The notes under the pieces are model-generated. The model did not search any database. It was not told the origin of the DNA and saw only the letters and a program-made list of their open reading frames with translations. From Eledone cirrhosa (taxonomy: Eukaryota), in contig OZ024749.1 in the NCBI GenBank assembly GCA_964016885.1, positions 6,944,001 through 7,008,000 on the forward strand: a stretch of DNA of 64,000 nt, written 5' to 3'. How positions within the stretch are numbered: position 1 is the stretch's first letter; every line of letters starts with the position of its first letter. A program made the position numbers and the translations under genes. Positions 1 through 64,000 of this stretch are shown piece by piece.

Positions 1-95
1 ATGAGCAAGACACAGTCACCTGACCTAACTTGCCTCTAATGGGACAACCTGTCTAACCCATGCTAGCATTGAAAATAGACGTTAACCGATGAAGA
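1..95 (+). mobile_element. 3' end remnant of RTE LINE
   Basis: gtctaacccatgctagc...gacgttaaccgatga followed by (TA)n; matches the 3' end of the RTE at 13130-13240. Confidence 0.75.
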
Positions 96-172
96 TTATA
101 TATATATACATATATATATACATAAATAGTAAAATAGAAAATTTCACTCTAAATGGCTGATTACAATAAATG

Positions 173-469
173 TAATCTGAGTTTTTCGAATATTAATAAT
201 AACATTCGATTCGTTTGCAATTATGCAACAGTCACTGTGTATTTTTGAAAATAGCATATATTTTCACTAGCTCTGACAGTTTGGGAGGAGAACAGTGAGC
301 TGTACTGATGAAGGGTGATACCCAGAAACATTAGTGTCTGCAGTTCTGTTCGCATGCCAACATAAGAGCAAATATGAAGTGTTCATTCTACTGACATGGC
401 TATAAAATTTAGGCTTGTTTGCAAAATTGCAAACGAATCGAATGATATTAATATTCGAAAAATTCAGAT

Positions 470-471
<2 letters not shown>
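173..471. repeat. Inverted repeat (~50 bp arms) enclosing the hammerhead motif
   Basis: taatctgagtttttcgaatattaat...cgtttgcaatt (173-222) is the reverse complement of aattgcaaacgaatcg...aattcagatta (~428-471); element flanked by (TA)n. Confidence 0.85.
290..351 (+). ncRNA. Putative type I hammerhead ribozyme motif (Penelope-like/retrozyme-type)
   Basis: gagctgta-CTGATGA(305-311)-aGGGTgatACCCa-GAAAC(325)-attagt-GTC(336-338)-tgcagttc; stem I pairs with two G-U, stem III is ACA/TGT. Confidence 0.65.
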
Positions 472-498
<27 letters not shown>

Positions 499-505
<7 letters not shown>

Positions 506-725
506 ATTAAAAAAATAATGAATAAAACAATGAAACAGTTCCTTATATTAAACAAAAAAAGTTCATTATTTAACGATCGTTTCTAGGACATATATGTGTT
601 AGAATTGGCATAATGCCAATTCTAACACATATATGTCCTAGAAACGATCGTTAAATAATGAACTTTTTTTGTTTAATATAAGGAACTGTTTCATTGTTTT
701 ATTCATTATTTTTTTAATACTTTAT
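499..725. repeat. Perfect palindrome, ~113 bp arms, 1-nt spacer at 612
   Basis: Arms compared by eye: ataaagtatt...gaattggcat A atgccaattc...aatactttat. Confidence 0.95.
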
Positions 726-1206
726 CTTGACTCTGTATTCCGTTTATCTTTCACCGAAAGTGATTTTGAATGCATCTCTTCTTTCCATGATATCCGGATT
801 ACATTGAGTTCTTCATACGGATTGGACACTACCGTAAACTCTTGGTAGATTTATCTACATATATATATATATATATATAAATAGAGAGAGAGAGAGATCT
901 ATAATTTGTTGTGCTCAATTGAACATAGATTTTATTGTTTTAGCCTTGAGTGTATATTTCATTAGTCACACCTTCAACTTGCATTTCATTAGATTATATA
1001 CATACGCACATACACAAAAATATACATATATATTATATATATAATATACATAACATATATATTAAATATATATTATTCATATAACATATATATCAAATAT
1101 ATATAACATATATATTAAATATATATATTATATAGTATATATATATAACATATATATTAAATACATATAACACACATACACATATATACATATATATATA
1201 TATATA

Positions 1207-1440
1207 AATAGGAAAACGTATGACCCCGACGGCAGAGCTCAAGCCGTTTCGACGGCTATTTCTGGACTAAATTAGAATTTTTCATTAAAATTCTAATTTA
1301 ATCCAGAAATAGCCGTCGAAACGGCTTGAGCTCTGCCGTCGGGGTCATACTTTTTCCTATTACCCACTCTACTACCCTAAGTATTGAGTACTCTGGTGCG
1401 TTATGGTACATCTGGTTCCTTACCACAACTCCTTCGTTAT
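1207..1440 (+). mobile_element. Short fold-back element (palindrome 1207-1361 plus unique tail) in (TA)n
   Basis: Near-perfect palindrome centred ~1284; second copy in opposite orientation at 38211-38406. Confidence 0.85.
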
Positions 1441-1499
1441 ATATATATCATCATCGTCCTCCTTATCATCATCATTTTACGTCCGCTTTTCCCTGCTTG

Positions 1500-1534
<35 letters not shown>

Positions 1535-1620
1535 GATCTATGTACAAAATTATACAAAATTATACAAACTATCAAGATTAATTTTGTACATAGATCTGTT
1601 GAATATGCATGCCAATTCTA

Positions 1621-1670
<50 letters not shown>

Positions 1671-2007
1671 AATAAACTCTGCTAACCTTATTTTAAATAT
1701 AATCATTATTTAAGCTTTCATGTAAATTCTGTGAACAGTAAAGTATATAAAATAGAGCAAGAAAGCACCAATGACTACAACAAAGTTATTAGTTCTAATC
1801 TAACAATCAAAGGGATTCTTAGTTACCTTTTGACTTAGAGACTCTTTTTTGTCTCTGTTAAGTTGGCTTATTTTTTGTCTGTTTTATTGTTTTCTATGAA
1901 AATGTCGATTATTGTCACATTATCTATGTTTACTTACAGTAATTATACTTATTATTTCTCAAATTAAAAAACGGAGAACAGTAAATTTCCTCTCTTTTAA
2001 TTGTTGT

Positions 2008-2038
<31 letters not shown>

Positions 2039-2944
2039 CACTGTGTCATTTGTTTTGTTATTTCTGTTTAATTTCTATACACACACAGATACAAATATAT
2101 ATGTGTATATATATATATATTTATGTATTTATATATATAAATATATATATATATACTTACACCACAAACACACACTCCTGTTTGTATATATATATGCAAT
2201 TATATATATATATATACTTACACCCCAAACACGCACACACACACACAGATGTATGTCGATACATATACAAACAGATCTACACAATCATATACATATGTAT
2301 ATATGTATATATACATATATATATATGAGAGAAACAGATACATACACACATAAACAATGACATACACACAGTGACACATGCACAAACAGTAGCACATAAT
2401 CATATAGCGACATACACACACATACATAGCGACATACACACACAAATAAAATAATTAATGCAGTCACTTTCTCTTTACTCATTCTTTCCGTCTCCCTCAC
2501 CCCCCTTAATATATATTTTTATATAATTATATTAACAAAATCTTCCATTATTGATCACTAACCATTTAACTCGTCTGATTGATCTTTTTTTTTTCCGGTT
2601 AAAAATGGTGCCAAAAATTATGGTATATTTGTGATATATATCTTTTCCTCATAGCTTCAGTAATACTAATATCGTTGTCTGTGTTTTTAACTGATTTTTT
2701 ACCAAACTCACTTCTGCCGATAATAGAGACCAGTTCAGTTATCAATGAATTCTAACGATTGTATTCTCCTTGCTCGTTAATTTTTTTTTATTATTAAACT
2801 ATATATACCATACAGCATCGTTTTGATGTCCATTTTTCCATGCTGGCATGGGTTGGACAAGATGCTTTGAGACAATATTTTACAGAGCCAGATGTTCTTC
2901 CTGACACCAACCCTTTTAGTTACCTCACATATCTATTCTACAAT

Positions 2945-3520
2945 CCACGATAGATATATTTAGTGGGGGAACCCAGGAAGACCTGGGATGAGGTGATAAA
3001 AGCTGACCTTGCCTAATTGCACCTCTCAAAGGCAATGACACAGGACCGAGATCTCTGGTGTTATGCAGTAATACAGAAGACCCAACTCGCCACAGGCACA
3101 GGCCAAAACTGAAGCATATATGCTGTATACACCACCCCATCTTCCCATAGATATCCCCTCGAGGGTAGTACAAAGTATACATCCAGCGAAGCCTGCAGCC
3201 CACACTGTAAAGTGGTCATGATGGTGACATGGCAAAAATCGCCCAACCCACACTGTAAAATGGTTGTATAGGTGTCATGACAAAAATCACCCAGTCCACA
3301 CTGTAAAGTGGTCATGTAGGTTTCACGACAAAAAGCACGTGGTACTCACTGTAAATGAGGTTGGTGTTAGGAAGGGTATCCAGCTGTAGAAATCAAGCCA
3401 AAATCAGTTCTGTATGAGCAAGACATGGTCACCTGACCTAGCATTGATCACAACAGGACAACTCGTCTAATCCATGCTAAAGTGGAAAAATGGACATTAA
3501 AATGGAGATGATGATGATAT
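2945..3520 (+). mobile_element. RTE LINE 3' fragment (end of ORF, 3'UTR, (GAT)n tail)
   Basis: acccaggaagacctgggatgaggtgataaaagctgac (PRKTWDEVIKAD) and a 3'UTR matching 12800-13240. Confidence 0.85.
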
Positions 3521-3810
3521 GTCATCACCATCATCATTGTTTTAACATTCACTTTCCTCACTATCAAGGGTTGGATGGGTCTACATAAACCAAGTCAGGA
3601 CTGAAGCAGTAGCTGCAGATCTCACATGCTTGGCAACACTGGATGATGGATTCTGGTGAAGTGGATGGACGGATGGATGCGTGAATGGTGTGATAATTAA
3701 GGGAGATATTATCAGGGACACCATTTGCAGGGAAATCAAACAGTAAGTTCGGTAGTAACACAGTCTAGTGAACCAAGAATTTCTAACAAAAAAGTTAACA
3801 AATAACTTGC

Positions 3811-3971
3811 TTGCCATATTAAATGTGTTAGGACTAAGTTCCTCATTGTTAGATGTAGTTGAGCACTTCTGTATGATTCTGTTATGAACACTGCACCAAA
3901 ACTATTGATAAGTACTTGACTAGGGTCGAAGTCTATTGACTTCACACTTCCTCTTCTAGTCTGCTCTAGTA
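3811..3971 (-). CDS. Candidate host-gene exon (LEQTRRGSVKSIDFDPSQVLINSFGAVFITESYRSAQLHLTMRNLVLTHLIWQ)
   Basis: Acceptor ttatctcccattag, open non-repetitive frame, phase-1 start; donor would be GC-type (gcaagt), so the 3' boundary is uncertain. Confidence 0.45.
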
Positions 3972-4146
3972 CTAATGGGAGATAATAATAATTTCTTCTT
4001 TATTGATATTAACAATAACAACAACAACAACAACGATAACAACAATAACAACAAGAATGTATTGTGTCTGCAGTTTAAAAAGTGCAAATATATCAGGTTG
4101 ATATTAAACTCCTTGCAAGCACAAAATAAAAAATAAAAAATGAAAA

Positions 4147-4178
<32 letters not shown>

Positions 4179-4617
4179 AATGATAATAAATAAAATATAA
4201 TAATAATAGCAACAATACTAATAATAATAATAATAATAAAAATATTTTCTTTTTACAATGAGAGTAAATAGAATTAGTTATCAGAAATTGATAAGAATTG
4301 ATTACACTTGTAAAATCATAGGGCTTTGTTGTTTTTGTTGTTGTTGTTGTTGTTGTTGTTAGAGACACACAAAGTTAAAAAATTTATTTATTTATTTCAT
4401 TTTATTTTTATAAATATATATTAATGTCTCAGCAAATATTTCTGTTTTTCACTTAAAATACAAACATTTATTAAATTTTGTTTCACATAAAGTGGAGGCA
4501 GGGAATGTTTTTTTTCAGAGGTGGTCTTTGATGGAAAGATGACTAGATAACTATAGAGACAGACAGACATAATTTGAGAGACAAGTATATAAATATATAT
4601 ATGTATGTATATATATA

Positions 4618-4998
4618 TCATCATCATTTTACGTGCACTTTTTCCTGCCTGCAAGGGTGGGACGGGAACTGATTCTGGCTTGATTTCTACAGCTGGATGC
4701 CCTTCCTAACACGAACCTCATTTACAGTGAGTGCTGGGTGCTTTTTTGCCGTGGCGCCTACACGTCCACTTTACAGTGAGCGCTGGGTGCTTTTTTGCCG
4801 TGGCACCTCCATGACCACTTTGCAGTGGAATGATAGGGACCCCAGTCCCTATTACCTCATTTCTACAGCTGAGTGAACTGGAGCAATGTGAAATAAAGTG
4901 TCTTGTTCAAGGAAACAACACATCACCCGGTCTGAGAATTGAACTCACAACCTTTCGATTGCAAGGCCAATGTTCTAACCACTGATCCATGTGCCTCC
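4618..4998 (-). mobile_element. tRNA-derived SINE family A with RTE-type 3' tail
   Basis: A box agtggttaga, B box gagttcaattct, CORE-like ccttga(g/a)caagacactt, tail shared with RTE 3'UTR, ends in (GAT)n. Confidence 0.9.
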
Positions 4999-5138
<140 letters not shown>

Positions 5139-5141
5139 TAA

Positions 5142-5462
5142 TGGAGGCACATGGTTAGAGCATTGGCCTTGCAATCGAAAGGTTGTGAGTTCAATTCTCA
5201 GACCGGGTGATGTGTTGTTTCCTTGAGCAAGACACTTTATTTCACATTGCTCCAGTTTACTCAGCTGTAGAAATGAGATGATAGGGACTGAGGTCCTTAT
5301 CATTCCACTGTAAAGTGGTCGTGCAGGTGCCACGGCAAAAAAGCACCCAGCACTCACTGTAAATGAGGTTGGTGTTAGGAAGGGCATCCAGCCAGAATCA
5401 GTTCACGTCCCACCCTTGCAAGCAGGGAAAAAGCGGACGTAAAATGAAATGATGAATGATGA
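5142..5462 (+). mobile_element. SINE family A
   Basis: Inverted near-copy of 4618-4998. Confidence 0.9.
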
Positions 5463-6246
5463 TCATATATCATCATCATCGTTTAATGTCTATCTTCCAC
5501 CACATCATTTCAGTTTAACGTCAATTTTTCCACGCTTGCATGAGTTAGACGGGTCGTCCACGCCGCCAGGAAGCAAGTCTGGTCAGGGTTGGCCATGTGT
5601 CGCACCTTGCTCCGGTGGGGACTGTAAATTTGGCTGGCCATTTTACAGCTGGATGCCCTTCCTAACACCAACCACGTTTACAGTGTGGGACTGAATGGCT
5701 CCATTATGACAAGGGACAGGCCAGTTGGCTGCGCTGAATCCATCTCACAATGGAGCCATGTTTTTGGTGCCCAACCTATCACACAGTGGAAACATAGTTT
5801 CAGAGCCCGGGACTGGATGGCACTGATATGAGGTGCCCTAATCATTCTCACAGTGCAGTCACAGCTTTGAGGCCTGGTACTGGGTGTCACCGCTAAGAGG
5901 TGGGGTGGCCAGTTGGCCACATGAGACCCAAAACCCATCACACAACATTACCACAGTTACCAGGCTGGGTACTGCATAACACTGCTAATACACAAATGAA
6001 CCACAATAAGGTTCCCTCTATTTAGCTGCTATTTCTAGCACACCATGAGTTTCCCCTCATATATTTATATAGATATACATACATATATATATAATATATA
6101 TATATATGTATATAATATATATATGTATATAGTATGTATATGTATAATCTATATACATATATATATATAAAATATCATCATCATCATCGTCGTTTAACGT
6201 CCATCTTCCGCACTATCATGGGTTGGACAGGTTTATATATATATAA

Positions 6247-6501
6247 GGAGGCACATGGCTTAGTGGTTAGAGCATTGGCCTTGCAATCGAAAGGTTGTGA
6301 GTTCAATTCTCAGACCGGGTGATGTGTTGTTTCCTTGAGCAAGACACTTTATTTCACATTGCTCCAGTTTACTCAGCTGTAGAAATGAGATGATAGGGAC
6401 TGGGGTTCATATCATTCCACTGCAAAGTAGCCGTGCAGGTGCCACGGCAAAAAAGCACCCAGCACTCACTGTAAATGAGGTTGGTGTTAGGAAGCGCATC
6501 C
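6247..6501 (+). mobile_element. SINE family A, 3'-truncated
   Basis: Complete tRNA-like head; stops at aggaagcgcatcc. Confidence 0.88.
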
Positions 6502-6952
6502 ACTTTCATAACCTGATCCATCAGTTTTATACACCTATAACTGCTCCTCCCCAGAGCATCCCCTTTACCTTTGTAGATTTTTATGAGAATACTGCTGCAC
6601 CAGTCTTTGGGTATGACACCACCATATATAGCCTGATTGATGATGCGTGCAACCAGTTTAGTGCCTACGTCCCCTGATGCCTTCAGCATCTCAGCAACTA
6701 TCCCCGACGGTCCAGCAGCCTTCGCATTTTTCATTTCCTTAATCGCTTCTTGGACCCTATATTCGTCAATCTCAATAGCTGGTCCCTCTGTAGGGTCTAC
6801 TGAGGGTAATTTCTCTCTCTCCCATTCGTTCTCCACATTCATCAGGCTCTCATAATGACATTTCCAGACCTCCTCTATCTGATCATTCATGACACTAAGT
6901 ACACCGGCATCATCCCGGACACATTTATCTCCAACAACATCATGATTTGGAG
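6502..6952 (-). mobile_element. Internal RTE ORF fragment (subfamily of 48690-51890)
   Basis: [15 protein letters not shown]...QAIYGGVIPKDWC...YRCIKLMDQVMKV. Confidence 0.9.
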
Positions 6953-7414
6953 ATATATATATATATATATATATTTCTAAAGAAACACGGTTTTAGGAAG
7001 CCGTAGCTATACAAACACCGGGGCTAACGCCCTCTGGTGGTGTCCAGCAGAAGCAAGGGGGACAACTGTCTATACATTTCAGGCTTGACTGACCTTCAGG
7101 ATGGTCCCTCCCACCGCTTGCGACTGCTGGACTTGAAAACAGTTGAGAATACATAGTTTTCTCGTCTGTGTAAATGAGGTGATTAATCTCATTTGCATAT
7201 AAAGCTAGCAAAATCCTATTTCTATTCTATTATAAGTTGAGCCAACTTATGCATCTTCATATGCAAATGAGCGGGGGTGGGAGGGTGGGGAGGGAAGGGG
7301 GCTGGAGAGAGAAGTGGGGGAGGAGGAGAAGCAAATATAGAAATGAACTCTAGATAAGTTTTCATTAATTTAATTATCATTGTCATTTTTCCACTCTCGT
7401 TAACACTAGAGCAG

Positions 7415-8435
7415 GAACAACAACAACAGCTACGACAACAACAACATTATCACAGCAACAATGCCAACAACAACAACATTATCACACCAACAATGCCAAC
7501 AAGACTGCCAGCAAACAAACAACAATGTTAACAACAACAACAACGCCAGCAACAACAACAGCAACATTATCACAGCAACAATGCCAACAACAACAACTAC
7601 AACAACAACATTATCACAGCAACAACAACAGCACCAGCAGCAACAACATAGTGACAACACCATAAAAAACAACAGCCTCACAACACCACCATGACCATCA
7701 ACACCACTACCTAACAACCACCACCTAGTCTACATCAACAACAACAGCAACAATGCCAACTCCACCACCACCATCACCATCACCAACACCACGACAAATA
7801 CCTTACCATCAACGCCATCAGTACCACACCACCACTGCCACCAATGCCATCACACCACACCATTAATATCACACCATCAACACTACCACTACCACCACAC
7901 CACCACCATCAATGCCACCACCACCACCACCATCATCAATAACAACAATACTACCACAACACCATTAATACTCCTACCTCCAGCATCAACACCAACACTA
8001 CCACACCACACCACACCACACCACCACTATCATCCTCACCTTCACACCATGTCACTACCACTACCACCCCCACCTCACCCCCACCACCATAACCATCACA
8101 CCGTCACCACAACCACCGCAACCATTACACCAACATCACACCATCACCACCGCAACAACAACAACCACCAACACCACCAATACCACCACCACCATCACGA
8201 CCATTACACCAACATCACACCATCACCACCACCACCACCACCATAACACTGTCACCACCACAACAACATCACACCATCACCACTACCACCACAACAACAT
8301 CACACCATCACCACTACAACAACATCACACCATCACCACAACCACCACCACCACCATAACACTGTCACCACCACCACAACATCACACCACCACCACAACA
8401 TCACACCATCACCACTACCACCACAACAACAACAA
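7415..8435. repeat. Degenerate (CAA)n/(CAC)n low-complexity tract
   Basis: Trinucleotide composition. Confidence 0.9.
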
Positions 8436-8563
8436 TATATACACATTTTATAAACCTATTTTAAAACATTATATTCAGATTCAAAGCAACATTTAAAAAA
8501 AACAAAACCTTTGACTATTGTTGCATAACTCCATTGTATTTTCCTTGCCAAATATATAACAGT

Positions 8564-8607
<44 letters not shown>

Positions 8608-8611
<4 letters not shown>

Positions 8612-11043
8612 TCATCATCATCATCATCATCAGGTTTAGCGTCCGTGTTCCACGCTTGCATGGGTTTGGACGGGGGTTTTCCCACTTGAGGCAAGAGTGG
8701 TTGTCTTGCTCGCATAGGACTGTCTGGCGGGTTTTCTACAGTTGGATGCCCTTCCTAACACCAACCACATTTACAGTGTGGGGCTGGGAGGTTTTTACCG
8801 TGTTGCCTACACGGCCACATTACAGCGTGGACTGTCTGGCGGGTTTTCTACAGCTGGATGCCCTTCCTAACACCAACCACATTTACAGTGTGGGGCTGGG
8901 AGGTTTTTACCGTGTTGCCTACACGGCCACATTTACAGCGTGGACTGTGTGTTTTTTGTCGTGACACCTACACGATCTCATTTGTTTCGGCCTGGATGTT
9001 GTGGGACCAACATAACTTTACATTGAAAGGGGCGGTGTGGGTGGGGTGGAGGTGGTGGGACGGGGGTGTGTTTTGATAGAGATGCCTACTGACTGTAGTA
9101 GGTTTTTACTTTGTATTTAGGTAAGGCGGGTCTTCTCTATTACTGAGTACCGCCAAAGGTCTCGGTCCAGTGACATTGTCTTGGAGAGGTGTAAGCGTGT
9201 GAGGTCGGAATTTATCAGCTCGTCCCATGTTTTTCTGGGTCTGCCTACTCCGTGGCTACCGTCTATCTTTATTGCCCTGCACTTCGTTATACAGCTGTCG
9301 TCTTTCATGCGCATCACGTGACCGTACCAACGTAGCCTTCTCTCGAGTAAACAACATCTGATCCCTCTTATTTCTAATTTTTTCCTTAGTTCGTTTATGC
9401 TTTGCCGTTCACGTATATTACTATTGCACATCCAGCGGAGCATGCAAGCTTCGTTCCTCTCTAGTCTGCGTATATCCTCTGCACACAATGCCCAGGTCTC
9501 ACTGCCATGCAGCATTGCTGTTCGTATGCAGGCATCGTATAACCTGCCTTTCATTTTTAGGGAGAACCCTCTAGCGGCTAATAGTGGTATAAGCTCTCTG
9601 AACTTTTTCCATCCAGTTCTGACTCTAGCTACTGTACTTTCAGAGCACCCTCCCCCACTGCTGATTTTGTCACCCAGATAACGGAAGCTGTCCACTATTT
9701 CTATAGACCCCTCTGCGCAGTTGAAGGAGCTAGTATTTTGTGGGCACTTGCTGCTACTTATTGCACCAGAGCACCGGCCACATGTAAAATCTATGTTCTT
9801 AGTTAGCTTACCTGTGATCCCACTACATCTTTTATGCACCCATACTTTGCATTTGGGACATAAAATGGAGTTTCTACCTACGCCTTTCCTACACACTGAG
9901 CATGGCCATTTCCCCGATGGGACCGCCGCCTTATTTTCTTTCCTACAAACTAGAACTTTAGTCTTAGCCAGGTTAATTTTAAGGCCTTTTGATTCTAGGC
10001 CGTGCTTCCACGTTTGGAATTTCTTCTCTAGTTCGGTCATTGATTCAGCTATGAGCGTTAGATCATCTGCGTATAGGAGTTCCCATGGGCAGCCGGTCTT
10101 GAACTCCTCTGTTATAGCCTGGAGGGCAATAATAAATAGTAGGGGGCTAAGAACAGAGCCCTGATGGACACCAACTTTTACGCTAAACTCTTCACTATAT
10201 TCGTTGTTAATTCTAACCTTACTGACTATTTCTTTATACATGGCTTGTATAGCTCTCACAAGCCATTCGTCAACACCTAGTTTTCTAAGAGACCACCAGA
10301 TAATGGAACGGGGGACTCTGTCGAAGGCTTTCTCCAAGTCGACGAAAGCTAAGTATAGGGGTTTACTTTTAGCTAGGTACTTCTCCTGTAGTTGTCGTAC
10401 AATGAAAAGAGCGTCTGTGGTACTTTTGCCTGACACAAACCCGAACTGCATTTCATCTAGATCAATTCTCTCTCTGATTAGTTGCGCTATTACTTTTTCC
10501 GTGACCTTCATGACCTGGTCGATTAATTTAATGCCTCTATAGTTACTCTTATCTAGGGCATCTCCTTTTCCCTTATAGCAGTTAACGATGATGCTGCTAT
10601 GCCATTCCTTCGGAACAACCCCATTCTGTACGACTTGGTTAACTATCCGGGTGACCATGGTGTGTCCCACCGAACCAGATGCCTTCAGCATCTCAGCAAC
10701 TATTTCCGAAGGCCCAGCCGCCTTACCCGTCTTCATATCTTTGATTGCCTTACTTATTATACTACCTTCAACTAACACTGCTGGTCCCTCTATTGGATCG
10801 ATCTGGGGGAGACTGTCTTTCTCCCATTTGTTCTCCTCATTTAGAAGCCTTTCGTAGTGACACTTCCAAGCTACCTTCTTATCAGCGTCGGTGATGGCAA
10901 GTATGCCATCATCGTTAAGTACACACTTCTCCCCGACAATATCACGGTTTTCCTTGACACATTGCCTGGCAATCCTGAACACCTCACGTTGTAGAACATG
11001 CTTGAACTTTCTTTCCTCTGCTTCCCTTCTTGCGAAGTACACT
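8608..11043 (-). mobile_element. RTE-clade LINE, 5'-truncated, uninterrupted RT ORF (9117-~11040) with PHD-like insert
   Basis: [60 protein letters not shown]; (GAT)n tail; ~112-bp tandem duplication in the 3'UTR; both ends abut (TA)n. Confidence 0.97.
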
Positions 11044-11149
11044 ATATATATGTATATATAACACATATATATATATATATATATGTATATAAATATGTAT
11101 GTGTGTATATGTATATATATATGTATATAAATATGTATGTGTATATATG

Positions 11150-11184
<35 letters not shown>

Positions 11185-11215
11185 ATATAAATATGTATGT
11201 GTGTGTATATATATA

Positions 11216-13240
11216 GATTACTAAATAAGGAGAATGCATGGGAAGAAGAGACCCTACCCCAAGTAGACCCTATAGAGGGGCCAGCAGTACAAGTCAGCAG
11301 CAACGTAGTAAGTAAGGCAATCAAAGATATGAAGATGGGGAAGGCAACCGGTCCATCGGGTATAGCTGCCGAGATGCTGAAGGCATCTGGGTCTGTAGGT
11401 CACACTATAACCACACGTATTGTTAACCAGGTAATACTAGAAGGTGTCATACCAAAAGATTGGTGCAGTAGCATCATTGTCAACTGCTACAAAGGTAAAG
11501 GCGATGCACTAGATAGAGGAAACTATAGAGGTATAAAGTTGATGGACCAGGTCATGAAAGTAACAGAAAGAGTTATAGCACAGCTGATTAGGGACCGGGT
11601 GAAAATAGACGAGATGCAATTTGGGTTTGTACCAGGAAGAGGCACCACTGATGCCCTCTTCCTTGTGAGGCAGTTACAGGAAAAGTACCCAGCTAAAAGT
11701 AAGCCACTCTACTAGGCATTTGTCGACCTTGAGAAAGCCTTTGACAGAGTTCCACGTACTGTAATCTGGTGGGCTCTTAGAAAACTAGGAGTAGATGAAT
11801 GGCTTGTGAAAGCAGTACAAGCCATGTATCGGGGAGCAGTCAGCAAAGTTAGGATTAGCAATGAGTATAGCGAGGAATTTAGCGTACAGGTTGGGGTCCA
11901 CCAGAGCTCTGTTCTTAGCCCCCTCCTGTTCATCATAGTCCTGCAGGCAATAACGGAGGAATTTAAGACCGGATGCCCATGGGAACTCCTGTATGCTGAT
12001 GACCTCGCACTCATAGCTGAATCTATGGTAGAACTAGAGAATAAATTCCAAACTTGGAAGCAGGGACTAGAAAGAAAGGGTCTCAAAGTCAACATGACAA
12101 AGACTAAGGTCCTTGTAAGTAGACGAGAAAACAGAACCCAGATCCCCTCAGGGAAATGGCCTTGCTCGGTATGTACGAAAAGTGTAGGTAGGAACTCCAT
12201 TCTCTGCCCCAAATGCAAACAATGGGTACACAAGAGATGTAGCGGGATCTCAGGAAGCTTAATTAAGAATGTAGGCTTCACATGCAGCAGCTGTGCTGGG
12301 ACAGCAAGCAGCAAACAGCCACAGGAAACAAGTACCACCAATCTCTGGGAGGGCTCTGTAGAAACAGTAGACAGCTTCTGCTACCTAGGTGACCGAATTA
12401 GCAGTGGAGGTGGGTGTTCAGAAAGTACAATAACTAGGATAAGTAAGGGATGAAAGAAGTTTAGGGAACTACTACCACTGCTAGCTGCAAAAGGCTTCTC
12501 CCTCAGAATGAAAAGCAGACTGTATGATGCGTGTATCCGAACAGCAATGTTGCATGGTAGTGAGACCTGGGCGCTGAAGGTGGAAGACTTACGTAGATTA
12601 GAGAGAAATGAAGCCTGCATGCTCCGATGGATGTGTAACAGTAATATACGTGAATGACAAAGCATAAATGAATTGAGAGAGAGACTGAGCATAAGAGGAA
12701 TCAAATGCTGTTTGCAGGAGAGGCGGTTGCGCTGGTATGGACATGTGATGTGTATGAAGGATGACAGCTGCACTAGAAGTTGATAGAAACCGCGGAGTGG
12801 GGAGACCCAAGATGACCTGGGATGAGGTGATAAAAGCCGACCTTACCCAATTACACCTCTCAAAGGCAATGACACACGACCGTGACCTCTGGCGTCATGC
12901 AGTAATACAGAGTACCCGACCTCCCATGGGTACATGCTGAAGCATATAAACAATATGCCCCCACACCCCCCACTGCAAGGTGGTCGTGGAGGTGCCACGG
13001 CAAAAAAGCACCCAGCCCACACTGTAAAGTGGACGTGTAGGCACCACGAAAAAGCACCCAGCACTCACTGTAAATGAGGTTGGTGTTAGGAAGGGCATCC
13101 AGCTGTAGAAATCAAGCCAAATCAGTTCCTGTATGAGCAAGGCATGGTCAGCCGACCAGACACAACAGGACAACCCGTCTAACCCATGCTAGCGTGGAAG
13201 AACGGACGTAAAACAGCGATGATGATGATGATGATGATGA
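11216..13240 (+). mobile_element. RTE-clade LINE (second subfamily), 5'-truncated, with stops
   Basis: Same RT motifs in ORFs 11197-11715 and 11806-12453; in-frame stops at ~11713, ~12451, ~12655; (GAT)n tail. Confidence 0.96.
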
Positions 13241-13271
13241 TATATATATATATCAATTGTGTATATATAAA

Positions 13272-13485
13272 TCCAGTTTACCCAGCTGTAGAAATGAGAT
13301 GATAGGACTGGGGTCCCTATCATTCCACTGTAAAGTGGACATGTAGGCGCCACAGTAAAAAAGCACCCAATACTCACTATAAATGAGGTTGGTGTTAGGA
13401 AGGGCATCCAGCTGTAGAAATCAAGCCAGAATCATTTCCTGTCCCACCCTTGCAAGCAGGGAAAAGCGGACGTAAAAATGATAAT
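13272..13485 (+). mobile_element. SINE family A, 5'-truncated
   Basis: Matches body and tail of 5142-5462. Confidence 0.85.
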
Positions 13486-14100
13486 ATATATACATATACA
13501 CGCATACATATATATGCATGTATACATATATATACACACACACACATACATACATATATACATACACACACATATATATATATATATACACACACATATA
13601 TATATACAGATATACATACATGTACGTACAAATACATATAAATACATGCACGCATACATACATGCACACACATATATACATGCATATATAAATACATACA
13701 TGCATACATAAAACATGCATGCACACAAATACATACATACATACACACACACACACAAATACATACATACACAAAAATACATACATACAAATACATACAT
13801 AGACACAAATACATACATACAAATACATACATACGCACAAATACATAAATACATACATACACACAAATACATACATACACACAAATACATACATACATAC
13901 ACACAAATACATACATACACACAAATACTCACAAATATATACATACATACACAAAAATACATACCTACATGCACACACACAACTACATACATACACACAA
14001 ATACATACATACATACACACAAATACATACATTCACACAAATACATACATACACAGAAATACAGACACACATAAATACATACATAGACATATACACACAC
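13486..14100. repeat. Compound (TA)/(CA)/(TACA) microsatellite
   Basis: Sequence composition. Confidence 0.95.
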
Positions 14101-14859
14101 AAATATAGGATTTTGTTGTTTATATTAAGTCATACACTTAGTTATTCTTGTTGTTGTTGTAGTTTATATTTTCCTCCGCTGTGACCCGTCTGTTTATTTC
14201 TTACTGCTTCCACTCTCTCTGTATCTCACTTTCTTTTTACCCCCTCTGCCAGTCACTCTCTCCGTTAGCCTCTTCCTCACACTTTCACTCACTCACTCTC
14301 TGCTACTTCCTCTCCATCACTTCCTCCCGTTTGACCCGTGTAAAATTCTTTCTTTCTCGCTCACATTTCAACCAGGTTGGATGGTCTTTATCTCTCGTCT
14401 ACGATTTCACAGAACTTATGTTCACTGATTTCAGGAACTTGACTCCTTCTTCCTCACTTTTCATTGCATTACCATCTTTGTTTGTTTACTGTCTCGCTCG
14501 TTTCCCCTATTTACGTGTCCCAACGACTTTCTTTAGCCGTTGTTCGCACCAACCAGAGGTATATGATCTTTAAAACGATGAAATACCAATGAAGGCTGGA
14601 AGATCACTGATGAAGGACTAATTTTATTCATATGTAACCCATTTGCAACCACGCAGCATGCCATTTTTTATATATATATATATTGTAGAATTTTTTCAGA
14701 ATGTTTTTGACTGCTGTTTCCTGTAAAGAGACATTCGTCTCATTCTGACATCACCAGCCATGTGTGTTTATTTTTATAATTCCGTACGAGGTGAACTAGC
14801 CTGCTTTTAAATTCCATTTTTGGCATATTTTGGCAGTGACTTAGGGTTATCGTGTTTGA

Positions 14860-14940
14860 GCTCTACTGAGGAACGATTCCAACCATGACCATCCCCACTG
14901 AAAAGTTTCATGAAATAGTCTTTTTAAGACTATATAGAGC
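14860..14940 (+). ncRNA. Putative type I hammerhead motif
   Basis: gctcta-CTGAGGA(14866)-...-GAAA(14912)TAGTCTT ttt AAGACT-ATA-tagagc; perfect 6-bp stem I and 8-bp stem III, stem II decayed. Confidence 0.6.
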
Positions 14941-15275
14941 ATTTGTAGTTTTTCAAAATTGAAGGATGAGTATTTAAGCTTTATTTTATTCAGAGTTAAG
15001 ACTCTATTGATTTTTTCCCTGGATTTCACAAAATCTGTGGATAAAATCTCTGTCTCGATTTTTTTTTTTAATTGAGTTTGAATTATTTTCCCATATCTTA
15101 CGTTAATTATTTTCCATTTTGACGTTATAATCACTTATATATTATGAAATACTGTTGGCTTCTTACTCACAATAATTTCTATATTTTCATTTTTATATAT
15201 ATATATGGGGCGGTGCCCCAGCATGGGCTCAGCCGGATGGCTGGAACAGATAAAAGAGTAAAAGAGTATATACAT

Positions 15276-15338
<63 letters not shown>

Positions 15339-15487
15339 GATATTAAATAAATGGAAACTATAATTATAAAACCATATTTATTCTATTATATATATTTCAA
15401 GGGTACCAAAACTTCGGTATGCTCTCATCTGATAAAATACAAAGTTTGTTTTATAAATATTGACATATCCAGGAATAAGATCTTAAC

Positions 15488-16661
15488 GGTTCAAGTTATT
15501 CCTGGATAGTCTATCGGTTCAAGTTATTCCTGGATAGTCTATCAGTTCAAGTTATTCCCGGATAGTCTATCAGTTCAAGTTATTCCCGGATAGTCTATCA
15601 GTTCAAGTTATTCCTGGATAGTCTATCAGTTCAAGTTATTCCTGGATAGTCTATCAGTTCAAGTTATTCCTGGATAGTCTATCAGTTCAAGTTATTCCCG
15701 GATAGTCTATCAGTTCAAGTTATTCCCGGATAGTCTATCAGTTCAAGTTATTCCTGGATAGTCTATCAGTTCAAGTTATTCCTGGATAGTCTATCAGTTC
15801 AAGTTATTCCTGGATAGTCTATCAGTTCAAGTTATTCCTGGATAGTCTATCAGTTCAAGTTATTCCTGGATAGTCTATCAGTTCAAGTTATTCCCGGATA
15901 GTCTCTCAGTTCAATTTATTCCTGGATAGTCTATCAGTTCAGGTTATTCCTGGATAGTCTATCAGTTCAAGTTATTCCTGGATAGTCTATCGGTTCAAGT
16001 TATTCCTGGATAGTCTATCAGTTCAAGTTATTCCTGGATAGTCTATCAGTTCAAGTTATTCCTGGATAGTCTATCAGTTCAAGTTATTCCTGGATAGTCT
16101 ATCAGTTCAAGTTATTCCTGGATAGTCTATCAGTTCAAGTTATTCCCGGATATTCTATTAGTCCAAGTTATTCCCGGATAGTCTATCAGTTCAAGTTAAT
16201 CCTGGATAGTCTATCGGTTCAAGTTATTCCCGGATAGTCTATCAGTTCAAGTTAATCCTGGATAGTCTATCGGTTCAAGTTATTCCCGGATAGTCTATCG
16301 GTTCAAGTTATTCCCGGATAGTCTATCAGTTCAAGTTATTCCTGGATAGTCTATCGGTTCAAGTTATTCCTGGATAGTCTATCGGTTCAAGTTATTCCTG
16401 GATAGTCTATCGGTACAAGTTATTCCCGGATAGTCTATCAGTTCAAGTTATTCCCGGATAGTCTATCAGTTCAAGTTATTCCCGGATAGTCTATCAGTTC
16501 AAGTTATTCCCGGATAGTCTATCAGTTCAAGTTATTCCTGGATAGTCTATCAGTTCAAGTTATTCCTGGATAGTCTATCAGTTCAAGTTATTCCTGGATA
16601 GTCTATCGGTTCAAGTTATTCCCGGATAGTCTATCAGTTCAAGTTATTCCTGGATAGTCTA
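15488..16661. repeat. 28-bp minisatellite (cagttcaagttattcc(t/c)ggatagtctat), ~42 copies
   Basis: Direct tandem repeat without spacers. Confidence 0.97.
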
Positions 16662-16799
16662 ACTAGGAATAACTTTAACCGTTAAGATCCTATATCATTG
16701 AATACTTACTCCAGAAAACCTGTCGAGTGCTTTGAATCAGTTATAAACATTTATATTTGTTGAATTACCAACAAATTAAATATCCCTTTTGCCTATATA

Positions 16800-17058
16800 T
16801 ATCACCTTGACCGACCAGTCTGTCGGGTACCAATCGGCACCACTGGTCACAGCACGTCGTGCTATTTTAGCCATAAGATAACGCCATTCGACTGGCTTGG
16901 CAGGCAGGCCAGTACTCATTTCTACAGCTGAGTAAACTGGAGCAACGTGAAATAAAGTGTCTTGCTCAAGGAAACAACACATCACCCGGTCTGAGAATTG
17001 AACTCACAACCTTTCAATTGCAAGTCCAATGCTCTAACCACTAATCCATGTGCCTCCA
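16800..17058 (-). mobile_element. SINE with family A head and a different tail
   Basis: Head matches up to gctgtagaaatgag, then unrelated sequence. Confidence 0.8.
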
Positions 17059-17299
17059 TAATATATATATATAATACTTATTCTATCTATAGTTGTAAAT
17101 TTTTCACTTCCACTTTTAATTTTCGTTCATCTATTTTATATATTTTAAAAATTTTGTTTGTTCCATTTATTTAGGAAAGAGGGGGGGGGGGTGTGATCTA
17201 CTTTCGCTTCCAGTTTAATTTCATTTAACTTTTTAGATAGATTTTAAATTTTGTGTTATTTGTTGTTTGTTGACTATTTTTTTTTTGTATTTGACTATA

Positions 17300-17615
17300 T
17301 AGTGGTTAGAGCATTGGCCTTGCAATCGAAAGGTTGTGAGTTCAATTCTCAGACCGGATGATGTGTTGTTTCCTTGAGCAAGACTCTTTATTTCACATTG
17401 CTCCAGTTTACTCAGCTGTAGAAATGAGATGATAGGGCCTGGGGGTCCATATCATTCCACTGCAAGGTGGTAGTGGAGGTGCCACGGCAAAAAAGCACCC
17501 AGCACTCACTGTAAATGAGGTTGGTGTTAGGAAGGGCATCCAGCTGTAGAAATCAAGCCAGAATCAGTTCCCGTCCCACCCTTGCAAGCAGGGAAAAAGC
17601 AGATGTAAAATGGTG

Positions 17616-17617
<2 letters not shown>
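17300..17617 (+). mobile_element. SINE family A
   Basis: Matches 5142-5462. Confidence 0.9.
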
Positions 17618-17646
<29 letters not shown>

Positions 17647-17960
17647 TGATATAAAGTATATATTTTTTGTTTATTATATATATATTTGGAGAATAGGATT
17701 GGCTGTGTAGTTGCTGGTTAAGTTAGGCTTAAAAATGGAATGAGAATAAGAAGAAAGCAAGAAGGGGTGAGGGGGTTTCCTCATCAGTTGTCTACTGGGG
17801 GTCTCGGATATTTCAACGTTTTAAAGACAATATATCTACCCCAGAGCGGTCAATAACTGGGTAAGTTATTGGGAAAATGGAGAAGGGAGCGAAGAAAAAT
17901 AGAAGGGAAAAGGGGAAGAAAAGAGAAAACAGTGAAAAAAATTCTCATTCCATTTTTAAG

Positions 17961-17999
<39 letters not shown>

Positions 18000-18004
<5 letters not shown>

Positions 18005-18081
18005 AATGTAGAAATGGCTTCTGATGATTTGCTCTGAATGAAACAGTTCTAGTTCTGTAGAAGCCATTTCTATATTAAATT
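18000..18081 (+). ncRNA. Putative hammerhead-like motif with ~22-bp stem I
   Basis: aatttaatgtagaaatggctt-CTGATGA-tttgctctgaat-GAAACAG ttctagtt CTGTA-gaagccatttctatattaaatt; register is 1 nt off canonical. Confidence 0.6.
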
Positions 18082-18158
18082 CAATGTTTACACTCTACTA
18101 ATGTATTGAGTACCTTACTTACTGTAGTTACCCCCAATTGAACCTAGGACCCTAGCTT

Positions 18159-18204
<46 letters not shown>

Positions 18205-18222
18205 TTACATACATACATACAT

Positions 18223-18730
18223 GGTGGCTGCCAACTCGTTTTCGAGTACGGCCACTACTTTATATGTAGGAGAACCCCTACCGATGCTCTGAGAACCCCT
18301 ACAGAATTTTTAGTCCAGCCAGCGACTTGAAAACTCTGGTAGGTACAAACGCTACACTTGTGACAATTATTGACACATAGTGCTGGGTGCATGGTACCAT
18401 GTGATGACAAGTGCAGAGAGATCTCCAGATATAAAGCAATGCCTGTGCCGTGAAGCTTTTATAGTGAGCAAAGGCACTGCACAAAGCCAGTCCCACTCTC
18501 TTAACCAAGATGATATTTACCAAAAAGAAGAACAAGTCAACATCATTGGAAACCATCATGGTTGCAGGTGTGAGGAGGGTGACTTTGGACATCCTGCAGG
18601 ACTAAAAACAAAACCTGTCAAAGGGCAAAGGAGCTCTTAAGAGTCAATGGCCATCCAAAATCACCGGGAGAGATGACCCCTTAGCCTTTGTCAAGGCAGA
18701 ATTCTAGGAGAAGGAAAACTCTGATATAAC
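18223..18730 (-). mobile_element. Non-autonomous retroposon (RTE 5'UTR-like) with 5' inversion
   Basis: Homologous to 26691-27298, but 18571-18730 is inverted; contains ggagaaggaaaactctga. Confidence 0.8.
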
Positions 18731-19118
18731 ATACATACATACATACATACATACATACATACATACATACATACATACTTACATATATATATATATACAT
18801 ACCTACCTACATACATACATACATATTTTACATGCAAATAGACATATATATACATTATATGTCTAGAAAACTAACATCTACATTTGCCTCAATTTCAAAG
18901 AAGTTTGTTTGGGAGAAAGTTATTTTGGTCTTTCTTTAATAAATAACTAGATAGCCTGATTGATGCCATTTGGCTACTACTCAGGTAAGTAACTTTCTCT
19001 GTGTAGTGAAGCAAGTGAGATCTTTATGTAATTAAAATATTACTTCTAAATATGTCTAAGATCTTGTTACATACTATAGGCTTATGTAACTAACAAAGAT
19101 CTTTGTATGATTAAACTG

Positions 19119-19119
<1 letters not shown>

Positions 19120-19174
<55 letters not shown>

Positions 19175-19180
19175 TGTATG

Positions 19181-19218
<38 letters not shown>

Positions 19219-19280
19219 TGTATGTATATATATATATATATATATACACATATATATATATATATATATATACATATATG

Positions 19281-19314
<34 letters not shown>

Positions 19315-19372
19315 CATATATATATACATATATGTATATATATATACATATATATATATATATACATATATG

Positions 19373-19416
<44 letters not shown>

Positions 19417-19422
19417 TATATG

Positions 19423-19465
<43 letters not shown>

Positions 19466-19585
19466 ACATATAGATATACATATATACACATATACATACA
19501 TAGGCACATGTATGATATATATAAACATATATGTGTGCACATATAAATATATATATATATGTGTGTGTGTGTGTGTCTATACACA

Positions 19586-19617
<32 letters not shown>

Positions 19618-19722
19618 CACACACATATATATATATATATAAACATGCATATGTGTCCATACATATATATATACACACACATATATATAAACACACACAC
19701 AAACACATACACACATATATAT
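19120..19722. repeat. Compound (TA)n microsatellite
   Basis: Sequence composition. Confidence 0.97.
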
Positions 19723-19909
19723 GCCTTCAACAACATATGTGGCCCTCTGCCACAACTCATTATTAATTTAACATTGCAAAGTTAGTTCATTGATAGAAAA
19801 ATTGAATACGGCAAGAAAGTTTTAAAGTATCGAGTTAGCTCAATAATTGAATGACTTTACATGCAATGTAGGAGTAGAAGAATTATTATCATTGTATACA
19901 GATCTAGGG

Positions 19910-20115
19910 TGGTGGATTATCAAAGTTGGCAGAGCAACAGACAAATGTGTAGCAGTGTTTGTTATGGAGCTATATGTTCTGAGTATAAATCCTGCCAAGG
20001 TCAACTTTGGCCTTTCACTTTCATCCTTCTGGGATTGATAGACTAAAGTACCAGTAATATATATGGGTTAATTTAATTGACTTTCCTCCTACCCTAGAAT
20101 TGCTGGCCTTGTATC
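19910..20115 (+). mobile_element. SINE family B (Meta-domain-like), decayed
   Basis: ttctgagtataaatcctgccaaggtcaactt...ttcatcctt...gata...aagtaccagt. Confidence 0.7.
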
Positions 20116-20116
20116 T

Positions 20117-20572
20117 ATCATCATCATCATCATCATCATCATCACCGTTTTACAGCCATTCTTCCATGCTAACATGGGTTAGACGGGTTGTCCTGTTGTG
20201 GGCAGTGTCTGGTTGGCTGACCTTGTCTTGCTCATACAGGAACTGATTCTGGCTTGATTTCTACAGCTGGATGCTCTTCCTAACACCAACCTCATTTACA
20301 GTGAGTGCTAGGTGCTTTTTTATCCATGGCGCCTACACGTCCACTTTACAGTGTGGCCTGGGTGCTTTTATTTTTTTGCTGTGGCACCTCCACGACCACT
20401 TTGGAGTGGAATGATAGGGACCCCAGCCCCTATCATCTCATTTCTACAGCTGAGTAAACTGGAGCAATGTGAAATAAAGTGTCTTGCTCAAGGAAACAAC
20501 ACATCACCTGGTCCGAGAATTGAACTCACAACCGTTCGATTGCAAGCCGAATGCTCTAACCACTAAGCCATG
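20117..20572 (-). mobile_element. SINE family A with longer RTE-type tail
   Basis: Head at 20440-20572, tail like 13000-13240, (CAT)n on plus strand. Confidence 0.88.
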
Positions 20573-20837
20573 TTAGAAACAATTATTCCATGGTAGATGT
20601 TAGAAGTTAGCAGTGAATTATTTGTCTGTTATTGCTGAGTTCAAAGTTAGTTATTTCACTAAACCTTCCATAACTGTTGGCTACATTGATGATTATATCA
20701 TAAGACCATATAAAGCAGTGGAGTTAATATGAAACATTGTGAGATATATCATAAATAACTGATAATTTTCAAAAAGCCGGTTCTGTGCAGTAGAAAAATA
20801 CAAAGTGCAAATGATGAGAAATAAAACAAAACTAAGT

Positions 20838-20926
20838 AATGGTCGTTTTGGAACCTCTATAATGCAGATGGCTAAATCTTCGGAGATTTACTCGTCTGCA
20901 TTGTAGAGGATTCCAAAACAACCATT
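20838..20926. repeat. Imperfect palindrome, ~42-bp arms
   Basis: aatggtcgttttggaacctctataatgcaga...tctgcattgtagaggattccaaaacaaccatt. Confidence 0.88.
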
Positions 20927-20934
20927 TTTCATAC

Positions 20935-21100
20935 TCCACAATGCTTCAAACGAACTTAAATATTCTCTTAAAACAAAGTAAAATATTTCAACATGATATT
21001 TCAGGGGTAATATCCTCTTTTCAAATGTGGAGCTGAAACGGAAAACAAATTGAATGATTGATGTGTTCTTCCTTAACTGGCCTATGTGTCTGTAATACAC
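20935..21100 (-). CDS. Candidate host-gene exon (VYYRHIGQLR...EYLSSFEALW)
   Basis: Acceptor acttcacacag, donor gtatga, 166 nt, phase 0 to 1, open frame. Confidence 0.45.
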
Positions 21101-21337
21101 CTGTGTGAAGTCGTTATAGTAATCAGGGACTATAGTAATGAAAGGGATAACTGATAATACTTTCATTGCATGACATTTACAACACATCAGGAGGATGTTG
21201 CCTCAGGATCCTAGCAGACAGCATTGTATATGTGTTATTGAGAAGGATTGGAAGGGAGATGCATTGAAAGAGACACTTTAAATCAGAGAGCTCTGAACCT
21301 AGTTTAGAAAAGCATATATATATATACAGGAACTCAT

Positions 21338-21697
21338 TTAACCCTTTAGTATTTACATTAGTCTATATTTACTATTGTATTTTCATGGTAAAAGTTTTAC
21401 CTCACATAATATTGAATCTATGAGATTGATATCATTTATTTGAAGGGCGATGGTTTGGTAGATTTATGGCTCTTTGTGTTCTGAGTTCAAATCCCGTCGA
21501 GGTTAACATGACTTTTCATCCTTATAGGGTTCAATAACATAAAGTACCAGTGATGCACTGGAATAATTGCAGTGCCAAAAGTAGAAACAATTATTTATTT
21601 TAAGAACAATACCTTAAAGTTGGTATGTGGGGCCAGTTACAGCCGGTTTGAACAGAATTGTGGGCAGATACAGCTGGTTTAAATGCTGAAGGGTTAA
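21338..21697. mobile_element. TTAA-flanked MITE (piggyBac-like) with an internal family B SINE
   Basis: TTAA-CCCTTTAGTATTTA ... TAAATGCTGAAGGG-TTAA; SINE-like sequence at ~21445-21595. Confidence 0.65.
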
Positions 21698-22377
21698 CAA
21701 GCATAACCTTAAGATGAGTTTTAGCTCCATGCTCAACTTCAAAAGTAACCCCCTCCCACTCCGCTATTAACCAGGGCTGGATGTTCACCTTCTGAGTCTC
21801 CAAGCTATACAAAATTTGATGCCCCTGTTTTACATGACGGGGTCATGTAAATCAGGGGTTATAATCTATAAGGAAACAAACCTACTAAAAACAGAGAAAT
21901 ACAATTATCAATTGAAGAAGAAATATGTTTGTTTAACAGAAAAACAAAATAACTCTAATTATGTCTAACATATGGAAACCAGTAGAAGAGGTGTGATGAG
22001 GAGAAATTGGAAAGAAGAGACATAGTACACACACACATATTGGTAAAACACACACATTTCTAAAACATACACACACATTCATAAAATAGACACACACACA
22101 CACACACATATGTAAAACACACACATTTCAAACACATACACACACATTCATAAAATAGACACACACACACATTCATAAAATAGACAGACACACACACACA
22201 CATTCATAAAATAGACACACACACACACATTCATAAAACACATACACACACATTCAGTCAAAAGAACAAAGACACAAAGTTATTTTATGTTGTTTTAGAA
22301 ACAAACAACATTAATTACTATAATTTAAAATAACATTAATTAATAAAAATTGATGTTTAAAACGTTTTCAAAATCAA

Positions 22378-22739
22378 TATATATATATTTAAATACATAT
22401 ATATATACATATACACATTTATATATATATACATACATATATACACATTTATATATATATACATACATATATACACATTTATATATATATACATACATAT
22501 ATACACATTTATATATATATACATACATATATACATACATATATATATACATACATATATACATACATATATACATACATATATACATACATACATATAT
22601 ACATACATACATATATACATACATATATACATACATATATACATACATAGAAATATACATACATATATACATACATATATACATACATATATATATACAT
22701 ACATATATACATACATATATACACATATATATATACATA

Positions 22740-22775
<36 letters not shown>

Positions 22776-22832
22776 CATATATATATATACATATATATAT
22801 ATACATATATATATATACATATATATATATAC

Positions 22833-22883
<51 letters not shown>

Positions 22884-22884
22884 C

Positions 22885-22917
<33 letters not shown>

Positions 22918-22936
22918 CATATATATATACATATAT
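22378..22936. repeat. Compound (TA)n/(TACA) microsatellite
   Basis: Sequence composition. Confidence 0.97.
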
Positions 22937-25366
22937 AACTTTGAACTTTGAAATGTTTTGGCCAGTATTGGCCCAGGCCATGTCTAACTTAATAGCACCA
23001 CCTGGCGAAGTCTTTCAATTCAGGATTTGGGCACCATGGCCCATTCGAGAAGAGAATTACTGTTTGCGGAGACATATCCGGGTGTGGGTGGTTTGTCCGG
23101 GATTACTTGGAGGAATTTGTCCAAAGACTTCTTGAATTTTGTGTGGTCAGTTTCTGTTTTGACGTGTCCTGGTGTGATGTTGAAGAGAGCAGGGCCGATT
23201 GAGGTGAAATAATTGTGCCGTATTGTTGTTATGAGTTGCGATTTAGATTTTTGAATGGGACGGATAGCACGGGGCCCAAGCCTTGGGTGTATCTTGAAGG
23301 CGATGCCAACATCATTTGGGCAGTGATGATGGAACATTTTCCACATCATGCAGATAATATAACGCTCACGGCGACGTTGGAGTGAGTAAAGTTTCAGGTT
23401 TTCCAATCGACCCCAGTAGTCAAGGTCTGACATGCCATCTATCTTTTTCGTGATTGCCCTTTGAGGAGCTTCAAGTTTCATGATACTTTGTTTCGTGTGG
23501 GGAGACCACAGTGGACAACAGTATTCAAGGTGTGGTCGGGCGAAAGTAGAGAAGAGAAGGATAATGGTGCGGGAATCTCTCGACTGGAAGGTTCTGAGGA
23601 TCCAGGAACACATTCTGCGGGCCATGTCAACTTTGCTGCTTATATGCGTGGTCCAGCTTATGTTGCTGTCCACGGTTACTCCCAAGTCTCTGATGTTGTT
23701 TGATGCCACGAGAGTTTCCCCGGAGGGAAGGGAGTACGGGAGTTTCAGAGCATCCTCTTTTCCAAAGTGGATCAGTTCGAATTTGTCTTCGTTCAGTAAC
23801 ATGTTGTTCTTTTCTGCCCATTGGGTAACAGCCAGTAGGTCTGACTGAAGGCTTATCCGGTCATCCACGCCATTGATGACCTTTTGGAGCTTGGAATCAT
23901 CAGCGAAAATTTTAATGTTGCTGTGTTTGATGATGTCAGTGATGTCATTAATATAGATGATGAAGAGAAGTGGGCCCAACACAGTGCCTTGTGGGACTCC
24001 ACTACTGACTTTGGCTGGGCTTGATTTGACTCCCTCAACTACAACATGTTGGGTTCTGTTTGACAGGAAGCTCTTGATCCACTGCAGCAGCTTTCCAGTG
24101 ACACCAATATTGGACAGCTTTCTCAGTAGAATGTTATGATCAACCCTGTCAAAGGCCTTGCTGAAATCAAGGTAGATAACATCAGTGTTGGAACCCTCTC
24201 CCAAGGCTCTCAAAATGTCATCAAAGTGATGCAGTAGTTGCGTCAGGCAATCCCTTCCATTACGGAATCCATGCTGGTTGGAGTTCAGCATATTGTTACT
24301 CTCAAGGAAGTGGGTCATTCGCGATCTCACCACTCGCTCAAATACCTTAATGATATGAGAGGTGAGTGAGATTGGACGGTAATTCACGGCAAGGGATTTG
24401 TTTCCCTTTTTGAAAACTGGGACAACAGACTGGGATAGAAGGTTTTCTGGCACATATCCAGCATCCAGTGAGTTCCGCCACAGATTGGCAAGAGGAGAAG
24501 CAAGTTGGTGTTGACACGCCTTCAAGACACAAGCAGGGAACCTATCGGGACCTACTGCTGAATTATGCTTGATTTCCTTTATTGCCGCCAAGACATCAGG
24601 GGCGCCAAACGTTATGTCCGATAAGGTGTAATGGGGAGTAACATCGCCGATACAGCCCAGATCGGCCATATCAGGATTGCTGAAAACAGAGCAGTATTGT
24701 TTCTGCAGTATCTCACCCATGGTTTTAGCATTGTCTTGAAGAGTGCCATTTTCATCAATTAGAGGGCCAACAGTAGAGCCAGTGATTTTGTGTTTTTTTG
24801 CAAATGAAAAGAACACTTTGGGATTGAGTTTGATCTTCTCAATGGCCCAGGCCTCTTCAGCTCTTCTCTGATTGTTGATGAGGGACATTATGTTGTTTTG
24901 GAGGTTATGTTTTTTAATCTCTAGTGATGAAATGGCAGTCAAGTTGATGTGTTGCTGCTGACAGTATTTCAGATTGTTGATTTTTTTGTTCGTTCTCTTA
25001 ATTTTTCTGATGAGCGTTTTTCTATTTCTAGGGATTCTGCTCTTAGATTTGTTTATAGTTCTTAATGGGGTGTGTTTAGCACATATGTTTGTAACAGTGT
25101 CCACAAATGTCTGCCAGGACTTTTTGATGTTAGTGGGTGTATGAGTGTGCGTGAAGGACCAGTCGACATGTGCAAGATCATGACTGATCGCTTCCCAGTT
25201 TGCATTGTGGAAATCCATAGCGTCAAACGGATGGACAGGAGAAATGACATTGGGTTTGTATATTGGACGGTGGAATCTCAGATCACAGAGAACCATGTCA
25301 TGATCAGAGAGTAGAGTTTTCTCCACTGCAATATTGTGGATATTGTCAGTGTGATTGCTGAAAATT
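22937..25366 (-). mobile_element. CR1/L2-group LINE, 5'-truncated, intact ORF2 remainder (23020-~25366)
   Basis: APE C-terminal LSDHDMV; [43 protein letters not shown]; tail TTCAAAGTTCAAAG; no stops. Confidence 0.96.
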
Positions 25367-25604
25367 ATATACATATATATATATACATATACAAAATTAT
25401 ATACATATATATATATACATATATATATACATATATATATACATATATATATACATATATATATACATATACATATATATACATATATACATATACATAT
25501 ATATATACATATATATATACATATATATATATACATATATATATACATATATATATACATATATATATATACATATATATATACATATATATATACATAT
25601 ACAT

Positions 25605-25637
<33 letters not shown>

Positions 25638-25769
25638 CATATACATATACACATACATATATATATACATATATACATACATATATATATACATATATAC
25701 ATACATATATATATACATATATACATATATATATACATATATACATATATACATATATACATATATATA

Positions 25770-25800
<31 letters not shown>

Positions 25801-25909
25801 ACATATACATACATATATATATACATATACATACATATACATATATATACATATATATACATATACATATATATACATATACATATATATACATATATAT
25901 ACATATACA

Positions 25910-25940
<31 letters not shown>

Positions 25941-26690
25941 ACATATACTTATATATACATATACTTATATATACATATACACATATATATATATATATAC
26001 ATATATATGAATATATATATATACATATATATACATATATATATATATACATATATATATATACATATATATGAATATATATATATACATATATATAAAT
26101 ATATATATATATAAATATATATATATACATATATATAAATACATATATATAAATACATATATATAAATACATATATATACATATACATAAATATATATAT
26201 ATACATATACATAAATATATATATATACATATATATAAATATATATATATACATATATATAAATATATATATATATACATATATATAAATATATATATAT
26301 ACATATATATAAATATATATATACATATATGTAAATATATATATACATATATATAAATATATATATACATATATATAAATATATATATACATATATATAA
26401 ATATATATATATACATATATATAAATATATATATATACATATATATAAATATATATATATACATATATATAAATATATATATACATATATATAAATATAT
26501 ATATACATATATATAAATATATATAAATATATATATATACATATGTATAAATATATATATATACATATATATAAATATATATATATATACATATATATAA
26601 ATATATATACATATACATATATATAAATATATATACATATACATATATATAAATATATATACATATATATAAATATATATACATATACAT
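25367..26690. repeat. 1.3-kb compound (TA)n microsatellite
   Basis: Sequence composition. Confidence 0.97.
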
Positions 26691-27298
26691 GGTGGCTGCC
26701 AACTCGTTTTCGAGTACGGCCACTACTTTATATCCATGTAGGAGAACTCCTACCGATGCGCTGAACGAGTGTGACTTTATTAGTCCAGCCAGCGACTTGA
26801 AAACTCTGGTACTAACACTACACTTGTGACAATTATTGACACATAGTACTGGGCCCATGGTACCATGTGATGACAAGTGCAGAGAGATCTCCAGATATAA
26901 AGCAAAGCCTGTGCCGTGAAGCTTTTATAGTGAGCAAAGGCACTGCACAAAGCCAGTCCCACTCTCTTAACCGAGATGATATTTACCAAAAAGAAGAAAA
27001 AGTCAACATCATTGGATACCATCAGGGTTGCAGGTGTTATATCAGAGTTTTCCTTCTCCTAGAATTCTGCCTTGACAAAAGCTAAGGGGTCATCTCTCCT
27101 GGTGATTTTGGATGGCCATTGACTCTTAAGAGCTCCTTTGCCCTTTGACAGGTTTTGTTTTTAGTCCTGCAGGATGTCCAAAGTCACCCTCCTCACCAAG
27201 AAACCTTGGTGGGGTTGCTAGTTTAGTCTCCAACGATCCGACCATGAGACAGGTTGTACTGGGATACATGTTACCAGTAGCACCAACTGGTGACCTGA
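26691..27298 (-). mobile_element. Non-autonomous retroposon (RTE 5'UTR-like), colinear copy
   Basis: Homologous to 18223-18730; flanked by (TA)n; another fragment at 63975-64000. Confidence 0.8.
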
Positions 27299-27324
27299 TA
27301 TATATATACATATATATACACCTG

Positions 27325-27369
<45 letters not shown>

Positions 27370-27486
27370 CATATATATATATACATATATATATACATAT
27401 ATATATACACATATATATATACATATATATATACATATATATATACATATATATATATACATATATATATACATATATATATATAC

Positions 27487-27519
<33 letters not shown>

Positions 27520-27522
27520 CAT

Positions 27523-29700
27523 AAGAGAATAAATAAGGAGAATAAATGGGAGAAAGACAGTCTCCCCCATATCGACCCAATAGAGGGACCAGCAGTGTTA
27601 GTCGAGGGGAGTATAATAAGTAAGGCAATCAAGGATATGAAGACGGGTAAGGCGGCTGGGCCTTCGGAAATAGTTGCTGAGATGCTGAAGGCATCTGGCA
27701 CGGTGGGACACACCATGGTCACCCTCATAGTTAACCAAGTCGTACAGAATGGGGTTGTTCCGAAGGACTGGCATAGCAGCATCATCGTTAACTGTTATAA
27801 GGGTAAAGGAGACGCCCTAGATAGGAGTAACTATAGAGGCATTAAATTAATCGATCAGGTCATGAAGGTCACGGAAAAAGTAATAGCGCAACTAATCACA
27901 GAGAGAATTGACCTAGATGAAATGCAGTTCAGGTTTGTGTCAGGCAAAAGTACCACAGACGCTCTTTTCATAGTACGACAACTACAGGAGAAGTACCTAG
28001 CTAAAGGTAAACCCCTCTACTTAGCTTTTGTCGACTTGGAGAAAGCCTTCGACAGAGTCCCCCGCTCCATTATCTGGTGGGCTCTTAGAAAACTAGGCGT
28101 TGACGAATGGCTTGTGAGGGCTATACAAGCCATGTATAAAGAAACAGTCAGCAAGGTTAGAATTAACAACGAATATAGTGAAGAGTTTAGCGTAAAAGTT
28201 GGCGTCCATCAGGGCTCTGTTCTCAGCCCCCTACTATTTATTATTGCCCTTCAGGCTATAACAGAGGAGTTCAAGACAGGCTGCCCATGGGAACTCCTAT
28301 ACGCAGACGACCTGACACTCATAGCGGAATCAATGGCCGAGCTAGAGAAGAAATTCCAAACATGGAAGCACGGCCTAGAGTCAAAAGGACTTAAAATTAA
28401 CCTGGCTAAGACCAAAGTTCTAGTTTGTAGGAAAGAAAACAAGGCGGCGGTCCCTTCTGGGAAATAGTCGTGCTCGGTGTGTAGGAAAGGCGTAGGTAGA
28501 AACTCCATTTTATGTCCTAAATGCAAAGTATGGGTGCATAAAAGATGTAGTGGGATCACAGGTAAGCTAACTAAGAACATAGATTTTACATGTGGCCGGT
28601 GTTCTGGTGCAATAAGTAGCAGCAAGTGCCCACAAAATACTAGCTCTTTCAATTGCGCAGAGGGTTCTATAGAAATAGTGGACAGCTTCCGTTACCTGGG
28701 CGATAAAATCAGCAGTGGGGGAGGGTGCTCTGAAAGTACAGTAGCTAGAGTCAGAACTGGTTGGAAAAAGTTCAGAGAGCTTATACCACTATTAGCTGCT
28801 AAAGGGTTCTCCCTCAAAATGAAAGGCAGGTTGTACGATGCCTGCATACGAACAGCAATGTTGCATGGCAGTGAGACCTGGGCATTGTGTGCAGAGGATA
28901 TACGCAGACAAGAGAGGAACGAAGCTTGCATGCTCCGCTGGATGTGTAACAGTAATATACGTGAACGGCAAAGCATAAACGAACTAAGGAAAAAATTAGA
29001 GATAAGAGGGATCAGATGTTGTTTACTCGAGAGAAGGCTACGTTGATATGGACACGTGATGCGCATGAAAGTCGATAGCTGTATAACAAAGTGCAGGGCA
29101 ATAAAGATAGACGGTATCCACGGAATAGGCAGACCTAGAAAAACCTGGGACGAGCTGATAAACTCCGACCTCACACACTTACACCTCTCCAAGACAATGT
29201 CACTGGACCGAGACCTTTGGCGGTACTCAGTAACAGAGAAGACCCGCCTTACCACCGAGACCTTTGGCGGTACTCAGTAACAGAGAAGACCCACCTTACC
29301 TAAATATATAGTAAAACCTACTCCAGCCAGTAGGCATCTCTAACAAAATACACCCCGTCCCACCACCACCACCCCCACCCCATCCACACCACCCCGTTCT
29401 ATGTAAAGTTATGTTGGTGCCGCACCATCGAGGCCGAAACAAATGAGATCGTGTAGGTGTCACGACAAAAAACCCGCCAGACAGTCCACGCTGTAATGTG
29501 GCCGTGTAGGCAACACGGTAAAAACCTCCCAGACCCACATTGTAAATGTGGTTGGTGTTAGGAAGGGCATCCAACTGTAGAAAACCTGCCAGACAGTCCT
29601 ATGCGAGCAAGACAATCACTCTTGCCTCAAGTGGGACTACCCCCGTCCAAACCCATGCAAGCGTGGAACACGGACGTTAGAGGTTGATGATGATGATGAT
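27523..29700 (+). mobile_element. RTE-clade LINE (same subfamily as 8608-11043), 5'-truncated
   Basis: Near-identical protein; Trp-to-stop at 28465 and 29044; ~45-bp duplication at 29209-29300; (GAT)n tail. Confidence 0.97.
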
Positions 29701-30028
29701 ATACATATATATATACATATATATATATACATACACATATATACATACATATATATATATATACATACACATATATATATATACATACACATATATATAT
29801 ATACATACACATATATACATACATATATACATACATATATATACATATATATATACATATATATACATATATATATACATATACATATATATATACATAT
29901 ATATATACATATACATATACATATATATATATATACATATACATATATACATATATACACACATATATATACACACATATATATATACATATATATACAT
30001 ATATATACATATATATATATATAAATAA

Positions 30029-30069
<41 letters not shown>

Positions 30070-30086
30070 CATATATATATATTTAA

Positions 30087-30124
<38 letters not shown>

Positions 30125-30169
30125 TTAAATATATATATATATATTTAAATATATATATATATATATATT

Positions 30170-30231
<62 letters not shown>

Positions 30232-30427
30232 CATACATATATATATAAACACACACACACATATATATATTTCCCATATGTGTGTAGATATGTGTGTGTG
30301 TGTGTCAACATATTTATATATAAATCATATCATCATTTAATATCCATTTTCACTGCTAGCAAATATATATATATATATATATACATATATATACATATAT
30401 ATATATATATATGTATATATATATGTA

Positions 30428-30648
30428 CAGTCCACGCTGAAATGTGGCCGTGTAGGCAACACGGTAAAAACCTTCCAGCCCCACACTGTAAATGTGGTTG
30501 GTGTTAGGAAGGGCATCCAGCTGTAGAAAACCTGCCAGACAGTCCTATGCGAGCAAGACAACCACTCTTGCCTCAAGTGGGAAAACCCCCGTCCAAACCC
30601 ATGCAAGCGTGGAACACGGACGTTAAACGATGATGATGATGATGATGA
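30428..30648 (+). mobile_element. RTE 3'UTR fragment
   Basis: Matches 29482-29700. Confidence 0.9.
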
Positions 30649-30781
30649 TATATATATATATAGATTGAAAAAAATTATTAGTAAAGTTTATCAAGTTATT
30701 TTCTATTTTGATTATTTATTTATCAAGACATAATTTGAAAAAATACAGATATCCAATGCGGAATTTAATTTAATTGTATGT

Positions 30782-30825
<44 letters not shown>

Positions 30826-30867
30826 TAGTTCTGATAATGAATTAGAAAATATCACAATGAAACAACA

Positions 30868-32490
30868 GTGGTCTTTCCAACAACAGATGTGAGAAACATC
30901 TCTCTCTAATCTATATTGCTCTGGAATGGTGTCTTTCTAACAACAGATGTGACAAACATTTCTCTATAATCTATATTGCTCTGGAATGGTGTCTTTCCAA
31001 CAACAGATGTGATAAACATCTCTCTCTAATCTATATTGCTCTGGAATGGTGTCTTTCTAATAACAGATGTGACCAACATTTCTCTCTAATCTATATTGCT
31101 CTGGAATGGTGTCTTTCTAACAACAGATGTGAGAAACATCTCTCTCTAATCTATATTGCTCTGGAATGGTGTCTTTCTAACAACAGATGTGACAAACATT
31201 TCTCTCTAATTTATATTGCTCTGGAATGGTGTCTTTCTAACAACAGATGTGACAAACATCTCTCTCTACTCTATATTGCTCTGGAATGGTGTCTTTCTAA
31301 CAACAGATGTGACAAACATTTCTCTCTAATCTATATTTCTCTGGAATGGTGTCTTTCTAACAACAGATGTGACAAACATCTCTCTCTACTCTATATTGCT
31401 CTGGAATGGTGTCTTTCTAACAACAGATGTGACAAACATTTCTCTCTAATCTATATTGCTCTGGAATGGTGTCTTTCTAACAACAGATGTGACAACCCTC
31501 TCTCTCTAATCTATATTGCTATGGAATGGTGTCTTTCTAACAACAGATGTGACAATCATCTCTCTCTAATCTATATTGCTATGGAATGGTGTCTTTCTAA
31601 CAACAGATGTGACAACCATCTCTCTCTAATCTATATTGCTCTGGAATGGTGTCTTTCTAACAACAGATGTGACAAACAACTCTCTCTAATCTATATTGCT
31701 CTGGAATGGTGTCTTTCTAACAACAGATGTGACAAACATTTCTCTCTAATCTATATTGCTCTGGAATGGTGTCTTTCTAACAACAGATGTGACAAACATC
31801 TCTCTCTAATCTATATTGCTCTGGAATGGTGTCTTTCTAACAACAGATGTGACAAACATCTCTCTCTAATCTATATTGCTCTGGAATGGTGTCTTTCTAA
31901 CAACAGATGTGACAAACATCTCTCTCTAATCTATATTGCTCTGGAATGGTGTCTTTCTAACAACAGATGTGACAAACATCTCTCTCTAATCTATATTGCT
32001 CTGGAATGGTGTCTTTCTAACAACAGATGTGAGAAACATCTCTCTCTAATCTATATTGCTCTGGAATGGTGTCTTTCCAACAACAAATGTGACAAACATC
32101 TCTCTCTAATCTATATTGCTCTGGAATGGTGTCTTTCTAACAACAGATGTGACAAACATCTCTCTCTTATCTATATTGCTCTGGAATGGTGTATTTCTAA
32201 CAACAGATGTGACAAACATCTCTCTCTTATCTATATTGCTCTGGAATGGTGTCTTTCTAACAACAGATGTGACAAACATCTCTCTCTAATCTATATTGCT
32301 CTGGAATGGTGTCTTTCTAACAACAGATGTGACAAACATCTCTCTCTTTTCTATATTGCTCTGGAATGGTGTCTTTCTACCAACAGATGTGACAAACATC
32401 TCTCTCTAATCTATATTGCTCTGGAATGGTGTCTTTCTACCAACAGATGTGACAAACATCTCTCTCTAATCTATATTGCTCTGGAATGGT
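30868..32490. repeat. 60-bp minisatellite, ~27 copies
   Basis: tggtgtctttctaacaacagatgtgacaaacatctctctctaatctatattgctctggaa in register with the 60-nt lines. Confidence 0.98.
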
Positions 32491-32524
32491 TTCTGGTTTC
32501 AAGCAAAAGACCAATAATTTTGTG

Positions 32525-32770
32525 AGAGAGACTCGTTGGACAGACTTTAGAGGTATAAGCAGCCGGCAGGAGACGCAGGGGTAGACCCCGAGCAAGATGG
32601 TTGGATAACATCCATGAACTTGGCCGGTCTCACCTGGGGATCCAGCTGGATCAGATAGAGATGGTTGCATCTGACAGGACCTACTGGAGGGAGTGTTTGA
32701 AGAATTTGCCCCCCCCCCCCCCTCCACACACACACCCACTCAGCAAAAGTGGGTGATGAAGACGAGAAAG
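32525..32770 (+). mobile_element. RTE (other family) C-terminal fragment
   Basis: Translates to AAGRRRRGRPRARWLDNI...VASDRTYWRECL; second copy at 42660-42890. Confidence 0.75.
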
Positions 32771-32784
32771 TAAAAAAGAGGAAA

Positions 32785-33115
32785 GTTTATTAAATCGACC
32801 TCCTCAGCATGTAACTGGTACTTTAGTTTATTGACCCTGTAAGGACGAAAGGTAATGTTAACTTAGCAGGATTTGGACTCAGAATGTTAAGGACTAAAAC
32901 CTTGTGCTCTAAATCATGTTGTCCGACGCTCTACCAATGGTGCCAATCCACTGCCCATCAAAATTAAATAATGTTTTCTGATTTAGGCACAAGGCCAGCA
33001 ATTTCATCCTTTAAGGATGAAAAGTAAAGTTAACCTCAGCAGGATTTGAACTTAGCAGATAAAGGACTCTACTACAAAGCATCTTATCCATGCTCTACTG
33101 ATGCTGCCAAACCAC
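32785..33115 (-). mobile_element. Two decayed family B SINE copies
   Basis: actggtacttt...gaccc...aagg..gaaagg...aactc...ggatttgaactcag motifs. Confidence 0.7.
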
Positions 33116-33272
33116 AACCTTTCAGAATTAAATAACATTGAGTTTTTATGTTGTGCAAAAAGGTGAATTCACAACAAGTGTACTTTATATACAAAAACAA
33201 AAGTAACTGGGATAAACTGTTTAAGATACTCGTATGATGAGAACAGATGCTGCAGTACCATGTTTCCCATAC

Positions 33273-33395
33273 AACCATCTGTAGTCTCCCCAGAATGTTG
33301 TTGTCAAACTCAGCAGAACTATTGTATAGTGTTGACACTATATGCTGCATCAAGTCTTTCCCTAAACTGTAGTCCAGTCCCTTCATATTCGATTT
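33273..33395 (-). CDS. Candidate host-gene exon (KSNMKGLDYSLGKDLMQHIVSTLYNSSAEFDNNILGRLQMV)
   Basis: Acceptor taccttgtccag, donor gtatgg, 123 nt, phase 0 to 0. Confidence 0.55.
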
Positions 33396-33454
33396 CTGGA
33401 CAAGGTAGCACATTGTGTTTTTGAGCAAGTCACTTCAAATCATGTTGGTTTTCT

Positions 33455-33590
33455 TGAAAAGACTGGAACCCCTATCGTTAAAACACTCAAGAAACTTTCC
33501 TGAAAAGACTGGAACCCCTATCATTAAAACACTCAAGAAACTTTCTTGAAAAGACTGGGATCACTATTGTTAAAACACCCAAGAAACAAT
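33455..33590. repeat. ~45-bp tandem repeat, 3 copies
   Basis: tgaaaagactggaacccctatc.ttaaaacactcaagaaac. Confidence 0.85.
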
Positions 33591-34229
33591 GTTGATACAA
33601 TGTTGCAGGAGGCTAGCTATACCTGTATAAGTGGGAGCAGTACATTTCAATATTGTTTTCATTTAATGGAGTCCAGTATATTTATCATTAACCCTTTCTG
33701 TCATGTTCCTGCTATAACAGTAGCAGTCTTAATGTAATCTCAACTGGATTCTTGCTAAGGTGGTAATGAACAACACATGTAGGAAAAGAAGATAAACTAC
33801 TAAAAATAGACAATTGATCATGTAGTTATGTAGTTACATGTGTTTATGGCTCTTTGTTAATGGTGTTCCCTATAGCAGTTGTTTAATTTTGTTTTTAATT
33901 AAAAATAAGATATTTTTTTGGCGATGAAATGAGTGTGCGATGAACCCAGCACATTTGGTAAACAAACAAGGTTTAAACTCTTTAAAGTTGAGGAAATTAT
34001 TGATGATATTTATTCTATGGATGAAAGTGAGTAGGAAGTTCAACAAGTCTACCCTTACATGGATAGCTAGAAGGATTCGGACAATGAAACTTGTGAAAGT
34101 GGTGAGGAAAGTAGCGATTTTGGTGCAGAAATTTGGTGTGGCCCTCACATAGCTGATACTGATAGGAGTGGTGGAGAGTACGCAAACCTAGATGAAGGGT
34201 GAGTAGATATATTTACTGCAAGAACAGAC

Positions 34230-34625
34230 CTGAGCACAGTCAGCAGCCTTTGGAAGAATAGAGCTCTTACAAAGTCCACCAAGAAGAAAGTAATCCAAAC
34301 ATTAGTGTGGCCAGTAGCTCTATATGGTTGTGAGTGATGGACTTTAAAGGCAACTGACTTGAAATGACTGAGTGCATTTGAAATGTCATGCTATAGGTGT
34401 GCACTTAGAATTAGCTGGACAGCTCACAGAACAATTGAGTCTGCTCTGGAAGCGATTGGTGCCAGTCACATTTGGTTGAAACAGTAAGGAAGAGGAAACT
34501 TCAGTATTTTTGGTCATGCTTTCAGGGTCCAACATGTGGCTACCCACATCTTTGAGGGATGAATACAAGGGTAAAGGGCCAGGGGAGAGCAGAAAAGGAG
34601 ATGGACAGGAAGGATTTTGGCGTTA
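34230..34625 (+). pseudogene. Old RTE ORF C-terminal relic
   Basis: IQTLVWPVALYGCE*WTLK...SAFEM..YR..LRISWT..RKLQYF.H with stops and frameshifts. Confidence 0.8.
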
Positions 34626-35432
34626 GATAGTAGCTGGGAAGGGAGAAGTAGTTTAGATAGTAGCTGGGGAGGGAGAGGTAGTTTAGATAGTAGCTGGGGA
34701 GGGAGAAGTAGTTTAGATAGTAGCTGGGGAGGGAGAGGTAGTTTAGATTGTAGCTGGGGAGGGAGAAGTAGTTTAGATAGTAGCTGGGGAGGGAGAGTTA
34801 GTTTAGATAGTAGCTGGGGAGGGAGAGGTAGTTTAGATAGTAGCTGGGGAGGGAGAGGTAGTTTAGATAGTAGCTGGGGAGGGAGAAGTAGTTTAGATAG
34901 TAGCTGGGGAGGGAGAGTTAGTTTAGATAGTAGCTGGGGAGGGAGAGGTAGTTTAGATAGTAGCTGGGGAGGGAGAGGTAGTTTAGATAGTAGCTGGGGA
35001 GGGAGAAGTAGTTTAGATAGTAGCTGGGGAGGGAGAGTTAGTTTAGATAGTAGCTGGGGAGGGAGAGGTAGTTTAGATAGTAGCTGGGGAGGGAGAGGTA
35101 GTTTAGATAGTAGCTGGGGAGGGAGAAGTAGTTTAGATAGTAGCTGGGGAGGGAGAGTTAGTTTAGATAGTAGCTGGGGAGGGAGAGGTAGTTTAGATAG
35201 TAGCTGGGGAGGGAGAGGTAGTTTAGATAGTAGCTGGGGAGGGAGAAGTAGTTTAGATAGTAGCTGGGGAGGGAGAGTTAGTTTAGATAGTAGCTGGGGA
35301 GGGAGAGGTAGTTTAGATAGTAGCTGGGGAGGGAGAGGTAGTTTAGATAGTAGCTGGGGAGGGAGAAGTAGTTTAGATAGTAGCTGGGGAGGGAGAGTTA
35401 GTTTAGATAGTAGCTGGGGAGGGAGAGGTAGT
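34622..35432. repeat. 30-bp minisatellite with 120-bp higher-order period
   Basis: gtttagatagtagctggggagggaga(ggta/agta/gtta); variant order agta-gtta-ggta-ggta recurs. Confidence 0.97.
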
Positions 35433-36434
35433 CCAGATGCTTTCACAGCCAGTCATTACCATTGGTCTTTATACTCAATCATGCGTGAAATAGGTCTCAA
35501 AGGGTTGTGATCTATCCACTATTTGCTGTTGACAGATTAGTGTAGTTAGTTCCTATTTAAAATCTAAGTGCACTGAGCTTATTTATTTTGTGAGTTCATG
35601 TGTTTCAACCATGAATGCAATAACATATGTCATCTCAGTGTTAGTAAAATGAAAACCTATAGAATAACGATTGAAAGATGAGAATTACAGGTGAAATCCA
35701 ATATTCAGATTTTAATATAAAATGGCAGTGGTGAGAATGTTCGCAGACAAAAAGTAACAGTTTCGCCTTCTGAAAAGAAAACTACCTTGTAAGAATTATA
35801 AGAATTCAATAGTATTTATGTAATACAATCATGTCATTCACACTTCCGCTAAGTTGAAGAAAGACCTGTACAGCATAAAGCTTAACCTGATTACATACAT
35901 AAAACATGAGGTCAGGGCAAACAGAATCCCATTCATCTTTTTCAATGCAGACTTCTAAGAAAGCAATCTAATTGATGTTAGGGCATAAAAAAAAATCTCT
36001 AAATGATAATCAAAGAGTTCACACAAGTTTGAATTGGAGACACAGCAAGATTTTTTTCTTTTGGTTTGCAGTTTTACCTTCTTTTTTTTTTTCTCCTCCC
36101 CAGCAGTTTGAGTATAGCATACATTTAAATGACTGAACAAATCTTACGGTACACACCGAATGTGTTTGCGTTTGTGAGTGTGTGTATTTGTGAATGTTTA
36201 TGATAATGATATATATACATATATATATATATATAAATATATCATCATCATCACCATTTTACATCCATTATTCCCTGCTAGCATGGGTTAGATGGGTTGA
36301 CTTGTAGGCAATGCTAGGTCAGAAGACCTGCTATCTTCCATGTGCATCACATGTCCATACCAACACAGTCTTCTCTCTTGCACACTATATCCAATTCCTC
36401 TTATGCCAAGTTTTCCCCTCAGTTTGTTTATATA

Positions 36435-37901
36435 TCTCTATATATATAAAACAGAAGATGTCTGTCTCTGTGTGTGTGTGATTTTTATGCATTTCCACAT
36501 TTCTCTACCGATTTTGATGATTTTTTTTTCCAATGTGCTCCAAATTTACCAACGATGGTCAACATGTAATAAACTTTGCCAAAAATGTCCTGCTTCTATG
36601 AAAAAAATCGATAAAACTAAATACATGCTGTAACCCTCTCTCTTACATGCTTATTCACTCTCTCTACTACCCAACAGCGACAAAACTTCGTTCAGGAACG
36701 CGACATAAACTTTAAAAACTAAGCAACACATCATTTTATACAACAACAAACAGTCATAACGCTCTCTCCGTCGCTCTTCCCTCTCTCTATAATAGATCAT
36801 TCCCCCTCTCTATAATTTAACTGCTTTACTCTCTTCATGCTTTGAGTTTTAACACACCTCCCTATAGTTTCTTAGCTTTACTCTCTCTGTCGCTCTTCCT
36901 TCTCTCTATAATAGATTATTCCTCCCCCCTCTATAATTTAACTGCTTTACTCTCTCTGTCGCTCTTCAATCTCTATATGACAACATTGTTTTACACACCT
37001 CCCTATAGTTTCTTAGCTTTACTCTCTCCATTGCTCTTCCCTCTCTCTATAATAGATTATTCCCCCCTCTCTATAATTTAACTGCTGGGGGAGTCATTGG
37101 AGTTCCGTATTGACATACGGCTTTTCTGGGGTATTTTAAATCGGCTTATTGCAAATAAGAACCCGCAAAATAACATTTCATAAAACAGATTAATGCTATA
37201 GACATATGAATCGGAATGTTTAAATTATTTATTTTTTACGACTTTCATTGGTTAAATATTAATATGACAACTTCCCATAGTGTTGTACTTCTGGAAATTC
37301 TGCCGAATACACTGCCAAGGATGAACCTTTTCCCCTCGGCATCAGATATCCCGTTCGATTTCCGGCGATCCCAATTCCCGGTGAGACCATGTTTTGCCAT
37401 GACCATTAACAAGTCACAAGGGCAAACATTGTCGGTGGCGGGCATCCATTTGGGGGAGCCATGCTTCTCCCATGGCCAACTTTATGTTGCCTGTTCTCGC
37501 ATAAGGAGCAGGAATGGACTTTTTGCTTACACTCCTCAAGGGATGACACGCAATATCGTCTACAAAGAGGTGCTATAGATGTTGGTGCAGGTGTTGGAGG
37601 TGTTGGAGCTATGCCGTCTGGAAAACTATTTCCTGGTAGGGTCACCCATGGCGGACAGATCCGACACCCAGCGGCATCAGAGCCACCATCTTGCAACTTC
37701 GGTCTGCTAAATTCGCTATTGGAAGATTATTAACCCATCATTGATTAACCAAAATGCTAATTGGTTCGCAACTTTTAATAACCGGTTCAACTGCTTTATG
37801 CACTTAATTGACAAGCTTATTCGCTTTCAAGCGATGTTTACCTGTATGTAACTTTTCATAGCAAATGAACAAACCCGAGCAACGCCGGGCTAAACTGCTA
37901 G
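36435..37901 (+). mobile_element. Non-autonomous Helitron with a Pif1-type helicase C-terminal fragment (37310-37578)
   Basis: 5' A|TC(TC)TATATATATAAAA; QFPVRPCFAMTINKSQGQTL...CFSHGQLYVACSR; 3' hairpin CCCGAGCAACGCCGGG then CTAG|T. Confidence 0.93.
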
Positions 37902-38166
37902 TATATATATATATATATATGTATATATATCTAGGGCAGGTAAAATTCCTGAGATACAGCAGTCTCTGTCCTTCATCATCGCCGCTATGTCCTACATCTC
38001 CCAGAGACCAGTGTTTGTCCTTAGGACATCAACATATGTCATCCTCAGTCTCCCTCTTCCTGTGTGACCATTTAGGGGTTCCTACATGATCACTGAGTGC
38101 AGTGTCAACTCTGAATATTGGTGAACATGTCCAGCTAACCTCAGTCTCCTCGGAGTCACTTTCGAG

Positions 38167-38210
<44 letters not shown>

Positions 38211-38211
<1 letters not shown>

Positions 38212-38406
38212 AAACGAAGGAGGTGTGGTAAGGAACTAGATGGACCATAATGCACCAGAGTACTCAATACTTAGGGTAATAGAGTGGGTAATAGGAAAAA
38301 GTTTAACCCCGATGGCAGACCTCAAGCTGTTTTGACGGCTATTTTTAGACTGAAATAGCCGTCGAAACGGCTTGAGCTCTGCTGTCGGGGTTAAACGTTT
38401 TCCTAT
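38211..38406 (-). mobile_element. Second copy of the fold-back element at 1207-1440
   Basis: Same tail and arms, shorter apex. Confidence 0.85.
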
Positions 38407-39945
38407 ATATATATATATATATATATATATAATGTATTTCCATAGAAAACGTAAAGGAAAGAAGAGTGCTCTATGTAAAGTACAGAGCTATTTAATTATA
38501 TATATATATATACCTAGCCCCAAAACAACTGCATACCCATCCATTCATGACCACCACTACCACCACCATCCCAATCACTAACCAGCAGTTCCATTCATGT
38601 TGTAGATATTCTCAGCATCACTGTACACCCCCCCCCCCCATCATGCCATCCTATTCAGGATCATTTTGAATCCTCTGAAATCCTATGCCTCTCCCTTCCA
38701 CACACTAACACAACTCTCTCCAAGGACACTGCCCAACCATTCTTCCATAGATTACGCTCCCTAAACCCCAACAAACCAGTCATAGCACCATCATCTCCCA
38801 TTACCTTCCACACTCCCAATGGAAAATGTAGTTATTTATTTAACCCCCTAATATTCTCGGTTGTTTTACAAATTATTTGAAACAAACAGAATATTTCATT
38901 TGAAATATGGTCACAAAAATGTTGACATCTTTACATAGACCAGCAGATTCTAAGCCATACCCAAGGAGAGTAGATTAACTTGGTATTGAAAGCTAAGAAG
39001 TCAGATTGAATAGGGTATATTGCGGTGTTTTTATTGTTTTTTCTTGTTTAGACAAGGCGTGCACAGGACTCATTTCAAAGAAATTATTAATTTTTTTAAT
39101 TTTTCTGACTTTTTTAATTATTTCTGAATCCCCGTAATTTGGGCAATCCCAGACAAAACCTGTCCACAATTTATGCCTCACTAGAGGAGTAAACCTCGAT
39201 GACAAAGAAAACAAAAAAGGAATTTCACAATGATGAGGCATGATGGATGTTTGAGATCAGTGGAGGAACAACAGTTAAGTCTGGGGTGATTCATACTAGA
39301 TGCTGAGTGAAAGAATGTCATGTTGAGAACCAGGATAAAAAGACTTCAATAAATGAAAAACTGCAGTATGCACTGACATGTAGCATGCATTGGATGCATG
39401 TTTCAATGTGCAACTGAAACTCATTATGTCAGAAAGATGGATGGACAGTCATTACTGGAATGCTTTTAATCATAAGTCTGCTCAACCAGGGGCTAACTTC
39501 AGCACTAAACATTAACAATGGCAGCAACGGTCATCATGGTTATTTCCACATTCCCTTTTCCATGGTGGCGTGGATCAGATGGGACTTTTCAAGACAACAG
39601 TCCAAAAGCAAGACAACCTTTTTCCGACACCAATTCCTTTAGTCACCTTTTATGACGTAAAGGAATACACAACAACTTTAAAAACAACCAACATTCTCAG
39701 GCCATTTTCCCTACTGACGCAGAGATTAGCCTTGCCGTTTGCATGACATGGGCTCCAACTTGAGGCAAGATTAACTGACAGATGCTCTGGCTACAAACCC
39801 TTTTAGTTGTCCCTTACGACATGTAGGGACACAGTGAACCTACTTTAAATACTGAGATACACACAGTTATGTAATGAGATAATGAGATGTCCATTTAACA
39901 ACAGTAGATATATTAACACTGCTTATAAGTATAACTATGTCTGGG

Positions 39946-39982
<37 letters not shown>

Positions 39983-40234
39983 GGGAGTGGGAGAGAGATT
40001 GAGAGAGAGGGAGAGCAAGAGAGAGAGAAAGAGAATGAGAGAGGAGAGGGGAAAAAGGGAAAGAGAAGAGACAGAAATAGAGAGGGAGGAGAGAGGAGAA
40101 GAGAGAGAGAGCCAGTAAGAGAGAGAAAGAGAGAGAGAGAGCCATATAGAGAGAAAGAGAGAGAGCCAGAAAGGAAAAGAAAGAGAGAGGAGAGAGAGTC
40201 ACAAAGAGAAAAGAGAGAGAGAGTTTTAAAGCTA

Positions 40235-40665
40235 AATAATTGTTTCTACTTTTGGCACTTGCTGTTTCTTTAGCGGTTAGAATTTTTACAGCGATGAACT
40301 GGACTCCGCCTGGTGGTAAACAGAGGCGGGGTTGCCCAAGGATCACCTGACGACAAACGTTCCGGAAGGACCAGATGGCAGCCAACATCACCTGGCATGG
40401 TCTCGAAAAAGTTGCCGCTGATCGTGACCGCTGACGAGTACTTGCTGCTCGATGTGCCGAACGGTGCAAAAGTATCTAAGAATAAGACTTTTGGCACAAA
40501 GCCAGCAATTACCCCAGTGTATTACTGGTACTTTATTTTATCGACCCCGTAAGGATGAAAGACAAAGTTAATTAACCTCGGCGGGATTTGAACTCAGACC
40601 GTAAAGACCGTAACTCTATGCGTCAAAACATGGCGTCCGACTCTCTACCGACACTGCCAATCCAA
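40235..40665 (-). mobile_element. SINE family B interrupted by an insertion
   Basis: Matches 54657-54843 once 40259-40497 is removed. Confidence 0.85.
40259..40486 (+). mobile_element. Short 5'-truncated RTE-type LINE end with 11-bp TSD
   Basis: MNWTPPGGKQRRGCPRIT*...AADRDR*R; TSD acttttggcac at 40248-40258 and 40487-40497. Confidence 0.85.
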
Positions 40666-41124
40666 ATGCAGTTGAATAACTCCAAAACAAAAAATCAAAA
40701 TCAAAATTAAACCAAAAAACCAGCAATTCTCCCAATCAGCAGAAGTTCTTACACAACCATCACCATTTGAAGAAATCAATAATGTTTTATAACTTTAATA
40801 TCTTTCTTATTATTTTCCTTTACTTTATGAAATATAAACCTTCTAATAATATAAACAACTGACAATACAAATTAAAATGATTGATAAATGAGAATAAGAA
40901 TAAGATATGTGTGAAGGAGAAGAAGGAAAACAAAGCTACTACAACAACAACTACAGTCATGTGTGTGTGAAGGAGAGAAAGGAAAACAAAGCTACAATAG
41001 CAACAACAACAACAATAACCACAATGACCGCAGTCATCAATTTAAAGAAGTTTGGCACAAAATAACATATTAAAATTTGAGTTTTTTGTTTAATTTTTTC
41101 AAGACATTTTGTATTATTGGAGTT

Positions 41125-41470
41125 TTGTTGTTGTTGCTGTTTTAGTTGCTGTTGTTGTAGCTGTTGTTTTTGTTGTTGCTGTTGTTGCCGCTGATTTAGT
41201 TGCTGTTGTTTTAGTTGCTAATGTTGTAGCTGTTGTTTTTGTTGTTGCTGTTGTTGTTGTTGTTGCTGTTGTTATTTTAGTTGCTAATGTTGTAGCTGTT
41301 GTTTTTGTTGTTGCTGTTGTTGCTGCTGTTTTAGTTGCTGTTGTTGTTGTAGCTGTTTTTGTTGTTGCTGTTTTAGTTGCTGTTGTTTTAGTTGCTGTTG
41401 TTGTAGTTGCTGTTGTTGTTGCTATTGTAGTTGCTGTTGTAGGTTGTTGTTGTTGTTGCTATTGTTGTAA
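41125..41470. repeat. Degenerate (GTT)n tract
   Basis: Sequence composition. Confidence 0.9.
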
Positions 41471-41639
41471 GTTAGATGACTTGGAAAATTGAGATATTTG
41501 TTTATCTATTCCAATTTCATGACTCAATGACCTCTCATAATTCAATGACCACTCTTCAACTCAATGACTTCTACACGACTCAATGACCACCACAACTCTA
41601 TCCTCACCCTGTACCCCAGCCCCCTCCCTATGACCCAAT

Positions 41640-42510
41640 CCCGCCTTATAGCTCTGTCCCCTATCTATATCTCAGTCCCCTCTCTATAGCTCAGTCTCCT
41701 CTCTATATCTCAGTCTCTCCTCTCTATAGCTCAGTCCCCTCTATATAGCTCAGTCCCTCTATAGCTCAGTCCCCCCTCTATATCTCAGTCCCCTCTATAG
41801 ATCAGTCCCCTCTATAGATCAGTCCCCTCTCTATAGCTCAATCCCCTCTCTATAGCTCAGTCCCCTCTTTATAGCTCAGTCTCCTATCTATAGCTCATTC
41901 CCCCCTCTATAGATCATTCCCCTATCTATAGCTCAGTCCCCTCTCTATAGCTCAGTCCCCTGTCTATATCTCAGTCCCCTCTCTATAGCTCAGTCCCCTC
42001 TCTATATCTCAGTGCCCCTCTATATCTCAGTGCCCCTCTATATCTCAGTCCCCTCTCTATAGCTCAGTCCCCTCTCTATATCTCAGTACCCTCTCTATAG
42101 CTCATTCCCCTCTCTATATCTCAGTGCCCCTCTATAGCTCAGTCCCCTGTCTATATCTCAGTCCCCTCTCTATAGCTCAGTCACCCCTCTATAGCTCAGT
42201 CCCCTGTCTATATCTCAGTCTCCCCTCTCTATAGCTCAGTCCCCTCTCTATAGCTCAGTCTCCCCTCTCTATAGCTCAGTCTCCCCTCTCTATAGCTCAG
42301 TCTCCCCCTCTATAGCTCAATCCCGCCCTATAGTTTAATGCCCTCTAAATAGCTCAATCACTCTCTATAACTCAATCCCCTCTCCACAACTCAAACCCCT
42401 CTCCATATCACAAACCCCTCTCCATAACACAAGCCCCTCTCCATATCACAAACCCTTCTCCACATCACAAGCCCCTCTCCATAACACAAGCCCATCTCCA
42501 TATCTCAAGA
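41640..42510. repeat. ~19-21-bp minisatellites (tatagctcagtcccctctc, then ccataacacaagcccctct)
   Basis: Tandem variable units. Confidence 0.92.
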
Positions 42511-42899
42511 CCCTCTTTGTGATTCAATCACCCCTTCTTGACTCAATTCCCTCAATCCTAGAGAAATTGTGAAATATAGGCACCCAAAGCCGGTAATAGG
42601 ACCAGAACAGGTGTGATATGAAGGCAGCATTTCTAACTTCTCATTAAATATTTCAATAACCAGAAAAGAATCACTGGACAGATTTGACGAGCATAACCAA
42701 CCGGCAGGAGACCCAGCGGTAGACCCTGAGCAAGATGGTTGTATATCATCCATGGGCTTGGCTGGTCAAGCTTGGAGATCCAGCCAGATCTGTTGAAGAC
42801 AGTTGCTTCTGACAGGACCCACTAGACAGAGTGTTTGAGGACTCTGCCCCCACAAACCTCTCAGGAATAAGTAGATGAAGAAGAAGAAATGCTAAACAA

Positions 42900-43445
42900 A
42901 ACATATTCCTGGGTTAAACCATGTACATGTAGGATGTAAGATAGAATTAAATGGAGCAGAAGAGAACATATTCCTGGGTTAAACCATGTACATGTAGGAT
43001 GTAAGATAGAATTACATGGAGCAGAAGAGAACATATTCCTGGGTTAAACCATGTACATGTAGGATGTAAGATAGAATTACATGGAGCAGAAGAGAACATA
43101 TTCCTGGGTTAAACCATGTACATGTTGTATATAAGATGGAATTACATGAAGCAGAAGAGAACATATTCCTGGGTTAAACCATGTACATGTTGTATATAAG
43201 ATGGAATTACATGGAGCAGAAGAGAACATATTCCTGGGTTAAACCATGTACATGTAGGATGTAAGATAGAATTACATGGAGCAGAAGAGAACATATTCCT
43301 GGGTTAAACCATGTACATGTTGTATATAAGATGGAATTACATGGAGCAGAAGAGAACATATTCCTGGGTTAAACCATGTACATGTAGGATGTAAGATAGA
43401 ATTACATGTAGTACATAAGATAGAATTACATGGAGCAGAAGAGAA
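42900..43445. repeat. 65-bp minisatellite, ~8 copies
   Basis: acatattcctgggttaaaccatgtacatgt...ggagcagaagaga. Confidence 0.95.
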
Positions 43446-43579
43446 TAAAAGAAGGAATACATGAGGGGAGTTGGAAACTCAACTTTTGCTGGCCCATGCT
43501 AACTAGCTGACCTAGCCTAACCAGGGCATTATCCAAGCTTCATTGACAGAGCCCTAAAAACAGCCAACAACTTGATTGT

Positions 43580-44400
43580 CTGTACACCAGACACCAACAG
43601 ATATGTGTGTACCTCATATAACTGTACACCAGACAGTAACAGATGTGGGTGTGTACCTCATATAACTACACAAGACACCAACAGATGTGTGTGGACCTCA
43701 TATAACTACACAAGACACCAACAGATGTGTGTGGACCTCATAACTGTACACCAGACAGTAACAGATGTGTGTGTACCTCATATAACTACACAAGACACCA
43801 ACAGATGTGTGTGGACCTCATATAACTACACAAGACACCAACAGATGTGTGTGGACCTCATAACTGTAGATTAGACAGTAACAGATGTATGTGGACCTCA
43901 TATAACTGTACATTAGATAGTAACAGATGTGTGTGGACCTCATATAACTACACAAGACACCAACAGATGTGTGTGGACCTCATATAACTACACTAGACAC
44001 CAACAGATGTGTGTGTACCTCATATAACTACACCAGACAGTAACAGATGTGTGTGTACCTCATATAACTGTACACCAGGCACCAACAGATGTGTGTGAAC
44101 CTCATAACTGTACACCTGACTTCAACAGATGTATGTGTACCTCATATAACTACACAAGACACCAAATGATGTGTGTGGACCTCATATAACTACACCAGAC
44201 AGCAACAGATGTGTGCGTACCTCTTATAACTGTACACCTGACAGTAACAGATGTGTGTGTACCCTATATAACTGTCACCAGATATCAACAGATGTGTGTG
44301 TACCTCATATAACTGTCACCAGATATCAACAGATGTGTGTGTACCTCATATAACTGTACACCTGACATCAACATATGTGTATCTCTGTGCCTCAAATAAT
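43580..44400. repeat. ~40-42-bp minisatellite
   Basis: caacagatgtgtgtg(g/t)acctcatataact...cagac. Confidence 0.93.
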
Positions 44401-44639
44401 ACTACATCACATGTCACCAGATGTGAGTCTGAGTAAGCTATATCATTGTACACTACATAGCAACAGATGTACCTTATATGTCATTACACTCCCCAGTGAC
44501 TAAGTGTCACTGGGGAGTGTACTGGTGTACTGACATATATCTGTACACTACATAGCAACAGGGTACCTGTGTACCTCATATATCTGTACAATACATAGTA
44601 ACAGGGTACCTGTGTACCTCATACAGCAGTACACTATAT

Positions 44640-45142
44640 AACACCAGGGTAACTGTGTACCTCATATAACACTACATAACACCAGGGTACCTCTGTACCC
44701 TATACAACACTACATAACACCAAGGTACCTCTGTACCCTATACAACACTACATAACACCAGGGTACCTCTGTACCCTATACAACACTACATAACACCAGG
44801 GTACCTCTGTACCCTATACAACACTACATAGCACCAGGGTCCCTCTGTACCCTATACAACACTACATAGCACCAGGGTACCTCTGTACCCTATACAACAC
44901 TACATAGCACCAGGGTACTTATGTACCCTATACAACACTACATAACACCAGGGTACCTCTGTACCCTATACAACACTACACTACATAACACCAGGGTACC
45001 TCTGTACCCTATACAACACTACATAACACCAGGGTACCTCTGTACCCTATACAACACTACACTACATAACACCAGGGTACCTCTGTACCCTATACAACAC
45101 TACATAACACCAGGGTACCTCTGTACCCTATACAACACTACA
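44640..45142. repeat. 38-bp minisatellite
   Basis: accagggtacctctgtaccctatacaacactacataac. Confidence 0.95.
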
Positions 45143-45459
45143 TGACAACAACAGGATATATAGATATCACCTGAAGCCATATAACAAATGTGAAGAGATT
45201 GATGTCACACTGGTGAGTAAAATATATTTCTTTCTAAAACTCAATAGATGTCAACTGACATTGAACTTAGTATGTCACCAATGACGCTGCAGTAAATTAA
45301 CATGACAGCCACCATTCTACCTCTCATTCTCTATTTCCTTCTCTCTTTCATTCACACCGTCTCTCTCTTTCTCTCACTCAGACACATTCTTTCACAAATG
45401 ATAACTTTTTCTCTCATATATTAACACTCTCTCTTTCTATTCCTCTTTCGTATACTCTC

Positions 45460-46690
45460 TTTCACACACACAGACTCACACTGACTCACACACAGATACA
45501 CACAGACTCACTCAGACAGACACACACACAGACTTACTCACACACACTGACACACACACACACTCACACACAGACACACACACATACACACAGACACACA
45601 CTCACACAGACAGACTCACACAGACTCAGAGATTCACACACACACACACATACTCACACACATACTCACTCACACACACACACAGACACACACACACTCA
45701 CACAGACTCACACATACACACACACACACATGCAGACAGAGGAGAACATATAAGCGTGTTAAAAACAATGCGTAGTTTCTACAGCTAACACAAACTCAAC
45801 AGCATTGATACTGTTGAGGTAAGTTTTCATTGCTGGAAATAAAGACTATCATCTGTATGATAGAGGATTGAGAGAGTGAGAGTGGGACAGAGAGACATTG
45901 AGTGAGAGTGAGAGTGAGACATAGAGTGAGAGTGAGAAAGACAGAGAGATATTGAGTGAGAGTGAGACAGAGAGACATTGAGTGAGAGTGAGACAGAGAG
46001 ACAGAGAGATATTGAGTGAGAGTGAGTGAGAGTGAGTGAGAGTGAGAAAGACAGAGATATTGAGTGAGAGTGAGACATAGAGTGAGAGTGAGACATAGAG
46101 TGAGAGTGAAAAAGACAGAGATATTGAGTGAGAGTGAGACATAGATATTGAGTGAGAGTGAGTGAGAAAGACAGAGATATTGAGTGAGAGTGAGACAAGA
46201 GTGAGACAGAGTCACAGAGAAGGATGCACAGAGAGACAGAGATACAGAAAGGTAGAGAGACAGAGAGAGAGAGCCAGAGAGAAAGACAGACAGGCAGAAA
46301 GACAGAGAGACATACAGACAAAATAAAAAAGAGCGAGAGGAAGAAGAAGAAGAAGAAGATGAAAGGAAAAGATTAATGACAGAACTATGAAAACAACACC
46401 AAAAACACCACAAAACACTTCACCAAAAACACCACGAAACACTACACCAAAAACACCACGAAAAACTACACCAAAAACACCACGAAACACTTCACCAAAA
46501 ACACCACGAAAAACACCACGAAAAGCAACACCAAAAACACCACGAAAAACAACACCAAAAACGCCACAAAACACTTCACCAAAAACACCACAAAAAGCAA
46601 CACCAAAAACACCACGAAAAACAACACGAAAATAACACCAAAAACACCACGAAAAACTGCACCAAAAACAACACCAAAACCGAAAACAAG
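45460..46690. repeat. (CA)n, (GA/GT) and 12/24-bp caccaaaaacaccacgaaaa low-complexity repeats
   Basis: Sequence composition. Confidence 0.9.
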
Positions 46691-47130
46691 AGAGAAGAGG
46701 AGAGAGGGGAGAGAAAGGAGAGAAGAGAGAAGAAAGACATGTAAAGCAAAGATAAAAACAAAAGTCAGTAATTACTAGCCAACTATGGAAGACAATAAAA
46801 ATGTGGTCGTAGTAGCAACATTTAACATAAATCACAGAGAAAACAGTGGCATTCTTTTTTTTTTTTTCATTGAACAGCACTGAAAGATAGCGCAAGTTAT
46901 AATGGTTTCAATTAGCAAACAAACAAGATGACCACAGTTCCTCATCAGAAAAACCAATGAAAATATGAACACCATTGTACATTTAGATTCTATTGAAGCT
47001 GAAGAATGGCGCAGATATTTGATAAAGTAAAGAATAGAATAGAAATATAAGAATAAAATGAATAAAATGAATAAAAAGAACAGATAAAAACATGGGAGAC
47101 TTGTGGAACTGCTCAAATTAATGTGATGCC

Positions 47131-47165
<35 letters not shown>

Positions 47166-47411
47166 TTTGAATGTGTGTGTGTAAATATGTGTATGTCTGT
47201 TAGTGTGTGTGAGTGAGGGAGTGAGTGTAAGTGTGTGTGTGTGAGTGTCTGTGTGTGAGTGTATGTGTGTGTGAGTGAGTGTCTGTGAGTGTCTGTGTGT
47301 GTGTTAGTGAGTGTGTGAGTGTGAGAGTGTGAGAGTGTGAGAGTGTGTGTGTGGGGGGGGGGTAAGTGTGTGTGTTTACATGCTAGCAAGGAAAACATGT
47401 TAAATGATGAC

Positions 47412-47442
<31 letters not shown>

Positions 47443-47489
47443 GGGGAGGGGTATATGGGGTATGAATATGAATGTGCATATATATGGGC

Positions 47490-47529
<40 letters not shown>

Positions 47530-47545
47530 CGCGTGTGTATGGGGC

Positions 47546-47597
<52 letters not shown>

Positions 47598-47763
47598 ATA
47601 TATATATACACACATACATGTGATGAGTGTGAAGAGAAGAGATCTTTGGTCAGTAGAAATTAGTATGATGATGATGATGATCATTATTATGGTTTAAACA
47701 GAGGTCAGTGACTGACAAAATAAACAGTACATTGAATAAAATTAGCATCCATGACTTGCTTAC

Positions 47764-47858
47764 AGTTCTGTATGTTTGGATTTCAAATTCCTTTAGTATC
47801 AAATGATTTGGCTTTTGTTTTTCTAAACCAAACAATTGTTTTAACATCATTTTCACAG
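47764..47858 (-). CDS. Candidate host-gene exon (VKMMLKQLFGLEKQKPNHLILKEFEIQTYRT)
   Basis: Branch-like gctaac, acceptor ctcttgcttcag, donor gtaagc, 95 nt, phase 1 to 0. Confidence 0.65.
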
Positions 47859-47900
47859 CTGAAGCAAGAGGTTAGCTATGCTGGGTGTTCAAAACAGCTT

Positions 47901-48360
47901 TATCTCTTTAGCATTTAAACTGGCTGAAGGCGTGTGGCTGATTGGTTAGCGAATTGGATTCGCAATTGTGAAGTTATCAGTTCGATTCCTTGACCGAGCG
48001 ATGCGTTATGTCCTTGAGCAAGACACTTTATTTCACGTTGCTCCTTCTACTTGGAGTTGCGACCGATAGATAGTATTAGCAATTTGAAAAACCAACGGAA
48101 ACATTGTTTAGTCGGTCCGATTTGACGAAACTCATTCAACAAATGTTTTTAAACTGGCTTGATCTAGCCAGAAATCTCTCACCCCTCTCTGTTCAAACAA
48201 GCCATAACTGACCTCAAATACTGATGTTAAGGTGTTGTTCTCAAAATAAATACTTTCAAAATCTCATAGATTCTATATTATGAGATATTATGCGAGATAA
48301 AGCCTTTACAATGAAAATACAATAGTATATATAGAGTAATGTAAATGGTAAAGAGTTATA
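47901..48360. mobile_element. Decayed TTAA-type MITE containing a tRNA SINE head (47928-48045)
   Basis: tctctttagcatttaaac ... taaatggtaaagagtta, similar to the ends of 21338-21697. Confidence 0.5.
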
Positions 48361-48689
48361 TAATTTGAGGCAATTTTTTACAGCTAGAGAGCCTTCTGGG
48401 CACTAACAGTTCTAGATGTTCTAAAACATACAGGAATATGATGTACCAGTTTTAAAGTGTATATATACAGGATGAATAAAATAACAGTCAAGTACTGAGA
48501 CAGGTGGGAGGGGGGTCACAGGTCATAGATGCGTTGGTTTAGCCAGCCTCTTGATACCAAGTCCTTCAATCATCTCTTACAACACACAGCGATCTGGCGT
48601 ACCGATTCTAAAAACTGGGATACACATGGCTATGTATATCTATGTATGTGTGTGCGTGTGTGTATATATATTTATATATATATATATAT

Positions 48690-51600
48690 ATCATCATCAT
48701 CATCTTACGTCTGCTTTTCCTTGCTTGCAAGGGTTAGACGGGTCCTATTCAGCACAGCGTCTCTCCACTTGTCACGGTCCTTCGTCCTCTCCTCAGTGAG
48801 TTTCAGCGATCTGAGGTCTGCTCTCACCACTTCTGGCCATGTTTTTCTGCGTCTTCCTTCTACCAGGATTTCTTAGCACTTCTTTACCCAGCGGGCATCA
48901 CGTCCATACCATCTCAGCCTTCTCTCCTGCACACCACAATGGAGCATACTTGCTTCATTTCTCTCCAGCCGTTGCATATCTTCTGCAGTTGCTGGCCATA
49001 TCTCACTACCATGCAGCATCGCACATCTCACACAGGCATCATATAACCGTCCTTTCGTATGCAGAGAGAAACACTTCTTTGTCAACAGAGGAAGCAGCTC
49101 CCTAAACTTCTTCCAACCCGTCCTTATTCTAGATACTATGTCCTCGGAGCACCCCCCTCCCATGCTAATCTGATCACCTCGGTACCGGAAGCTATCAACC
49201 ACTTCTATAGAACCCACCTGCATTGGAAAAATGTGTCTATCACTGCGATTACTACTAGCAACTTCCTGTACATCTACTGTATACATAGTTTTCCCTACCT
49301 GTTAGTTTGCCTGCTATCCCACTACATCTCTTGTCTACCCAAGATCTGCATTGCGTACATTTTATGGAATTTATGCCAGTTCCTTTCCTACATATTGAAC
49401 ATGGCCATTTCCCCGATGGAATCAGAGTATTGTCCTCTCTTCTACTTATCAACACTTTTGTTTTAGCTATGTTCACTCTCAGGTCTCTTGATTCCAACTG
49501 CTGTTTCCATAGCCAGAATTTATTCTCTAGCTCCTCTACTGATTCTGCTATAAGAACCAGATCATCAGCATAGAGAAGTTCCCATGGACAGCCAGTCTTA
49601 AACTCCTCTGTTATGGCTTGGAGGATTAAAATGAACAAGAGCAGGCTGAGGACCGAACCCTGATGTACACCTACTTGTATCTGGAATTCCTCACTAAACT
49701 CCATTCCTATTCTCACTTTACTGACAGCACCCCTGTACATAGCTTGCACTGTTCTCACAAGCCATTCCTCTACACCTAGTTTTCTTAGGGACCACCAGAT
49801 GACAGATTGGGGTACCCTATCAAAGGCCTTCTCTAGGTAAAAAAAAGCTAAGTATAGTGGCTTATTCTTCTCCAAGAACCTCTCTTGTAGTTGCCTCACT
49901 AAGAAGAGGGCATCTGTTGTACTTTTCTGAGGCACAAAACCGATCTGCATCTCATCTAGTTTGACCCTTTCTCTAATCAGTTGCGCTAATAGTCTCTCTG
50001 CTACTTTCATAACCTGATCCATCAGCTTTATGCCCCTATAATTGCTCCTCTCTAGAGCATCCCCTTTACCTTTGTAGCAATTTATGAGAATACTGGTGCA
50101 CCAGTCTTTGGGTATGACACCACCATATATAGCTTGATTAATGATGCGTGCAACTAGTTTAGTGCCTACTTCTGATGCCTTCAGCATCTCAGCAACTATC
50201 CCCGACGGTCCAGCAGCCTTACTATTCTTCATTTCCTTAATTGCCTCTTGTACCCTATATTCGTCATCTTAATAGCTGGTCCCTCTGTCGGGTCAACTGG
50301 GGTAATTTCTTTCTGTCCCATTCGTTCTCCACATTCATCAGTCTCTCATAATGACATTTCCAGGCCTCCTTTTTTTGATGATTCGTGACACTAAGTACAC
50401 CGGCATCATTCCGGACACAATTATCTCCAACAACATCCTGATTTGTATTGACACACTGCCTTGCAATGCGGAACACCGCACGTCTCTGATCTTCCCATCA
50501 CAGAAATTTGGCAAATCTCCTACTCTCAGCCTCAGCTGCTAAGTACACTATACGTCTAGCTTCTCTCTTAGTGGCTGTGTATCCCTCTCTACTCCCACTG
50601 TTTTTCCAAGCCTTCCATGCCAGTCTTTTGTCTCTAATGGCCATATCTACCGTGCTGTTCCACCACCAGGTTACTCTCTATCTGGTTGAAGCTCTGCCCC
50701 AACCACAAATTTCTTCAGTAGCCTGCAGTAAGTTGTCATGTAAGAAATTCTAGTTATCATCTGTCATACAACTCTAAATCGTCTTCTTTTTCGTCATATA
50801 CATCTTGAAGGGCTTTGCTAAATTTATATTTTAATGAAAGGTCTTTTAGCTTCCAGACCTTTCTTTTCCACACCTTCCTGTATGTCTCATTCTTCCTCTT
50901 TCTTACTGAGATGTCACTAACGACTAACCTATGCTGTGGGGCACATTCTTCCCCGGGGTATGACTTAGTATTTGACACCATCTGTCTGTCTCACTGTCTA
51001 ACTAGCAGGAAGTCAATCTGGCTTATGTGCTCGCCTGATTTGTAGGTTATTAGGTGATTGGTAGGCTTCTGGAAGTTAGTGTTGCAAATGGTTAGTGCAT
51101 TTGCATCACAAAATTCAAGAAGCCTCACTCCTTCATTTCTTGAACCGTAACCGTGCCCACCATGTACACCAGTATATCCATGCTGGAGCTGTCCAACATA
51201 TCCATTGAAGTCCCCTGCTAGCATAACGATGTCTCTATCCTCTGTCATTGAGGCTGTTTGTAAAAGTTGCTCGTAAAAGCAGTCTTTCTCTTTACCTAGG
51301 CCTGCCTAGGGAGCATAGGCAGAAATGATTGTCAGTAGTTTCCTGCCTACAACTAATCTAAGCTAAATTATTCTATCACTAACTTTACCTCTATTGTCTT
51401 ATTGATCCATCTCTCAGCCAGTAATATGCCCACCCCACCTAAACCATCATCATTACCCACCCAGAAAAGCTTATAACTACGATCTTGCCTGCGATTAGTC
51501 TTGCACACAGCACACATCCACATGCCTTCTGTCCAGCATCTCCGCTATCTCACCAGATCTACCTGTTAGAGTGCCAACATTAAGTGTGGCAACTCTGAGA

Positions 51601-51890
51601 TGCGACGACCCATTCTTTTTCCTGTTGTGCGATTGCCTGATGACGGTCATGGGGTTCTCACACATGGCCTCACTAGCCACCCCACTACTGTGAGCAGCCC
51701 TAACATGGTTAGTGTTATTGCTGTTTATGCAGTTGTTTTTGTGCGCTTGCTTGATGACGGTTGGGGGGGGGGTCGCACATGGCCGCACCAGCCACACCAC
51801 TACCATGCACAGCCCTAACATATTTAGTGTTATTGCTGTTGACGCAGTTGTTGCAATTCTTATTTGTTGTGCTCATAATTTTGGCATTTA
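48690..51890 (-). mobile_element. Near full-length decayed RTE LINE (APE endonuclease, RT, PHD-like insert)
   Basis: LRVATLNVGTL, VDVCCVQ, AGDFNG, SQIDFLL, PQHRLVV, LLYADD; multiple stops and frameshifts; short 3'UTR and (GAT)n. Confidence 0.95.
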
Positions 51891-52217
51891 TTATACTGGT
51901 TGGATGCCCTTCCTAACACCAGCACCCCTTTACAGCATGGACTGGGTGCTTTTATTTGTGCCACCAGCACTAGAGAGGTCGTCTTACTGGACTCAGGGGC
52001 CCTATCCACCCCTCCATACATATATACACACTCTTTCACCTGTTCCAGCCATCCAGCTGAGGCCATGCTGGGACATCTCCCTTATATATATATATATGAG
52101 GTTACAGTTCACTATTTCCATTGGAAGCACGTATAATGGACTAACCTAACCGGTAATATGTTTTTTTCTCCACAATTGATGAAATACTTTAGCCCCATTG
52201 AAACAAGTGTTGATGTA

Positions 52218-52260
<43 letters not shown>

Positions 52261-52267
52261 TAATAAT

Positions 52268-54650
52268 GATTTCATTTATTAGCCACAAGGGCCGACATGT
52301 AGGGGTCAATACAAAGACAGGCACAGTGGGTGTTTACAATAAGGTCGAGTAAAAGTGCACAATGGCAAGACTAATTTAACAATGAAAATATAAAAATATA
52401 ATATAAACTATGCATAAATATAACAAAATAAATTCCCCGATAGGGGGTGGACAACCCTGGGGTGATTCGGGTACCCCACCAATCCTGAACCACCCTGCGC
52501 TTCTAGGGTACCCAGGGAGAGCACCCCTCTCCTCAAGTTAGCCAGCCTATAGGTGCATGGTCAGAGTAGGCCCATTCACACGAGCCATTCTCGCCACATT
52601 CACCCACCTTTTAGCAAATGTACTGGGGGGAAGCACTTCTCTCTCCACCCTCACCCTCTTTTCCAGGTGAAACTTGAAGAAGTTGATGAGGGATTGGCCG
52701 AACAGAAAAGTGTCTGTCTTTAGTCCTTTCAACCTGGTCCACCATATAATCTCTTTCGCAACTGCCACCAGACAGAGGAAAATGTCCTGCTCTTCCTGAC
52801 CTAAGGAAGGTGGTGGCTCGATCTTCACTATGGACTCGGCCGATAGCCGGATTCGTCCCACACGCGACAGTAGCTGTTCGACATAACTCCACAAGTCAGT
52901 AATTCACAGACATTGGACAAGTGCGTGCAGAATGGTTTTGTCGTTCTGTGCGCATCTTGGGCAGGTCCGTCTGACAGCACTTCCGTGCCTGTAGAGTTTA
53001 TCCCAAACCGGCAGTGCCACCCGGTAGCACTGCCAAGCGAGGGATTTCTGGAAATTGTCCATCGTCCCCGGCTCAAAAGTCCTCCAGTACAGACTGGTCA
53101 GTTCGACTTCGTCGAGGCCCAAAGCTTCTCCGAGTGCGTCATCGCACTTGCCCACCACTAATCCTCTATAGAACTCGAGAGTGGAAGTTCCACTGATCGC
53201 ATTGCCCGCTTGGTAGAGGGAAGTGAGTGCCTGGCAACATTCCAGGTGCCAGTCACCCAGTCTCGGTCTCTTCTTGACCCAGGACTGCAGCTCAGTCAAA
53301 GAAATGAGCTGCAGAAGGTCCCGTCTGATAAACGGCGACCACACCTGTTCACCATTGAGGCAGAATATCTGGAGATGTCACAGCCTCAACGCATGTCTGC
53401 GCATCACTAGCCACGGCATGCCCAGCCCTCCGTGTAGAGGGTGCTGGCAGCAGATGGACCGCCTCACCAACGGAACTTGTCCCCTCCACAAGAATTTGAA
53501 GAGGAGCCGTTCCAACTTGGCGAGGCGCGGACGGGGGCAAGGCACGATGGTTAGGCGGTAGTAGATGACGGACGCGATGTACGCATTCGCCACCTCCGTG
53601 CGACCTTTCAGTGATAGCTTCCTCCCAGCCCATTTTTGGGTGAGACTGGCTACTCTGCTCGTTACCTCATCCCAATTCTTTTCCACCTGGAGGTCTGGTC
53701 CGAACCAAACCCCGAGCAACTTTACCGGTCCATCCGTCCAGCGCCCCACGACGCTGTCTGACGGCATGGGCTTGCCTCTCCGGGTTCCGAGCTGCAAGCC
53801 CACCGACTTTTCCGGGTTAAGTTTAGCTCCTGTCAACCTTTCATATTCCTTCAGTAAGGTGCCGACCACCTCGATTTCTGAGGTGTTCGACACCATCACG
53901 GTGATGTCGTCTGCATAAGCCGACACCGCCTTTCCACGTCCCGGTTCGAGCGGGATGCCCTGCAACAGCTTCAGCTTCCGCAGTAAAGGCTCGCGAGTCA
54001 ATACGTACAGAAAGGAAGAGAGAGGGCACCCTTGACGGACCAATCGGGAGAGCCGAAATGGTTCCGAGAGGTGGCCATTAACGTTGACCACCGAGCGTGT
54101 GCCGCTGTGCATTGCAACGATCCAGCTTCTAAAGACAGGGCCGAAGCCAGCTGCTTTAAGGACAAACTCCAGATACCAATGGTTGACCCTATCGAATGCT
54201 TTCGATTGATCTAAATTGATCAGTGCCCCACCGAAACCAGGTTTACACCCTACCCTCTCTATGATGTATCACATGAGGTGGAGATTGTCGTGTATGGACC
54301 TGGCTGGGATTGCGCAAGTTTGCGCCTCCCCAACCAAATCCTCGACGACAAGCACCAATCTCTTTGATAACACCTTGGCCAAAATCTTAAACTCTGTGTT
54401 GAGCAGAGTTATGGGCCTGAAGTTGTCTAATGTATCCCTCTTGTTCTCGTCTTTCCTTATCAGCATCACCACTCCCCTGCTCACAGAACTGGGAATACTC
54501 CCATTCTGCTGCCAGTTGCAGTAGAGTGCTTCGAGGAGTTCGGAGAACAAGTCTGGCATATTTATGTAAAGCTCGTAGGGCAGGCCATCCAAACCGGGTG
54601 ACTTGCGCCTCATGCAGCCGACAAGGGCGTCCTGAATTCGGCTGAAGTAA
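52268..54650 (-). mobile_element. L1/Tx1-group LINE, 5'-truncated, frameshifted
   Basis: KSPGLDGLPYELY, FRPITLLNTEFKILAK, VRQGCPLS, SAYADDIT, GGLGMP, CPRC...H...C; 3' AATAAA then (ATT)n. Confidence 0.93.
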
Positions 54651-54654
54651 CCAA

Positions 54655-54843
54655 TAATAATTGTTTCTACGTTAGGCACAAGGCCAGCAATTACCCAGTG
54701 CATTACTGGTACTTTATTCTATCGACCCCGTAAGAATGAAAGGCAAAGTTAACCTCGGCGGGATTTGAACTCAGAATGGCAAGGGCCGTAACTCTCTACG
54801 TCAAAGCATGGCGTCCAACCCTCTACCAATACTGCCAATCCAT
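54655..54843 (-). mobile_element. SINE family B
   Basis: ttggtagag A box, gagttcaaatcc B box, cctttcattcttacggggtcgatagaataaagtaccag. Confidence 0.88.
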
Positions 54844-54939
54844 CATTATTAATAATAATAATAATAATAATAATCCTTGGCCTCATTGAATTTTGAATTA
54901 TATATATAACAAAGATTAACAAGGATTTTAATTGAAACA

Positions 54940-55020
54940 TTCAATTAATTTACAACCATTTCATTGGTCTGACAAGAATATTCCATTCCTGTTAGAGTAA
55001 CTCTTCAGAATCTATCAATT
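54940..55020 (-). ncRNA. Decayed hammerhead-like motif
   Basis: Minus strand gatagatt-CTGAAGA-long imperfect stem II-GAAAT ggtt GTA-aattaatt. Confidence 0.4.
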
Positions 55021-55173
55021 TCAAATAAATAAATATCTTACATGTTCAAGAATTCCCATGGTGTGGACTATAAGATGACATTCAGCTTAACAAATTTTCT
55101 TTGTCTCTATATGGTTGTATTATCAACTTATTTAAACTATATATATATAGTTTAAATAAGTTAATACAACCAT

Positions 55174-55655
55174 ATCATCAGCATCATCGTTTAAAGTCCA
55201 TCTTCCACGCTAGCATGGGTTTAGACGGGAATTGTCTTACTTGAGGCAAGATTGGTCGGGTGACCATATCTCGCTCGTATAGGACTGTCTGGCAGGCTTT
55301 CTACAGCTGGATGCCCTTTCTAACACCAACCTCATTTACAGTGTGGACTGGGAGGTTTTTACCGTGTTACCTACACAGCCACATTACAGCCTGGACTGTG
55401 TGTCTTTTTGTTGTGACACCTACACAACCTCATTTATTTTGGACTGGATGTCGTGGTACCATCATAACTTTACAGAGAAAGGGTGGTGTTGGTGGGAGTG
55501 GGGGGTGTGGTGGAGCAGAGGTAGTGGGATGGGGTATATATTTGGTTAAGAGATGCCTACTGACTGTAGGTTTCGCTTTGTACATAGGCAAGGCGGGTCT
55601 TCTGTATTACTGCGTAGCGCCAAATATCTCGGTCCAGTGACATTGTCTTAGAGAT
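55174..55655 (-). mobile_element. RTE 3' fragment
   Basis: Similar to 8632-9190. Confidence 0.85.
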
Positions 55656-55658
55656 ATA

Positions 55659-56491
55659 CTAGCAGAATGGCCCGGCATTGCTCGGGATTTGCTCTAGGGT
55701 TCTTATATATTTATCCTTATATATATTTATCCTTCTCGAGCCTCGTGAAGTAAATACGTTTGTTTATATTTTGTTATTGTGTATGCAAAAATATCTGTAC
55801 ACGAATATATAAATAACCGTACGGAATACCTCGGCCTCGGGTTGTGTCTACATTTTAAAATGTTTGTCGTACATTACCAGGACTTTTTTCCGTTCAATAC
55901 TTTATCGCGAAATAAATACTTTTGCTTATATGTGTATGCAAAAATACCTGTACACGAATATATAATTATATATATATATATATATATATATTAAAATAAC
56001 AGATTAAAGTTTAAGCAAAGAATCGCTGCTTTCACCCTTAACGGGATTTTCTGAAGCTAAAATAATAAATCTGTGAACGCAGAAGTAAATATTTTGAAAA
56101 ACGTTACACACTATATATATATACACACACACACACTATATATACATACACAAACACCGCGTCATAATGATGTAATGCAAACAGCCAGTCATGCAGAGAT
56201 ATATTATAAGGGCGCAACGTAATATCTATGTATCTATCTAAAAAGAGAAAGACTAAGAGAGAGCGAAAGAAATCACTAAATCGCCTACTGCAGCCCCTAG
56301 GGCATTGAAAATTTGAAAATTTGAAAATTTGAAAATTTGAAATTTGAAATTTGAAAATTTGAAAATTTTTTGCTCAGAACACTCAATAGGACCATAAGTA
56401 TTACATGTCTAAAGTTTGAAAACAATCGGTTGGGTGGTTCTCGAGCTTTAGTGATTGTATAGACCTTCTCCGTTTTAGTTATATATATAGA
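55659..56491 (-). mobile_element. Non-autonomous Helitron
   Basis: Minus strand 5' TCTATATATATAAC; 3' hairpin CCCGAGCAATGCCGGG then CTAG|T. Confidence 0.8.
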
Positions 56492-56719
56492 GAGAGAGAG
56501 GGAGAGGGGGAGATGGGGAGGAGAGGGGGAGGGGGAGAGGGGGAGGAGAGGGGGAGGGGGTAATGGGGGAGAGGGGGGGGGTAATGGGAGAGGGGGGGGG
56601 GAGAAAGGCACAGAAAGAGAAGATATGCATATGTAAATTTTAATAATTCATATGATGTGCAGACTTATATACACACAGATATGAAACAAGATATACATAT
56701 TATTAACAAAGACATGCAA

Positions 56720-57920
<1,201 letters not shown>

Positions 57921-57928
57921 GAGTGTAC

Positions 57929-58018
57929 TTTTATGTGTATAAATATCAAAGATTATAAGAAGCCGAGAATAGTTTGGAGTTAGAGCCCATCCTATTTCTA
58001 AAGCTATTGTCAATGAAA
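57929..58018 (-). CDS. Candidate host-gene exon (SLTIALEIGWALTPNYSRLLIIFDIYTHK)
   Basis: 90 nt, phase 1 to 1, open frame; weak splice sites (tatatag / gtacac). Confidence 0.3.
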
Positions 58019-58765
58019 CTATATATGTATTATCATATCAAAAGATACCATATGAATATATGGATGGTCACACTTGTACAACTTCAATATTATGCGATAT
58101 CCATGTTATATTCTATTTTAGAAAAGTAGTTAAGAGGTGAATTAATAAAATCTTCATGAATATGACTAAATTTGAAAGAGACCTTTGTGCCAAAAATATA
58201 GAAAAAAAAAAAAAGCTTTTAAAAGCATTTTTCAATCCTTACACTATATTACATGTCCCTTGCAGTTAACCAGTTCACATCTGAGTCATTTGCTTCCCAG
58301 TTCAATTGCACTGCCAGGCAGGTAGGGGTCTTGTACTGTATTGTAGCTTTGGGCTGACACAGGTTTTTTTTTAAAATTTGGTAGTCAGAAACTATGAAGA
58401 AGCCCTTTAGATGGCTGGATTGTGCCTGCTTTTTAGGTGGTAGGCCGAATCTGTTAATCTATCATCCCCTGTTTAACATCACCACATGACCCATGGTTTC
58501 ATTGCATTTGGTAGTTAAATGAATCATTAGCAGTTGTCTCATTGTTGGTTGTTATCTACTTGATTTCTAATGCTTTGGAGGAGAAATTGCTTTCCCCACT
58601 TCAATCACACATACCACACACAGCCAACACTCAATAACTATTATTTCTCCTTGGAGGAGGGTAAATATCTGAGAGTTAAACTTTAGCATTTAAACTGACC
58701 ATTCACACAACCCAATGTCCCTGTTATAAGTGGTGACCCCGAAAAAAAAAAATAATAGGATCTGG

Positions 58766-59224
58766 TGTTGTGTGAATATAAAACGACACTCGGTTGTATG
58801 TACAATGTTTATTTAACAAGGTTGAGTTATGTAGAGCAGAATAGTTTACATGCCAAGAGAGATGAAAGAATGAATTAAAGTTAGTTGTATTACCGTTTTG
58901 AAGTCATCTCGCAAGAGACCAAGTGGTCTTTACATTACCATGTTCAGGTTGCCAGAGGGTAGAGCCTCGGCAAACGCGCCTGGTCGAAGGGCCAGGCAGG
59001 TTAAAAGAGAGGGGAGAGAGCTATAAGCTCTCTCCTTTATAGGGTCCCAGGATGGAAGTGACAAAGAAGGTTCTGCCACCTCAACGGGAAGTAACTCCAG
59101 CTACTTCCTGTCTAGAGAGCACTACTGGTGATAAGGGAGGCAACTCTTGCTACACCATGTATACCAGGGTTACGAGATATATGATCAATCCTACAAACTG
59201 GGAAATCATTAATTTACTACAACA
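58766..59224 (-). mobile_element. Probable solo LTR
   Basis: TGTTGT...ACAACA termini; TATAAA then AATAAA in order on the minus strand; no TSD seen. Confidence 0.5.
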
Positions 59225-59235
59225 CCCTTGATATC

Positions 59236-59555
59236 AATAATTGTTTCTACTTTTGGCACAAGGCCAGCAATTACCCCAGTGCATTACTGGTACTTTATTT
59301 TATCGACCCTGATAAGAATGAAAGGCAAAGTTAACTCCGGTGGGATTTGAACTCAGAATGTAAAGGACCATAACTCTATGCTGCAAAGCATGGCGTCCGC
59401 TCTACCGGTACTGCCAAACCACCGCCCATACTATCAATAATTGTTTCTACTTTTGGCACAAGGCCAGCATTCATCCCAGTGTATTACTGGTACTTTATTC
59501 TCTTGACCCCGTAAGGATGAAAGGCAAAGTTATCCTCGGTGGGATTTGAACTCTG
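59236..59555 (-). mobile_element. Two tandem family B SINE copies
   Basis: Both begin tatcaataattgtttctacttttggcacaaggccagc. Confidence 0.88.
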
Positions 59556-59647
59556 ACACAAAGGGCTGATACAACAAATGTTATACAGCTATCTATACAA
59601 TCTTGAGAATGCTCTGCCCTTATGTTACACACACACACACACATATG

Positions 59648-59682
<35 letters not shown>

Positions 59683-59685
<3 letters not shown>

Positions 59686-60976
59686 TCATCATCATCATCA
59701 TCAACGTTTAACGTCCGTGTTCCACGCTTGCATGGGTTTGGACGGGGGTAGTCCCACTTGAGGCAAGAGTGATTGTCTTGCTCGCATAGGACTGTCTGGC
59801 AGGTTTTCTACAGTTGGATGCCCTTCCTAACACCAACCACATTTACAGTGTGGGTCTGGGAGGTTTTTACCGTGTTGCCTACACGGCCACATTACAGCGT
59901 GGACTGTGTGTTTTTTTGTCGTGACACCTACACGATCTCATTTGTTTCGGCCCGGATGGCGCGGCACCAACATAACTTTACATAGGACGGGGTGGTGTGG
60001 ATGGGGTGGGGGTGGTGGTGGTGGGACGGGGTGTATTTTGTTAGAGATGCCTACTGGCAAGGCGGGTCTTCTCTGTTACTGAGTACCGCCAAAGGTCTCG
60101 GTCCAGTGACATTGTCTTGGAGAGGTGTAAGTGTGTGAGGTCGGAGTTTATCAGCTCGTCTCAGGTTTTTCTAGGTCTGCCTATTCCGTGGCTACCGTCT
60201 ATCTTTATTGCCCTGCACTTTGTTATACAGCTATCGACTTTCATGCGCATCACGTGTCCATACCAACGTAGCCTTCTCTCGAGTAAACAACATCTGATCC
60301 CTCTTATCTCTAATTTTTTCCTTAGTTCGTTTATGCTTTGCCGTTCACGTATATTACTGTTACACATCCAGCGGAGCATGCAAGCTTCGTTCCTCTCTAG
60401 TCTGCGTATATCCTCTGCACACAATGCCCAGGTCTCACTGCCATGCAACATTGCTGTTCGTATGCAGGCATCGTACAACCTGCCTTTCATTTTTAGGGAG
60501 AACCCTTTAGCAGCTAATAGTGGTATAAGCTCTCTGAACTTTTTCCAACCAGTTCTGACTCTAGCTACAGTACTTTCAGAGCACCCTCCCCCACTGCTGA
60601 TTTTATCGCCCAGGTAACGGAAGCTGTTCACTATTTCTATAGAACCCTCTGCGCAATTGAAAGAGCTAGTATTGTGTGGGCACTTGCTGCTACTTATTGC
60701 ACCAGAACACCGGCCACATGTAAAATCTATGTTCTTAGTTAGCTTACCTGTGATCCCACTACATCTTTTATGCACCCATACTTTGCATTTAGGACACAAA
60801 ATGGAGTTTCTACCTACGCCTTTCCTACACACCGAGCACGACCATTTCCCAGAAGGGACCGCCGCCTTGTTTTCTTTCCTACAAACTAGAACTTTGGTCT
60901 TAGCCAGGTTAATTTTAAGTCCTTTTGACTCTAGGCCGTGCTTCCATGTTTGGAATTTCTTCTCTAGCTCGGCCAT
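59683..60976 (-). mobile_element. RTE LINE (subfamily of 27523-29700), heavily 5'-truncated
   Basis: ORF 60161-60976 nearly identical; (CAT)n tail on plus strand; (TA)n on both sides. Confidence 0.96.
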
Positions 60977-61009
<33 letters not shown>

Positions 61010-61134
61010 TATATATATATATGTTATATTCTGTATATCATGTGTTATATGCTATATATATATATGTTACATATTATTTGTTATATATATATATATATGT
61101 TATATTCTATATACTATATATTATGTGTTACATG

Positions 61135-61221
<87 letters not shown>

Positions 61222-61222
<1 letters not shown>

Positions 61223-62078
61223 TAGCAGATGAGCCTGGTTGCACCCGGGGCCACTTTTTATTAAGTTAATAATTTGAAAAATATTATTGAAAGTTTATTA
61301 TATAAAGCAGTTTCAGGAAAAAAAATAGAAATATGCACTTGGGGCTGGACGGCGTACAATGAGAAGTGGAGCTACGTGAAAAGCGTTGTTTATTAACAGC
61401 GAAATAGCAATGTCGATGATATGCAACTTGAAAAATACTACTTACTGTTAGTGGTGGTTAACATGTATTAGAATTAAAATAAAAACACGCAATTTAAGGG
61501 TTTTATTTCTTTTGATGGAAAACTGTGACCGTACTGCAGAATCGATTTCATAAAACGGTACTGTGAAAATGAAACATACTGTAGAAGGCAACAGTTTTTT
61601 AATCTGCATTTTCAAACTTGCATATCATCGACATTGCTATTTCGCTGTTAATAAACAATGCTTTTCATGTCGCTCCACTTCTCATTGTACGCCGTCCAGC
61701 CCCAAGTGCATATTTCTATTTTTTTCTTGAAACTGCTTCTTTATAATAAATTTTCAATAATATTTTTCAAACTATTGGTACTGTATGTTAACAGCGAAAG
61801 AACGTTGATGAGTTTAAAAATTTGTATGAAATTGTAAATAACTCATCCAAGTATTAGAACAGGGGGAAATAACTCACCGAACGCGATAGTAAATAGACCG
61901 TTTGGGGGCCCTAGGGACCACATTTTTCAAGGTAGAGATTTGAAACCTCATCTATTTGCTTCCTTGGCCCTTTTTACATAGGTGTATACATTTTCATGTC
62001 CGTCTGACCACGTCTACTTCCATTTAACCGTGCACATCTGAATTTCAACCACCACCCATTTCACAAATATATATTAGA
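61222..62078 (-). mobile_element. Non-autonomous Helitron with internal ~165-bp inverted repeat
   Basis: Minus strand 5' TCTAATATATAT; 3' hairpin CCCGGGTGCAACCAGG then CTAG|T; IR ~61272-61435 / ~61608-61772. Confidence 0.78.
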
Positions 62079-62641
62079 TATGTTATATTCTATGTGTTAC
62101 ATGTTATATATATATATGTTACATATTATTTGTTATATATACTATATATATATATGTTATATTCTATATACTATATATTATGTGTTACATGTTATATATA
62201 TAAATATATATGTTATATTCTATACATTATATATTATGTGTTTCATGTTATATATGTTACATATTATTTGTTATATGTTATATTCTATACATTATATATT
62301 ATATGTTAGATAATTATATAAAATTACAACAGAAAATACTAGCACAAAAGAAGAGCTGAAAATTATAGGTTTATCTAATAAATTTGAAATTACGGAAAGA
62401 TATATATATATATATATAGATATTCATACATGAATATGTATGAATATCTATACTTACCTATCTATATATATACATACATACACACACACATATATATATA
62501 CATCTATATACGCACATATATATATACACATACAGTTATAGATATATACAAAAAATGGATAATGATGCTGAACTAATTATATGGTGTTTGTCGTGTGATT
62601 TATACCGTTTTACAAGTAAATTTCATGCCACTGTTTATTTC

Positions 62642-63324
62642 TATATTATATATATATATATATGTATATATATACATATATATAAATATTTATATATATA
62701 TATGTATATATATATGTATATATATACATATATATAAATATTTATATATATATATATAAGTATATATATGTAAATATATACATATAAATATTTATAGATA
62801 TACATATGTATATATATGTAAATATATACATATATATAAATATTTATATATATACATATGTATATATATGTATATGTATATACATATGTATATATGTATA
62901 TATATACATGTGTATATGTATATATATACATATGTATATATATATATAAGTATATATATACATATGTATATATATATATAAGTATATATATACATATGTA
63001 TATATATATATTTATATATATACATATGTATATATATGTATATATATACATAAGTATATATATATTTATATATAAATATACATATGTGTATATATGTATA
63101 TATATACATATGTATATATATATATATGTATATATATACATATGTATATATATATATAACTATATATATATGTATATGTATATATATACATATGTCTATA
63201 TATATATGTATATATATATATATAACTATATGAATATATATAACTATATATATATATGAATATATATAACTATATATATATGAATATATATAACTATATA
63301 TATATATATATGAATATATATAAC

Positions 63325-63373
<49 letters not shown>

Positions 63374-63392
63374 TTATATATATGTATATACA
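62642..63392. repeat. Compound (TA)n microsatellite
   Basis: Sequence composition. Confidence 0.97.
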
Positions 63393-64000
63393 TTTATTTT
63401 TATATGGTTTCGTTAAAATTCCGAAACCTGATATTATGCTTAATGACAAATTACTGCGATATCTCAAGATAAAGGGAATAAAGAAAATACGAGATTAATC
63501 GCAGTTTTGGTTTTTTTTTAATATTTTCTCCCTTTTTCAAATTTCAAATTAAGATCGATATGACCATATACAATTATATCTTGTATTCCCTCTCTCATTG
63601 TATCTGTGTGGGTCCATAAATTTATATATATCTGTGTGTGTGTGTGTGTGTGTATCTATATCTATATATATATATATAATAATGAAATATTGTGTACAGT
63701 GCTCAGGTGCACTACAACTCATCAAAAAGTGTATGTATAGTATATAGGGTAATGTACAAACGTCAGGAAAATGAACAGTGCATGAGTATATATATATGCA
63801 TGTCTGTGTGTGTGTATTAAATATTAATGCAGAACACATAAGACAAATTTAATGTAGATATAAATCAGGTCTTTGAAATAGATGCCTAGCTGTGAATGGA
63901 AGGAATTGTAAACTCACTTTCTACACAGAAAAATTAAAAGGTATGTATGTATGTATATATATATATATACATGAAGGACCCCTAGCCTTTGTCAGGGCAT

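Follow-up and report, generated by a model that had tools for sequence, protein, structure and literature searches.

How did a short non-coding sequence enclosing a hammerhead ribozyme motif come to lie, folded back on itself, between two (TA)n tracts in the genome of Eledone cirrhosa? The locus lies near the start of a window of 64,000 nucleotides (assembly GCA_964016885.1, contig OZ024749.1, positions 6,944,001 to 7,008,000, forward strand), to which the window coordinates below refer; the host genome measures 3.0 Gb and is rich in microsatellites. A sequence-only reading had described it as a ~350-bp unit with ~50-bp inverted arms and a type I hammerhead, pointing to the minimal hammerheads known from Penelope-like elements (PLEs) and retrozymes, and had assigned it to a sequence-diverse class of non-autonomous retroelements that target (TA)n.

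The motif is borne out by the sequence, by a descriptor match and by shuffling controls. A complete type I hammerhead motif spans 290–351 on the + strand, with its core formed by CTGATGA (305–311), GAAA (325–328) and GTC (336–338), and the predicted cut lies 3' of C338. Stem I pairs 290–304 with 339–351 through 6 + 6 bp on either side of a 3 × 1 internal loop, stem II pairs 313–315 with 321–323 and carries a 5-nt loop 2, and stem III pairs 328–330 with 335–337 through 3 bp. Our own type I descriptor found two matches in the whole window, one at 305 (+) with 15 paired bases (8 + 4 + 3 bp) and one at 55008 (−) with 9, while 200 block-wise dinucleotide shuffles of the window gave two matches in total (mean 0.01, best 10 bp). 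The 3-bp stem III together with full stems I and II makes this a canonical hammerhead of the retrozyme type rather than one of the minimal PLE type. The search by established models was silent, Rfam reporting no hammerhead here at the gathering threshold, nor at E ≤ 10 on 100–500.

The elements CUGANGA, GAAA and NUH are present in order along with helices I, II and III, but the 10.1–11.1 base pair that closes helix II in a type I hammerhead is replaced by an A312·A324 mismatch. Most family copies share the A·A: among aligned segments, 93 of 103 and 106 of 109 have A at the two positions, in a sample where exact cores are over-represented. For a mismatched base of stem II there is a retrozyme precedent in axolotl HHR_Amex2, with U·U (PMC7229834). 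For the isolated motif, the minimum-energy fold is predicted to be inactive and lies 6.8–7.7 kcal/mol below the active fold. The stem III region is, moreover, self-complementary at 328–337 (+), where a 10-bp self-duplex of −8.8 kcal/mol was calculated and 2.7% of 1000 shuffles were as good; self-complementarity of helix III is the arrangement that permits dimeric hammerheads (PMC4209133), and this duplex could supply the extended helix of such a dimer.

The surroundings of the motif required a different description from the one first given. TRF places (TA)n tracts at 98–128 and 470–501, confirming the claimed flanks on both sides. Between them, positions 132–228 hold an inverted copy (− strand) of a monomer 3' end (monomer 341–437; 93% identity by BLAST to a natural monomer from locus L022), followed at 229–471 by a 5'-truncated monomer in sense orientation (monomer 151–396; 96% to the same monomer). 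The inverted arms are real (173–228 against 419–471, 89% identity, with a folding z of −9.5 for 120–480), but the hairpin is not the unit, which is instead a tandem monomer of 437 nt. The left arm is 97 nt long and only ~55 nt of it pair with the right end. The sense segment stops at the upstream of two preferred 3' ends, and the ~34-nt 'tail' between these ends stands at the left end only (132–165, − strand). To judge from these alignments, the window copy is a 5'-truncated monomer joined to an inverted copy of the monomer 3' end; taken singly, it is an ordinary dead insertion. The position of the ribozyme at the apex of a hairpin is incidental, because the fold-back arises from the insertion. 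An inverted-repeat search over the whole window was swamped by (TA)n.

In loci L004, L014 and L030, 437-nt monomers follow one another head to tail, and each unit carries one hammerhead. The exact 44-nt core pattern has at least 760 matches in the genome (its reversed control has none), and spacings of 437, 437 and 438 nt occur among the first 100 matches listed; a search with window 120–475 gave 2,396 candidates, of which 40 were scored. The same 437-nt back-joint occurs in contigs of a public sequencing run, the contigs of the three public runs consulted being of unrecorded kind and showing family presence and the tandem joint only. The monomer has 38% GC, its longest sense frame is 47 codons (antisense 133, or 83 from Met), and as a circle it folds at a z of −10.1, a value reached by 0 of 100 shuffles. 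No LTR layout was seen in the loci mapped. Copies are ~89% identical to one another, which leaves the check on stem covariation nothing to count and makes it uninformative: the copies are too similar, and C273 alone among the stem pairs has a common variant. The core is not more conserved than the remainder (0.93–0.98 against 0.92–0.95 elsewhere).

These properties agree with those of the metazoan non-LTR retrozymes of Cervera and de la Peña (2020; PMC7229834), described there as tandem units of 150–450 bp with one canonical type I hammerhead each, low in GC, non-coding, highly self-paired as RNA and dispersed in thousands of copies; 437 nt is near the top of this size range. By every feature tested, the repeat, known here from DNA alone, is a non-LTR retrozyme. 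The family is new, while the class has already been published. Our literature search, with subscription papers, Repbase, repeat libraries and supplements outside its coverage, returned no paper that deals with the 437-nt family or with cut-site junctions. In contrast to the retrozymes of PMC7229834, the sampled members of the family are mostly dispersed partial monomers and dimers, and they display 5' inversions and a PLE-like tail, whereas the words 'inverted' and 'truncated' are absent from the main text of that paper.

As a separate observation, nine of 60 loci (L011, L012, L013, L018, L043, L047, L051, L055 and L058; six recognized by pattern and three by eye) are interrupted within the same AT-rich 20-nt stretch, monomer 366–386 (about window 440–460), by a short repeat that we take to be a tRNA-like SINE. 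Because the same SINE adjoins (TAA)n at window 54650–54840, the AT-rich stretch likely mimics its target.

How members of the family insert was examined in 27 loci, which remain of the 30 that the core-pattern search gave first once three duplicates are dropped; the mapping bridged gaps of up to 260 nt, so that in two loci adjacent insertions may have been fused. Sixteen of the 27 begin with an inverted segment, and 10 cross a tandem joint. Their 3' ends concentrate at monomer 395–411 (18 loci) and 425–437 (6 loci), with 3 elsewhere, so that 24 of 27 use one of two preferred ends ~34 nt apart, and in 11 of the 16 inverted loci the 34-nt tail is found at exactly one end. Arm length varies, with junction-side ends ranging from monomer 1 to 389, and 11 loci have no inverted arm. 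A (TA)n tract adjoins the element on the right in 19 loci and on the left in 13, compared with 626 of 5400 random windows (11.6%). Target-site duplications are unreadable because the flanks are (TA)n. Sequence variants are shared within a locus at 163 of 211 positions in inverted segments and 77 of 102 in tandem segments, against 54% between different loci, as expected if one template served each insertion.

Partial tandems, an inverted 5' copy, a tail of 30–40 bp and a bias toward microsatellites are the hallmarks of PLE insertion (PMC8557442), in which the tail length matches the spacing of two internal RT start sites, and both target strands are nicked and extended (PMC11167929). All four hallmarks are seen in the 437-nt family, which inserts like a PLE; the earlier view of a non-autonomous, hammerhead-bearing, (TA)n-targeting and PLE-like element is thus upheld by the locus mapping and the flanks. 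Endonuclease-bearing PLEs (Craig et al. 2021, PMC8557442; Frangieh et al. 2024, PMC11167929) share with it the partial tandems, the inverted 5'-truncated copy, the one-ended tail, the microsatellite targets and a hammerhead near the 3' end, and non-autonomous head-to-tail forms comparable to the tandem family are described for Chlamys (MRC1). The differences lie in the absence of an ORF, in the canonical rather than minimal hammerhead and in the lack of a sequence link to the PLE family tested.

We therefore regard the window copy as probably a truncated, 5'-inverted copy of a non-LTR retrozyme, likely placed into (TA)n by a PLE protein acting in trans. The observed part of this explanation comprises the monomer, the tandem joints, the two preferred 3' ends, the inversions and the (TA)n flanks. 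The remaining steps can be sketched as follows. Self-cleavage of multimeric transcripts would, in view of the A·A mismatch, probably be weak or take place in dimers, and the RNA may be circularized. The PLE protein would nick both strands of a (TA)n target and begin cDNA synthesis at two internal sites separated by 34 nt, each strand giving one product; head-to-head joining of the two cDNAs would then yield a fold-back of which a single end bears the tail. A minority of copies would likely derive from cleaved RNA and end at the cut. The window copy spans the cut intact, which implies a template of uncleaved or re-ligated RNA, and most other copies, being intact there as well, would have the same origin.

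Evidence on the cleavage step comes from broken copies. Two loci, L033 and L034, stop at the predicted cut, which prompted a genome-wide count of breakpoints with a pattern that put a 20-nt anchor after one free letter and three letters required to mismatch. The pattern matched 50 times at the cut and 7, 11 and 24 times at control positions (monomer 256, 238 and 273, respectively). In L001–L030, the anchors alone matched 21 times at the cut and 17, 21 and 25 times at the controls in the same order. All breakpoint matches were checked except seven of nine look-alike one-base deletions at 273, which were counted as deletions after two had been checked. True junction loci numbered 41 at the cut against 6, 6 and 14 at 256, 238 and 273 (p 2e-4 versus the highest control). 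However, an equally probable account holds that the pile-up comes from the CTGCAG palindrome and local pausing rather than from ribozyme cleavage, since 21 of the 41 cut junctions are self fold-backs at this palindrome. When such fold-backs and junctions with three or more bases of arm microhomology are excluded, 19 clean junctions remain at the cut against 6, 5 and 14 at 256, 238 and 273; this excess has a p of 0.006 versus the pooled controls (25 over three sites) and of 0.24 versus the highest control. The palindrome account also gains from the family at 18021 (family B), where there is no excess at the cut (80 matches, with 20 of 30 checked being junctions, versus 94 control matches, with 26 of 30), and from the anole PLE, for which hammerhead cleavage is dispensable in vitro and no reads ended at the cut (PMC11167929). 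In favor of cleavage, counts are low at each of the two upstream controls, and the anchor of the 256 control includes the palindrome. In addition, L136, L143 and L159 join the flank or an 8-nt inverted stub of the tail straight to the first post-cut base, and the short inverted fillers, which are not arm-templated, fit cDNA that ends at the cut. That a minority of templates was cleaved is thus about an even bet, on a breakpoint trace that is suggestive and unreplicated.

The identity of the mobilizer was approached from a PLE-like coding fragment that adjoins the element in L022. A genome search with this fragment gave 35,935 candidates, of which 150 were scored, and eight loci were taken for their long frames. 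All eight contain RT/endonuclease ORFs of 822–830 codons, seven of them 96–98% identical, together with terminal repeats, inversions and (TA)n ends. From the RT motif YRDD, a Cys linker and GIY-YIG at the C-terminal end, we take the 830-codon ORF to be that of a PLE; the protein had no match in the copy of Pfam searched, the PDB sequence search named nothing, and its 56 homologues are unnamed, many of them marked PF26215. The monomer has no DNA similarity to the terminal repeats of this intact family (8 loci), the best match of 23 nt (E 0.002) lying outside the element, and beyond two juxtapositions it shares no terminal sequence with 30 loci carrying PLE fragments. An ORF combining RT and GIY-YIG is linked to the monomer neither in the unit nor among the PLE loci examined, so the search for a parent PLE in these 8 intact and 30 fragment loci found none. 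The 830-codon protein is accordingly a candidate mobilizer, no more, and other PLE families are present in the genome (L113). The more specific scenario, in which a PLE without shared terminal sequence mobilizes the retrozyme in trans, the A·A hammerhead underwent germline cleavage, and templates included cleaved RNA as well as intact or circular RNA, is tentative and falls somewhat short of an even chance. Counted against the preferred explanation as a whole were the dissimilarity of the intact PLE family tested, the silence of Rfam, the greater predicted stability of the inactive fold, the modest clean excess at the cut and its absence in family B, the unreadable target-site duplications and a PLE label drawn from sequence motifs and unnamed homologues for a protein without a Pfam match.

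The intact PLE-like loci (L092–L099, e.g., G000:C3:343568000-343577500) make up a young family: the ORFs have 830 codons, the 3' region is long, and the ends consist of (TA)n. The hammerhead core pattern had no match in their terminal repeats; in the related loci L068 and L084, a hammerhead core lies upstream of the RT region.

Among the competing explanations for the element itself, the strongest makes the 437-nt unit the pseudo-LTR of an autonomous PLE, the copies being heavily 5'-truncated insertions of it. The insertion layout from locus mapping is indeed the PLE layout (PMC8557442), Xenopus retrozymes match PLE terminal repeats (bioRxiv 10.64898/2026.07.22.740005), and PLE coding fragments adjoin the element in L022 and surround it in L069. 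However, the fragment in L022 lies downstream of the tail and the element in L069 interrupts the ORF (these being the two PLE neighborhoods examined); the end of another monomer precedes the start of the monomer in 10 of 27 loci, and the motif is canonical, not minimal. This explanation is therefore unlikely. Far less probable still is mobilization by a LINE, whether RTE-like or one of the other RTs abundant in the window, with inversions produced by twin priming. LINE-type RT ORF remnants are frequent in the window, and 5' inversion of L1 through twin priming is known (PMC2837659), but the family has no poly(A) or simple-repeat tail of its own, reads through head to tail, and has two fixed internal ends that are separated by ~34 nt, the tail being confined to one end; in twin priming it is the upstream part that becomes inverted, whereas the inverted copies here have monomer 3' ends at both outer ends. 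A fold-back DNA transposon (MITE), with terminal inverted repeats around a chance or captured hammerhead, can draw on the ~55-bp inverted arms and TA flanks of the window copy alone and is ruled out by arms that vary in length or, in 11 of 27 loci, are missing, and by the tandem unit.

The preferred explanation, a retrozyme mobilized by a PLE protein, bears on a question raised in previous work. PLEs have been called a 'strong candidate' for mobilizing animal retrozymes (PMC7229834), and the mechanism is described as 'to be elucidated' (bioRxiv 10.64898/2026.07.22.740005). The latter study, by Li, Clavereau and Pollet, makes the same proposal, that retrozymes are non-autonomous PLE derivatives, with intact PLEs co-occurring; its evidence consists of co-occurrence and terminal-repeat phylogeny across 35 vertebrate, insect and coral genomes, whereas the evidence here is the structure of the insertions. 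Only one of nine elements tested there cleaved in vitro, which calls for caution in the present case. What the family adds is structural evidence for PLE mobilization of a retrozyme, along with a cleavage trace that is suggestive but unreplicated. Since the family offers thousands of copies, tails and inversions in the style of PLEs, and measurable breakpoints, the mobilizer and the role of cleavage become testable from genome sequence alone. Broken copies may record the position at which the RNA was cut, and if both trans mobilization and cut-site junctions hold true, the genome would preserve the life cycle of the retrozyme as a fossil record.

The sites near 14860, 18000 and 54940, suggested as related elements, each belong to a separate multi-copy hammerhead family; the window copies at 14866 and 18021 fail the descriptor and are decayed or rearranged. 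Searches gave 4,141 candidates for the family at 14866, 1,894 for that at 18021 and 408 for that at 55008 (−), 40 being scored for each, and copies of all three families carry full type I motifs. The proposed sequence diversity of the class was also upheld, since many unrelated type I motifs occur in ~651 kb of fetched loci; more than 10 such families were noted there, several of which close helix II with A·A or U·U. The family at window 14685–15200 has an AUA cut site, a long loop 2, a helix III of 6–7 bp and partial tandems, with helix II broken in the window copy. In that at 18001–18146, helix II has U·U at its base and the tandem unit measures 186 nt (L105), and in the window copy an inverted arm meets the core via helix I complementarity. 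The family at 54905–55160 (−) is older (~80% identity); its helix III is nearly palindromic, and it too has inverted arms.

Two near-perfect palindromes, each from a multi-copy family, stand beside (TA)n at 500–725 and 1205–1400, and each contains GAAA, helix III and NUH in what resembles the 3' half of a hammerhead. The family at 1205–1400 occurs in ~30 fetched loci, mostly as fold-backs, and the upstream half of the core was absent from the copies inspected. LINE-type RT remnants are located at window 9117–12453, 23020–25300, 27130–29046, 49255–50268, 52904–54718 and 60161–61051, and two copies of one LINE family point toward one another, forming inverted arms of 1 kb (9752–10759 and 11306–12313). 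Finally, a weak tRNA match of 33.8 bits at 20513–20570 (−) is likely the head of a SINE.

Follow-up and report, generated by a model that had tools for sequence, protein, structure and literature searches.

Penelope-like elements of the Hydra clade are, as described by Craig et al. (2021, PMC8557442), defined by RW(K/R) and DKT motifs, a CxCX5C linker, CxxC and CxH motifs, a C-terminal endonuclease and a (TA)n target; they are generally shorter than 3 kb, a tendency rather than a strict criterion, and have tails of 30 - 40 nt. One member, Hydra-1_Obim, combines a reverse transcriptase (RT) followed by an endonuclease with a type I hammerhead ribozyme near its 3' end. In the available literature the origin of the inverted repeats and tails of Penelope-like elements is treated as unsettled, the standing proposal being self-priming on an antisense template. 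This account was given for Pen2a_Av of Adineta vaga (Arkhipova et al. 2013, PMC3846280), which shows a head-to-head inverted arm without a tail, palindromes at junctions and an initiator-like motif in its pLTR. In vitro, a protein of the Poseidon element of Anolis (Frangieh et al. 2024, PMC11167929) nicks each strand of AT-rich DNA and extends it, two internal RNA start sites bound the tail, and the product shortens with the RNA 5' end; the accessible portions of that paper report no start-site difference between strands and draw no link to inverted copies or capped run-off. In L1 twin priming the second strand primes internally, and complete 5' ends bear an extra G, a mark of cap copying (PMC11702581). 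Type I hammerheads with a palindromic loop III and a U3-A8 variant have been reported in the pLTRs of Penelope-like elements (PMC4209133) and in non-LTR retrozymes (bioRxiv 10.64898/2026.07.22.740005); pairs of hammerheads on opposite strands, 100 - 700 bp apart, are noted there and left unexplained in the text available. Octopus repeat annotation includes active Penelope-like families, and its accessible text mentions neither palindromes nor hammerheads (PMC13282606).

We analyzed a window of 64,000 nucleotides from Eledone cirrhosa (contig OZ024749.1), in which an earlier note had recorded a perfect palindrome of 227 bp. A palindrome scan confirmed it at 499-725, with two arms of 113 bp, a 1-nt centre at 612 and 0 mismatches; by arithmetic, a perfect arm of 113 bp is beyond chance. 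Palindrome scan and BLAST identify 499-611 (- strand) as an inverted arm holding an element, here called family 1, from an inner site at -135 to approximately -247. It meets, at a single head-to-head junction base (612) that comparison with the parent places within loop II of the parental hammerhead, the mirrored portion of a direct arm (613-725, + strand), which carries a hammerhead 3' half. A tail present on one arm only (726-858, + strand; 134 nt in the reference copy) continues to the fixed 3' end of the element. Family-1 coordinates count back from this end, with -1 at window position 858 and -135 at window position 725. The element, formerly taken to extend to 860, ends at 858, and 859-879 is (TA)n microsatellite, as is the left target flank (476-498); such flanks would hide any target-site duplication. 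The two flanks are not mirrored. We conclude that, with good probability, a young Penelope-like element of the Hydra clade inserted twice at 499-858, head-to-head and with its 5' part missing, and that twin priming likely formed this double insertion. Just to its left, positions ~170-225 and ~425-475 appear by eye to be mutual inverted repeats around another dispersed element.

Sequence of the right arm plus tail recurs many times in the genome at 99 - 100% identity (40 of 335 candidates scored), and a 31-nt pattern from the family-1 tail has 4,930 exact matches in the genome, compared to 0 for the reversed control. The family-1 unit comprises 6,023 nt, including a microsatellite-rich 3' region of approx. 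3.4 kb. Near-full-length copies carry a direct 5' pLTR and a single frame encoding an RT and then a GIY-YIG-like endonuclease, as read at loci L039 (one internal stop) and L050 (a deletion and a frameshift); pLTRs are formed by partial tandems, with 8 internal pLTR-to-5'UTR junctions. The suggestion that reverse transcription was involved in making the palindrome is borne out. Pfam and PDB searches with the family-1 protein returned nothing significant; its C-terminal part is close to GIY-YIG-labelled Atlas clusters (cosine 0.96 - 0.97). RWR, DKT, CxCX5C, CRLC and CNH motifs were recognized by eye in the frame, with the endonuclease C-terminal. Compared by eye with the published rows, these motifs, together with (TA)n flanks that recur across family-1 copies, fit a placement of family 1 in the Hydra clade. 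Naiad was considered first, from an N-terminal likeness, and dropped, as the endonuclease is C-terminal.

The likeness to Hydra-1_Obim (PMC8557442) extends from the order of RT and endonuclease, the motifs and the (TA)n target to the ribozyme: both ribozymes are of type I, lie close to the 3' end, share the first core box and have a U where cleavage occurs. Compared to the Hydra clade as described there, the element is longer (approx. 6.0 kb), the tails are longer (134 and 77 nt in two families), stem-loop II of the ribozyme reaches approx. 110 nt and thousands of young copies are present, the proteins having been compared by eye only. The architecture, the clade and its ribozymes are already published. 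The earlier note had regarded the path from ribozyme element to genomic palindrome as undescribed; however, both inverted pLTRs that bear a tail and palindromes at junctions have been described, and self-priming has been proposed as their source (PMC3846280, PMC8557442). In the open literature searched, with subscription papers outside its scope, we found no report of cap-G run-off, twin priming or strand-specific starts in Penelope-like elements.

Short copies of this kind look like MITEs, microRNA hairpins or fold-back artefacts, and annotations may wrongly list them as such. We rejected a MITE, as junctions vary between copies and short copies form no lineage of their own, and also a self-propagating SINE-like lineage, as stopped and long copies are intermixed on a tree (17 changes compared to a shuffled mean of 17.5; 55 direct arms, regex labels, low divergence and a rough bootstrap). 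This mixing indicates that short copies are remade from the same masters.

As previously noted, the right arm contains a hammerhead 3' half, which is of type I. By its sequence, this half consists, on the + strand, of the stem II 3' strand (~617-638), the second core box (641-644), a mini stem III with a palindromic loop between that box and the cleavage triplet (650-652), and the stem I 3' strand (653-662). No complete hammerhead was found in the window with Rfam or a hand-made descriptor. The arms of the window copy are equal in length, and both stopped inside loop II, approx. 100 nt short of the proposed transcription start (+1), for which reason this copy lacks the first core box. Parents with a stem I 5' strand and a first core box had been predicted and were found, the canonical C3-G8 box being present in 53 of 54 family-1 read-through copies. 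The parental ribozyme (approx. 154 nt, counting the long stem-loop II) has both core boxes, the cleavage triplet and three stems, and its predicted minimum free energy fold is a three-way junction (-42.8 kcal/mol). The earlier note saw the CTGANGA-bearing half as overwritten by a mirror image; the parental stem II 5' strand is not a mirror of the 3' strand, and the window copy simply lacks the first ~105 nt. The G10.1-C11.1 pair that usually closes stem II does not adjoin the core in family 1 and by eye is present in family 2; Hydra ribozymes in the supplement rows of PMC8557442 likewise have no such pair adjoining the core.

The outer ends of the two arms were assessed in 90 of the first 100 tail matches on one contig, picked by exact pattern. 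In this sample, 73 direct arms match < 422 nt of the reference. For 13 of these arms the cause is subfamily divergence alone; the 13 apparent ends at -392 are not truncations, and the rate for -366 to -421 was not used. An adjacent inverted arm occurs in 41 of the 73 short copies, with its outer end exactly at -135 in 34 and between -133 and -141 in 38. Genome-wide, -135 ends adjoining TA are about as frequent as read-throughs into the tail (1,637 and 1,459 pattern matches, respectively; approx. 1:1). Among 30 loci chosen by a -135 end, 17 have an adjacent tail-bearing partner and 1 a distant one, 7 run out of the locus, 5 stand alone and 0 have a visible -135 partner. The two arms thus use different fixed outer ends (-1 and -135). 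Exceptions to this asymmetry are rare; at loci L120 and L140 each arm carries a complete tail.

The inner ends vary separately in the two arms. The inverted arm is > 15 nt longer than the direct arm in 14 of the 41 pairs and shorter in 1, and there is no overlap in 7; inner ends are equal within 15 nt in 26 pairs, 5 of which end away from the stop site described below, one of these being centred on the palindromic stem III. Junctions often bear short non-templated additions. Arm divergence is approx. 8-fold lower within copies (0.4%) than between copies (3.0%; 14 pairs), and 8 of the 14 pairs show no substitution. The perfection of the window copy is thus explained by its being a young insertion, and the correction process that the earlier note had invoked for it is not needed. 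Two donor RNAs per insertion were considered and rejected, as only 1 of 10 within-copy substitutions lies at a family-variant site.

The ends of family-1 arms concentrate at a stop site in the stem I 5' strand. The end rate per arm-nt is 0.032 at -335 to -365 (59 per 1,862), approx. 25-fold above the background of 0.0011 found in the stem II 3' strand and loop II (10 per 9,073); it is 0.0015 in the tail and 0.0012 at the predicted cleavage site (2 per 1,656), where there is no surplus of DNA ends. Cleaved RNA as the template was rejected on the latter ground, and under the best explanation the ribozyme is a bystander in palindrome formation. Thirty-three of the 41 inverted arms end at -338 to -359. 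Genome-wide, the match to the template breaks off immediately 5' of the A at -348 in 1,730 of 5,887 arms (29%), compared to 340 of 6,227 (5.5%) one base further in. At the position 5' of this A, 4,157 arms keep the template C, 428 carry G and 1,302 carry A or T; one base further in, these numbers are 5,887 for the template base, 29 for G and 311 for C or T. G thus accounts for 25% of the stops at the first position (428/1,730) and for 8.5% at the second (29/340; P ~ 1 × 10-12, Fisher's test). In the family-1 sample, 2 - 3 of the 10 G cases could derive from the partner arm. The A at -348, like the A at -138 of family 2 (see below), sits in what we take to be an initiator-like motif. Minor groups of ends were also observed: 10 of the 73 short direct arms end at -33 to -61 in the tail, near a small hairpin seen by eye, possibly a second pause, and four arm ends in the 90-copy sample lie at -246 to -256, near the window junction and a short self-complementary stretch in loop II.

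The same layout had been reported in unrelated sequence at 1207, 20838 and 38290. The geometry does recur at all three sites, but BLAST shows the sites at 1207 and 38290 to be copies of one second family, and no hammerhead layout was seen in the 20838 hairpin. The palindrome scan recovered 1207-1361 (75 bp, 2 mismatches) and 38291-38406 (54 bp, 6 mismatches), with the 20838 hairpin under its threshold. The first family-2 insertion (1207-1438, + strand) is head-to-head, with an inverted arm at 1207-1281, a direct arm at 1287-1438 and a 77-nt tail, and both of its arms end approx. 15 nt beyond the family-2 stop site; the second (38213-38406, - strand) has the opposite orientation and is older. 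Family 2 has 8,045 pattern matches in the genome, and its partial frames, with an RT core and linker, are of Hydra type. Its hammerhead has a stem III exceeding N4 and, in 18 of 21 read-through copies (e.g., L202:8687-8809), a U3-A8 core swap, which has been reported before in Schistosoma elements; the hammerhead fold is predicted only with the core held open (-29.7 versus -31.6 kcal/mol).

In a sample of 76 of the first 100 family-2 matches, of which 73 were parsed, an adjacent inverted arm was present in 59 of 69 short copies, with its outer end at -78 in 41. Of these 59 inverted arms, 11 are longer than the direct arm by > 15 nt, 4 are without overlap and 5 are shorter, and 49 end at -127 to -145. 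Eight of the nine arms that end exactly at the A of -138 carry a G, where the position was scored as A or G only; a G also follows 4 of the 15 arms that are one base shorter. Read-through is common in family 1 but was seen in only 4 of the 73 family-2 copies. Two families thus share a stop with an excess of G, and since it lies in stem I in family 1 but in loop II in family 2, its position is independent of ribozyme structure. The location of the putative family-2 +1 inside loop II makes most family-2 copies look like a hammerhead whose first half has been replaced.

A mechanism for these insertions has to account for the element involved, for two fixed outer ends and separately varying arm lengths, and for the stop site with its extra G. 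Each nicked target strand likely primed its own cDNA of a sense RNA. In the model that we favor and consider probable, the GIY-YIG domain would nick both strands of (TA)n. One of the resulting 3' ends would prime at the distal RNA site (-1) and the other at the inner site (-135), the tail being the distance between them. Both cDNAs would run toward the RNA 5' end, often falling off at the capped +1, where the cap would be copied as an extra base, and the two cDNA ends would be united by end-joining with small additions or microhomology. In Penelope, the promoter is located inside the pLTR (PMC2377424). The reading of the stop as run-off at a capped transcription start is drawn from the DNA ends and from an initiator consensus. 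A broader version, to which we give about even chances of being correct, is that Penelope-like elements integrate by asymmetric twin priming of this kind, with a dimer nicking both target strands. The two cDNAs, begun at two different fixed sites close to the capped 5' end of a sense mRNA, would correspond to LTR-like strong-stop DNA, and its abortive joining would spread palindromes through the genome. On this version, transcription from the putative start inside the pLTR hammerhead would disable the 5' ribozyme and leave the 3' one whole: RNA started at +1 is predicted to be without the core in family 2 and, in family 1, to be refolded with a stem I of 7 instead of 10 bp. Of 8 internal 5' pLTRs, 7 continue beyond +1 and 0 stop at it; one linear capped RNA is thus insufficient for long copies. 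[quoted passage not shown]

Compared with the described systems, these insertions show several differences. For Pen2a_Av the published account is self-priming on an antisense template (PMC3846280), whereas here non-overlapping arms and the extra G favor two primings on a sense capped RNA. The proposal extends the in vitro finding for Poseidon, whose strands start alike in the available account (PMC11167929); here the two arms use different sites. In L1 the second site varies and adjoins the first cDNA end (PMC11702581), while here it is fixed and near the first, and this is why the arms overlap as a palindrome, L1 duplicating little. Unlike non-LTR retrozymes (bioRxiv 10.64898/2026.07.22.740005), the copies are not tandem retrozymes. 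These comparisons bear on the question, raised above, of how inverted repeats and tails arise: with two young families and thousands of copies, base-level footprints (i.e., strand-specific starts, non-overlapping arms and a cap-like G) separate the models and name exact bases, making the copying mechanism testable.

The most direct rival to two primings is fold-back self-priming, in which one cDNA folds and is copied back, with the -135 end set by endonuclease resolution. Self-priming has been proposed for Pen2a_Av (PMC3846280), and the 26 of 41 pairs with equal inner ends, including the 5 away from the stop site and the one centred on stem III, are what it would produce; the near-identity of arms within copies is as it would expect too, although this fits copying of one RNA equally well. 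Yet in 14 of 41 pairs the inverted arm holds sequence that the direct arm lacks, and 7 pairs share none; fold-back cannot have made arms with sequence absent from the partner. The frequent non-templated additions at junctions also speak against it, and the surplus of G at +1 argues for a capped template of sense polarity; self-priming as published requires antisense RNA. Fold-back is thus contradicted as a general rule, unless later deletions explain the 14-to-1 asymmetry, and we consider it unlikely; it may hold for a minority of copies, including the one at 499-858. The earlier note put forward a narrower variant, in which fold-back or correction by template switching made the quasi-palindromic hammerhead fully palindromic, with stem II at the centre. 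Loop II does contain the junction of the window copy and most of those in family 2, but family-1 arm ends occur there and across the stem II 3' strand at the background rate, the family-2 hot spot coincides with the initiator-like A and the extra G, and the left arm is a copy of the downstream element out to -135, far beyond the ribozyme, rather than a corrected stem II 5' strand. Together with the 14 inverted arms that exceed their partners, these observations leave correction about stem II very improbable.

Two further readings concern the stop site and the data themselves. Twin priming could be true and the stop could nevertheless be an RT pause, a splice boundary or a processing site rather than a capped start. 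In D. virilis the end of an intron falls at the 5' border of helix I (PMC4209133), which is also where the family-1 stop lies, and the free passage of internal 5' pLTRs through the site is in keeping with such a reading. A pause, however, would not add G at just a single base; what follows the stop is variable sequence and not a fixed upstream exon; and the stop sits in different ribozyme elements in the two families. We judge this possibility improbable. An assembly or chimeric-read artefact, which had been named as a possible refutation of the palindrome, would agree with the absence of the 612 junction from the short-read contigs examined, in which no listed piece spans the stretch. At the family level it does not apply, as the same geometry with fixed ends occurs in thousands of loci; in addition, flanks are unmirrored, older copies have diverged arms, and contigs of short-read runs X1 and X3, which may be from the source sample, show head-to-head-type joints, those of X3 including the 725 end followed by (TA)n. 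Almost no weight can be given to an artefact. Asymmetric twin priming on a capped sense RNA accordingly remains the reading that we prefer.

The older, imperfect hairpin with a tail at 20838-20970 (+ strand), approx. 85% identical to its relatives, represents a third family. Together with loci L291-L302, it shows head-to-head copies flanked by (TA)n, with two fixed ends that by eye are separated by approx. 41 nt. In 12 loci, nothing within 1.5 kb matched the family-1 protein, and no frame or ribozyme was found. Family 3 is likely another Penelope-like family.

Other repeats in the window were also noted. A small second head-to-head family-1 fragment lies at 1534-1630 between (TA)n runs (inverted -300 to -259, direct -277 to -226); both of its outer ends are non-canonical, and it was possibly trimmed by slippage into the adjoining repeats. 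Long dispersed inverted repeats, unrelated to families 1 and 2 by BLAST, pair 9120-10843 with 27530-29253 (95% complementary) and 28332-29254 with 60055-60977 (99%). A tRNA-like Rfam match at 20513-20570 (- strand) falls inside a likely tRNA-derived SINE.

Follow-up and report, generated by a model that had tools for sequence, protein, structure and literature searches.

The two hairpins at positions 1208–1440 and 38211–38406 of the analysed window, a 64-kb stretch of a 3.0-Gb genome at G000:C9:6944001-7008000, are, judged by their sequence, almost certainly 5′-truncated insertions of a Hydra-clade Penelope-like retroelement (PLE), whose protein would join a reverse transcriptase (RT) to a C-terminal GIY-YIG endonuclease (EN). 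Their palindromic form is probably the product of two separately primed cDNAs, each run to the capped 5′ end of the RNA and joined head to head within a (TA)n target.

The hairpin as part of a Penelope-like element

Positions 1207–1361 form an inverted repeat, 94% perfect, followed by a unique tail that carries GTATTGAGTAC at 1381 and ends in (TA)n. With the T of TAAGTATTGAGTAC (window position 1378) taken as position 0 of the element, the inverted arm (1208–1282, minus strand) spans element positions −18 to −92, and its outer end, ccTAT, is joined to (TA)n; the direct arm (1287–1440, plus strand) spans −91 to +62, and its end, cgTTAT, passes into (TA)n. Between the arms lies an untemplated junction, CATT (1283–1286), and the direct and inverted arms are likely to be the first and second cDNA, respectively. 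Within the right arm, GAAAC (1318) precedes the stem GGC ttgagctct GCC, followed by GTC (1338–1340) and GGGG. These form part of the 3′ half of a type I hammerhead (1307–1344, plus strand), composed of the 3′ strand of stem II, GAAA, stem III, GTC and the 3′ strand of stem I; this copy lacks the core strand TTGANAA. An earlier reading of the same DNA from its letters (the sequence-only reading) had described stem III with its GTC site, the mirrored left arm and the unique tail running into (TA)n, all of which are borne out, as is a second copy with the same arms and a shorter apex. This copy lies on the minus strand at 38211–38406, with its inverted arm at 38352–38406 and a direct arm at 38211–38351 that starts exactly at −78.

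Collecting copies by their tail sequence, as had been proposed, gave 11,735 exact genome matches to a 29-nt tail word against none to the reversed control, an abundance that is not attributable to chance. The first 90 exact matches along contig C1, otherwise unselected, were mapped and constitute the sample used below. The 30 closest copies have a common 3′ end and a variable 5′ side. Bounded by the two fixed ends of the insertions, the tail is 80 nt long (1361–1440, plus strand). It is collinear with an RT-EN ORF upstream, and ~95 nt of further sequence downstream leads to the start of this ORF, MRKHNIDFSTKNIP (L041, L042, L048, L049 and L052), the tail being 5′ UTR in full elements. Continuity with the RT-EN ORF in both directions identifies the palindrome as part of the PLE pLTR and 5′ UTR. 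Palindromic and intact forms are thus one element, as the sequence-only reading had supposed; the tail, whose motif it had suggested might be a 3′ recognition signal, is internal 5′-UTR sequence and not a genuine 3′ end.

Contained in locus L033 (G000:C4:114523200-114533000) are an inverted copy, a 5′ pLTR, the ORF, a 3′ pLTR and a tail. This is the layout of an EN+ PLE, with pLTR, partial tandem, inverted 5′-truncated copy and tail, and an inverted arm is likewise present in 69 of the 90 sampled copies. In L033 the 5′ pLTR is fused directly to the ORF, without the ~188 nt of tail and 5′ UTR of other copies, a single occurrence that reflects either a deletion or a template jump.

Two natural open segments represent the protein, and no single intact full ORF was recovered beside them. 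P0001 (582 aa) contains the RT, with GLYRDDG, and P0002 (408 aa) the thumb and the EN, with AYIG; they overlap at 80% identity, and through this overlap RT and GIY-YIG endonuclease fall in one ORF, as in EN+ PLEs. The domain calls rest on motifs, because Pfam at its cut-offs gave no match for P0001, P0002 or five homologs; precomputed Pfam labels of homologs are PF26215 and PF28514. Marks of the Hydra clade in P0001 are RLRWR (RWR for RWK) and HSDKT (DKT in place of DKG), and those in P0002 are CNCPDRSIC (the CxCX5C linker), CNLCSEE and LLNKK...CKH (CxxC and CxH around E and N); no CCHH was seen by eye. Among 1,164 relatives found, 120 were listed at 36–51% identity, and the 12 that were aligned keep RWK or RWR, DKT and the other Hydra marks where covered. 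Also in keeping with the Hydra clade are the preference for (TA)n (78 of 90 ends) and a length below ~3 kb (the unit in L033 is ~2.9 kb). The Hydra assignment is motif-based.

Fixed ends, apex and the likely RNA start

In the 90-copy sample, the tail end of the direct arm passes into (TA)n at +58 to +66 in 78 copies. An inverted arm was found by BLAST in 69, and its outer end lies exactly at −18 in 52 of these. Both fixed ends (+62 and −18) finish in TAT, matching the (TA)n target, and the 80 nt between them make up the tail; from these junctions we infer priming at TAT. Either end can use either site, since locus L020 carries a tail on both arms and the direct side ends at the short site at many loci; L187 is listed as a symmetric variant like L020. 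In L036, L081/L082 and L015, two copies face each other tail to tail across a short (TA)n, and new copies have landed in the TA flank of older ones, across families too (L186 and L216).

In 16 of the 69 copies the direct arm stops at least 20 nt short of the upstream limit of the inverted arm, and in some of these copies the arms do not overlap (L126, L077 and L148). Such longer inverted arms cannot arise by copying the first cDNA; later deletions could mimic asymmetric arms. Both arms bear the same subfamily tag in 22 of 30 copies, as scored by a crude script that cannot tell one RNA from two.

At the apex, 56 of 90 direct arms start between −85 and −68. Templated sequence ends most often at A(−78), in 18 of 115 scored arms, with a spread from −71 to −83, and junctions differ from copy to copy. 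Located 29–34 nt upstream of −78 in all 42 long copies examined (31 nt in 32 of them) is a TATTTA[T/A]-like box, and the sequence at the start site is TTAGTC in 25 long copies and TCAGTC or TCAGTA in 5; box and start site were judged against the consensus and spacing of TATA and Inr elements. Owing to this box, 31 nt upstream, and to a non-templated G at −79, the apex is likely to mark the capped start of the element RNA. In the first window copy −78 falls at 1300 (plus strand), the putative main transcription start of the family (tt/tc-AGTC). Both arms of that copy extend 13–14 nt beyond it, which suggests that its source was a minor start or the 3′ pLTR.

At −79 the template carries T or C, and a purine at this position occurs in 2,078 matches, of which the first 100 comprise 90 G and 10 A (88 and 12 in another listing). 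In the control, a purine at −80, there are 743 matches, and the first 100 comprise 21 G and 79 A (Fisher p = 3e-24 against −79). The G is not a subfamily variant, an explanation that was rejected because none of 90 G rows runs on into the upstream template. It is present on 11 of 18 arms that stop at −78, against 5 of 26 that stop at −77, −79 or −80. In most G rows the G may alternatively belong to the opposite arm as its final base; the unambiguous rows number, by eye, ~25 G against 8 A in 100 (p = 0.005) and, by script, 12 G against 1 A among 44 arms. Of 40 loci retrieved, 38 came from the top of the −79 purine listing and two were chosen from the other listing; in these loci G is found on 40 of 44 arms, and 26 of these 40 G arms have no tail after them. 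Three insertions carry G on both arms (L289, L325 and L326, the last two chosen because they were apparently doubly capped). A pile-up of apexes at the hammerhead cleavage site was rejected, as only one of 90 direct arms starts there, and no upstream exon common to the junctions was apparent.

Hammerhead fold, bulged stem and sister families

The core strand is kept in only 9 of the 90 copies. The core of the family is TTGANAA, with U3-A8, and occurs in long copies that have the full hammerhead fold; the sequence-only reading had predicted CTGANGA, which is not seen in the first 100 of 2,213 matches to the core pattern CCCYTGANRAGTTCGGCTATTT (86 U3-A8, 14 C3/A8 and no C3-G8). Position N7, which is free in the hammerhead numbering, is occupied by all four bases among the same 100 matches. 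The canonical C3-G8 hammerhead of Hydra-clade pLTRs is thus not the form found among these matches in this family; the 499 and 18000 families, described below, have C3-G8 hammerheads. As in type I hammerheads, three helices surround a conserved core with G10.1–C11.1, a free N7 and an NUH cleavage site (GUC). Across 42 copies, 95% of cells are paired in this three-helix fold, against 32–50% for slid partners, and the hammerhead of L200 folds with a z-score of −3.0. Two pairs show two-sided change; covariation does not rise above that of shuffles, 149 of 500 reaching as high a value, and the copies are ~90% identical. Rfam gave no hammerhead among 150 matches listed of 196, matching the hairpins to miRNA models instead. 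A subfamily with a C3/A8 core (CTGAGAAG or CTGAAAAG; L029, L203 and L209), which accounts for the 14 of 100 core matches, has spread despite its broken 3–8 pair.

In the predicted fold, the putative start would lie within loop II, and the TATA-like box would form the 5′ strand of stem II. With the start in this loop, only half a ribozyme would be present at the RNA 5′ end, and the mirrored half ribozyme seen in the sequence-only reading may be a hammerhead cut in half by the RNA start.

GTATTGAGT pairs with ACTCTAC to form a stem with a UU bulge (ACTC-TAC/GTA-TT-GAGT; 1366–1389, plus strand), which includes the motif singled out by the sequence-only reading and begins 6 nt 3′ of the −18 end. 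With at most one mismatch, GTATTGAGTAC occurs at three window sites only (1381 plus, 18103 plus and 38270 minus), so the motif reported after the 18000 hammerhead is indeed present at 18103. The similar motif reported at 802 for the 499 family does not hold as a word, ATTGAGT alone (803) having 28 window matches, but it does hold as the 3′ strand of a stem at 730. The stem pattern ACTC-nnn...n'n'n'-TTGAGT has three window sites (730, 1366 and 18092), one per family, and at 730 the bases have changed but still pair, across a long loop. In each family the stem starts ~5–8 nt 3′ of the inverted-arm end. Folding of the tail stem is not better than that of shuffles (z-scores of 0.38, 0.96 and −1.44), and the minimum free energy structures of the 18000 family do not show it; support for the stem is therefore its position and its compensatory sequence across the three families. 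As the motif is conserved as a structure, a role in recognition is plausible and, by analogy with the stem-loop of an anole element, the stem is a candidate protein-binding site that would set both starts.

The 499 family, very young and with copies 99–100% identical, is represented by one window copy (499–858, plus strand; inverted arm 499–611, fixed end 725, stem ACTC-TGTA/TACA-TT-GAGT 730–809). In its long copies the hammerhead is canonical (CTGAAGA) and the inverted end is fixed, three of five long copies are preceded on the same strand by a Hydra-type EN, and by these sequence features the family is a Hydra-type PLE; inspection by eye of the region 30 nt upstream of its apparent pile-up showed no TATA box. 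Another stub of this family, with a small palindrome, lies at 1535–1625, and its direct arm stops within hammerhead stem II, at an internal acatatat leading into (TA)n, a third TA-like priming point.

The 18000 family is older, with one window copy (18000–18158, plus strand; core CTGATGA at 18021, GAAAC at 18040, GTA at 18057, stem 18092–18111). It has a canonical core, a Hydra-style hammerhead and the two-end layout of the 1207 family. Hydra-like pieces occur at some of its loci, inverted, distant or weak, and none could be linked to it as an ORF. Positioned 30 nt upstream of its own pile-up is TATAAATA (at most one mismatch), in 20 of 25 scored of 30 loci, and GGCTTTCC is a candidate start site; this pile-up comprises few arms (6 of 25) and is biased by the query. 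The genome holds more Hydra-type families, as shown by another, diverged hairpin family at L281:3850-4300 whose arms (ggggctcgacggctgatctcc) are similar and whose tail is related. The window also contains, at 288–345 (plus strand), a type I hammerhead that is canonical and intact (CTGATGA at 305, GG-CC stem II, GAAAC and GTC); it lies in a different repeat, which is also present in L024 and is probably another PLE family. A tRNA-like Rfam match at 20513–20570 (minus strand; 33.8 bits, above the gathering threshold) is probably the head of a SINE.

Origin of the palindrome and comparison with known systems

In the mechanism we favour, Pol II would start at −78 within the 5′ pLTR, in hammerhead loop II, giving an RNA that begins with half a ribozyme. 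The GIY-YIG domain would cut both (TA)n strands, and each ATA-3′ end would prime at an internal UAU, at +62 or −18, the two UAU sites flanking the UU-bulged stem, which is probably bound by an element protein. Priming in the 5′ pLTR copy would yield run-off cDNAs of ~140 and ~60 nt, ending in C opposite the cap, and end joining of the two would create the palindrome with its 80-nt tail; priming in the 3′ pLTR copy would yield the rarer long insertions. We are evenly divided over a stricter version, in which double priming on sense, capped RNA by a single RNP is obligate, the stem sets the two UAU sites, every short palindrome records the transcription start, and the promoter lies inside the ribozyme. 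Were this so, the promoter would disarm the 5′ hammerhead, so that the 3′ repeat alone would retain an active U3-A8 ribozyme.

Asymmetric arms, together with the constancy of the −18 junction and the presence of G on arms lacking a tail, favour two primers, one per target strand. The sequence-only reading had looked for a fold-back point instead. In a fold-back, one cDNA would stall at hammerhead stem II, snap back and copy itself, or it would prime itself on an antisense template, the published reading for rotifer Penelopes (PMC3846280). Such a fold-back would suit an apex located in a structured region, the inner hairpin of loop II, and arms of one copy that usually share a subfamily tag (22/30, by the crude script). 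It leaves unexplained the fixed −18 TAT|(TA)n end (52/69), the inverted arms with sequence absent from the direct arm (16/69), the G on tail-less arms and on both arms, and the TATA spacing, and antisense self-priming does not predict a G at the sense start. We consider fold-back unlikely and prefer to interpret the mirror as two cDNAs, both terminating where the RNA begins.

Two cDNAs might also stop at −78 because of an RT pause, RNA processing or a splice site, the G then reflecting terminal-transferase activity of the RT or an artefact of the junction. Although ctaat-ttag-tccag resembles the 3′ splice-site consensus, and many G rows are ambiguous, the G is specific to −79 (11/18 against 5/26, and 21:79 at the control −80), the junctions have no apparent common upstream exon, and the TATA spacing holds in two families; we regard this alternative as quite improbable. 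Least credible, and largely refuted, is the view that the hairpin is a mobile unit in its own right, a non-autonomous element of MITE or retrozyme-like type. The copies are indeed short, abundant, palindromic and TA-flanked, and some junctions recur. Against this, the 80-nt unique tail on one end means that the ends are not terminal inverted repeats, the apex varies between copies, the RT-EN ORF continues on both sides, and no tandem monomers were seen among 90 copies; target-site duplications are unreadable inside (TA)n. The MITE identity, which the sequence-only reading had set against its own view, was rejected on the non-terminal-inverted-repeat ends, copy-specific apexes and ORF continuity.

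The element class and layout are already known and the class is ordinary, an inverted copy and a tail being standard PLE features (PMC8557442). With the Hydra clade, including Hydra-1_Obim, the 1207 family shares one ORF running from RT to GIY-YIG EN, RWK-like and DKT motifs, the CxCX5C linker, CxxC/CxH around E and N, the (TA)n target, the inverted 5′-truncated copy and a pLTR hammerhead (PMC8557442). The Hydra hammerheads in File S2 of that paper are all CTGANGA, whereas the 1207 family has TTGANAA and a long stem II, and the hammerhead of Hydra-1_Obim (Octopus bimaculoides) differs from it; the tail is 80 nt, against the usual 30–40. GTATTGAGTAC has no match in the supplement text of PMC8557442, where line breaks could hide matches. 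U3-A8 in place of C3-G8 is shared with the minimal hammerheads of the Schistosoma PLE Cercyon, as are motif pairs on opposite strands, 100–700 bp apart; the Cercyon hammerheads have no helix III, whereas in the 1207 family helix III is 5 bp long and helix II, which includes an inner hairpin, 9 bp (PMC4209133).

The Poseidon element of Anolis carolinensis (PAc) resembles the 1207 family in having two internal RT starts that bound the tail, cutting and extension of both target strands, an AT-rich target, a stem-loop at the initiation region and no need for ribozyme cleavage, uncleaved RNA being used in vitro; its starts lie in the ORF, without target homology, whereas those of the 1207 family lie in the 5′ UTR, both with a TAT that matches (TA)n (PMC11167929). 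Adineta vaga Penelopes have similar head-to-head inverted pLTRs and an optional tail (PMC3846280), and TATA/Inr-like motifs or an internal promoter in the pLTR are a likeness to both these and the Penelope of D. virilis (PMC2377424). The A. vaga palindromes were read as self-priming on an antisense template (PMC3846280), whereas the 1207-family data point to a sense, capped template and two primers.

How PLE head-to-head repeats and tails form, on a sense or an antisense template, is described as open in PMC8557442, PMC3846280 and PMC11167929, and the two-cDNA reading would address how Penelope elements form inverted ends. We found no report of a cap G or of double priming at PLE inverted junctions in the open-access literature searched. 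The thousands of junctions here provide a read-out in the form of a cap-like G, present on one arm or on both, at a position whose distance from the TATA-like box fits a start site. This favours a sense, capped template and two primers. The family also offers a naturally occurring U3-A8 hammerhead whose predicted fold includes a complete helix III, together with a candidate RNA recognition stem common to three families. In L1, the second primer lands at variable sites and gives a non-overlapping inversion, whereas in the 1207 family it would be placed at one fixed site, and the overlapping cDNAs would give a palindrome. The likeness to LINE-1 twin priming lies in a second primer on the other strand, which gives the inversion, and in the extra G, which derives from the cap at L1 5′ junctions and marks a cDNA that has reached it (PMC11702581).
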